Assembly: GCF_009914755.1 (NCBI RefSeq)
Contig: NC_060939.1
Length of the DNA stretch: 64,000 nucleotides
Reading direction: 5' to 3' (one strand)
Source of the DNA: the human T2T-CHM13v2.0 reference genome, Homo sapiens
Shown: positions 1-64,000 of the stretch, in pieces
Layout: every line of letters begins with the position of its first letter
Position numbering within the stretch: the stretch's first letter is position 1
Notes under the pieces: generated by a model
Seen by the model: only the letters and a program-made list of their open reading frames with translations
What the model was told of the DNA's origin: nothing
The model's database searches: none
Program-made: the position numbers and the translations under genes

Positions 1-2873
<2,873 letters not shown>

Positions 2874-2916
2874 CCTTTCATGCACTTCTAAGGCACACAG
2901 TCACACAGAATGCTAG

Positions 2917-3278
2917 TGTATTAGTCAATTTTCATGGTGCTGATAAAGACATGCCTGAGACTGGGCAATTTACAAAAGAAAGAGGTTTAATGGAATGGAT
3001 TTACAGTACCGTGTGGCTGGAAAGGCCTCGCAATCATGGCAGAAGGCAAAAGACACTTCTCACATGGTGGTAGACAAGAGTGAGAGCCAAGTGAAAGAGG
3101 TTTCCCCTTATAAAACCATCTGATCTTGTGAGACTTACTCACTACCACTAGAAAAGCATGAAGGAAACCAACCCCATGATACAATTATCTCCCACTGGGT
3201 CCCTCCCACAACATGAAGCAATTATGGGAGCTACAATTCAAGATGAGATTTGGGTGGGAACACAGCCAAACCATATCA
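2917..3278 (-). mobile_element. THE1 (THE1B-like) MaLR solo LTR
   Basis: Begins tgtattagtc, ends cacagccaaaccatatca (reverse complement of the THE1 start); 5-bp TSD GCTAG (2912-2916, 3279-3283). Confidence 0.93.
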
Positions 3279-3839
3279 GCTAGTCAGAGTGGGGTGATGA
3301 TATTTAAAGCAGTAGGTTGTCTTCTCATGTAGCATGGAGCTGTTATTTAAAAAACAAAAGAATACTCTCCAATTAGGGAGGAGAAAGTGATGGCTCAAGC
3401 AGTCAGTCCATAGGTCAGCGGAAGGGAGGGAGAGAAGAAAAGCTGGGCCCAATTGCTGTTACCACAAGGTCCTCCTATACAAACATGAGGGATCACTAGC
3501 TTTACATGGGTGTGAGCTCTATTCTTTTGAGAGTAGCATCTTGTGAGAACTATCTGGTTGAGTGATGTGTATGAAATATGTAATATTTCCACTGTCTGTA
3601 GGTTGGAAGCTCTTTCCTAGCTTCATAATTCTTGCATACTTTACTGGCTATCACCAGCTTCCCTTCCAACAGGGATACTCCTGTATCCCATCAGTTCCCA
3701 AGCATGGAGGAAACTCCCAGGATGCCTTACCACACTTGGCTGCTTCGCCCTTGCTTACCTTGAAGATTCCATAAAATTGCTGACTTTGTGGGCTACAATC
3801 AGAGGCTAGACCAGAGTGCCCAGAGGGGAAAGACAGGTA

Positions 3840-4100
3840 GAAAAGGGCCATTTTGTAAAGGGTCTTAACTGCTAGCCTGAGACCACTGGACTGAATTGAG
3901 TATACAGCGGAGAACCACTGAAGGCTTTTGATCAGATGAATGAAATGATCAAAGTTATATTTTAGAAAAATCAATCCCACAGTAGTATAAAAGCTGCTTT
4001 GGAAGAGGAGAGATCTATTAGAAAACTATCTTGAGAATCCAGCTGAGAATTAATGATCCATGATTGTGAGCATGGGTAGGAAAAGAGGGGCAGGTAGAAG
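3840..4100 (-). mobile_element. L2 LINE fragment
   Basis: 'gagaaccactgaaggcttttgatcag...atgatcaaagttatatttagaaaaatca' resembles antisense L2. Confidence 0.6.
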
Positions 4101-5887
4101 AAACATGGTCCCAAACCCTAGCCCAATCCCCTTCCCATGGTGGTTGCTCATTAATTTTTGAGGTGTCAGATAGATCCAGGACAATATCTCAATTTATAAC
4201 TCTGTTTCCAATAGTAAAAGAGTGCTTATTAGATGATCTCATCTCTATTCTCCATCCTACTAGGAAGCCATATGCAGCTGGTGCATTCTTGGCAATTTTA
4301 CAGGACAGAGTCTCTGCATTGCATACATCTGTATCCAATACAGACTGCAGATGCTTTTTTATTTTCATTTCCTTGTATAGGGTTCTTGACACTTTCTCCC
4401 CAGCTCTTCCTACCCAAGATCCTCCCATTCAATTTTTAGAGTTTGTCTGAAGGAAGTGTCAAGACTAGAGGGAGAAATCCTAGAAGAGATAATGTGGGAA
4501 CACCAAATTATAAAACTAAAAGATCGTTGATGGTGGCTAAGTTTTCTGTTACAGGATGCACTCCATTGCACTTTAGGAAAAAGTGTCATGCTGAGCTACT
4601 CTTGTAGAAACTCAGTGCTTACCTGCTGTCAGTCCTCTCAGCCAAATTCTAATGGTTTCATAAAGAATAAAACAGATGGAACTGAAAGCACCCAGGCGTT
4701 CTAATATTGAGACTCCCTCTGAAATCTTGCTGCCAAAGGGAAATGCTAAAGAAGTGGGTCACAAGTCAAAGTAAGGTGAATCTTTGGCCTGGCAAGCTAC
4801 TCAGTGCAAGAAGAGTGAAGGGAAACTGTATAATGATAACAGGCCTATGTGGATCAGATGCCAAGCATCTGGAAGACTCAGAGGGTCTACAGTGTATGAA
4901 GTGATATTATCTCATTGGGAAGTGTCAGTAATGAAAATGTAAACGTTGCTACTGCAGCAACCCTGGAGATTACAGAACCAGCAGTTGTGAGCTCTTATAT
5001 GAGCCAGGCCTCCACACCTCAGACTGTTAGGGGGCAAAGAGATCAGTTAAATTGGAGGAGGGTAAGGAGAAAAAATGTGATATGTGTTAAGTGAAAAAAT
5101 TTTAGAGCACTTTGTAGTATCATGGCATTGGGAAGGCATACAGATGTTCAATGAACATTGCTGATTGTTGGAATGACAAGATAAACTGTCAAGCTTTGCC
5201 TTAGTACTACTCCACATAAAGGCCTTGCTGTTACTGTGGGTTGACAAGAATTAGAATGAATTCTTGCTTGCAATACTTCTGTACATTTAGAGGTATTTTA
5301 AAAGTCTAGGTAAGTAACTAGTTGTTTTCTTCTTTAATTTCCTTGACTTTGTAAATTATTTCAGTTACTCAATCCTATTTCAACATGGCTTGAGATCTTT
5401 CTGTCCAGTCACCATCTCGAATTTCCTGGGTTCTGTGGTGACAGGATATAGATAAGGAAACATCTTTAAGATAAACTATTAGCATTTAGACTTAACACTT
5501 TAGTCACAAGGCTTTCCTGATGAGGTTTCCACTGGACCTCATTTTGGATTATAATAACTAACTTAATCCACATAAATGACATCTGTGGCAAAGATTGCTG
5601 GTGTGTTATTTTGCCTATGAAAAAAGTAAGAATTTATGAATTTTAGAACTTTCTTGAGCTCATTTGGCCACTGAGTGATTTAGCCCTGATCATATGACTT
5701 CAAATCCTTGCTTTTTCAATTTTGCTATCACATTATGAGAATTCACTATTTACCTTTTTTCTTTCATTCTTGATTTTATTGCTTTGGAACATTTTGAGTT
5801 TATTTTGTCACCAACAGCAGGGGTTTTTGTATTTTTTCTGTTGATGTCATTGTATGCCTCTTCTGAATAAGAGTAATGCTTTATACT

Positions 5888-6417
5888 TCTTTTTTTTTAA
5901 CTTCTATTTTAAGTTCAGCATACATTTGCAGGTTTGTTATATAGGTAAACTTGTGTCATGGGGGTTTGTTGTACAGATTATTTTGCTATCCAGGTATTAA
6001 GCCTAGCAGCCATTAGTTATTTTTCTTGATCCTCTCCACTCGCCCTCTGCCCTCCAGTAGGTCCCAGTGTCTGTTGTTCCCCTCTATGTGTCCATGTGTT
6101 CTCATAATTTAGCTCCAACTTGTAAGTGAGAACATGTGGTATTTAGTTTTCTGTTCCTGCATTAGTTTGACAAGGATAATAGCCTGCAGCTCCATCCATG
6201 TTCCTGCAAAGAACATGATCTCATTCTTTTTTATGGCTGCCTAGTATTCCGTGGTGTATATGTTCCATATTTTCTGCAAGAACATGATCTCATTCTTTTT
6301 TATGGCTGCGTAGCATTCCACGGTGTATATGTTCCACATTTTCTATAAGAACATGATCTCATTCTTTTTATGGCTGCATGGTATTTAATGGTGTATATGT
6401 TCCACCTTTCCTGTAAG
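5888..6417 (-). mobile_element. 5'-truncated L1PA (older, ~L1PA13-like) 3' end
   Basis: T tract, then 'ttaagttcag...tgcaggtttgttatataggtaaacttgtgtcatgggg...gtgagaacatgtggtatttagttttctgttcctgcattagtttg'. Confidence 0.9.
6204..6417. repeat. Tandem triplication of a ~69-bp L1 segment
   Basis: 'aagaacatgatctcattcttttt(t)atggctgc..gtgtatatgttcca' starts at 6209, 6278 and 6347. Confidence 0.95.
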
Positions 6418-9400
6418 TCTGACTTATAAAAAACGGTATGTTGTCTCTAAGAGTTTAGCCAAACTTTTTAGGAGGCTGTGCTAGCTCTTCTATTTCCTCC
6501 ATTCCTTCACTACTTCTTTCTTTTTAGTCAATCAGTACTCATTTATTCGATGACTGTCACATTCTTTGTTTATTTTTTAATCACAAATCAATTGACTTCT
6601 GGTGCATGAGACTGTTATCTTGAAACTGGCCTAAGGATACAAAGGATTGTTTTCATAGGCATTGTAAGTTATACACACATCTAATTCAGATATATATGTA
6701 GCCTTGCCAACCAGTTCATACTTGTGGCCATGGTCCTTCAATACAGTGCAGGAGAGAAAGGGAACAAACATAAGGGGAGGAAAACCACATGAACTTGTTA
6801 TTGATGGATTTTTCTAAAAAAAAAAAAGAGCCTGCTAGAATCATATTTTATCTATGTCAGCATTTTCTCTTGAGTCCAGAAGCCAATCTTTTGGGTAGCT
6901 TGATGGCTTTTGGCTCCTTTGTGACTGTGAACTCCATGGTTTTCTGACTCTTGATGTGCAGAGCAGTGAAATCAAGAGTACGGACTCTCTTACTTACTTT
7001 GACTAGCTGTGGGGCCATCCTTTCCCTCAGTGTCTCCTTTGTAAAATAGGAATAGTACTAACACAGCTCACAGGACTGTTTCATAGCCTACTAAAAAAAG
7101 AGTGCCAAATATTAGCAAGACTGGATGGCACACATCAATGAAATTATGAGAGGCAGAGGAATAGCACTTTATATGCTTACCATACCTGTGTACTTCAGGC
7201 CACAGCTTCTGATGTGTATTTCCTACTGGATTTTACTCTGCCATTATATTTACACATGGTATGAATTTATATGCTTACGTTTTTCATGTGTAGTTTGGGT
7301 AAAACTAGAAAAAAGATTTATTGAATATATTATTATCATTTTTTTTTGGCTGACACTTTTCATCACTACTCTCCACATTTAGGGGTTTACAATTAGCTTA
7401 TAAAAAATTTGATCCAGGCTGAAACTCAGCAGATGAGGTCTCAGTCAGTTTTGAAGTATGAGTTTAGTATACATTTTCAAAAGCAAGAGAGAGCTGTATT
7501 TAATATAAATGATATCTAAATTACATTAAAATCTAGTTCAACATAACGTGCTTTAACATTAACAAGTTATGGCAAGATCTCTTCAAATATATTCAAATGG
7601 GTAGGTGGCAGATAGCATTTCTTCTATTAGGAGGGTCTGGTGGACTTTACAACCATGTGGAGTTATATTCAGTTATTCAGGTATATCTCCATTCTTCAGC
7701 TTTATCTATGCCTAAATGGCTTCATTATAAATAAACACATATATTTACCTGAGGTGCAGAACAGGAACCACTTCATTTTATTGTGTTTTAAGAGAGAATA
7801 CATCATTAGAAATCATGTCTCCTTTCTTGAAGGGGTTGAAGGACACTAGGAATCCTAGAACACTCTATATACTATTTTTGCTATGTGAAAAATGAGTCAG
7901 GTTAATATTGGTAGAGCCTATTTTTTATTTTCTTTGGTTTAGGGTGAAAATCACACCTTTCTCCAGGTTAATGAGACACTTTTCTGAGAATCTCCTGATG
8001 CTTGAAGGCATTGCTATCAAGGGAGTCACTCTTTGCCATTTTACAGGAGAGAGAAGAAATAAGATCTAAAGATTTAAGAAGTCACTTGACCAAAAGGAAT
8101 TGTTTAAATGCCAGTGTTCATAATCAGGTATGAGAACATATGTCCCTCTGTGTATATGTTTACTTGTTTAATGTCATCTTTTCACAAGCCATCTTCATTC
8201 ATTCTAAAAATGACTGAGACAGCAGTAGGAATAAAAACCTTTCCTCTCTCTCCAGGGAAAGGTGGTCGCAGATTGGGGATTTGGCTCACTACTGCAGAGA
8301 GGGCAAATACGTTACATGTTGCTGAATGCTGGGGTCCTTGCTGACAGTCTCTTACAGATGGGATATTAAGTTCCATGGGGAGAAAATAAGTAGGAGGAAG
8401 GCTTTTCTGGATGAAAGACAAAGGGTAGAGAAGGTGGAAATAAAGAGAGGAAACTTGAGAAGGAACAGGGAGAGTGGGGGCAGGAGGTTTGGACATGAGT
8501 CCTCCATTCCTGAACATTATTCACCAGGCAGCCTATGGTCAAAAGGCACTGTGGCTAGTAACCTGGGAGAAGAACTGATATGAGGCTAAACACTCAAGTA
8601 CTCAGGAGCTGTGTAGACCAGAGAACCAGAATCTGCCCCAAAATGGAGGCCAGAGAGGATTTGTCCTACTAGCATTACTGCACAGTCATTACAAAGAGGG
8701 AATGAGTACCATTTAGGGGCTGAATCTATGCTTGCCATATCTTTGGTCCCTTGAGGAATACACTTGTTTGTGTCCCAGGAGACTTAGAATCCCTAATGGG
8801 CCCAGTGGGCCCAGTAGTGTGGAAGAAGAGAAGCTCCTGTCCCTGTGCTTTACACCTGGACTCAGGTACTTTAAACCATCTGGAGTGAGCAGGAAGTGGA
8901 CATCCTTGGTCACATTTCTTAATTAAAAAATATAGAAATGTTGTAAATGAAATTTCTAGTTTATTTTGTTGATTTTTACATTAATGTGTGCTTTTCCTTT
9001 GTCCGTGTTTCATTTGGCTATGTATTAAAGTTACTATTGAAATTCAGTTATGTTCACAACAATTACATTAATGTTGGCGGTCTCTCCTTTTTTTACAACA
9101 TTATATTATAATTGGAAACATTAATCATTCAATTCTCATAATCATCTATGTCAAGTATAACATTGACTATGGTATTCTATTTTACCTGAGAAATTATCAA
9201 CAAATGGTTATTTTATTTTTTATGCAAGAATGTTAAGAACGATTTACATCCAAAGTAATGTCTTTGTTGTCATTTAGTTGCATTCTTAATCTTTGCTAGG
9301 TATTCTAAATCTTTGCTTACTAGACATTAACAAATTTAGAATTAGAGCTGATAGATTCTTGTTTCGTAAACAATATTAGCAGAAGAATGAAGATGAATAT

Positions 9401-10214
9401 AATGGCTACCTTTGTCATAAAGATAAAATACCACTGAAAAGTGATTTTAATTTTCAAATAATTTGATATCTAGTAGAGGATCAATCTTCAAGTCAACTGT
9501 GGCATCATTTCATTTCATCTTAGAGCCAAGAGACTCCCAAGGTGCTTTCCATTCTCCTGCTTTGTTCTTCTAACCACAGTTTTTCCACAATCACTGTCAT
9601 TCTCCCACTCCCACACAGGCTTCCTCCTCCAGCTCCAGTACCATGGTTCATACCCTCAGGTCCTCCTCAGCAACAGTGACTAACACACAGCTGCTAGTGA
9701 CATCAGCTGAGCTCTACTCCTCCTCTCTGTCCCACATACCCCTGGTGCACAGGAACTGTGAAGTAGAAATGGAAGAGTAAAAAGCTGCAGCATAATCTTC
9801 TTTTAATTAAATGCAGTGAAAGCCTTATCAATCCATGAGTTCTTTCTTACATTTAGGGCTGGAAATTCCTAACAAAATTGTTTTTGGCTTCTTTAGAAAA
9901 CCAGAATAAGAAAAGGAAGAATTAAATGTTCATCCTCATTCATGGGCTGTTATTTGCATCTCATAGTGGTGCCTTCTAATCTAGGCAGGATATCTGCTAA
10001 AGTGGTATTTGTTTCTGTTCACAGGTCAACCTTTATTTAAATTGCCCCTCAGTGGAGAAATACTAGACCTGAAACAGACCTAAATGTGTTACCAGAAACT
10101 TAGGGTCTGGCTCAGGGTAATTAAATGCATCCAATTTGAATTTGTTGTCCTACCTCCAGGTCTACTAACTCCTCCCTCCCCACCATCTCGGGCAAAAAAA
10201 AAATAAATAAAAAA

Positions 10215-11190
10215 AAAATCTAGAAATAATTCTTAATTTCTCACTTTTCTTCCTTTTCACATTTAATTCATCAGCAAATTGAAATTATATTACAAGTCCA
10301 TCAGTTTCTCCTCTATTGCCAATACTGCCACCCTACTCCAAGCCAAAACCGTTTCTTACTTGGATTTCTGAATTGGTCTTCTAATCTGTCTTGCTTCTGC
10401 TCTTGCTATTCTTCAATCCACTCTTCAAACAGCAATAACCAGCATGATCTTCTGATCCTGCTCAGAATTTTCCAGAAGTTTTCTATTAAATTTTGAATAA
10501 AGCTCCCAGCTTTTTACAGTGGTCAAAAAATCCATAGACGATTTGACCTCTGTGTACTACTCCAATCCTTTCAGCTTAATTGAATGTCTGCTATGTGCTA
10601 GGCACTGTTCTAAGTGATGGAGACACAGTGACTAAGACAGTGTGGATTCCTCCTCAAAAAGCTTATGTCCAGGAGATGCAGATATGCCATACACAGAGAG
10701 TTAAAAGGAGTGTATATGATGTGCTATAGTGAGTAGATTTCACTTGGGGATTAAGCCATGAGGGAAGGACTCATTTAGAAGGTGGCATTTAAGTGAAAAT
10801 CCAAAAGACAAGATGGAACCCATCCTGCAGATACCAGAAAGAAGTACAGATAAACTATTAGAGGGCTTTATATAGGGTAGTTTTGTGAACTGTTTCACAT
10901 TGTCAAAAGATGACTCTGGCTGCTGTGAGGAGAATTGAAGAAGCCCATTTGGAAGCGGGCAGTCCAGTTAGGGAGCTAGAGCTGTAGTCCGGGCAAAACA
11001 TTGTAATAAGTTGGACTAGGATGGTGAATAGAAACGAGTGGACAGATTCAGGATAACATGTCCGAACTAAAACCTGTTATTGACTGAATGTTGGTGTGAA
11101 GGCCAAGAGAAATTGATGAAGGTAATAGACTGTGAAGGAAAAATGGGGAGTGGGTGTGAAAACAAAGAGCCTGCATTTTGCACCCGTTAA
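10215..11190. mobile_element. L2 fragments (+ at ~10215-10570, - at ~10575-11190)
   Basis: 'ctgccaccctactccaagcc...caatccactcttcaaacagca' (+); 'tgaatgtctgctatgtgctaggcactgttctaagtgatggagacacagtg' (-). Confidence 0.75.
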
Positions 11191-11224
11191 CTTACCATGT
11201 ACGTTTCTGGTAAATGCTACACTT

Positions 11225-12095
11225 TGGTTTCTCCAGCCTCAAGGCATTTGCACATGGCGTTTCCTTTAGACTAGAATACTCGTCCTATTGATACAACTCC
11301 GATGACTGGAGGAACACCAGGGTCCTTGGTCTCGCGCTGATGGGATTAATGACACGGACACACATGAAGTGGTTTTAAGGAGTGAAAAGTTTAATGGGCA
11401 AGAAAGAAGGAAGAAAGAAAAAAGAAAACAGCTCCTCTGTACAGAGGCAGGGGGGAGGAGGGCTTGGAACAGAGAGGAATGCCATGTGTGCACAGGGCCC
11501 AGGGGATTGGTTTGACCAGGTGTGTCATTCACGTAGCCCGTGAAAAACCTGGCCCTCCTACCTTACCCCCTTAATATGCAAATGCAGGTTGCCATGATGT
11601 TCTGAGCACATGGTGTTATCTGGAAGTGGCCATGACACTTGGCACACCTGGTGACAAGGAGAAGGCGGGAATGGCCATATTGGGTAGACTCTGTTTCTAA
11701 TTGCCAGCATTTGCATATCAAAGCTTGCCAGCCTGGCTCTTTAAGCCGCCTTTCTGTTGGTTTCCGCCAAGAACTTTTACCCTATCTAGCTGCCTAAAAA
11801 TATTTCTTAATAACTCTGGTATTACTGTGTCCTAGGATGGCAATTCCTTAAGGTCCTAGTTTAAGTGTCACCTATTCAGAAACATCTTCAGACCACTTGC
11901 CCAAATTACATTATTCTCTATTCAGTTTGATTTTTTAATTATTTTATTTGTAGACTTTAAAAATTGTTTGGTTTTCCCCACTACTGTAAAAGCTCATTGA
12001 GGGCAAAGATACCTTCATTTTGCCAAGCACTGAATTCACACCATCTAGCAGAGAGTGGTACTTAAGTATCAATAAACACTTTTTGAATGATTGCA
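11225..12095 (+). mobile_element. L2 3' end, split by the LTR
   Basis: 'cctcaaggcatttgcacatggcgtttcc' before the LTR; 'gtaaaagctcattgagggcaaaga...agtatcaataaacactttttgaatga' after it. Confidence 0.7.
11289..11824 (-). mobile_element. ERV1 (MER4-group; LTR9/MER61/LTR25-like) solo LTR inserted in an L2
   Basis: Starts TGATAC and ends GGTATTA (degenerate ...TATCA); 4-bp near-TSD ctat/ctgt; minus strand reads 'gagttattaagaaatatttttaggcagctagatagggtaaaag...cctggtcaaaccaatcccctgggccct'. Subfamily uncertain. Confidence 0.8.
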
Positions 12096-12319
12096 TTTGT
12101 AGATCACTGTGCCAGTTTATTAGTTCCATACGCGTACCCATACATTGTTTAATTTCAATTGAATAGGCTTGTAACAAATCAAATTTTATTTGTCCCCCTT
12201 GGTTTATATACTGATAGAAAGTTTTAATGAATAGATTATTGGTTTCTTCAGTAAATAGCCCTTCAGCCCACCTCTGATTGCTCAGGGCCTGGCTCAGAGT
12301 GACCATTGAGAAGGCACTT

Positions 12320-12485
12320 TGCTTTCCAAGCCTCAGTTTCATAGTCTGTAAGACTGATATAAATATGATCTCTGCTTTAAAGAGTTATTGTGAAATTAAA
12401 TGCGTTAATCCATATAAAATACATAGCACAGTTCCTAGTATATTGTAAGCATTTAATCAACGTGACCATCATGATTGTTATTATT
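12320..12485 (+). mobile_element. MIR SINE
   Basis: MIR core 'agcctcagtttcatagtctgtaa...gttattgtgaaattaaatg...tagcacagttcctagtatattgtaagca'. Confidence 0.75.
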
Positions 12486-14779
12486 ATTGATATTAATTGC
12501 TGAAAGAACAGAATGTTTTTGACACCAAAGGACCTTACAGATGAGTGAACATACTGCTATTCATTCTTATTGTCCACAAATAAAAATTGCTAAGTTATTG
12601 TTCAAATTTTTATTCCAAACAATATTTTACAATTGTATGTTCTTCTGAGGTAATTCTCAGAACTTGCATTTCAGTGATTTAACATCATGATTCTTTCTAT
12701 GATTTGAATGATTTAATTAAAGGCCATTCTTCTTAAGCTTAGCGCTTAAAAAAGTCTTAGTAGAATTAGGCTTTTAGAAATTCTAAAAATATGAAAGAGA
12801 AAAACATTTGACTCCCCAGATATGTGCAAGCAACAGCAAACCATCAGATCAACTGAATAGATTAAAAGTACCATTTAACATTAGCTAAATATCCTTTTAT
12901 TTTCGATATAAAAAACAGTAGAATTCCAGTGGTAACTAATGTAAATAATTTATTTTTCCTCATTTAATGGCTATAGTTCTAATGATATCGTCTCATCATG
13001 AGGTAAAATGTAAAAATGCTTAAGGACTCAGTACTCTAAAATAGATTTTTAATATTTAAAAGGTTTGTGCGATTTTAAATAAGGCAGTGCCACCCAATAT
13101 CATAGCATGCTTCATGAGAAAAAGATGCTAAATTTCCTTGACCTAGTTTCATCTTCATGTTTAGGAAACAGTGTCTAAGAAGTAAACAAAGTAGTTGTGC
13201 CTCATGTAGGAGATGATTATTGTTTGAATTTATGATTCATGCCTTGAGCAAAATTTTGTTTGTGGCCTCATTTGCAACCATAATTTACAACTTTACCAGG
13301 GATATGCTGTGTATTTGGAAGGTAATATATCAGACTTGCTTTGTACTGGAACAGTTTTCTAGCTCTGGGTATAGTATTTTCTGTGTTTCTGTTAGCTATA
13401 AAATTTCTAGGCATAACATTTATTGTAGCAAATATGGAAATTAAAAAAAATTGCATTCCCCTTAGGAATGTCTTATTGTATTTATATTCTGATTATGGTT
13501 AAATCCAACTATTGTTTAAAGGAGTTGTTAATCCTGCAAATATCTGGTTGCAAAAGTAGGAAGATTTAACTTTTTCAAATTTTTAAAAAAGTAAAGATTG
13601 CATCATTTTTGCATTGTGTGTAACTCTCATCTAAGAAACTAATAAGTAACATGTGACTCCAATATAATGTTTGTGTGTGCCCTTAAAATTCAGAATTTTT
13701 TTTTCTGTTGCAAATAATAAGTAGACTATAATACTGTAAAATGAGTTTTGCCTGTTATCTTTCATCTATAAGTTAGTGAAGAATTTCCCACAGTATTTAT
13801 TGGAAGTTCCATTGTCCATTCTAATTTCAATTGTCTTAATACATATGGAAATACCGGGGATTTTATAATCAATCAATCAGTCTACTCCAAGTTGTAGAGA
13901 TCCTCAACTAAATGTAATGTATTTTCTAGCACTGACATTTATTTATTTGCATCTTTGTACTGCAATTTTTATTAGGATGCTCTTTTATTAAGGGTAATAC
14001 TTATTCCTCCAACTAAACATTTAAAAATTAACTCTAAGCTTCCACTAGTTTGAAAAATTTCTGATAGCTTGATTTGAAAATGTAATTTTAATACATATGA
14101 TTAACAAATATGATCCCATGCTATAATTTTAAAATACTGAAATTATTATTCTGTATCCGATTATATAAGTTTAAAAACAGAGTTAAAAATAGAAAATATT
14201 GCCGTTTTTCTTGTTTTCTGATATAATTAATAAGAAAAAAAGCTAAAAGCCCAAGGGAAGTTTAAAAGTGTAGAAAAAACTTGACAATGAACATTTGCCT
14301 AATATGCTTGGTGCTACATGTACTTACAGCGTAAAAAATAGATCAACCTAGAATCAGACTCTTCCAGAAATTCTTTCCATCATCCAGTTCTTAGCAGAGT
14401 TTCTTCTGACATAAAGGTAAGTAGACTGAATAGTCTAGTGAGAAAGAAAGCGATCACTTTTTCTGGCCGTTACAGTAGAGAAGAGAGAAGTAGGATAATG
14501 CCTTTAGTCACAATGCTGGGACTTCAAAACAGAATTAAAACTCTGTTTAGGAGAATGTAGGCTCAAGAATCATTTCGACACTATTACATATTTCTTTTCT
14601 TCCCCCAGTAATTATTCATTCAGCTATTATAACTAACCACAGTAATTTTCTTAGAACAAAGGAGAGCATGGCAACAATAGCTTTAAAAATGACGAAGTTT
14701 AAATGCCCAAGGTCAGAGTGTAACGTTTTGATTTCCATAAGTATTTCAAATGCTACAGGCTTTATGTAATAATTTTAAT

Positions 14780-15600
14780 GTGAAAAATATGCAGGCCACG
14801 CTTCACTGCTCTTTGCATATACTGCAAAGAGGGAAAAAAAACCTTAAAAATTGCTTAGCTTTAATTGAGCAAAGGGATTCACATGTGATCTGAACTTGTG
14901 GTTCATAATTCCTCTAGACAGCTTCGGTTGCCGTGTGATGATCCTAATTAAATTATGTAACGGCACTGAACTAGCTAAGCTAAAGGGCCTGTTCTTTCAC
15001 ATCACCTGGTGACTTAACTCTTTACAGGACTCTGGGTTTGGGGCTTTGGTCTTCTACCACAATCTTGTGTGTTTTTTCATTGTTAAGGGAAGGAAAACAC
15101 AGTATTGATGGAATCCGCTTTAGAAGTTTCGGCCTGTAGGTGGCAGCATTGTAAGGTTTTGGAAGTCGTGAGCTCCCAGGTCTCTGCTTGCCTTTCCCCC
15201 AAGCCTCATCCACCCGTGCCACATCAGGGGAGCTAACATCACTATACGCTCATGTCAGGTAAAACTAAAATGGAGAGAAATGTCGTAGTCAAAAAATTAG
15301 GCTTTGTTCACTCCCGTTTGTGTTTCATTATATTTCTGATGACACGGTACATTTCTAATTCTGACCTGAGATTCAGCTAAAGGATTTTTCTCAGTAGTCA
15401 GGCGTCAACCCATGGCAAACCATACTTTTTCAAGATAGGCGTTTTACCAAGTAAAGAAAGGAAATTATTCTGGGGGAATAATTATTTAACTTAGGCATGC
15501 CTATTTTAATCACTTGGGAACAAGTTAGACGGCTTCGTGGGGCCATATAGAAATCACCTAACGAGGTCACCTCACAGTAATCTCAGTGTCCCTATAAAGG
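14780..15600. promoter_or_regulatory. Candidate conserved non-coding element / enhancer
   Basis: No recognisable repeat; several CpGs; TTAATTG, CTAATTAAATTA, palindromic TCACATGTGA. Motif evidence only. Confidence 0.35.
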
Positions 15601-15604
15601 TTGG

Positions 15605-15768
15605 CTTCCCTCTCTTCCTCCCTCCTTTTCTCCCTCCCTCGCTCCCTCTTTTTCTTCCTTTCTGCTTTCCTTTCTCCCTCTCCTTCTCCCTCCCTCCCTT
15701 CCTCCCTTCCTTCCTTCTTTCCTTCCTTCCCTCCCTCCCTCCCTCCCTCTTTTCCTTTCCTTTTCTCC
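15605..15768. repeat. Polypyrimidine (CT-rich; CCTT/CCCT) low-complexity tract
   Basis: ~160 nt almost entirely C/T on the + strand. Confidence 0.95.
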
Positions 15769-17934
15769 ATGTGCGGTCACCTTTCACTCAAGACCTGAGA
15801 TTACCTTTCTGATTTGGCAAGGGTGGAAAAGAAACGAAGGTTTACCAAGTAGAAAAGAAATAAAAACTTCACCAAATTTGATACATTTAATTTACAATTC
15901 ATGATTCATGTAGCTTTTAATGATGTATTGTTTTATGCAATATGAATTTCTCAGATTATATCAGTATAATACATAATAAATGCATATATGTGGATGCTAG
16001 CATGGATTTTATTGACTGTGATGTTTTCCTTAGACCCACAGAGATCTTGCAGTCTTACCTCGCACACTTCTCTCTGAAAGTTGTGCTTCAAAAACTTCCC
16101 TAGGTGATAATGGCAACAGTGTAGTGTAAGGACACTGGTTTCAGGCCTTGTATGAAGTCTTTGGTTAACTGAATCCTTGGGGAAAATCATTTCTGAGGTC
16201 AAGATTGACAAAATTGTTTAAGTATTATTGAAAATATAAAACAAAATTGTTTCCTCAATAAATATAATTAGCTGCATATACTGCAGTTTCAAGAGCAAGC
16301 ACTGATGTTAGGACCAGCTCTTTAAATAAAATAGGACCTCTGTGGTCTCTGGAGGGAACATGCATAAAGCAAAGTAAATGATTTTCTGTCAACACTAAGT
16401 AGACAGGTGCTTACATTGAACAGCATTCTAATATGTCTCTGAATATTTATGTCTTCTTTTTCAAATGCATTGCCCATGAATGTCACAGCTGTCAAAAATC
16501 TGTACACAAGAAGATAAAAAATGAAATTAATAAAAGGCAGATCAACATTTCGTTTGTTTGGAACACTTTTCCCCCTTACTGCTTTCTTTTTTCTTTCTTC
16601 TTTTTCTTCTTCTTCTTCTTTTTTTTTTTTTTAATTTTTAACTCAGCTGTGTTTTAGGATTTTGGTACATCTGCATGTTCTAAAAGGCCAACGGAAATGT
16701 AAGTTGACTAGTTGTATTTGGGCTGGCACCAGGGCCTGTCTCAGTATTTAAACACCAAAATAATCAATGGAATTAATGGCCAAGAGGAACAGGGTCTGAG
16801 GATTTTTCTAGCCATTTCCGCTGTCCATGCGCTTGGCTTGCTTGGGTGCCACAAACGAGATTCTGACAGGTTGTCACTGCCCTGACCTGAAACTCAAGTT
16901 TGTGAGGTGAGAGGCTCTTAAATCTTTTGGCTTCTGTAGCCCAGAGTTTTAGCTGTGCAGAGTTAGTGCCAAAACAAGCCATCATGTGCCCTCAGAGTTA
17001 TAAAGGAATTTGGTTTTCAGAGCAGAGATGACTAAATAGAATTGGTGGTAGATCAAAGCAATGAATAAAAAGGTCTATTTAGTCATCAGATCCCTGCCTC
17101 TCTGCTTCTCATGGTACTGAGAGAGCCAGTGTGTATAAAGAGCATGTGTTAAGATGAACTCAGCAGTCACTTGACAAGCATTTATTCATTAAGAAGCCGC
17201 ACATTTTGAGGTACCTGGTTGTTCTTATTAGTAAGTAACCCCCAGCAAAAATATCCCCCCAGATGTTTTCATATTTACTTTGCAATGTCCGAATGAATCA
17301 TTTGGCAACAAAGGAAAATACAGTTTAAAGATTGAATCAGGAATTTAAGCTCAGGAACTCTTTGTACTTTGTTTTGCCCTTGATGAGAATTTTTCTAAAT
17401 TAAAAACTCTCCAAATTGTCAAATCGGTGTTGCAAAAACCTCAGTTTAGTAAGATTTAGCATTTGGTTTCCAAATTTTGGTCATGTAATTGGTGTTTTAT
17501 TGATAACCGCAGATATGAACCAGATGTAATCAATATTGGTTTAGCTCAGATTTGATTTGGAGAACATACTGGTTGCTTTGATTTTTTGTTGTAATTATAA
17601 AAGTTAAAGAAAAACCCCACATAGATTCAGTTCTGATTTGAAGAGGGTCACTGCACATTTTTTTTTTCTTTTAAGAAAATTTTAGTTCGTTGGCAGTCTG
17701 ATTAAACAAATATTTGAGTATATTTATATTGGGAGTTGTACAAAAGTAGTTTGTAATATGGCTCAGTTCAAGTTCCTTTGATTTGTACTGTGCGATTGAT
17801 ATGGATCACTTCAACAAAATATCAACCTCTTTCAAATCAGTAATTTAACCTCTTGTCGGTAAAATTAGGGGTGATCAAATTGGCAGGGACCGTGAGGATT
17901 TTTTAGAGGTAGATGCTGATGCTCTTGTGGCTGG

Positions 17935-18270
17935 AACCTAGAATTTCTCTCCATCTCTGCCCACTGGAATCCTACTCCTTCTTCAAGATCCAACACAAAC
18001 GCTACACTTCCCATCAAGCCCTCTCTGATTCTCCCTAGACAAAAGTATTTTTTTCTCTTCTTTTTTTACATGACACTTTGTAAGTACTTTAATGAAAGTG
18101 ATTATCATATTCTGCTTCAAGTTATAAATAGTGGTTGATGTGTTTACTTCTTTCAATATATCATAAACCGAGAGCAGAGGCTTTGTCTGTTTTAAAATTT
18201 GTATTACTGCAGTTCTAGTACTCTTGTTTGCAGATTACTTGTAAGTGTTGTGGCTTTCAATACTGGTTGA
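17935..18270 (+). mobile_element. L2 fragment
   Basis: 'aatcctactccttcttcaagatccaacacaaacgctacacttcccatcaagccctctctgatt'. Confidence 0.6.
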
Positions 18271-21200
18271 ATCTTTGTTGCTGTTGCTTATTTTTTGTTT
18301 TGTTTGTCAGTTTGTTTTGGTTGGAATGGCTCATTTGGCAGGAAAAACATTGCAGCTATAAAATATAATCCAAATGCTTATTATTGAAAACCTTCTAGGG
18401 CATTTCATAACGTATACATAGAGTATCTAAAAAATATGCAACCATTACTAGCAGTTCACTGAAGTTCACATTTCAAATAGGTTGCATCTGTTTCTAATCA
18501 GGTAACTGAATGATTAGCAGGAGAAAACATATGATTAGAAAGCATACAACCCTTGCTGATACGTATTATTTTAAAGCTCTCCAAACTAAGGTCAATAAAG
18601 GAATAGTACATGCAGCAAGAAAAGCTAGATTAGAGGAAGAGTTTCACCAGTAAACCCTTTTGTGAGCTGTTGTAGAAACAGAACTAATTTAACTGATGGG
18701 TTGAGGCATTTTGGGCTGACATGCAAACTAAGGAATGTAAAAATAGATGAGAAGAATGGTGACTAGGAAAATTATGAGAGTTGTAGTTGAAGAAAATAAA
18801 AAAATGTTTGCTGAGTAGAAAGTCAATGAGCAGATGATTTCATCCGTTTTTATAGGGCTATACTTTTAACTCAAAGAAAGCTAAGTAAGACTAATGGAGA
18901 AAAGCCCTACGTTTGATAAAAGAAAATAAACAGACACTATTACAAATAAGAAATGTTGGAATGCTCTTTGTTTACTGTCATTACTAATGGGAAAGATAAA
19001 ATGACTTTCTTGAGGTAGTATATCATTTTAAGATCATACTTATCTCTTAGCTTAATTCATCAACTGAGCTACTTCATTTTTGAACAGTTTTTACACCATT
19101 GAGCTTGAAGTTCACAGAAGGAAAGAACAAAAAGCTCTGTTCTCTACTATGATTTGAACCAGACACAATTTACTTCAAAACTGCATGCTGTTCTTCAGTT
19201 AATTACTCTCCCTCTGAATTCTATCAGATGTCCCTTTTTCTGCAATTTGGACAGTCTGCAACAGAAGAAAGACATGGGGAAACTTGCTCTTGGTTTTATG
19301 TTGGTGACATGCTTTATGAATTGACTTGATATACTTTTCCAGGATTTATTACAGAAACTGGCTACACTTTTCTGTAGACCATCCCTACTCAGTATAGTCA
19401 AGGCTCACTGGCTTAACAGAACGTTATGTCTGACAACACCAGTGTGCCTACAAAGCTGTTCTAAAAAGAATGAAAATTTGGTTTGATGTAAAAGTCTACT
19501 GTTCATACAATGCCTTGTAACACTGTATTTCATTAATACTATTATTATTTTTAAACTGCAATGTGAGACCCAAGTGTGAGACAAAGAATTTCAAGTTCAA
19601 AGTAACTTGAAGCCACAGGGCCCTCAGCTTGGGAAATTCTTGGAAATATTGGAGGTCATGGACCTTCCAAAAAACACAGAGAAGGGAACTTGAGCTAATT
19701 TTAGCTAAATGTAAAGGACAGAATGACCTTACTTGACACAGGATTTACTTTTTGCCATTATTTTTTTATCTTCTGGTTATTTATAAACCAACAGCTTACC
19801 TAACTACATGCTGTGGTTAACACAATTTAAGCAATTATAGCTCATAGTGATAGTTTTCCTGAAGGTTATACTTCTGATCAAATTCAAAGTCTTGATTGCC
19901 AAAGTTTACATAAATTGTTAATACAAAATTTAAGTATGTGTCTATGTTCCATATGAAATACTGCTATGACATTTGTAGAATCCTAGCATCTAATTTTTAA
20001 AAACCTTAAGAACAGAAACTTATTGATTCTTACAATTTTCATCCCAAATTATTTCTGTTGCAACTTCTGCCAATTTAAGCTCCATGTTCATGTGCAAATA
20101 GAAGAGCCGGTTGTCTCTGTTGCATAATAATTTTCACAGGCCTGAAGACCTTGTTATATTATGCCTCAGCCTTCCTTGCTCCAGCCCAAATTATTACACG
20201 TTCTTGGATCTTTTCCCAGGGATCTTATTTTCTATAACTGGTCACAAAGTCTCTGAAGATGTAAAATCTTATAATCCAGAATAAGTTATGCAAATATTAT
20301 TTTATTTTACTTTATTTCTTCTCCTTTTCTTACTGGTTTGAATAAAGAGACGAAGAAATGCTCCTTCAAAAGTCATAGTAAAACAGATCATGTAGATTTT
20401 TACTTTTGCTGTTGAAGTTGTGGGTTTCCCTTATAGTTTATCTTTTGCTTAAGACATTCTATAAAACCTCTTTTCTAACATCCAGACTTTAAATTTATGT
20501 CAATCAATTTACACCCTGGAAAACAGACCAGCTCAACACTCAGATCAACCTCTAAGCCCATAGGAATCCAGGCAACAAGCACTTGTCTTTATAGAGCAAC
20601 TTAGTTTAAGCAATTAACAATCAAGCCCTATACACATAAACACACTATAATTAACTGTTTAATAGTGGAAGCTTGCTTTTCAATTTTTTCCCTTTGAGTG
20701 TAGTCAAGGTGAATTACTGGATTTTTCCATCACTAAATGCTGCAACAGCTCGTTCTTTTGCAAGTCTCCCGTCTCCACCTATTTTCCTGTACTCACTATA
20801 TTTGACAGTAAAACTGCCAAGCTCCATTATTTCCAACTGGCAGCAATTTAATACATAGTTGAGTCAGTTACTTAACTAAATAAATTGCTTAAAGTTAACT
20901 CTATTTGTAAGACCACAAGGTGTTTCTAAAATGTGCTGCCCTTTTATATCATAAACCTGGATTAGGTTTACAACCCCATTTCCCCTCAGCAGTTTATAAA
21001 TCAAACAAAGAACATAGAACAATGCATAAAAATCCCTGTGAAACCACCCTCAGAGTTTTTGTTAATGACAAAAGCATACTGGGAACTGGATTTACTCTGT
21101 ACAGGGGAGAAAAAAAAAGTTTGGTTTAAATCAGCAGAGTTTGTAAGAGTTATCCAAGCTCCTTTAAGAGCGATCAACTTTGAAACTAGAATTTTGTGAA

Positions 21201-23149
21201 GCCACAGCCATCTGTTCAATGCTTTCTGTATAAAAATGGCAGGACATGCTAAAAAGCTTTGGGCATGCTCTTCCACCTCCTTTGCTCCTGCCCCTTAACA
21301 AATAACCTGCCAAATGTTCTTAAAAGCACATGGGAGAATAAATATTGACTTACTTACGATGTCTCTCCACAGGTGCTCATTACACATAAATGAACAAATA
21401 CACATACACACAAACACACAAAAATACACGATGCCCAAAGTGAGCACCATGTCATCTGGCCCAGCTGTAACATTTTCCTTTGCTGGTTACTAGGGATAGG
21501 TTTCTGAATCAGATTAAATGTAGCCACTGTCTCCATAGAAAATATATTTAAAAGAGTAGAAGGAAGCTGAAGATAGGGACATTTTCTGTAAGAGACCAAT
21601 GACTAACTCTCTTGTAAAAGGTGAACATACTTTGTTTTTATGACTTAGTTGAAGATCTGTGTTTAGAGAGGAGAAAAAAAAAACAACAACCCAGAAATGC
21701 TTCAATCTGCAAAGAGTAGAAAAACAAACAACAACAAAAACCGTAAAAGCCACAATTACTTTTGCACCAACTTAATACATTGTTTTGTTTAGATTTAGAA
21801 ATCTCACGAAGACAGTGATTTTAGGAAATGACTTTTATTTGCTTAGTGAAGTCTTTAGTGCTTTTAGAGCAGAGCCTGGCATTTCTGGTCTAGCTATTTT
21901 CTGAGAGGGTAAGGAGTACAAGAGTAGATATCTCTGGCTAGTAAGATACTGTAAACTTCTCCAGACCTGCACTAATAGAAGGGAGACAATCCCCTAAGCA
22001 TTTGTATTTGTCTCTGGAAGGGCATTTTAATATTCATTTATATTTGGATTTAAGCGCATTGTACTCATGAGAGAACTGAAAGCACTCACCCTGTCTCTAC
22101 TCACCAGGGCCTAGAAAGTCTAACACTTTCTCAGCTTGCCTGCCTTCCACCTCACTTCCCCACCTTGTTCCACTTCATGAAGGGGTAGACTAATGTCTGG
22201 GAGTCTGAGCTCTAGTTTAAAAAGACCAGTGGAGTTTTTTTCTTGAATTCAAAATCAGGAGCACAGACTTTCAAAAAATGAAGATTGCTTGCGCAAAAAT
22301 TGTTGGTGTAGAGGCAGGACAAATGTCTTAATGGAAACAAAGTATGGAAGTCCAAGATCCAGCTGTTGTTTTCTAGAATGTTGCAAACCCTTCTGTTCTG
22401 TTGCAGCCCAGGACTGGTAATCGGGTTTTTTAAGTGTGTCAAAAGACATGATGAAAATTCACTGGAGAGGTTAAGAAAAAAGTACCTCTTAAGTTGCTTC
22501 AGTTTCAGCTTTCACTGGTGAGAGCTGAAACATTTGCAGAAGACATCAACAAACCAGAAAAAAGATCCACAGCTAATCAAGGTTGTGCAGACAGGAGACA
22601 AAGGTAATTATTTAAAGGGCCAACCTTTAGTTGTAGGAGGGAAAGAAAATAAAAAGAAGATTAATAATGAAAATACACAAAATACCAAAAATCTGGGTTA
22701 ATTAATGATCTTAATCTTTTAATATACTTACCAAACTGCCAATAAGCAAGCCATATAGAGAAGTCTGTGATTTATACTCTTTTGCCTACTTTAATTCTTC
22801 ATGGCGAGTTTAAAAAGTGTGAAATTGCTAGAAATCAAGAAAACAAGAAACAGTAGCAATCTGAAGAATCTATAAATTTACTGAACAAAAGAAAACTTAA
22901 GTGTAATGCTTAAGACAAAAAAATAAAACAAAGTAAGCAAAAAACTCTCCAAAGTAATAGCACTCAAATGTATAAAGATTTTGATATGAGTTATCTCTAT
23001 GAATCATCTTTTTGCCTGAAGAGGATAAAGTTTGCAAAGGAGAGAAATGTCACATAAAGCAGGACATGCTAAAAAGATAAATTCAACTGAAATAACTGGA
23101 CATATCACACAAAGATATACTGATGTGTTTTGGATCTCAGAATAGTTAG

Positions 23150-23560
<411 letters not shown>

Positions 23561-25558
23561 TAGTAGTTGTAGCAAGAGGTGACTACGTCTTGCTCCTGAT
23601 CTGAGTTCTGCTCCTCTGTGGTCTCCTACCTCCAAATCGCTTGTGGACTCTTACCTGTTAAGCCACTCTCCATCACTACCTGTGTTGTTCCATGTCACAC
23701 CTATGACTTTTTTTTGTGCTTGCAGTGGTGTACCAATTGCATGGAATTCTCCATCTTTGTAGTTGTTTGGAGTTCACAGTTTACAGCAAAATAACTTCAG
23801 GGTTTGCATTTATTTCCATAGGTTAGTTACTTTAAGTTTGAATTTGCTGTCGCACAAATTCTTGCAGATATTGCAACTCCAAGAGTTGTTAAAATTCTCT
23901 AATTTCTGTAAATATACCTACCAATATTGTCCTTAAATACTTTATCCTCTCTGTGTGCTGCTCTCATGGGAAGGGATTGATATATATTTCTGCCTCCTGC
24001 AGAAAGCAGAAACTCTCCAGAAAGAACTCTTTAGTTAAAAGCCCTTTAGATCATATTTACCACAGTATAAGTTTCCTTCTTTTTCCCCTGTGCTGTTGTT
24101 TTGGTTTAAATTGCTTGTCATTTAACTATTTCATGGACTTTTATGAGTGTATCACAGTGACTTTTTATTCATTTAATAAATATTTATTAAGAACCAACTA
24201 CTAGTGATAGGGCCAAACCATAAACCCAGGTTTTCTGACTCTGAAGCCATCCATTAGACTACAAGTCTTGCTTGTCATGGATTTAAAATCTGAAGTGTAG
24301 AATACACATTCCATTTGAAATAGAAGATAGTTCTTTATAGAACCAGTTTCCCCTATTTAACAGATTCTGGGCATTTTAATTTCATAGCCAAGACCCATCA
24401 ATTTGCTGGCACATATGCTACAGGGAAGTCAATGCTGAAACAGGGAAGTTTGTTTTAAAAGGTGACATTAGTTTTGAGAATGAGTTGATGTTTGTTTTAT
24501 TGTTTGTTTGTCTTGCTGATCACTTTCGTGGCATGTTTTGATTTAATTGTGTTAAGAATTTCTTTTTTTTTAAGTCTGCCTAAGGGCAGTGGGGATGGGT
24601 TCATTGAGAGATACAAATAGAAAATTAATAAATTCAGAGTGTATTTGGTTTGTTACTGCCCTTTGGAAAATAGCTGAAAGAATGTCTTGCTTTACTCGTG
24701 TCATTTACATGCCAGAATGACATCTATCTATAGAAGCAAATAGTCTATACACTGGAGTTTTCATGGATGGAAGAGATAACTACCCATAGACTTAGAGGTT
24801 CTATAATACTGAAAATACTGAAGTACTAAGACCTCAATGGCTTTTACAAATGGGACTTTTGATGTTCTTTACTTAGCTACATACACATAATCCTGAAGTT
24901 TGCTGCCAATCCAAGGTTGTCTCTGCCTCATCTGGAACCAGCTTGAATCTTTCTCAACAATTTGCAATCTCTTGCTACAATAAATATATATTTCTTTAAA
25001 TTTTGCACTGGAGACCTTTTGTTGCACTGATTCAGAGTTTGAATTCTTGCCTAGAATTTTTGGTAAATTTTCTATTATTTATTAGGTTGAGGAAAGACAT
25101 TCTTGGAGGGAGGAGGACTAGATTGTTAATTAGCTCTTACTATAGGCCTGGCATATGCTAAGCAGTTTACATGTATTATCCCGTATAGTCTGTACAATTG
25201 CCTTTTCCTTTTTCAATGAATGGAAACTTAAAAACAGTACATTTGCTATCATGTGGGATATTTGCAAATATTTTTGATCTTCAAAAAAATGTGTCAGACT
25301 TGAAAACTTTGGGAAGTCACAATCTTATTCATGCTCACTTATCTCATGAGCTTACAAAACTGCTAGATGATTGACAGTATAATATGTTTGTAAGAGTCCC
25401 ATCCTCCAGGTGAAATTAATTAGGTTTTTCACCTCTAATCTTGTTTTTCGTCATGCCAGGACTTAGTTGGCTGAGCTAGAGTTCAAGCTACTTCACTGTT
25501 CAAAATTTGTAACTCATAAACAAATGATAAAATAGTTCTGTCTGTAATAATATATATG

Positions 25559-28030
25559 CAATGATTCTCAAGATGTGGCTCAGGGCCTCCAAAGGTTCTT
25601 TGAGATCCTTTTAGGATGTTGCAAAAAGAAAGCTATTTTCATAATAATACATAATAATAATTCAATATTTGCGTTTTCTCCTCCATTCTGTCATGAGTGT
25701 ACAGTAAAGCTTTCCAGATGCCACATAACTTGTGCTGGTGTTAGTGATCTGACAACCAGTAGATTTTTTTGTTGTTGTAGGTGGTGAATTCTTGTGTTCA
25801 ATGACATTTTCTAAAAGAGTGGTTTGAGGGTATAAATATATGTGTGATTTTAGATATGAACTGTTGGTTTTCAATCACTTCTATGGTGTTTACATGAGTT
25901 ATTTGTGATTATGCCATCTGTAATCTCTGCAACTCATTATTGTTCAATAAATTTTTTATTTTTAAGTGATGAAACTTTCTCTGCACCTATACAGGGATAC
26001 AAGAGGTATAGTTTGTGTCTTCTCTTGCAATAATATTAAGAAAAAGATTTTTAAATATTTTATAAATGTTAAAATTTATTTTAACTGTATTTAGTATTTA
26101 GAGATATTTCTTCTAAAATTAAAAAAAAATTGATCAATTTGAGATATTAGTCCAAGGGTAGAGTTTCAGTTATGTGCGATGAGTAAGTTCTGGACATCTA
26201 AAATACAGCAAGGTGACTATAGTTAATAATATTGTATTGTATACTTGAGATTTGCTGATAGAGAAAATCTTACATGTTCTTATCCTAAAAAAAGGTAATT
26301 ATGTTAATTACCTTGATAGTGGTAATGATTTCACAATGTACACATATATCAAAACATGTATACTTTAAACGTATATGATTTTTGCTAGTTATATCTCAAG
26401 AAAGCCTGGAAATTAAAAAAATAAGTAATATATTTTTGCATTTAAAGTTTGATTATTGGTTTACAGAAAGGAGATTAGAAGGCTTGTCTTCCCAAGTAGT
26501 TGTGTGTTTTGTCTAAAATTTCTGAAAAAGATGAAATCTCATGGAAGAATAATTTACACTAAATAAATTGCAAAAAAATGTAAAAGAGGGAGGAAAATAT
26601 GATGAAAGCTATCTTATCCTTGGCTTTATACATACCAGAAATCATGTCATTGTATCTTATGCACTAGAATATTTTTGAATATTATTAGGGTATCAGCTAC
26701 GTTGCAGCATCATTGAGACATTCATGTAGACATGATAAGCTCATTAAAAAGCAAAAAAGTTTATTACAATTTTTCAAACTAGAAATGAAAAATGAATCAT
26801 TTTGCAGGGTAAGTTATTACACTGCCTTGGCTGGAGAAGCTCATACAATAGCTTGTACAGTAGACATTGCTGTATGCCTGCTGGATTAAAAATCAGTAAA
26901 AAAGAAAAAAATGACAGTGCCAACTGACTCATTTTATTAAAGATTTAGCTATAAACTGGAAGGCTGAGTTAATATTTCATGGGCAGTGTTGTACTTTTGT
27001 CTCTCAAAAGGGGGGCTCTACAGCCATGGATGGACTTGCTGTTTTGCTTATGTTTGCTTTATGTTTTGCTTATGATACCAGGAGGTCTTACCACCAACTA
27101 ATCACCCAAAGATAATTGTTTTTTTTGTGAATGTTTGTCAAACAAACAAGTGGTTGAAATATTCAAAGCATTGGAGTTACTCAAGTATTGAATCATTGTT
27201 TTGAATCTGATGGTTTGTCCTGGTCAATATTTTCTTTTCTTGTTATTTGCAGTTATGGCACCAAAACATTGTTGGATAAAACTGCTAGTGCCTTGTAGGA
27301 ATGTGGCACCAAATTGTACTAGTGGTCATTATATTTATCACCACCATGCACTCACAGTAAAATAAATAAGTTTCATTTAATAATGTCTTTTGTGAAGCAA
27401 AAATGATTAGTTTTATTAAATCTTAATCCTTGAGTACTTTTTTAGTAATTTATGGAAAATATGCATAAAACACTGCTGTATATCAAAGTACAATGGCTAT
27501 CTTGAGGAAAACCTCTTGTGTGATTTGGGGAAATTCGTTTTCTCCACACTGAGCTTAACTGCTTTCTAGTATGTACATACATACATACTGTCTTACGAGA
27601 TTGGTGGTTACATAGTCAAATATGATTTTTGATATTGTACAAAAAATATATCAACATTTTAAAGATCTGTATTGTTTGGTAAAGCAATATTTTCTAAATG
27701 ACCAGTTTGTAATATTACAAAATTATGCATGGATAAAAGATTCATGTAAATGTGAGATAGATCAGTGGGTTTTAATGTAACAGAATATGAAAAGCTTATT
27801 GATATGTTTCAGATTCCACACCACCAGCTTTTAAGAAACTACCAATTGTTGATGTATTGTCAAAGAAGAATAATTATCTGAAAATATTACTATATTTTTC
27901 TTTCCTTTTCCATTTACATATCTGTGTGATGCTAGATTTTCTTCATGTACTGCAACCAAAACAACTTATAATAGGTTGAATGCAGAAGTGGATGTATATC
28001 TGTCTTTATTAAGCCAGATATAGAAAAAAA
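25559..28030 (+). mobile_element. Charlie1-family hAT DNA transposon, decayed, with transposase remnants
   Basis: 5' end 'caatgattctcaagatgtgg...gctattttcataataatac...catgagtgtacagtaaagctttccagatgccacat' and 3' part 'aggttgaatgcagaagtggat...tctttattaagccagata' match the recalled Charlie1 consensus; no intact ORF. Confidence 0.8.
26150..26422 (+). mobile_element. L1MA/L1MB 3' end inserted in Charlie1
   Basis: 'gtaagttctggacatctaaaatacagcaaggtgactatagttaataatattgtattgtatacttga...tatctcaagaaagcctggaaattaaaaaaa'. Confidence 0.8.
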
Positions 28031-30454
28031 AATAGGCCTGCCAACCCAGGTGTAATAGAATAAGGAGGATGCAATTATGGCAAGAAGTCCTTACATAGAG
28101 GTCAAGTAGACTGTGGTCACTTTACTATGTGTGGACGTGACCACTTGTACAAAAGGGAATTGAGTCCCTGGGCATCGGTTTCTCATTTTTGGCAGTTTCT
28201 CACTGTCTGTGGTCCCTATTGATCACTGAACTTTAGGGACATCTCTGTGAGGAGTTAGAGAGGCACTGGGGAGCTGTGTACATTTGCTCATCTTCTTAGT
28301 TTATATATCCTTTATAGTACTTCCTTGCTGGTTCAGTTATGAACCAGAGTAAAGGCAAAATTAGTCCTAGTCTGAATTGTCTTTCATGATGATCCTCAAG
28401 CACAGAACACATTGTGGGTCTGTCGTAGATCAGTCACCAATGATGTTAGGTACAGACTTGGTTTGAAAGTATTTTCGAGACTGGTCTCTGGGAAAGGAAA
28501 TTGCTGTGAATAAGAAGTACTGACAATCTCTTATAAAATTGAACATAAAGTATTTTAATAAATTTGGCAAAAACCAGTCTTGTGACTCAGGAGCAGTTTG
28601 CCTATTTACCTTTGACAAACAGTGGAAACACGGCATTATTTGCATGAATTTCAAACCAAAGTCCACTGTAAATAACATTGATTTTGAGTGAAGAAAGAAC
28701 AAGTGGGAAAGCATGTGAGAGCAGCAGGAATGCTGATTATAACTTTTTCTCATTAGCAAATATGTTTTTTTACTTACCTAATATTCCTGCTACAAAGCAA
28801 AATCCTCCCTAGACTTTAAAAAATGGACAACTTGTTGTAAAGGGTTAATGATACTAAGATTTCAAGGAAGTATGCTTTTAACCTGATAATAAAAAAAGTG
28901 TATTGGTGAAAAATCTGCTCCTCTCTGCTCATGAAAATAAATAAAATTACCGATTTTGAGTAAACTTTCATTCCTTAATGCATTGCGAATAAACAAAAGT
29001 TGCATTTTCAATTGCCTCTTTTTACTTGGGAAAGAAACACATTATTGAAATGAAAATGATGGCATTGCTTTTGTCTTTGTGATACTGTGATTTTTAATGT
29101 CAGAAGTTACTGATCTTCTGAAACCTCTGCCTTTCTTTTTCATAGATAAAAATATTCTTTATTAATGAGATTTGTTTTGTTTTGTTTGGGGGAACACATG
29201 TTCTGTTTCCTCTGAGAATTTGGTGCTTAAGTAAAAAGCTGGCATTAATAGGGAGAAGCATATCTCCTTTATAGATTCATCTTCTATTTTGAGAAACACA
29301 GCAGGCCTGTAGAAAGAAGCAGGTCATGTCATTTTGTGGTGATGAATAAAAATAATAGAAATTATTTATACAACCCAAAAAAAGAATGCAACAGGAATGA
29401 GCAGAAGTTAATTAGTAAACCATGAGAATTTAATAGAATCTAGATATCTTCTTATGTACGAAAGTAGTCAGTAAAGTACCATGCCAATGAAAGGCACAAA
29501 CCCTAACTAGAGTGGCCACCCAAGCTGGAAGAAAGACTTCAAGGCTGATAGATAACCCTCTCAAATAATGATTTGTAAGAGACCTGGTTTATGCTAGGAT
29601 GAAAGGTAAGACAGGCAAAGTTTGTCTCCTGATACGAAAGAAACTGCATGTGATGATACTTTATAAACCATTTGGGAATCGTAAGAAACTCTTACTGGTG
29701 TTTGAACGACACTCAGTGGGAACTTTCATGACAGGAATGCAGATGGTCTTCCTATGTTATGCAGATTTCATAAGTCTCGCAGAAGTTTTGGATGGTTAGA
29801 CTTTACCCAAGTGTCTAGTTTGTTAGCTCTAAACATTGCATCTCAGACCTCATAAAAATGCTTCAAATCTTTTTTTATGGTTACAAAGACTTTTTAAAAC
29901 TCGATAAACTAACAGAACTTATTTTGACGGCCCTCATAGGTAATTTAAAATTTCTATTTCCATGATGCATTTCTAAAGGTGGAAGTAATTGAAGAAATGA
30001 CAAGGGCAACATTCTAGATTGTAAATATTTCTCTTTCATTTGTGGCTTACTTCTCTCCAATTAAGTCAGCTTAAAGGTATTTCTGCTGCTAACAGTTAAC
30101 TATGTAGGACAAAGTAAATTATAAGCATATCATTTTTCTCCTTACTAAGGTTAAGAATCATGCATTTGATGGGCTAATAAAACATAATAAATAATATTGA
30201 TTAGTTAAATAAAACATCGTTTAAAAAAACTGCCAAAGTAGAATTAGTCTGCTAAGTTGATGTTGGATATTCACTAGTTGAAAAATATTGGTCATAGCAA
30301 ATACCATAGACTTTTAAGACTATATTTTAAGTAGATGTTTTATAGAAATTTACAGCCATTAAGTTGGGAAAGAAGGGGAGCACTAATTAAGGTCATAAAA
30401 CCATTTTGTTGTGCCTGAAAAATATCTTAAGCTAAAAAATGTAGGAACTGTTAT

Positions 30455-30690
30455 AATAATGGCAAACACTCATTGAGTAATTCTTATGTGGCAGTCACTA
30501 AGCAGACAGATTAACTCCTTTAGTCTTCATAACAATATTTTTGGATAGGGATTAATGTTATAATTTTCACTTAGAGATGAGATACCCTTGGCCTACAGTA
30601 TGAAGTCTCTTGTCTAAGGATAAACAGTAAGTGGCAGAGCTGGGATTTGAACCCAGACAGTATAGCCTTGAAGCCCAGTTTCCCAGCCAT
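30455..30690 (-). mobile_element. MIR SINE
   Basis: 'agtaagtggcagagctgggatttgaacccagacag'. Confidence 0.8.
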
Positions 30691-31354
30691 TAGGCTAAGA
30701 TTATTAGAAGACATGAGTAACCAAAACCAGGTATGAACACGTCCCAATTCTGCTAATTTGTAGAAAGTTAGACCAAGGGAAGGTTAGAAAAGTAAATTCT
30801 AGACATTTTAGATACATATTAGAAGGTCACTATTAATTGCAGACATTCTTATGGCCTGGAAAAAATCAAGATAAGGAAGATAGGAGAGAAAGGCAAGTAA
30901 ATAAGGAGGGGGTGCCGTAGCCAAGAAGATACTGCTAAGTATGAAAACACCATTCCTCATCTCAGTGTTTCCACTTAATTACTTGTGAGACTTTTTTCCT
31001 ATAGAAAAGTCATGGAAAGCAATAAAAGTTGTGTAAGTTTGCTTAAGTGATATTTACTTAGTAGCCCTCTTCTCTTCCATAATACATCAACTAAGCATTA
31101 ATTCTGCTTACATTTACGTACGTGTTTCAGTAGTAAGAATATATTTACAACTGGGCAGTGCAATTTGAATATTTAATATGTTTAAGAATAAGAATAGATG
31201 AGACTGTTGCTGAGAAAAATGCCTAATTATCAAAGACCACAATGAAGTTCAACTTTAAATAATCTTTGTTGCCTGTGATACAATCCTTCAGTTTCTCACA
31301 AGGAATATAAATTATTATAATATAGAATAATAGTATGAATGATTATTAATGATA

Positions 31355-31600
31355 AGAATAATAGTTACTGTAATGTTTATGGGGTATCTGCTAGTCTTAA
31401 CTATGGTCTGTGATTTACATAAATGTTTATGTACAACTTACAAAGACCACATGTGTTAAGTATCCAAATCATTTTACAGGTGAGGAAACTGAGGCTCAAT
31501 AAAGAAACTAACTTGTCCAAAGAATGTATGGAAACACAGGGTGGTTGAGTGGCCATTTATGCATCAAACCTGTATCATTTGCCTTCCATCTTTGTACTTG
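31355..31600 (-). mobile_element. MIR SINE
   Basis: 'cattttacaggtgaggaaactgaggctca...aacttgtccaa'. Confidence 0.75.
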
Positions 31601-31651
31601 AGCAACACTGTTGAATTTATTGTCCTCAGATATTTCAGAGATGTGTAATGA

Positions 31652-32008
<357 letters not shown>

Positions 32009-33089
32009 TAAAGTAAAATGAATTATAATTGTTCTCAGAAAATTACTTAGGATAGTCAGTGGTGATATGGTAAAATTACATTCTCCACCAAAGAGATATA
32101 TTTGACCAACTTTGCCTTTACAATGGCCTAATTACTGGTGCATACAGAAAAACTATGGTCTGTATTTTTCTTTTTCTCTAGATTCTTGCTATAGATGGAA
32201 AAGGAAGGACTCCTTTTTATTGAGCTACTGAAGCTCAAAAGTAGATTATTGGACAAAAATATCAGTTTGTTAAAGGATAAATGAACAACAATAGGATTTT
32301 TAAAAATTAGTTTCTTATCAATACATTGAACTGCTCTCCATAAGTGAGTGTTCCCTCAATACATAGAAACGACGGAAACCACTTTTAATAAGGCAGCACT
32401 TAAGCACAAACACACATACTATTTTTCTTACTCCTTTGACTCATCAGCAGGTGATTTGACATGCTGTGTTAAAGGGCTGATGTTTTTCTTGTGGGTGGAG
32501 ACCCAGCCAGCTTTGATTGGGGTTGTGGGTGGAGAGCAGCATGCTTGGCCTTCTGTGAATGTTGATAACTTAACATTGACAAATGATCACATTATCATTA
32601 ATCAGAGTGTTTGATTGAGTACCTGCATATTCATCATGTAGACACTGGCTTTAAACTTGAAGCATTCCTAAATAATCATATATATCAGGTTTAGAGGAGG
32701 GGTAGAAATGACATGGATATATGGACAGTAAATTTGAATTACTCTTCTAACTTGAAAATCACTTCATTGATTTGGAAAGAAGACCACAAACTCCATCCAG
32801 TTATTCATGAGCTGAAATGGAATAATGAGAATGGGAATGAAGAAGTACCCTTATTCCCCCAATGCCACATGTCTGGCTGCATGGTATCATTAATATTTAT
32901 AGTTTTTGAAAAGAAAAGTACCCTTATTCCAAGGACTTTCACTACTTATTGATCATATTTAAGATCTCAGCTAGCCCTTACGTATGCAGCTGTGGGCTAC
33001 ATGGAATTACCAAATCAAATAATTAAATAATAGCTCTTTTCGTGTTGCCCAAATTCATTGATGGCTCTGGTGTACTCAGAGCATATATA

Positions 33090-33275
33090 GATGGTGTGGA
33101 ATAATGTCAAGAGCATGGAGGAGACTGCCTGTATTTGTAGCCTGGAGCTCCTACTAACTGGGCCTGAGACCTTGGCCAGTACCTACGTCATAGGGTTTCA
33201 TGAGGCTTAAACAAGTTAACACATGTCAACCCTTGTGCCTGGCATGTAGTAAGGACTTAGAAAAAATAACCTATT
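33090..33275 (+). mobile_element. MIR SINE
   Basis: 'aagagcatggaggagactgcctg...gaccttggcc...catagggtttcatgagg...gtgcctggcatgtagtaagg'. Confidence 0.7.
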
Positions 33276-33619
33276 TTATTTTACATACCTCTTCATGTCA
33301 GTCTTAATTGAGCAGTCCTTTGGAATAAGTAGGATGATGTCTTTTTCATGTCCACATCTCTAATATCTAATTCCCAACCAACTAAGGTATGCAGTCATGT
33401 TTGTAGTTATAATATAATTACCCTGCATCCTTCTACTGGATGAAATGCCAAATAGAGTGTCCTATGTACTGTGGTTTTAAGGTGAAGTATTTTTATGAAA
33501 GGCACTTTAGTAGCATGAACAGGTCCCCAAACCTTTTGTTATTTATGAGGAGCTACACTCCTCTTCATCTGAAGCCTGGTAGACAGCTGGTATTGGGATG
33601 ACAAGGTGTGTTATCAATG

Positions 33620-34200
33620 TATTCATCCAGGACAGAATTATTGAACACTAACTATGTGCTAGGCACAGTTCTAGGCATTGGGGACATGCAGGTGAACAAG
33701 ACACATGAAGACCCTGTTCTTGTGGATACTGGGGTTGGAAAGGATAGATAATAAAGAATGAGTAAATAAGAAAAATGCCACCTGGAAGATAATTCTCTGT
33801 TATCAAAAATGAAAGAATGTGTGGAAATACTGGGTGGTTGAGTGACCATTTATGTCAGGTGATCGGGAAAGGTCTTTCTGAGGGAGTAGCACTTGAGCTG
33901 AGCTTTGAGTGAAAAGAAAGACCGAGGCAAATGAAGAGGGAGGAAAGGGTATTCCCAGAAAAAAGGCCAGCTTGTGCAAAGACCATAACTAAGGAATTTA
34001 AAGAGGACAGGGGGAAAAGGGAGAGTGGAGCAGGGTGGGGTTAAAGAAGAAGGCAGAGGCTTTGTTAGCCATCTTAAGGAGTTTGGATTTTATTTCAGAT
34101 GCAGTAGAAAACCATCAGAGAATTCTAATAAAGCAGAGAGATGTTTAAAAAATGCCACCCTGCCTGCTATGTGGAAATAGATCTTGGAGGGCAAGAGTGT
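33620..34200 (-). mobile_element. L2 LINE 3' region
   Basis: 'ttattgaacactaactatgtgctaggcacagttctaggcattggggacatgcaggtgaacaagaca...aaggagtttggattttatttc'. Confidence 0.85.
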
Positions 34201-34208
34201 CTGACTCT

Positions 34209-34620
34209 TGTAGTTAAACTTTGAGCTGGCTAGGGTGAAAGAGGATCTACTTATTAATGGAAACCCAGAAAGAATTGAAGATTGAACCCACAGAAAGACC
34301 AGAGATGTGGCTGGTTTCAGGTACAACTGTAAACCAGAGTCCTGGATACTATGAGGACTCTGTCACTCAATCTTTTTATTCCACCTCTTCTGTATAGACT
34401 TTATTTTCTCAATCCAGGTGGTACTACTTTTTTCTTGTGAGGCAACATGGCTACAGACAAATCCTAAATTTTATCTCTTCATTGCTTCTACCACCAGAAT
34501 GGATTAAATCTATCTTTCAGTAACAGACTGAAATATCTCAGAGGACGACTCTGATTGGCTACTCCTGAACGAAACCACCATTGTCATGGAATGGGCTCAT
34601 GAGCTCACCATAAAGATATT
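34209..34620. mobile_element. Old MaLR LTR (MLT1J/K-like), diverged
   Basis: 'gctggtttcaggtacaactgtaaaccagagt...aacatggctacagac...gactctgattggct' resembles MLT1 LTRs. Confidence 0.5.
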
Positions 34621-36231
34621 GAGGGATTAGAGGTACCAGTGTAGATCCAATGGGAAGTAAAAGGGAGGGGACCGGGCAGGCAATCCCCTACTATCACGTC
34701 CAAAGTAAAGTGTTCTTAAGAAAGGGGGACAGGGAAAGGGGATTACTAAAGTTCACAGGAGTGTCAGTCCTCCTAGGTGCTGGGAATATAGCAGCAAACA
34801 AAACAGATGAAAATTCCTGTCCTCATGGAAGTAGCATTTTAAGGTCCAAGGTTTAAAAAGTGCTATGTATAGCACCGTATCACAGTGCAAAATGCTGTTT
34901 CAGCATCTGAAAACACACCGAGAAAGCAAAATAGTGCATCTCTGCCCTCTGCCTTTATGGAATTTAAAGTGCACTGTGAAGTATAAAAGGAGAGGAAGAA
35001 GAAAGGGAACAGGTTTAGGGCACCCCTGCCATGTACCGCTCTCAGGGATGAAGATTAAGAGGAAAGAGTTTCCAGAACTTTGTTCATCTCCCTGTTCTCC
35101 CCAGACCCTCATCATCATTGTAAATAATGCAGCATGAGGAAGGTTCCCTGGCAGAAGCTGCATGGCTGTGGCCCCCTCCCTGTGCCTTGGTAGCATACAC
35201 CAGGCTAAGGCCTCACCAGCTTTACTGCCAGCCTCTCCTTTACAGGCTGTACATTCCAAGTGTCATGATGCAGGGAACCATTGTGCTAGCAGTGAGGGCA
35301 GCACCCTTTCTGACTGATCACAGTCAGCCTGTGGTGAATCCCTTCGCTTAGTCTAAGTGATGCATTTTGTAAAACCACACATTCTGGGTTTAACGCACGG
35401 GGTTTTCACTGCCACATCCGTCAATCAGTTTCAATCACTTGCCAATCAGGTTAACAGAACCAGAAGCCAAGAATCTGCCCAACGCAGGCAAAGACCTAAT
35501 GGGTTTGTCTGTCAAATGCATCCTAATCCTGTGTTTCAGTGAAATGTTTTGAGCCAACTAACAACTACAGAATGAGTGACTCAACTTTTTTCTCTTATTT
35601 TAAAAACAGAAAACTATTAGAGACAGAAATGCACTCTGGTGAATAAAGGGCAGGACATTAAATTGGCAGAACTTCATAGTCTAGGTATGCTTATTTAGAC
35701 TAATTGAAGGATTAGACAATTGGGCCTAAGGCTGTATTTGTTCTGGTCAAGAAAATTGTGTGTTAAGAGCCTTAGTAATATTTTGATTAAGCCTAGATGG
35801 AAACCAGAATGAACCAACTAATATTTTTAAATGTATTTTTTTCCTTCTCAGCAAAAAGTAAATAGAGAAATGTCTGTGAGGTCAGATTTGTGGATTTGAG
35901 TTTGATATGAGCCAAGGATTTTACCACATCTCGGTGCCACTGGCCTTAGCTACTTGTGCCAGTTATCAATGAATTGTCCCTCAGCTCCAAATTCACTTAT
36001 TACTGACTGATCTGCAAAATATAGGTGAGCGTTTTAAATATTTTTCCTTTTCTTGCTTGCACCATGATAAGCTATGTTTATTGAGGGCACTGGGAAGACA
36101 CTGCAGGAGGAAGGACTTTTCCTTCCTGGTTCCTGTTCGCTTCTATTGGCAGACCCCTATGGCAGAGATGGCATCTCAAGCATCTGGCTCCTATAGCACA
36201 AGTGTCTTCTCCAGTGCCCAGTTTCTACACC

Positions 36232-36344
36232 CAGGACCACCTTCATGGGCATGCAGCCTGTGCAGTCACTCAAGGCCCTATGATTGCTTAGTGCTCTGCT
36301 GTTGCTGTCTTGTACTAGGCCCTGCAATTATCTAGTCCGTTCTG
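36232..36344 (+). mobile_element. MER91A-like hAT-Tip100 MITE, internally deleted
   Basis: 'caggaccaccttcatgggcatgcagcctgtgcagtcactcaaggccc...tgctctgctgttgctgtcttg...ctaggccctgcaattatctagtccgttctg'. Confidence 0.65.
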
Positions 36345-36745
36345 CCTTTATCTCAAGGCAGCTTCTCCAATGCCATGCTCTGTGACATGGGCTGCTTCTC
36401 CAGCACCTGCTTCCAACAGGGTACTGTGGTCAGCAGCAACCAGTGTCCAACAACTTTCCCAGTACGCCTCCCTGTGAATAGCTTTCTCTATCACACAGCA
36501 ATTGAGGCATTTTGTGGTCCCTTTCTGCTCTGACCTTAGTTTCACTTGAGAAAATTGAGCCCTCTTTCAGCATTGGGCTTGACAAACCAGATGGCAGCAC
36601 TCCTCATGGGTTTACTCAGAGGCAGGGGGTCCTGAGGACTGCGATGTACATCCAGCAGTCCTGCAAAGGAAGGCAGAACACTAAATTGGAGAACAAAGGA
36701 AGGAAGCAGACAGTGCTATGGCAATCAGAAGCAGTCAATAATCTA

Positions 36746-36777
36746 TAGTAGTAGTAGTAGTAGCAGTAGTATAGTAG
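36746..36777. repeat. (TAG)n trinucleotide repeat, imperfect
   Basis: tagtagtagtagtagtagcagtagtatagtag. Confidence 0.85.
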
Positions 36778-37689
36778 GGAAGGCTGGGGGAAGCCATTAA
36801 GGGCTGAAGTGAGGGAATATTGGATCCCACTTATGGTGATGTCAGCTGTTGATATGGCTTCATATCCTAACTTTAAGGTACAGGACAAGTCCATCACCTG
36901 TTTCAGCTACACATTCACATACTGACACCAGAATAGATGCTGCTGGCTTGTCCTGTCCTTCTTCCTGTCCATCTTCCCTTACTCCATGTCCTGGGGCAGA
37001 AGGTAATTATGCTGCTCATCTGCCTTCATGGGTAGGCAGCAACATCACATCAAATCCCTAGACCCTCAACTGCGCTGAAATAAACTGCTAATTGCTGAGG
37101 AACTAATCACTTTCTATAATTTAGGATTCCCTCAACCCACGTATGTTGATTTATGGTTTATACTTGTATTAACTGAGTTTTATGAACTTATTAAAAAATA
37201 GATACAAATATTAATCCCTGCTAGCTAGTTTTCTCTCCATAAAAATTTTGTGAGGATGTTGCACAAACATTGGAAGCATCTTAAGAGCTTTAGCAAATAA
37301 TATTATTTGGCAGTAAGAGCGATCAATTTTCTATCCTATCTCCCTCATAGACTGTAGCTGTGAAAATTAGTTTTACCTTGTATTTTGTTGTCTTAAATGT
37401 CAGTGTGTGTTATAGACTCTCTGGGATTTAAAGTTTGCAACATCAACAAAGTTCTATGCTAAATACATTGAAAATTGGGATAAGTATCTAAAATGGGTCT
37501 CTACTTTCAAATGACTTTCATGTTCTCTTTAAAAAGTGGTGGTCATAAAGACAATTCAACAAATTAAATAGAAAAAATTTTAAAAAAGGAAAAAATAAAA
37601 TTGAACACATGTAAAGTATATTCAGTGATGGGCTAGAAGGATTACATAAGCAATTTCTCATTTATTATTCGTGACTTTTCTATAGTTGG

Positions 37690-38620
37690 AACATTTTAAA
37701 ACTCTTCAAAATAATGCTAATTTTGAAAAATATAGTACTATACACAGTTTAGTTTTCCAACCCTTGATGTTTTTAACTGTACTGCACCTGTCTGTCTTCA
37801 AACCTGGAATATTCTCCAGCATTGCCTTTTTAAATTTCATTTCTCTGCCATTCCACCAATTTCTTTTGCTGGAATTTATATTAAATGTACATTGGGTCCT
37901 CATAAGTTAATTTTGTTGTCTAAACTACTATTTCATATTATTTAATTTATTAATCTTTTGGTGCTGCATTCTGGAGCAATTTCTCAGTCAGACACGGGCC
38001 AGGCAGTCTCAGGGCAGTTTGATGGCACTGTAGTTGATGGGGGAGGCCTGCAGCTTGGGGGATGCAGGGCTGTTCAGGAGGGTGGGTTGTGCTTGGGCTT
38101 GCATGCCTCTGACCTCCATGCCCTCCTCCATCCCTGCAGCTGAGGGCACCCGGCGCACAGACCCACCTGCAGGCAAGCCCGCCATGGTGGCCAATCGCAA
38201 GGGTGGCCTGAAGCTGAATGCCATCTATGCCAAGCTCCAGGTGGTGTTGGAGAAGCGAGCTCAGGCTGGCTCCCACGCCGGGAGCAGCCTGCCCTCCAAC
38301 TTACCCATTCTATATTTAACAATATGAAGTTTAAGTTTAATTTGTGAGATTTAAAATTTCAATTATTTTTTATAGTTTTCCATTTTCTGGATTTCTAATT
38401 GTTTCTTTTTCACATCCACTTAACATTGTTTACTTCTGTTTTCTTTTATGATATCTTTTCTTTTTAAACATTTAGGATTGGGGTTAGTTTTTCAAAAATT
38501 CTTTGAGTCCTAACCATAATCTTTTTTGAAAAAGAAATTTGTAGATTATGCTACTATTTTCATTTTATCTGTAGTGAATTAATCTTCCAGCTATGAATTT
38601 TGTTGGCTGTGTCTGGCCCA
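37690..38620 (-). mobile_element. Old L1ME-like fragment (ORF1 region), interrupted by the GC-rich insert
   Basis: Left flank 'tcttttggtgctgcattctggagcaatttctcagt' and right flank 'ctgccctccaacttacccattct...ttttccattttctggatttctaattgtttctttttcacatc' read as contiguous antisense L1M. Confidence 0.6.
37990..38290 (+). pseudogene. CASZ1: Unprocessed fragment of CASZ1 (castor zinc finger 1): ~150 bp intron-like sequence plus ~150 bp of N-terminal coding exon
   Basis: Translates to [46 protein letters not shown], versus recalled human CASZ1 (MDLGT)[48 protein letters not shown]. Similarity begins exactly after a pyrimidine tract and AG (38138-38139). This is an ectopic fragment, not the gene itself. 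Confidence 0.88.
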
Positions 38621-39165
38621 CCCGCCTTCCTTCCTTTCTTACTCTTTCCTTCTCTTGCTTCCTCCCTTTATTCCTTTCTTCTTTCTCTATGCTCATTCTC
38701 TTTTTTACTTGCCTTATGGTTGTCTCCACTTTATCTCCTAGGTCCTGAAGTTCAAATCCAGGTCTTACACTAGCAACTCAGGGCGGATATTCCACAGCTC
38801 CATTAGATGCTAGATTAGATATTAGATCTCGCCACCAAGCTAGTAGGTGAGTAGGGCCAGGTTTAGGCAGCATGACTCTGTCTGCTCTCTCTCACTCCCT
38901 GTAAAATGTAGCCCTTGGTTGCAGTCAATAGGAGCATTATTCAGACTCTTGAGTGGAGATTCGGCCATGTGGGAGGTAAGAGAAGAAGAGAGTCCTACTT
39001 AGTACTTGTTCTTGTGCAGTCAGCCTTGTTTTCATCTCCTGGGAATGCAATTAGTTTCTGTTTCTCTATAGAAGTTAAACTAAACTCTGTGTCTGAGGGG
39101 TGCCTCAAACATGGATTTGAATGATGGTCTTGACCAGTAGTCTCAAGGTCTTATGTAATAGTCTT

Positions 39166-39213
39166 TGTGTGTGTGTGTGTATGTGTGTGTGTGTGTGTGC
39201 ACGCGTGTGCGTG
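39166..39213. repeat. (TG)n microsatellite
   Basis: tgtgtgtgtgtgtgtatgtgtgtgtgtgtgtgtgcacgcgtgtgcgtg. Confidence 0.95.
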
Positions 39214-40449
39214 CACATGTGGATATTTTTCATCCCAGGTTGGGATTAAGTGGTATATTTTGTTAATGACTCTACAATAGAATTTCATCTACAAGTAAGT
39301 AATCCAATCACTGAAGGAACATTTAGTCAGTGAACACTATGGACTAAGTAGAATACTAGGTCCTATGGGTACAGAGAATGAGGTTGAGCCTTCTCTTCAA
39401 TGCTCGTCTAGGGCAGTGGCAGCGGCAGCATAGACAACCTTCCTTCTCCCTGACTTTGCTGCAGGTTTAACCTATGCTGTTTCTACTTTTGAGATTTTAG
39501 GAATTACTATGGTTTAGGTGGTTCAGCAAATACATGCATTATATTGGACATACATGAAACAGTCTCACCAGGTCTGCAGTGTCACTTACCTACAAACATG
39601 AAAGGGTAAGGCCATGTGTGCATGTCAAATGACTGCATAGATCTGGTCAATGTTCTGTTGTCTGCTCCAAATATAGCAGCACAGTTTTTGATATACTTAT
39701 GAAAATAACTGAAACTTTGAAACTTTAGTTTTTATTTAAAAAAATCAGACCTAGCCAGGATTAGTAAGCAGTGCCCAGATTAGCTGTATTAGCAATAAAT
39801 AGTGAGTCAGAAGGGAGAAGCACCATCAGGACAACCAGAAGCTATGCCTGAGATGTGTTGTTTTTACCCATTTTTATCTTTGACTTATATTATTTTGATA
39901 AAGTAAGGAGACAAGCAAGAAGGAAAAGACAGAAGAAGGAACCCAAAAGGCCCAAAAGAAGGAGAATGGTTGCAGAGAAAGGAATTATTCCACAAAACAA
40001 AGAGCAGCAAGGCTTGTTTAAGATAAGAAAGTAAATGATGAGACAGGGGTTAGGAAGAAAATAAAATCAGAATGGGGACAAACGAGTTGTCCTTTCCTTC
40101 ACATGAACGAAGTATAAAATATACTTCAATATAAATATAAAATATACAATATAAAATTTCCTGTTGTAACTCACTAGTCACCATCCTATATTTTCAGGGG
40201 TAAAATTACCATTAAAATGTCTACTTACTTTCAATACAAGTAGGAGGATAGCTCCCAAATAAACTCATGTCTCATTCTCTCTGTTTTGGCAAGTCTTAAA
40301 CGTATTCATTCTCCTAGGAATAGGAATTATGGAATCTAAGAGTAAGACAATAATCTGGAAAAAGAGAAAGGAGAGAAAGGGCAAAATTTTCTTTTGTTTG
40401 CAAATCTAGTGTATTAATTGCATTCCTGGGAGACTTTCTGGACAGAGCC

Positions 40450-41480
40450 TCTGGTAAACAAATTAGATATAAACCGAAGGCGAGGGCACCAAGGTCACGG
40501 TGGTGAGGGAACATCAAGTGACAGGCGCTGGGACCCCCGATGCATGGCTTGCAGAGCAGATGTTCGCAAGGATGCAGTGATTATTGAACTGGTAATAAAA
40601 AAGCATCAGCTTACAGGCAGCCACGATGGATGCTGGTAATTATAAAGCATCCCCTGGGAGGAAAATGACACAAGTCAGCCACAACTCCGCAATCACCGGG
40701 GCATAATTAAAGCTCCAGTAACAGTTGTTAATAGGGTGCAAATAAAACAGGGGGAAAATTTGAACACAACCTTTTTTTTTCTTTCTTTTTTTTTTTAAGA
40801 GACGACAAAGGGCAATGTAATTACAGGGACAGCAGATTTTATAATTTTGCTCCACATCATAAAACAAAGGGTTGGAGCTGTTAGGTGGACATAGATATTA
40901 AAGTATGGAAACCCAGATATACCTACATATATATGTATACACACACACACACACACATCAAAGGGAAAAAGTGTGTTTGCTCTTTGAATATGCAGTATGT
41001 GGGGGAGAACAGATTTTTAAACAGAATGTTTATATTCTAATTTTCAAAATGGTAGAAATACAAATATGTAAAGAAAACGGAATGCATGTAAATATTTGGC
41101 CATTTCATCCTTTCCGGAAGATCTGTAGTGGTATAATGTGCCAAGCTATATGATACTGTTGGTTAAAATGGTTTAGATATTGTTAAATAAAGTCAGTAAA
41201 TCACTTACAGTGTTGAAAGTGTCACTTTTTCACAGAATGCTGCCAGCCACTCCCTAACCTAAAACATTAAGCAAAACACAGCTCGTTTTCCACAGGCTAA
41301 ATCACTGAAGCTATTTGCCAGCAGATATCCTAAGAAAAATACATCTACACCCATTGCGACCTGGTTGCTTGGGCAATTGGGCAACTAACTATGCATCTGC
41401 ATGTGCATTACCAATTAGGCCGACATAAAGATCTATTTTAAGAGACACGTGTGTAGTGGGATAAGAAAAGGAACCCTGTT
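40450..41480. promoter_or_regulatory. Candidate conserved non-coding element / enhancer
   Basis: No recognisable interspersed repeat, locally CpG-retaining, with clustered TAAT/TAATTA, ACAAAG, X-box-like and CACGTG motifs. Motif evidence only. Confidence 0.4.
40937..40957. repeat. (CA)n microsatellite
   Basis: About 10 CA units after a (TA)-rich stretch. Confidence 0.9.
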
Positions 41481-42324
41481 AAGTTTCTGTCTAGCCAGCT
41501 TTTCATTAATGGATTTTCAGAAGATTGAGTTTAAAGGGGTGACAAATGTAGAAAACACACTGTACTTATTTGCACTAAAATTTGTGTAAGAAGAACATGA
41601 ATACCCATATGTGTCAGTTTCAATAAACTGTAGGAAACAAGAGGAAATGAAATAGCAAATTTTAGTAAAACTTCTACTTCTGGAGTTTAATGTGATCACA
41701 GTTAGCTACTGGAGAGCTTTCTACTGCTTTCTTTGGGTATTTGGAAAGCTGGCCAATTAAAGCATAACTAAATACTGATGTATTTGGTGTGCATTCAAAA
41801 TGAAATGCATTTGAGATAGGATGCATGAAAAATAAATTATATTTCAAATATGAACTTAGATTTCCTAGTTCTGGAAAGGACCTGAGAGGCCATATCCCTC
41901 ATTACCCTTGAATGCCTACTGTGTGCAGTGCACTGGTAAACATTATGAAATGTACTAAAAGACAGTATCTGTCCCCACAGAAGACTTGACATAGACACAG
42001 GAAGTGTTAACTAATGATAAAAGGTGAAGTTCCTGACTTCTCTTGGGCCCTCGGGCCATGGAAAAATAATAAAAACTTCATGAGAAGCTTCCACTACTCC
42101 AAGAAGGAGTCAGAGGCACAAGATATATTATCCCAAGACAAAGATATTAAGAAATATGAATATTTTGGCTTTGGAGGCAGGGAGAAGTCTTTCTTTAATT
42201 GGGAATTAGCCCCTAAAGGAGTATAAAATGCACAACTATAGGACTATTCTTGAAAAAAGAACAACAAAAAAGGGTGAGAGAGGAAAAGGGAAATTCTATC
42301 CTCACCTTAGGGGTAGAATAGGAA

Positions 42325-42900
42325 CAGTGTTCTGTAGGTGGCTCAGGATTCTGTAGAAAAAAGGCAGGTTAGAATCCAATAAGTGGGAAATGCTGTTTAT
42401 TGCATCCCCCTCTTGGAAATTCACAATCACACTAGCCTATTAAATGCTCTGATAAGATCCTGCAGGAAGACTATATATCAAACTGGTTAAATATATTGCT
42501 TGGCTTTGGAGTTAAATAATCCTAGTTTGAACTCTAGCCCTGCCCAAAACTAAGCAAGCTACTTAACCAATCAAACTAATAATTAAGACAGTTCTACCCT
42601 TGGTTTCCTCAACTATAAAATAGGGAGAATAGTAGTATCTACTTCCCTAGGTTGTCATGAAGATTAAAGAAAATATTTTATGTAAAGCATTTAGCATAGT
42701 TCCAGGTGCACAGGAAATGCTCAAAATATCTTAGATACAATAAGAATTATTATCTTATCATGTAATAAATAAACCAACCTGTTTAACTTTGCTCACTTCA
42801 GTATTTTTTACCCTTTGCCTATGGAACTATCTTTTCAAGAACACCTACAAACATTTGAAAATATATTAGTGTTTTGAGATAAACAGATTATGAAGCATTG
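42325..42900. mobile_element. hAT-Charlie (Charlie4-like) relic interrupted by a + strand MIR (~42480-42750)
   Basis: 'aattcacaatcacactagcctattaaatgctctgataagatcctgcag' ... 'aacctgtttaactttg'; MIR core 'tttcctcaactataaaatagggagaatagtagtatctacttccctaggttgtcatgaagattaaa'. Confidence 0.6.
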
Positions 42901-43749
42901 ACCTTGTGAGAATCACACAGTCCAAGGCAGGTGCTTATGACTTGCTCCTCTCACCACTCTGAAGTTATTCAAATTTAATGTGGGCGGTGGGGCTTGGAAT
43001 GGGAAGGGCTGTAGCTTTGATGTGTCAGAGGATGACTAGAAGAAGGCCAGTGGTGGAAGAAAAGGCAAGAGAGCTGTTCATCTATTTTTGTTTTTGTAAT
43101 ATTTGGCAATAATTGAGTAACAATTATCCTAATGGATTAATGTTTATTTGGAAAGTTACCACTATCTGTTTATGTTTGCCTCTTAAAATTTCATCACCAC
43201 ATTGTCTAAAGACATTTCATTACTTGTCCTTATAGTCTTAACAACTTCCCCAAGACTTCAAATAAGGCTTTCAATCTCCTACCGAACATGGGAGAAGTAA
43301 GACACTATTCTGCCATTTTCCTTCAATCTGCTGTTGTACGCCAGGATATTCACTTCTTCTCTTATATGTCTGTTAACAGCAGATTTCAAGCATTATATAA
43401 ATCAGTGCCTAACAATATCAATTTTAGATTTAAAATAGTCCTAGGATAAAATGTATTGATTTTAGAGAAGGCTTTGTGTAAATTATTATATTTATAGTTT
43501 CTCCTAAAAAATGGACAATTCTATACACTTACTTTGTTTCCATAATAGTGGAAAAGTAAAGCAGACTATTTTGATCAGAGAAAAAGAAGGGAAAATATAG
43601 ATCAAATTGTTATCAATTTTTTAAAGTGTTTCAAGGTGTGGTCTATATGATTTTTTGCTCTCATTGCCTATAACTTTAACCACTCATTGTGCTTAGAATT
43701 CTTGCCAAAAAATTTAGCCAAATTTGTTTTGGATTTCTGATGGGACATC

Positions 43750-43753
43750 TTTT

Positions 43754-43825
<72 letters not shown>

Positions 43826-43831
43826 TTTTTT
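43750..43831. repeat. (TTTC)n tetranucleotide microsatellite
   Basis: About 18 pure TTTC units followed by a T run. Confidence 0.97.
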
Positions 43832-44005
43832 AAAGCAAGCTAACATAGGAACAGAAAACCAAATACTGCATGTTCTCACTTATAAGTGGGAGCCAAATAA
43901 TAAGAACACGTGGACACATACAGGGGATCAACAGACACAGGGGCCTTCCTGAGGGTGGAGGGTGGGAGAAGGGAGAGGATCAGGAAAAATAACTGTTGGG
44001 TACTA
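43753..44005 (-). mobile_element. Short 5'-inverted L1PA insertion (antisense tail plus sense 3'UTR fragment)
   Basis: Sense L1 text 'gaacagaaaaccaaatactgcatgttctcacttataagtgggag...ggatcaggaaaaataact'; whole unit flanked by the 10-bp repeat ggacatcttt (43743-43752, 44006-44015). Confidence 0.8.
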
Positions 44006-44519
44006 GGACATCTTTACAGTAGATTTATTTTTAATTCTTCCTTTAGGGGCTTTGTGCTCTATTTAAAAAATTATATGTACCTCATTGGAATGTTATTAAT
44101 CTATGAGTTTATACTACGAGAAATTCTTCACTGGTTTTTGAACAAAGCTAAAAGAAAATTAAGGATTCTGCTTCACACTGGTGAATCTTTAAATTACATA
44201 TACACACATATTTAATTAATGGGGGTAACGAATGCTCATTCATTCATTTTGGCTAACAAAGGACTTAATGGGGATATAATAATAATTAAGACAGTCCTAA
44301 GGTCAAGAAGTTTCCAGTCTGCTAACATGCTAAAAAAGCCACCCATATGTGTCATTTGCACTATTGCAAAAGTCTGTACAGGATGCTATGGGAGAACAGA
44401 GAGTAGAGAAGTCTTCCTAGAAAAGCTGCTATTTGAGACTTGAAGGATAAATGGGAAATACAGAAGGAGAGGGTTGTCTGTAAAAATTATGAGTTTCTGG
44501 CTCCTTCTTTGGTTCTTTT

Positions 44520-45495
44520 CTTTTTTCTAGGTATTCTCACTTCCTAAGTCTTCTTCCATAGTTACATGGCTGTCAATTCCATTTATATTAATGTGCTTAC
44601 CACATTTATTTAGCTCTGACATTTCCCCTGAATTCTAGAATCATATCTAACTGCCTATCTAATATTGCAACTAGGTATTTAATATCACATTTTATATATT
44701 TAAAACAGAAAACTTTAAAAACTGCTTGCCCACCAATTTGATCTTTTTCTAGTGTTCCCTGTTATAAAATCGCACTGCTATTTATCTAGCTCTTAGATTT
44801 CTCTCTTGCTCCCTATATCCAATCCATCAGTACATTTTATTGGCTTTACCTTCAAATTATATGCTGCTTCTTACTATTTGCTGCTACTGCTCTGCCCAAG
44901 TCATCTCTCCTCAGGATCATTGCAAGAGATGACAAAAGAGTCTCCCTGCTTCTCCACATGCCCTGCACCTGCAGCGGGCAGAATGCTTCTTTTGAATCAT
45001 AAGCCACATCATGTCACACCCTGGCTCACACCCTCCAGTGGCTTCCTATTAAGGAATAAAATCCAAAGTCCTGAGCATGGCTTTTAAACTTCCACATGGT
45101 CTCCCTGGATACCTCTCTAACTCTCCTCCTCACTCATCCTCTCCAGCTACACTGTCTTTACAGCTGTCTCCTTATACCTTAGGACCTTTGCACTTACTGT
45201 TCTCTGTCTGAAATGGACTTTCCTCCTCTAGCCCACTTGCCTTGTTTCCTCTATTCAAGTCTCAGCTGAAAAGTCACCTCCCTGCATTAGCAAAATTAGT
45301 AAACCCTCTTCCTCAAGCAGCCTCTACTCTGTTTCTGAATTAATTCTTTACATATTTTACTATGTGACTTTTATCATATAGATATGTAAGCTCTGTGATG
45401 CAACAGCTCATTCTGTTTTATTCACTGCTGTATCTCTAATGCTCAGAAGACGAGTTAGCATATAGTAGGTGTCCAGTAAAAGTTGGATGAATTAA
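44520..45495 (+). mobile_element. L2 LINE 3' ~1 kb
   Basis: 'ccctatatccaatccatcag...ccctccagtggcttcctatt...ttaggacctttgcacttactgttc...ttcactgctgtatctctaatgc...catatagtaggtgtccagtaaa'. Confidence 0.85.
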
Positions 45496-45972
45496 ATATA
45501 CATTTCTCATTTTCTTGGGATAATCAGGTAGAGATGTTTAGTTGTGTATATGGAAACAGGAAATTAGAAAGAAAGACCTAGTTTGGAATAAAAAAGTATT
45601 CTACATAGAGTAAGTTACTGCATTCAGAGAGATGAATACAGGCAGTATAGCCAAATTCCTAAAAAGTGAGAAGGGAAGAAATGCATAGAAGCCCACCTTC
45701 CTCATTTAATGGGTAGTTGGCTTAAAAGCAAAGGTTGCACTAACAAAGTTTCAGAATTCCTTGCAGCCTCTCTGGTGAGAATTCTCCTTCCTTTCTTATT
45801 TTCCTCCCTCTATCCCTATTCCCCTCATTTCCTTCCTTAGGCATAGTTTGGATGTGCTTCATTTTAGTGTATCTAATTCATCTAGCATAGCAGAATCCTC
45901 CACTTCAGCAGCTCATGTTCAAGTATGGAAGCTTTAAAAAATATATTTATACTAATATTTGTATTTACATAT

Positions 45973-46344
45973 TAATATGGTTTGGCTCTGTGTCCCCACC
46001 CAAATCTCATCTTGAATTGTAATCTCCGTAATCCCCACATGTCGAGGGAGGGACCAGGTGGGAGGTGATTGGATCATGAGGGTAGTTTCCCCCATGCTGT
46101 TCTCGTGATAGTGAGTTCTCAAGAGATATGGTGGTTTTGTAAGACAGTTTTTTTTTTTTACCTGCTTTTGCTTGCTCTCTCTTGCCAGCTCCTGTGTAAG
46201 ACATGCTTCTTCCCCTTCTGATATGATTGTAAGTTTCCTGAGGCCTCCTCAGCTGTGCAGAACTGAGTCAATTAAACCTCTTTTCTTCATAAATTACCCA
46301 GTCCAGAGTATTTCCTTATAACAGTATAAAAATGGAGTAATACA
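45973..46344 (+). mobile_element. THE1D/MSTA-like MaLR solo LTR
   Basis: 'taatatggtttggctctgtgtccccacccaaatctcatcttgaattgt' to 'ggagtaataca'; TSD CATAT (45968-45972, 46345-46349). Confidence 0.92.
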
Positions 46345-47164
46345 CATATGTAGTGTGTGTATATGTGCATAAGTATATTACACACGTGTATATTCATGTA
46401 TACATACACACATATAATGTTAATACAACTTAGAAAGTACCACATATCTTTATAGTCATGATCAAATGCTATGAGAATTTGGAGGATGAATCTAAGCTGA
46501 AGGTTCAAGACAGGGAAAAGGCATTCAAGCTGGATTCTTGATAGGCAGGATTTAGTGAGGTAGAGGAGAAAGCATGGACAAATGCCTGGAAAAATGCATT
46601 TGGGAAAACATCATCTCAGCTGGCCAAATCATAATCTAAGAGTTCTTATTTTGATCATTGAAGTTATATTTATAGAGCATACTTTACTCTTGTTCACATT
46701 TCCTTTGCATGTCAAAGAAAGTCAAATATGAGTAATTTTTATGATATCTTATGTCATCACTATGTGGCCAAAGGCTATGATTTTATTTATTCAATATGTG
46801 TTTGAAAATCAGTGTTACAAATCTACAAGCTAAGTGATCAGGACAAATGTAAATCTTGTTTTACTCTTCTTCCTTGATTTCAAGGACCATTCACAATCTG
46901 TGCTGAAGGAGTCATACTAGCCATAGTTTATTAATAACATTGTGTATCTCACCCAGACCCAAGGCCATACATACTCAAGATAGTGACTTCTGGTATGATC
47001 TGAGAAGTGCCAAAGATCTCTTTCACAAAATACCTCCCCCCAATTACTCTTGAAATTCTAGAGGCCAGCCTTTTGAGTTATCAGTGTTTTCTTTGACAAT
47101 GATTCCTTATGTCATTGATTTTCCAAATTTTGTGCCATAGCAATCACCTAGGGGAAATGGTTTG

Positions 47165-47260
47165 ATAGGTAGCATTTCTGATTGATCCAGTGGGTCCAGA
47201 TTGTGAGTGTTTAGCATGGTACATGGATCCAGAGACCATACTTTGAGAAACACTGTTTTA
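47165..47260. mobile_element. MER5-like DNA transposon fragment
   Basis: 'gatccagagaccatactttgagaaacactgtttta'. Confidence 0.5.
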
Positions 47261-49409
47261 GATAGCAAACAATTTACAAGGGTAGTGATTCATATATTAG
47301 TGTGAATTCATTTAATTTAATGGCTTCTTTTCTAATAGTAATTTCAGGTAAACTAGAATTTAATAAATAAAGTTAAAAGGTGAGGTATAAGGTTTTGTCC
47401 CAAGTAGGTGTGCACTGGTGGAGTAAAAACCTGAATGCGAACACTGGGCACCTGTAAACAAAAGCATATACGGAATATTTTTTGTTAGTAAATGGGAGAG
47501 GGATGGGCAGAGGTGGAAAAAAAAAACCACTGAATATGCTTTCACTATATTTTATGGCTATTACTTTTTGCTAATTTCTGCCAACATTTCTGTTTGAACT
47601 ATTTCATATTAGTTCCATCCTCTTTCCACTAGGCATTCCTTACATACAGCTTAAACCATTTCAGAACATGCTGAGGAAGTATTTGTTTGAAAATTGAGTG
47701 ACCGTGTTTTGGTATGAGAAAAACTATAATGTGGAAATATTTCTCTTTAGTCTACCAAGATTCAGGTGGATTTGGAAAAGAAAATCATGTTTCTGTACAA
47801 TAATTTTTCTGGCCAGTTCTCTGCAATTTGTTGGAAAATTTTTTTAAAACACCATCTTCTATTTTTTTATCTTTTATAATGTTGCATTTCTCTCTGCTTG
47901 GGACTTATCAATTACATAAACACATGCATGCTTCTTAAGACCCAGTTATTACTCTCTGGCAGCCCTGCTTGTCAAAAAGACTTATTCACTAGTTTCCATC
48001 AGTTTAAGCATTAAGAATAATGTCTTTGGCTTGACCAGCAAGCTATTTTATTGTCTAACTAAATGTTTAATCTCTGCAGAAGCTCTTCATAACTCCCACT
48101 TCATAGCAGCGCTAGTGACACTTCTTATTTTAACAGTGTCAAATTATGCCCAATTTATTTTGTTTGATTTCCTTGTTGTGAACTGTTATGTGTTCTCTAA
48201 ACCTTCTTTCTGGAAGTTAACCCACAGCAGGGAGACACTTGTCACAAGGTGACTTTACTAGCAGTACTTTCTCCTCGGTGATAGAATTGGCTCACCTGCC
48301 AGCTTCAAATGGCTTCCCCCAAACACATAATGGCTGCCTCCCACTGAGATCTGAAGCAACCCCCTACATCTTGGAACCTGGCCAAAATGACACTGCTGAG
48401 ATACACAAGTAGGAACTTTGTTATGTTTTCTGATGTGGAAATGGGACTGTTGAACAGTGAACAAATCTCCTTAATTTAAGATTCTCCTTCTTGGTGGATA
48501 CATGTTATAATCTTAAATTTTAAATAGAAAAAAAATCTACATTTAATTTAGTGTTTAAAAATGGGGACACGATTTTGTAAAAAGACATTTGAAAAAATGA
48601 GCAGTTAATTTATAGAGATATAAATAGAGGTCTTCAAAATATATAACACTCTTACCAACTAGTACCTTATAGCTATTTTTGTAGCACTGACATTTTTCTT
48701 CGGTTGTACTCCAAAATATTGAGCTATTTCTACTGTAGTTGAATAAAGGTAATTAATTTAGGAAGATACCATGCCCTACAAATAAAATATCTATAAGTAT
48801 TATATTTTGACTTATTATAGTTTATTATGTGAAATCATGACAGATTAACTTTCTGTAACTGGAATTTTGAGAGAAAAGATTCTAGAATCTGAGTTTTAGG
48901 GAGTCAGTTCCTCTGGTTGCTGCCTTGCTTCTCATCTCAACAGTGATGATTTTCAGTTTGTTTGGGGACAAATTATAGTGAAATGCATGCACACTTCCCA
49001 TTAGTGTCAATAGGAATTATGCACAGTGACGGAAGAATAGACCCCATATGTTTATGAGAAATGAATGATTTGAAGCATCTGTGAAACATTCTTAAAGGCA
49101 TCTCTATCACTGCATGCAATCCCAGCAAGGTTTAAAAAAAAACACGAGAATTGTATCTCATTATGTAGACTTTAAGGAGCATATCAGCGCAACAACAAAC
49201 ACACATGTTAGTTTTAAACAATACACTGCATTGAACATTTCTATAAGTGTAAAAGTAACTTTAGAGTATAAGCATCCTGTTCCAAAAAATAACATTTCTT
49301 TCTGTGCAATTCCAGTGTGTGTATATGTTCATATGATTTAATAAAGTATTAGCATTTTTATTATATAAAATCCCACTCAGACATTATAGAGTCATGCTTG
49401 GCAGATATT

Positions 49410-50254
49410 TTTAAAATCTTTTAATTTTGCAATAATTTTAGATTTATAGAAAATTGCAAAGATAGTACATAGAATTCCTGTGTACTCTCCATTTAATTTC
49501 CCCTAGTGCTGACACCTTACATAAGCATGGTACATGTGTGAAAATTAAGAAATTTACATAGGAACAATATAATTAATAGACTTTTTTCAGAATTCAGCAT
49601 GTCCTTTTCCTATCTTATCATCAAATCCAGTGTACCACAATATATTTAATCTTTGTCTATTTAATCCCTATGGCAATTCCCTCCCCACCTACTCTTTTTT
49701 TTTTTTTTTAACCACATTGACAGTCATTGGGAGTACTGGTCAGGAATTTTTTTGAATATTCTTCAATTTGGATTTGTCTGATTATTTTCTCATGATTAGG
49801 CTGGGTTTATGGGTTTTTGGAAGAATACCACAGAGGTGAAATACCCTTCTTATCACATAAGGAAGTATATGAGACCAACATCACTTACCAATATTGATGT
49901 TAACCCTAATCACTTAGTTAAGGTGATGTCTGCTCAATTTCTCCATTGTAAAAGTACTAATATTTTTTCCTACACTAATCATTGGCAATTAGTCACTGAG
50001 TCCAATTTATTGTCAAGGGGAAGGAAATTAAACTCTGTCTCTTGGAGGGAGGAATATCTACAGATATTATTTGAATCTCTTCTGTAAAGATTTGTCATTT
50101 CTTAATTAATTGATTAGTTCATGTCTTTATATCAGTATTGACCCAAGAGTATTTATTTCACTCTTTTGGTTATAACACAATACTATTTTTGTTAATTTTG
50201 ATACTCAAACAACAGCTTTGACCAGTGGGAGCTTTTTTAGGTTGGCTCCTATAT
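49410..50254 (-). mobile_element. L1MC-like 3' end (left part; resumes at 56454)
   Basis: 'aataattttagatttatagaaaattgcaaagatagtaca...gggtttatgggtttttggaagaataccacagaggtgaa...gctttgaccagtgggagc'. Confidence 0.8.
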
Positions 50255-53200
50255 CCTTTATTTAGTGATACATAATAGTTGTACATATTTATGGGGTACT
50301 GTGAAATTTGTTACATGCATAGAATGTGTAATGATCAAGTCAAGATATTTAGGGATCCATCACCTCGAATGTTTATCATTTCTATGTTTTAGAAGCATTT
50401 CAAGTCATCTCTTTTAGCTATTTTGAAATGTATAATACATTGTTGTTAACTAGTCACTCTATTCTGCTATAGAACATTAGGACTTACCTTTTTTTAATCT
50501 GTGTGTTTGTACCCATTAACCAACCTCTTTTTATTTCCCCTTCCCACCTACTCACCCTTTCCAGCCTCGGGTATTTTTCATTCTCCCCTCCACCTCCATG
50601 AGATCGACTTTTTTAGCTTCCACATATGAAGGAGAACATGGAATATTTGTCTTTCTGTGCCTGGCTTATTTCACTTAACACAATGACCTCCAGTTCCATT
50701 TATGGTTGCCACGCATAACATGATTTCCTTCTTTTTTATGGCCAAATAGTACTCAATTGTGTATATATGCCACAGCTGCTTCATTCATTTGTCATTGATG
50801 GACACTAAGATTGATTCCACTTCTTTGCTATTGTGAATAGTGCTATAATAAATATGAGGGTGCAAGTATCCCTTTGATATACTGATTTCCTTTCCTTTGA
50901 ATCAATACCCAGTGGTGGGATTGCTTGATAGTATGGTGGTTCTATTTTTTAGCTTTTTGAAAAATCTGCATGCTGTTTTCCATAGTGGCTGTACTAATTT
51001 ACATTCATGCCAAGAGTTCATTATATTTTTTGGGTATTAGTTTCTTGCCAGATGAATAGTTTGCAAATATTTTCTCCCATTTAACAGGCTGTATCTTTAT
51101 TCTGTTGATTGTTTCCTTTGCTGTGTAGAAGATTTTTAGTTTAAAACAGTCCCATTTGTCTCTTTTTGTTTTGGTTGCCTGTGCTTTTGAAGTCTTAACC
51201 ATAAAAATCTTTGCATAGACTTATGTCCTTTTCCCCTATGTTTTCTTCTAGTTGTTTTATAATTTTGGGTCTTATGTTTAAGTCTTTAATCCACATTGAG
51301 TTGGGTTTTGTGGGGGTAAGGATAGGGGTCCAGTTTCATTCTTCTGCACATGGATATCCAATTTTCCTAGCACCATTTATTGAAGAGGGTATCCTTTCCC
51401 CAATGTATGCTCTTGGCATCTTCGTTGAAAATCAGTTGCCTGTAAATACGTGGATTTTCCTGGGTTCTTTATTCTGCTTTATTGTTTCATGTGTCTGTTT
51501 TTATACCAATACTATGCTTTTTTGGTTGCTATAGCCTTGTAATATATTTGGAAGTCAGGTAATGTGATGCCTTGAGCTTTATTCTTTTTGCTTAGGATTG
51601 CTTTGGCTATTTGGGTACTAATTTGGTTCCATATACATTTTAGGATTTTTAAAATATTTCTGTGAAAAATGGTATTGATATTTGATAGAGATTGCATGAA
51701 GTCTGTAAATTGCATTGAGTAATATGGTCATTTTAATGATTTTAATTCTCTCAATCCATAAGCATGAGATGTCATTTTATGTGTTTGTATCCTCCTCAAT
51801 TTATCTTTTCAGTATTTTGTAGTTTTCCTCATAAAAGTCTTTCACTTCCTTGGTTAAATTTATTCTTAGTTTTTTTAGCTATTGTAAATGGGATTGCTTT
51901 ATTGATTTCTTTCTCTGCTAGTTCTTTTTTGGTATATAGAAACACTATTTTTGTATGTTGATTTTGTATCCTGCAATTTTACTGAATTTGTCAGATATAT
52001 GAAATTTTTTGGCTCAGTCTTTAGGTCTTTCTAGATGTAAGATCATGTCATCTGCAAAGGGGGACAATTTAACTTCTTCTTTCCACCTCGGATGCTATTT
52101 ATTTCTCTCTCCTGCCTGATTTCTTTGTCTAAGACTTCCAGTATTATATTGAATAGGTGTAGTGAAAGTGTGCATCCTTGTCTTCAACCAGTTTTTCAAG
52201 AAAAGGCTTTCTGCTTTTCCCCATTCGGTATGATGTTAGCTGTGGGTGTGTGATATATATGACCTTTATTACGTTGCGGCATGTTCTTTCTGTGCCTAGT
52301 TTGTTGAGAGTTTTTATCATGAAGGGATGTTGAAGTTTTTCAAATGCTTTTACTGTGTCTACTGAGATGATAATTTGATTTTTGTCCTTTATTCTGTTAC
52401 GTGATATGTCATGTTCATTGATTTGCATATGTGGAATGATCCTTACATCCATGGGATAAATCCCATTTGATCATGGTGTATAATATTTTTAATGCACTGT
52501 TGGATTCAGTTTGCTAATATTTTGTTGAGGATTTTTGTGTCTGTGTTCATCAGGGATATTTGCCTTTAGTTTTCTTTTTTGTTCCACCCTTGTCTGGTTG
52601 GAATTACTCTGGAATCAGAGTAATGCTGTTATTGTGGAATAAGTTAGGAAGAATTATCTCCTCTTCAATTTTTTGAAACACCTTAAGGAGAATTGGTGTT
52701 AGTTCTTCTTTGTAAGTTTGGTAGAATTCAGCAGTAAAGCCGTCTGGTCTTGGAATTTTCTTTGTTGAGAGACTTTGTATTACTGATTCAATTTCATTAC
52801 TTGTTATTTGTCTGTTCAGATTTTCTATTTTTTTCTGATTCTATCTTGGTAGGTTATATGTGTCCAGAATTTTATCCATTTCCTCTAGGTTTTCAAGTTT
52901 TTTAGTGTATGGTTGTTTATAATAGTCTCCAATAATCTCTTGTATTCCTGTGGTATTAATTCTGATTGCTTATTTGGATGTTCTCTTTCTTTTCCCTTGG
53001 TTAGTCTAGCTAGCAGCTTATTGATTTTGTTTATCTTTTCAAAAAACCAATTGTTTTGTTTAGTTGATTCTTTGTATTTTTTTTAGTTTCTATTTTTATT
53101 TAGTTCTGCTCAGGTCTTTATTATTTCTTTCTTTCCATGTACTAACTTCAGGTTTGGTTTGTTTTTGCCTTTCTAGTTCCTTGAGATGCATTGTTAGATT

Positions 53201-56200
53201 GTTTATTTGAAATCTTTCTACTTTCTTGACATAGGCATTTATTGCTATAAACTTCCCTCTTAGCACTGCTTTTGCTGTATTGCATAGATTTTGATATGTT
53301 GTGTTTCCATTTTTATTTGTTTCAGAAATATTTTGATTTCTTTCTAAATTTCTTTCTTGGCCCATTGATCATTTAGGAACATTCTGTTTAATTTTTCATG
53401 CATTTATACAGTTTCCAAAGTTCTTCTTGTTATTGATTTCTAGTTTTACATTGTGGCCTGAGAAAATACTTGATATGATTTTGATTTTTAAAAATTTGTT
53501 GAGACATGTTTTGTGTCCCAACGTATTGTCTAAACTGGAAAATGTTCTAAGTGCTGATGAGAAGAATGTGTATGCTGTGGCTGTTTAATGAAATGTTCTG
53601 TAAATGTCTGTAAGGTCCATTTGGTATAAAGTGCAGCTTAATCCACTGTTTCTATGTTAATTTTCTGCCTAGATGATGTGTTTAATTCTGAGGGTGGAGT
53701 ATTGAAGTCCCCAAGTATTATAGTATTGGAGCCTATCTCTCCCTTTAGATCTAACATTTGCTTTATATATCTGGGTGCTGTGGTGTTGAGTGCATATATG
53801 CTTAGAAGTATTATATCCTTTTACTAAATTGAGCCCTTTATCATTATGTAATGATCTTTTTTGCTGTTTTTTTACTTAATTTGTTTAATCTGATATGAGT
53901 ATAGCTATACCTGTTCACTTTTGGTTTCCGTTTGTATGGAATATCTTTCCATTCCTTTACTTTCAGTTAATATGTGTCTTTACAGGTAAATTGCATTTAT
54001 TGGAGGGAGCATATGGTTGGGTCATGTTTTTTGATCCATTCAGGTAGTCTATATCTTTTAAGAGAAAAGTTTAATTCATTTATATTTAAGGTTATTATTG
54101 ACATTTGAAGGCTTATTTGTGTTATTTTCTCAATTAATTTCTGGTTATTTTGTATACCCTTTATTCCTTTCTCTCTTACTGTTCAGTTAACATTGTGGTT
54201 TGGTGGTTTTCTGTAGTGGTAACATTTGAGTCCTTTCTTTTCTTTATTTGTGTGTTTACTCTACCAGTGGGTTTATATTTTAATGGGTTTTCATGATAAT
54301 AGATTTTGTCCCTTTGCTTCCAGGTTTAAGACTCCCTTAAACATTTCTTATAGGATGAGTCCAATGGTGATGAATTTCCTCAGCTTTTGCTTGTCTGGGA
54401 GAGACTTTATTTCTCTTTCATTTATGAAGGATAACCTTCCAGGATATAATGTTCTTAGCTAGCAATTTTTTTCCAACCCTTTGAATATATCATCCCATTT
54501 TCTTTTGGTCTTTAAGGTTTCTTCTTTTTAATTTTTAATTTTTGTGCATACATAGCACATATATATATTTATAAGGTCCATTTGATATTTTGATACTGGC
54601 ATACAATGCATAATTATCACATCAAGGGATACTATTACCTCAACATTTATCCTTTTTTGTGTTACAAACAATCCAATTATACTTTTAGTTATTTTTAAAT
54701 GTACAACAAATTATTGTTGATTATGATACATATACACAATGGAGTACTATTCAGCCATGGAAAAGAATGAGATCCTGTCATTTGAAACAACATAGATAGA
54801 GCTGGGAGTCATTATGTTAAGTGAAATAAGCCAGGCCTAAGAAGACAAACTTTGCATTTTCTCACTTATTTGTGAGATCTAAAAATTAAAACAATTGAAC
54901 TCATGGAGCTAGAGTAGAAAAATGGGTAACAGAGGCTGGAAAGGATAGTAGGGTTGGGGGAGTGGAGTTGGTTAATGGGTACAAAAATATAGTTAGATAG
55001 CATGGATAACATCTGGCCTGTAAGGTTTCTACTAGGAAACCCACTATTAAGCTGAAGGTGGTTTGCTTATAAATGAGTAGATGCTTTTCTCTTGCTATTT
55101 TTAGAATTCTCTCTTTGTCTTTGACTTTTGGCAGTTTCACTATAATGTGCAAATGGAGAAGATCTTTTCAAATTGCATTTATTTGGGGATTGCTGAGCTT
55201 CCTTTATCTGGATATCTAAATCTCTTGCTAGACTTCAGAAGTTTTCAGTTATTATTTTGTTAAGTAAGTTTTCTATTCTTTTTGTTTTCTGTTTGCCTTC
55301 TGACACACCTGAGATTTAAATATTTGGTTACTTTATGATGTTCCATATGTCATATAGGCTTTTAAAATTCATTCTTTTTTTAAAAAAAACTTTTGTCTGA
55401 CTGGATTATTTCAAAAGAGTTGTTTTCAAGTTCTAAAATTCTTCTTTCTGTTTGATCTAGTCTATTGCTTAAGCTTTTAAATGTATTTTTTATTTCATTC
55501 AATAAATTATTGGTTTCCAGAATTTTTGTTTGGTTACTTTTTTTTAAATGACATCTATGTCGTTGGTAACTTCTCATTCATATCCTCAATTGGTTTTCTG
55601 ATTTTTTTGTATTATTTACCTGCTTTATCTTGCATCTCATTGAGATTCTTTAATATTATTATTTTGAATTCTTTTGGGGGGATTTTATAAATTTTTGTTT
55701 CATTGGAATCTATTGATAGGAAATTATTTTTTTTCCTTTGGAAGTGTCATATTTCCCTGCTTTTTCATATTTCCTGTGTCCTTACATTGACATCCACACA
55801 TCTGTTGTAACAGTTGCTTCTTCCAATTTTTTAAGTTTGCTTTCATAGGGGAGGATTTTTTCTAAAGATGTATCAATGGTGTTGGTTGGGTAGGGTACTT
55901 TGGCTTTGACTCTGGGTATGTGCAGTAGTGTTTTCTCTGTATGATCTTTGGCTGTAAACAGTGTCAGTGTTGTCTATAATTTTCTCAGTGGCTTACGGTG
56001 TGTTTGTTAGTGGAGGCTACGGTGAATTTTTGCTGATGATAAGGATGCCAGGTGGGCCAGTCCTTGGGCTCCAGTGGTGGTAGCAATGATCTGAGCCTGT
56101 CTTTCTTGGGTCACAGGATGACATATGATAAGGACAATGTTAGCGGATTCAGGCAGATTGATTGTTAGGTCTTCAGGCATCTTGCTCAAGTGCTGGCAGT

Positions 56201-56453
56201 GGCAGCAGTGGGCCAGGTAAATGAGCAGGTCCTCGGACCCCTGGGCAGTGGGTGTGGCGTGGGCTATGGCAGTAGCAGTGGCAGGAAAACCTTTTAGATT
56301 ACAAGCTGCCTGTGCTGGTATTGGCAGTGGCTGTGATGAGCTGGGTAAGCCAGTCTCCTGCAGGTGGCATGTTGGGGTGGGTGCCAGCTGTGATGGCAGC
56401 AGCAGGTTGAGTGGGCCCATCCTCAGGCCTTCAGGAGGAGTGTTCAGGTGTAC
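50255..56453 (-). mobile_element. Long (~6.2 kb) decayed L1MA element: 3'UTR, ORF2, ORF1 and part of the 5' region
   Basis: Minus-strand ORF2 peptides ([29 protein letters not shown]; [22 protein letters not shown]; [20 protein letters not shown]) and ORF1 (HIIVKLPKVKDKERILKIAREK); near-TSD gtt(g/a)gctcctata at 50241 and 56454. Confidence 0.93.
54523..55014 (-). mobile_element. Nested 5'-inverted L1MA2/3-like insertion
   Basis: Antisense 3' end 54523-~54724, then sense 3'UTR ~54725-55014; TSD tggtctttaaggtttct / tggcctgtaaggtttct (54506-54522, 55014-55030). Confidence 0.85.
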
Positions 56454-57423
56454 GTTAGCTCCTATACTTTTTTTGACATGTCTCTATCCTCTCTTATTTT
56501 TAGGTTTTTGAATACTTACTTCCTTTTTGACACTACAAGATGCTCCAGGTTCATCCTGTATTTTTCTTGTTCCAATTGTAAAATCACCCGTTTCTCTACA
56601 GAGCCCTGGATTTTCTTATTGAAGAATTATATTTAGAAATCAAAATCTAGGTGCTAGGTATGCTCATTATAACGGGGGTTCACTGTGTCTAGACCCTCTC
56701 AGTGAATAGTGCTAGGGAATATTTTATGCATACTAACATACACATTTACATTTGTGTATCTTTCTAGTGATATGTTAAAAGAAACATGAATTTATACTAT
56801 TTGTAATTCTAATGCAGCATAACATGGTTCACTCAGATCTCCCCCTCTGCTTTGTTTATTTGTAATCTCTTCCTGCTATAATGAGAAACCTGGCTCCCAT
56901 TATCTATAAATTATTTATTTGTTCATATAAGTGAATAAATTCAAATAAGCAAGGTATATGACATATGTATAATTTTAGAATTGCTAACCCAGTCCCGGTG
57001 TGAAAAATGGTTAGAGAACAATGGCTGTGTTCAGTTCTTTTTATCTTTAGCTTTGCCATATCAAGTAAAATTACCATTTCCACAGTTGCTTAGGTCAGCT
57101 CCCCACCTCCTGCCCCAATCCCCCAACCCTGCACCTTAGTGAGTTTATATCATAGACATGTGTGATACAATTAGACTAATTTTTTACAGTCTGCATTCCA
57201 TCCTGAATCCCTCAACATCCTAGTTGAGTTTTTAAAAAGCATTTTAGTAAAATGGTGCGCAATTCTATATTTTTCTGCCTTCTGCTTGCATTAATATTAT
57301 CAGTTACTCACTTTAAATCTTTTCTTATATGAGCATTTATTTCTATAAATTTTCCTCTAAATGCTGTGTTAGCTGCATCCACAAACTTTGACTTGTATTT
57401 TTATTTTCTTTTAGTTCACACAC

Positions 57424-57727
<304 letters not shown>

Positions 57728-58676
57728 TAATTGTTTTGAGCCTTCTGTGTCTCACAGATTATTTTAAAGCATGCTGTTTAATTTCCAAATATTTGGTCAT
57801 TTCCAGGTATCTTTCCATTATTTATTTTTTGTTTAATCAATTATAGTCTGAGACCACATTTTGTACAGTTTCTATTCCTTCAAGTTTATTTTCTTGTTTC
57901 ATGCCCCCACTCCCGACCCAAAAACAAAAAGCAAAATCTATCTTGGTGACTGTTTCACATGCACTTGGGAAGAATGTGTATTCTGCTGTTGTTGGGTGGC
58001 ATATTTTATAAATATCTGTTAGGTTAAGTTGGCTGATGGTGTTGGTTAAGTCTCCAATTTCCTTACTGATTTTCTGCCTACTTATTCTGTTAATTACTGA
58101 AAGAAAAATGTTGAAGTTCCTAACTCTAGTTGTGAGTTCATCTATTGTCTATTTACTTTTTTCCCCATTTCTTAGTACTTGCCTCATATACTTTGAAGTT
58201 CTATTGTTAATACACATTTACAATTTGTGCCCCTTGTAGAATTGATTTCATTATTATCCAGTGTCCCTCCTTATCCTTAATAATATCCCTTGTTGTGAAG
58301 TTTATCTGAAATTAATATAGTCATTCCGGGTCACTTTTAGTTAGTGGTTGCATGCTATAATTTTTACCATCCTTTTACTTTATCTAATCTGTGTCTTTAC
58401 ATTTAAAGTATGTTGCTTTGAGATAGCATATTGCTTTGTGTTGCATTTTTTGTTCATTCTGACAGCCATAGGTGTGTTTAGATCATTCAGATTTAAAGTG
58501 ATTATTGATATAGCTGGATTAAAATCTACCAACTTGCTAGCTTTTTCCTATTTTGTTTTATTAATTCTTTGCTTTCTTCTCCTCTTTTTTGTATTCCAGG
58601 GTTTAATTAAATTTTTTTTTATGATTTCACTTTATGTCCTCTGTTTATTTACTATTTATACTTCTTTAAAAAACTT

Positions 58677-58992
<316 letters not shown>

Positions 58993-59033
58993 AAAACTTT
59001 TTAGTTGTTTTAATAGGGTTTGTAATGTAAGTT

Positions 59034-59397
59034 TGATATGGTTTGGCTCTGTGTCCCCACCTAAATCTCACCTTGAATTGTAATTTCCATAATCCCCACG
59101 TGTCAAGGGCAGGACCAGGTGGAAGTAACTGAATCATGGGGGCAGTTTCCCCCATGCTGTTCTTGTCATAATGAGTGAGTCTCACTAGATCTGATGGTTT
59201 TATAAGCGTCTGGCATTTCCGCTGCTTGCATTCATTCTCTCTCCCACTGCCCTGTGAAGAGGTGTCTTCCACCATGATTGTAAGTTTCCTAAGGCATCCT
59301 CAGCCATGTGGAACTGTGAGTCAATTATACCTCTTTTCTTTATAAATTACCCAGTCTCAGGTATTTCTTCATAGCAGCGTGAGAATGGACTAATATG
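59034..59397 (+). mobile_element. THE1C-like MaLR solo LTR
   Basis: 'tgatatggtttggctctgtgtccccacc' to 'gagaatggactaatatg'; TSD AAGTT (59029-59033, 59398-59402). Confidence 0.93.
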
Positions 59398-59642
59398 AAG
59401 TTTTAATTTAGATAAGTCCATCTTCAAATAATACTATACTCCTTCATGTTTTTTGCTAGAACCTCATGCCAGTGTTTTCCCAATTCCTCCTTCCCACCCC
59501 TTATGCCATTGTTGTCATACACTTTACTCTTACATATGATACAAATACATAAACATTGTCACTATTAGTTATTTAACTTTTATAGCAACTAGAAGAAATT
59601 TTAAAAACTATTTTATTACTGATGTTTTAAAAATTTATTTAT

Positions 59643-59955
59643 GGCCGAGAGCGGTAGCTCACGCCTGTAATCCCAGCAACTTTGGGAGGCCGAGGCGGGC
59701 AGATCACGAGGTCAGGAGATCAAGACCATCCTGGCTAACACGGTGAAACCCCGTCTCTACTAAAAATACAAAAAATTAGCCAGGCGAGGTGGCGGGCGCC
59801 TGTAGTCCCAGCTACGCAGGAGGCTGAGGCAGGAGAAGGCGTGAACACCGGGGGGCGGAGCCTGCTGTGAGCCGAGATCGCGCCACTGCACTACAGCCTG
59901 GGTGAAAGAACGAGACTCCGTCTCAAAAAAAATAAAATTAAATTAAATTAAAAAT
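59643..59955 (+). mobile_element. AluY-lineage SINE (AluYe-like diagnostics)
   Basis: 'ggcgaggtggcgggcgcc', 'gctacgc', 'ggggggcggagcctgc'; CpG-rich; TSD aaaaatttattt(a/g)t. Confidence 0.9.
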
Positions 59956-61882
59956 AAAAATTTATTTGTGTATATCTAAGTTTCTGTCCTATATGATATT
60001 CTTTTACAACTTTTTTATTAAAAACTTTCCTTATCATGCTGCAGTGATGTATTCTTTCTGCCTAAACTATTTCCTTTATAATTTCTGTAGAATGTCTGAT
60101 GCAAATGGTTTCCTCAGTGTTTTGCTTTGTTTTCTGAGAAATTCTTTAGTTACTCTTAGTTTTTTAAAAGATATTTTTACTGACTATAAAATAATGGCTT
60201 GACAGTTATTTTAAGTGTAAAACTTCATTGTCTCCTTTCTTATTTTCTGATGTTTATTGTAATAATTATCTTGTTACTTTATGGCTAATGTTCTTTCTCC
60301 CTATGACTGCTCTTAAGATTTTCTCTTTGTCTTTCATTAAATATGACATGACAGGTATGTTTTCATTTAAATTTTTTTTATCCTGCTCGATATCCTGTGA
60401 GCTTTTTAAACCGGTGAGTTTGACATCACTTGTTAAATTTGGACCATTCTTGGCCATTATATCTTTATATTTTTTTCATTGTCCCATTAATGCCCTTGCT
60501 ACTTCTTCCTTCTGGATTCTAAATATGCATATGTTAGACCATTTGAAATTATCCAATAGACCTTGGATTCACAGTTTTGTTTGTTCCCTGTTCTTTTTTT
60601 CTGTTTGTGTTTCTGTTCGGGTAATTTCTACTGACATATCTTCAAGCTCACTCATTCTTTCATTGGCTGTGTCAAGTCTACTTATGAAGCCATCAAAGAA
60701 ATTCTTCATTTCTATGACCATGTATTTGATTTCTAGAGTGTTTTTAGCACTGGAATTTTTCTAATAGTTTTCATCTTTGTGCTGCAATTACCTATCCAAT
60801 TTTGTATGTCATCCATCTTTTCCATTAGAGCTGTTAACATATTAGTTATCGATATTTTATATTCCTTGTCCAATATTTGGTCATATTTAAGTCTGGTTCT
60901 GATGATTGCAATGTCTCTTTTGTTTTTCCTTGTCTTTTAAATTTTTTATGTTTTATAATTTTTTGTTGAAAACTAAACATGTTGAATAGGGCAATAATAC
61001 TTAGGTAATCTTTTTAATATAGAGATAAACATGGCTTTCCTTTCGCTAGGACTTTAGTGTGGGTGTTTGTGTTAATCTAGTCAAGATTTAGATTGGATAT
61101 GAAGTTTGTTATGGCTGTGGTTATCCTCAGTGCATCAAATTTCCCTGTGTGATTTCTTGCTTATCCCTTTGGCTTTGGAACTTCCCTGTATGCTGCTTGT
61201 CAGGGACAGTCTGTTTCTTGCAGCTCTCTCAGTTATATTTCATTGTTATTTTTATTCAATATGTGGTGGTGGGTGGTATGGAGGGATATTCTCTGATGTT
61301 TCGATTAAACTTCAGTATTAGGGAGGCCTAGATGTAATGCTAGGCCTAGCATATCTTCATACACATTCCTCAAGAAGAGAATTTTTCCTCTGCTCCTTCT
61401 TCTACTTCAGTTGTAGTAGATTTCTATCATTGTCTTTATGTTACAATTTTGATGGCCTTCCTATTGCATATTGAGGCTTATCTTCCTTAGGGGTGATGGT
61501 TTGGGGAAGGTTTAATATGGTTTCTGTACTTCTCCCACAACCAGCACCATAGGACAAGATTTCTCAGAACTTTTCTTAACTTTCCTTATGAGTTTGCTAG
61601 AGAAAAAATTTGCAAGAAGGTACAAGCTCCTTTATGTTGGTGATCATTTTTGGGATTTTGCACTCACACACTAGGTCACACTAAGCCCTCAGCATTTGTT
61701 AGAAATGTTCTAGCCTAATCTGTTTACCAGCTTATATAGTGTTTGGGAATGTCTTTCCCAGGTAAACAAGACTCTGTTCCTGTTTCTTCCTGTAAGCACA
61801 TATCTCTCTCTAGATTTGTAGTCAGTCCTTTGTCTGTCAACCTGAGTGCTATGATGAGTTCAATAAAAGTCATTTTTTTCAC

Positions 61883-62440
<558 letters not shown>

Positions 62441-63019
62441 TGATTTAAAACTGGAAGCCTTATGTGTTTTTGAAATGCTATTTACATGCATCAAATGATT
62501 TTGAATGATTGAATCAATCCAAAAGAGTCAAGCTGTTTTTTTGATAGACTAGACTCTTTCTTTGATTTGGTAGTTCATATCCAGTTAGTCAAACAATATT
62601 GTGCATTTACTCAGAACTGGAGTATGGGGCAAATATACAATATATGGATAGAGTCTTTAGTCCCTACAGTCAATGAGTTGGGTGCTGTATGAGCTCTTTT
62701 TAATTGCCTACTTCTTTTAACTTCTTGCCTTCACCCCACTTCTTTTTATTATACACAATATTGAGAGCAGAAAATGTAGAGAAGAATACCATGAGGGTTT
62801 GGGTGGAATCAAGCTAGCCTACTACAGATTCCAAAAGGTAGTGTCAGTGATGCAGGCTGGTAAAGGAGACAAGAACCATTGCCTGGCTTATCTGGTGGAG
62901 ATAGAGGCCTACCAGCATTATCAAGGATTGGTCACATTGTTAGGAAAGGATTGGAGGGCGTTGAACTGGTCAAAAGAGCAGGCAACACCCTGTCTTGACC
63001 GTGAGTACAAACCGAGATA

Positions 63020-63760
63020 TTTTGTCTCTCCTTCTTTGGTATATTGCAAAGATTTTTGGGTTCCTCTTCACCTAAAAGTGCCAGCAAAACCCCAAGTTTC
63101 TATTTAAGTTCTGGGCTTTCTTCAGAGATCCCCACCATATCCTGGTGAAAATAGACTGTTATGGGGTGCATAGTCATGCTGATCCATTTCTGTAGTTCTT
63201 GATGGTTTCTTCTGTCAGGAGAACAACCTATCCATACCTGATTTTTACAGTGATACCAGATGAGTATATTTTCCAGATCCATTGGTCCCATATTTTTGGA
63301 CCTTGGGCCAGATTCTGAGATCCAAATTCTCCTTAAACTTTAGAAGTTTCACCAGGAACTTTTTGAAAGGGTGAATTTTTTTTTAACCTTTAAGAAAGTT
63401 GGACAATGACTGCTTCAGTTGTCCTTGATCTTCTTTGTATCAACTGTTGCTAAGGAAATATATCTCACATTGATATATTTGTTTAAAATGTGGACATAAA
63501 ACTAATGGTACTAAACATCTGTGTATATCCTTTTCCTTGGCTCTTGTCTTAACTGATCTTATAGACAGTAACCAGGGTCTTTCATTATGTTATTAATATA
63601 AAATTTGAACCTCAATGCAACACAGAGGCAGTTCTTTTTAGAGCTTAAGTGTCTTCTGGAGCTGATTTATGGTTTCTTTGGAGGTGTTGGTGGTAACTAT
63701 CCTCACCTGCACAGTGGAATCTGGATGGTTTACTTATTGTTCATGGTAGAGTTGCTCCTA
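63020..63760 (-). mobile_element. Possible ancient RTE/CR1-type LINE reverse-transcriptase relic
   Basis: Minus strand 63236-63181 reads Y-G-*-VVLLTEE / (frameshift) QELQKWI, reminiscent of the YADD-xxLLAE-xxELQ segment of non-LTR RTs. Confidence 0.3.
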
Positions 63761-63779
63761 TTGGTTTATTTGGTCATGG

Positions 63780-64000
63780 AAAGTGGATCTGAAAAGTTGA
63801 ACACATAGCAGCAGAGGGTAGAATGGTACTTACCAGGGCTGCGGAGGTGGGTCAGGAGATGTTGGTTAAAAGATACAAAATTTCAGTTAGATAGGATGTA
63901 TAAGTTCAAGAGATCTACTGTACAACATGAACACTACAGTTAATAACAATGTATTATATACTTGAAAATTGATAACAGAGTAGATTTTAAGTGTTCTCAA
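63780..64000 (+). mobile_element. L1MA 3'UTR fragment (runs off the window)
   Basis: 'tacaaaatttcagttagatagga...taagttcaagagatctactgtacaacatg...gttaataacaatgtattatatacttgaaaattg'. Confidence 0.9.

What the first reader, a model, noticed from the sequence alone, without database searches (positions are those of the whole stretch)
37990..38290. Ectopic, intron-containing CASZ1 fragment captured inside an old L1, with no poly(A) and no TSD
Seen: a sharply bounded ~300-bp GC-rich island in very AT-rich DNA. Its second half (from 38140) encodes [50 protein letters not shown]. Knowledge (recalled): this aligns to CASZ1 residues ~6-57 at about 40 of 50 positions, with a 2-codon in-frame deletion. 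The first five residues (MDLGT) are absent and are replaced by 'ctctgacctccatgccctcctccatccctgcAG', a branch point, pyrimidine tract and acceptor, so the donor molecule appears unspliced. The L1 text seems to resume with little loss (…atttctcagtc | tgccctccaac…), with a cagtc/cagcc micro-similarity at the two junctions. Inference: this is not a processed pseudogene. It is more likely a templated insertion, in which genomic DNA or reverse-transcribed pre-mRNA patched a germline double-strand break.
Basis: partly seen in the sequence, partly recalled or inferred. Interest (0 to 1): 0.85.

Follow-up and report, generated by a model that had tools for sequence, protein, structure and literature searches.

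The report
Old CASZ1 intron-exon patch in L1
A 300-base copy of an intron-exon junction of the chromosome 1 gene CASZ1 sits inside an ancient L1 repeat on chromosome 15, most likely a patch used to mend a broken chromosome in an early monkey ancestor; this kind of scar is already known.

Summary
Window 37990-38289 is a sharply bounded GC-rich island. Apart from itself, it matches one place in the genome: chr1:10209007-10209312, minus strand (272/300 aligned bases plus one 6-bp deletion).

That place is the last 150 nt of a ~28.3-kb CASZ1 intron plus the first 156 nt of the exon that starts at residue 6. Homology stops abruptly at both ends. There is no poly(A)/(T), no target-site duplication and no junction microhomology.

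The flanks are the antisense strand of an old L1 ORF1. Three paralogous L1 copies run straight through the site, so the piece was inserted with about 0-5 bp of target loss.

Amino-acid states and ~10% divergence suggest copying after the anthropoid stem and before crown catarrhines, roughly 30-45 Myr ago. This date is an inference.

Best reading: an interchromosomal templated insertion at a germline double-strand break, i.e. a class 2 templated sequence insertion or distant repair-mediated duplication. It now decays neutrally. Whether the template was DNA or unspliced pre-mRNA cannot be decided from sequence; I lean slightly to RNA.

This is a new member of a known kind. It may already be listed in a published supplement that I could not open.

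The parts
37990..38139 (+). Copy of the last 150 nt of the ~28.3-kb CASZ1 intron that precedes the exon starting at residue 6. It includes a branch-point-like CTGAC, a pyrimidine tract and a CAG acceptor.
   Evidence: Alignment to chr1 (L002 1657-1806, minus strand) shows 11 differences in 150. The upstream coding exon lies 28.3 kb away.
38140..38289 (+). Copy of the first 156 nt of the 489-nt CASZ1 exon (residues ~6-57), with a 6-bp in-frame deletion. The rest of the exon was not copied.
   Evidence: 17 differences in 150 aligned bases plus the 6-bp gap. Exon limits were read.
37721..37989 (-). Left flank: old L1, antisense, coding side of ORF1 (start of the RNA-binding domain and end of the trimerization domain).
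   Evidence: Aligns to paralogs L028 1457-1704 and L031 1514-1722, with scores about 6 sd above 30 shuffles. ORF1-like pieces of the paralogs hit window 37893-37804 (E 0.005) and 37852-37769 (E 8e-4) on the minus strand.
38290..38783 (-). Right flank: continuation of the same antisense L1 (the N-terminal side of ORF1 and upstream).
   Evidence: Aligns to L028 1711-2184, directly after the left-flank match that ends at 1704. L029 and L031 are also colinear. L031 1095-1775 is L1 ORF1 (E 1e-7) next to ORF2 residues 16-135.

Best explanation
A double-strand break arose in the germline of an anthropoid or stem-catarrhine ancestor, in a long-dead L1 on what is now chr15 (within antisense ORF1). It was closed by end joining with a ~306-nt patch templated from the CASZ1 locus on chr1. 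The patch spans the 3' end of a 28-kb intron and the first third of the following coding exon.

The donor stayed intact. The patch was joined bluntly, without target-site duplication, poly(A) or microhomology, and with about 0-5 bp of target lost. Since then the copy has decayed as neutral DNA: it has lost half of its CpGs, deleted 6 bp and replaced conserved residues.

Shown: donor, boundaries, junction anatomy, host repeat, direction of copying, and lack of coding constraint. Inferred: that a break was the cause, the date, and the template. I lean slightly (about 55:45) to a cDNA of unspliced nascent CASZ1 pre-mRNA over chromosomal DNA.
For: 1. There is a unique donor with sharp ends. The genome holds only the island itself and chr1:10209007-10209312. 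The alignment starts at AGACAC (37990) and ends at GCAGCC (38289), with unrelated sequence beyond both ends.

2. The donor is CASZ1. 407 proteins match at E<=0.001, and all those named among the 120 best listed are castor zinc finger 1 or unnamed or hypothetical models. AEGT is residue 6 after MDLGT. The MDLGT exon is 28.3 kb upstream. The exon continues 333 nt beyond the copied part.

3. Direction is chr1 to chr15. The exon is conserved across vertebrates, whereas the chr15 piece interrupts a repeat that is continuous in 3 paralogs.

4. There are no target-primed reverse transcription hallmarks. The longest A run is 2 and the longest T run is 4 within 60 bp of the junctions. The longest word shared by the last 30 and first 30 flank bases is 6 nt, not at the junctions, and is matched or exceeded in 110 of 1000 shuffles. 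Donor and flank share 0 nt at either end.

5. The insertion is much younger than the L1. The flanks are ~68-69% identical to paralogs, while the patch is 90.7% identical to its donor. The patch is also on the opposite strand to the L1.

6. Dating. The copy has the anthropoid R of EKR (the other mammals printed have a different residue there, most of them G). It keeps A (GCC) where all 7 catarrhine proteins and human have P. It has CAG, one step from the E of non-catarrhines, where catarrhines have D.

7. Decay is neutral. 14 of 28 substitutions are at CpG. The copy has 8 CpG against 16 in the donor. Residues identical in all sequences printed (C of TRC, K of KRK, C of AIC) are replaced.

8. 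Size and anatomy fit published classes. Experimental templated insertions at breaks are 73-414 bp, enriched for transcribed DNA and reduced by reverse-transcriptase inhibitors. Class 2 lacks TSD and poly(A) (PMC5110952, parts 1-2 of the full text read). Pace et al. report 254 interchromosomal duplicons that interrupt TEs, distant ones averaging 302 bp (PMC2671141, abstract and sections 6, 7 and 10 read).
Against: No orthologous empty site could be examined, so the pre-insertion sequence, the exact target loss and the date rest on ~68%-identical paralogs and on a few amino-acid states known only from proteins.

After ~10% divergence, a short poly(A), a short TSD or 1-3 nt of microhomology could have been erased or blurred.

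Nothing in the sequence distinguishes an RNA from a DNA template. In Pace et al., 17 of 29 sampled interchromosomal cases did carry poly(A)/(T) tails, so distant duplicons as a class are a mix with retrotransposition.

I had no annotation of chr1. An alternative CASZ1 transcript in which the 150 nt are exonic is therefore not excluded.
Confidence: 0.85

Rival explanations
1. This is an L1-mediated (target-primed) retrocopy of an unspliced or intron-retaining CASZ1 RNA, whose poly(A) tail and target-site duplication were later lost.
For: The fragment lies within a transcription unit and carries intron sequence, so an RNA origin is possible. In Pace et al., 17 of 29 sampled interchromosomal duplicons had poly(A)/(T) tails. 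Class 1 templated insertions exist.
Against: There is no A or T run longer than 4 at either end and no TSD. The flanks are contiguous in 3 paralogs with no duplicated target. The fragment ends in the middle of an exon, 333 nt before its donor site and far from any 3' end, so there is no polyadenylation site to prime from.
Confidence: 0.06
2. The L1 reverse transcriptase switched template to CASZ1 pre-mRNA and back while the L1 itself was inserting, so the element was chimeric from birth.
For: The piece lies inside an L1 with L1 sequence on both sides.
Against: The patch is 90.7% identical to its donor, while the L1 flanks are only ~68-69% identical to paralogs. The patch carries an R that one search shows only in anthropoid CASZ1 proteins. 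The CASZ1 sense strand is opposite to the L1 sense strand, whereas a single cDNA would keep one strand.
Confidence: 0.02
3. This is the remnant of a larger segmental duplication or ectopic gene conversion between chr1 and chr15.
For: None beyond the shared 300 bp.
Against: Homology stops within a base or two at both ends. 300-bp flank queries on each side find only themselves in the genome. The flanks belong to an L1 that continues through the site in paralogs.
Confidence: 0.02

Closest known systems
Class 2 templated sequence insertions / TSIPs (Onozawa & Aplan; PMC5110952, full-text parts 1-2 read)
   Same: The template is a distant locus and the donor is retained. The size falls in the 73-414 bp range. 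The donor is transcribed and partly intronic. There is no TSD, poly(A) signal or tail, and the joins are of the end-joining type.
   Different: This one is ancient and presumably fixed, not a human polymorphism or an induced event. Its junctions show neither microhomology nor evident filler. The reverse-transcriptase dependence shown experimentally cannot be tested here.
Distant (interchromosomal) repair-mediated duplications that interrupt transposable elements (Pace, Sen, Batzer, Feschotte 2009; PMC2671141, abstract and sections 6, 7, 10 read)
   Same: The detection logic and anatomy are identical: a TE split by a unique sequence that has one other copy in the genome. 254 interchromosomal cases were reported, with distant ones averaging 302 bp. 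'Partial exon/intron' donors are listed among the proximal set.
   Different: The authors treated only proximal (<5 kb) cases as confident repair events and left the interchromosomal ones unresolved. I could not open their Table S1, so whether this locus is among the 254 is unknown.
Processed pseudogenes / L1-mediated retrocopies
   Same: It is a gene-derived fragment at an ectopic site.
   Different: It contains intron sequence, lacks poly(A) and a TSD, and comes from the 5' part of the gene rather than the 3' end.
Endonuclease-independent L1 insertion, and NUMT-type capture at breaks (as summarised in PMC5110952)
   Same: Foreign nucleic acid is used as a patch at a break, without a TSD or poly(A).
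   Different: The patch is nuclear genic sequence, not L1 or mitochondrial DNA.

Membership tests
Class 2 templated sequence insertion (break patch) | The insert is templated from a distant, unique genomic locus that remains intact | tested here: met
   There is a single other copy at chr1:10209007-10209312. The donor exon is intact and conserved.
Class 2 templated sequence insertion (break patch) | No target-site duplication of 5 bp or more at the junctions | tested here: met
   The longest shared word is 6 nt, lies 16-22 nt away from the junctions, and is within chance (110 of 1000 shuffles reach 6 or more). Paralogs show no duplicated target.
Class 2 templated sequence insertion (break patch) | No poly(A) tract or polyadenylation-linked 3' end | tested here: met
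   A runs are at most 2 and T runs at most 4 near the junctions. The insert ends in mid-exon.
Class 2 templated sequence insertion (break patch) | End-joining signatures at the junctions (microdeletion, microhomology or filler) | tested here: inconclusive
   There is 0 nt of microhomology at both ends. Target loss of about 0-5 nt and a possible 1-nt filler can be judged only from ~68%-identical paralogs.
Class 2 templated sequence insertion (break patch) | RNA intermediate (reverse-transcribed template) | not testable with these tools
   The sequence is compatible with either pre-mRNA or DNA. No spliced junction is present to prove RNA.
Processed pseudogene / target-primed retrocopy | Introns removed | tested here: not met
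   150 nt of intron are contiguous with the exon.
Processed pseudogene / target-primed retrocopy | 3' poly(A) and flanking TSD | tested here: not met
LINE-1 (host element of the flanks) | Homology to L1 ORF1 and/or ORF2 in colinear order | tested here: met
   The evidence is indirect, through paralogs. The flanks align to L031. L031 1095-1775 matches a Pfam-verified L1 ORF1 at E 1e-7 and lies next to ORF2 residues 16-135 on the same strand. Paralog ORF1 pieces hit window 37769-37893 (E 8e-4 and 0.005). Direct searches of the window with a young L1 found nothing near the island.

The most novel reading that the evidence does not exclude
The patch was reverse-transcribed from unspliced, nascent CASZ1 pre-mRNA and ligated into a germline break. 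That would make it a fixed, datable natural example of RNA-templated break repair in the primate lineage.

The patch also delivered an intact branch point, pyrimidine tract and acceptor in the sense orientation of the lncRNA DPH6-DT, in whose intron it lies. It could therefore be used as a cryptic exon start.
Probability: 0.3. Interest if true: 0.5.

Novelty: new member of a known kind. Interest (0 to 1): 0.3.

Why it matters
The locus is a clean, well-bounded fossil of an interchromosomal templated insertion. The donor, the junctions and the host repeat are all resolved, and primate genomes can test the approximate date.

Such cases show that chromosome breaks in the germline were patched with copies of distant genic sequence tens of millions of years ago. 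They also mark sequence that gene-finding or pseudogene pipelines could misread as a coding fragment.

The locus adds no new mechanism. No CASZ1-derived fragment or pseudogene on chr15 turned up in the searchable literature.

Tried and rejected
- **Direct repeat identification of the flanks failed.** 300-bp flank queries and a 30-mer with up to 3 mismatches found only themselves in the genome. A self-comparison of the flanks with the 64-kb window found only a CT-rich low-complexity match.
- **Pfam found no L1 domain.** This held on 149 stop-to-stop frames of 40 aa or more in 31.6-45 kb, and on 26 of the 63 frames of 20 aa or more listed from the flanks and paralogs.
- **A young full-length L1 (L010) gave no significant protein or DNA match within 36.5-39.8 kb**. 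The L1 identity came out only through weak translated hits to paralogs.
- **160 kb of chr1 was useless as a repeat sample**, with 1 L1 protein match.
- **The 'cagtc/cagcc' similarity was rejected as evidence**.
- **Rejected readings:** segmental duplication, template switching at L1 birth, and a processed pseudogene; see the rival explanations.
- The whole-genome search with the long chimpanzee protein failed twice with a machine error, so a shorter protein was used.

Full report
**Observation.** Window 37990-38289 is a 300-bp block of 0.6-0.67 GC set in DNA of 0.20-0.38 GC.

**Donor.** I searched the window's own genome with 37950-38330. It returned only the locus itself and chr1:10209007-10209312 on the minus strand, at 89% identity, covering query positions 41-340, which is window 37990-38289 (2 candidates, both scored).

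In the pairwise alignment, homology begins at AGACAC (37990) and ends at GCAGCC (38289). The sequences on either side are unrelated.

Within the block there are 28 substitutions in 300 aligned positions: 19 transitions and 9 transversions, with 14 at CpG sites. Eleven fall in the upstream 150 positions and 17 in the downstream 150. There is also one 6-bp gap in the chr15 copy.

**The donor is the CASZ1 intron-exon junction.**
- On chr1 the downstream part belongs to a 489-nt open exon bounded by a CAG acceptor and a GT donor.
- Its translation matched 407 proteins at E<=0.001 among 1529 candidates. The named ones among the 120 listed are 'castor zinc finger 1' or 'zinc finger protein castor homolog 1' from primates to amphibians. 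The chimpanzee protein is 98% identical.
- In models that start at the conventional methionine, the protein begins MDLGT followed by AEGTRC. The exon therefore starts at residue 6, with the codon for A split across the splice site.
- A local tblastn of the chimpanzee and gorilla N-termini against 160 kb fetched upstream found ...EFGTKEKRMDLGT at chr1 about 10237457-10237504 (E 1e-4).
- The intervening intron is therefore about 28.3 kb. The 150 nt copied upstream of the acceptor are its 3' end.
- The copy stops 156 nt into the exon. The remaining 333 nt and all later exons are absent.
- A CASZ1 protein query finds the chr15 piece (77% identity, residues 4-57, E 3e-13) and otherwise only CASZ1 exons on chr1 (4 matches among 17 candidates).

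**Junctions.** Within 60 bp of either junction the longest A run is 2 and the longest T run is 4. The last 30 and first 30 flank bases share at most a 6-nt word. That word lies 16-22 nt from the junctions, and 110 of 1000 shuffles match or exceed it. The bases just outside the donor segment share 0 nt with the chr15 flanks at either end. There is thus no poly(A), no target-site duplication and no microhomology. The 'cagtc/cagcc' similarity carries no weight.

**Host element.** Direct tests for a repeat failed at first.
- Flank queries and a 30-mer with up to 3 mismatches found only themselves.
- Pfam found nothing in 149 frames.
- The ORF1 and ORF2 of a young full-length L1 were checked by Pfam: Tnp_22_trimer, Transposase_22 and Tnp_22_dsRBD for ORF1; Exo_endo_phos and RVT_1 for ORF2. 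In the window they matched only at 237-1523, 6124-6288, 50616-55387 and 57840-58449.

A translated search with a 69-aa frame of the left flank then gave six weak hits, E 0.07-0.7. Three of them proved to be paralogs.
- In L028 (chr9) the left flank 37721-37988 aligns to 1457-1704 and the right flank 38290-38783 to 1711-2184. Each scores about 6 sd above 30 shuffles.
- L029 is colinear in the same way on its minus strand.
- L031 is colinear for both flanks once shorter queries are used.
- The two flanks are therefore neighbours in one old repeat. At the site the paralogs differ from the window by roughly -1 to +5 nt.

L031 identifies the repeat. Its positions 1775-1095 (minus strand) align to L1 ORF1 residues 145-369 (stop-to-stop numbering, 24.5% identity over 245, E 1e-7). 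ORF2 residues 16-135 follow at 682-324 on the same strand. L029 matches ORF1 residues 143-176 across the equivalent point (E 0.05).

ORF1-like pieces of L031 and L028 hit the window's minus strand at 37893-37804 (E 0.005) and 37852-37769 (E 8e-4). They also hit known L1 ORF1 regions elsewhere in the window.

The island therefore interrupts the antisense strand of an old L1 ORF1, at about residues 152-161 of the reference frame, inside the trimerization domain (146-188). The flanks are only ~68-69% identical to the paralogs, so the L1 is far older than the patch.

**Direction and date.** The chr1 exon is conserved across vertebrates, while the chr15 piece splits a repeat. Copying therefore went from chr1 to chr15.

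Three codons are informative when the copy is set against the proteins.
- The copy shares CGA (R) in EKR with the catarrhines and platyrrhines. The lemur and the other mammals printed there have a different residue, most of them G.
- The copy keeps GCC (A) where human and all 7 catarrhine sequences have P, while platyrrhines and most other mammals have A.
- The copy has CAG where catarrhines have D (GAC in human) and all others have E. The outgroup codons were not seen. If E there is GAG, the copy is one step from E and two steps from D.

By parsimony the copy was made after the R arose and before the two changes shared by catarrhines.

Kimura two-parameter distance is about 0.10 overall and 0.08 for the intron half, computed by hand from the counts. 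From recalled genome-wide human-macaque (~6.5%) and human-marmoset (~11%) divergences, this points to roughly 30-45 Myr. Two biases act on that figure: half of the changes are at CpG, which inflates it, and the donor exon is constrained, which deflates it. This date is an inference from few sites.

**State of the copy.** CpG count fell to 8 (observed/expected 0.26) against 16 (0.48) in the donor. Ten of 50 aligned residues differ. They include the C of TRC, the K of KRK and the C of AIC, all three identical in every sequence printed. Two codons are deleted. The 97-codon open frame is unremarkable for GC-rich DNA. I see no sign of coding constraint.

**Mechanism.** The anatomy is as follows:
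- a unique distant donor that is left intact;
- a ~300-nt insert;
- blunt junctions without a TSD or poly(A);
- an internal, unspliced piece of a transcription unit;
- insertion into a pre-existing repeat with little target loss.

This is the anatomy of a class 2 templated sequence insertion. Onozawa and Aplan describe experimental insertions at induced breaks of 73-414 bp. These are enriched for transcribed sequence and reduced more than three-fold by reverse-transcriptase inhibitors. They also describe germline class 2 polymorphisms without TSD or poly(A), whose templates include intronic sequence (PMC5110952, full-text parts 1-2 read).

Pace et al. used TEs as markers in exactly this way. 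They found 1,136 interrupted TEs carrying a unique duplicon, 254 of them interchromosomal. Distant ones averaged 302 bp, and 12 of 29 sampled interchromosomal cases lacked poly(A)/(T) tails (PMC2671141, abstract and sections 6, 7 and 10 read).

I therefore read the island as an ancient member of this class. Whether the template was chromosomal DNA (synthesis-dependent copying or a captured fragment) or a cDNA of nascent pre-mRNA is not decidable here. The genic, exon-overlapping origin and the experimental reverse-transcriptase dependence make me lean slightly to RNA.

**Rivals.**
- Target-primed retrocopy: disfavoured by the absent tail and TSD and by the mid-exon 3' end.
- Template switching when the L1 was born: disfavoured by the age gap, the R that one search shows only in anthropoid proteins, and the opposite strands.
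- Segmental duplication or gene conversion: excluded by the sharp ends and the unique flanks.

**Prior description.**
- The RefSeq table supplied with the finding lists no feature at this place.
- Full-text searches for CASZ1 with 'pseudogene' gave 51 papers. None of the 10 listed had CASZ1 in its title or abstract, and none was opened.
- A search for 'CASZ1P' gave 0 papers.
- A search for CASZ1 with DPH6 gave 1 paper, on copy number in rectal cancer (listing only).
- The supplementary table of Pace et al., which may list this very locus, could not be opened.
- I had no repeat or pseudogene annotation tracks.

**Verdict.** It is an ordinary though unusually tidy member of a known class.

Noticed in passing
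window 38100-38245: The captured CASZ1 branch-point-like CTGAC, pyrimidine tract and CAG acceptor (38139/38140) are intact. They point in the same direction (+) as the lncRNA DPH6-DT, whose intron contains the window. A CAG|GTGGTG donor-like site follows at about 38238. A cryptic exon is conceivable, but the supplied annotation shows no such exon.
   Followed up: no
window 37100-37350 and 36000-37100: The antisense L1 around the island shows ORF1 homology but no ORF2 where it should continue to the left. Instead, a ~1.1-kb block of 0.45-0.55 GC occupies 36000-37100. The L1 is therefore 3'-truncated or interrupted there, which is unusual for L1.
   Followed up: partly
window 50616-55387 (minus strand), also 237-1523, 6124-6288, 57840-58449, 60587-60712: These are other L1 remnants. 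The one at 50.6-55.4 kb covers nearly all of ORF2 (residues 9-1283 in pieces, 40-69% identity) plus ORF1, on the minus strand.
   Followed up: partly
window 36741-36775; 38600-38720: There is a short (AGT)n microsatellite at 36741-36775. A CT-rich low-complexity stretch at 38600-38720 resembles the one at 15600-15785.
   Followed up: no
L028 (chr9:137780288-137783383) 640-1316: In this paralog a different antisense L1 ORF2 fragment (residues 1018-1252) lies about 140 bp from the ORF1-like copy. The two are not colinear with a single element, so this is a nested or juxtaposed L1.
   Followed up: no
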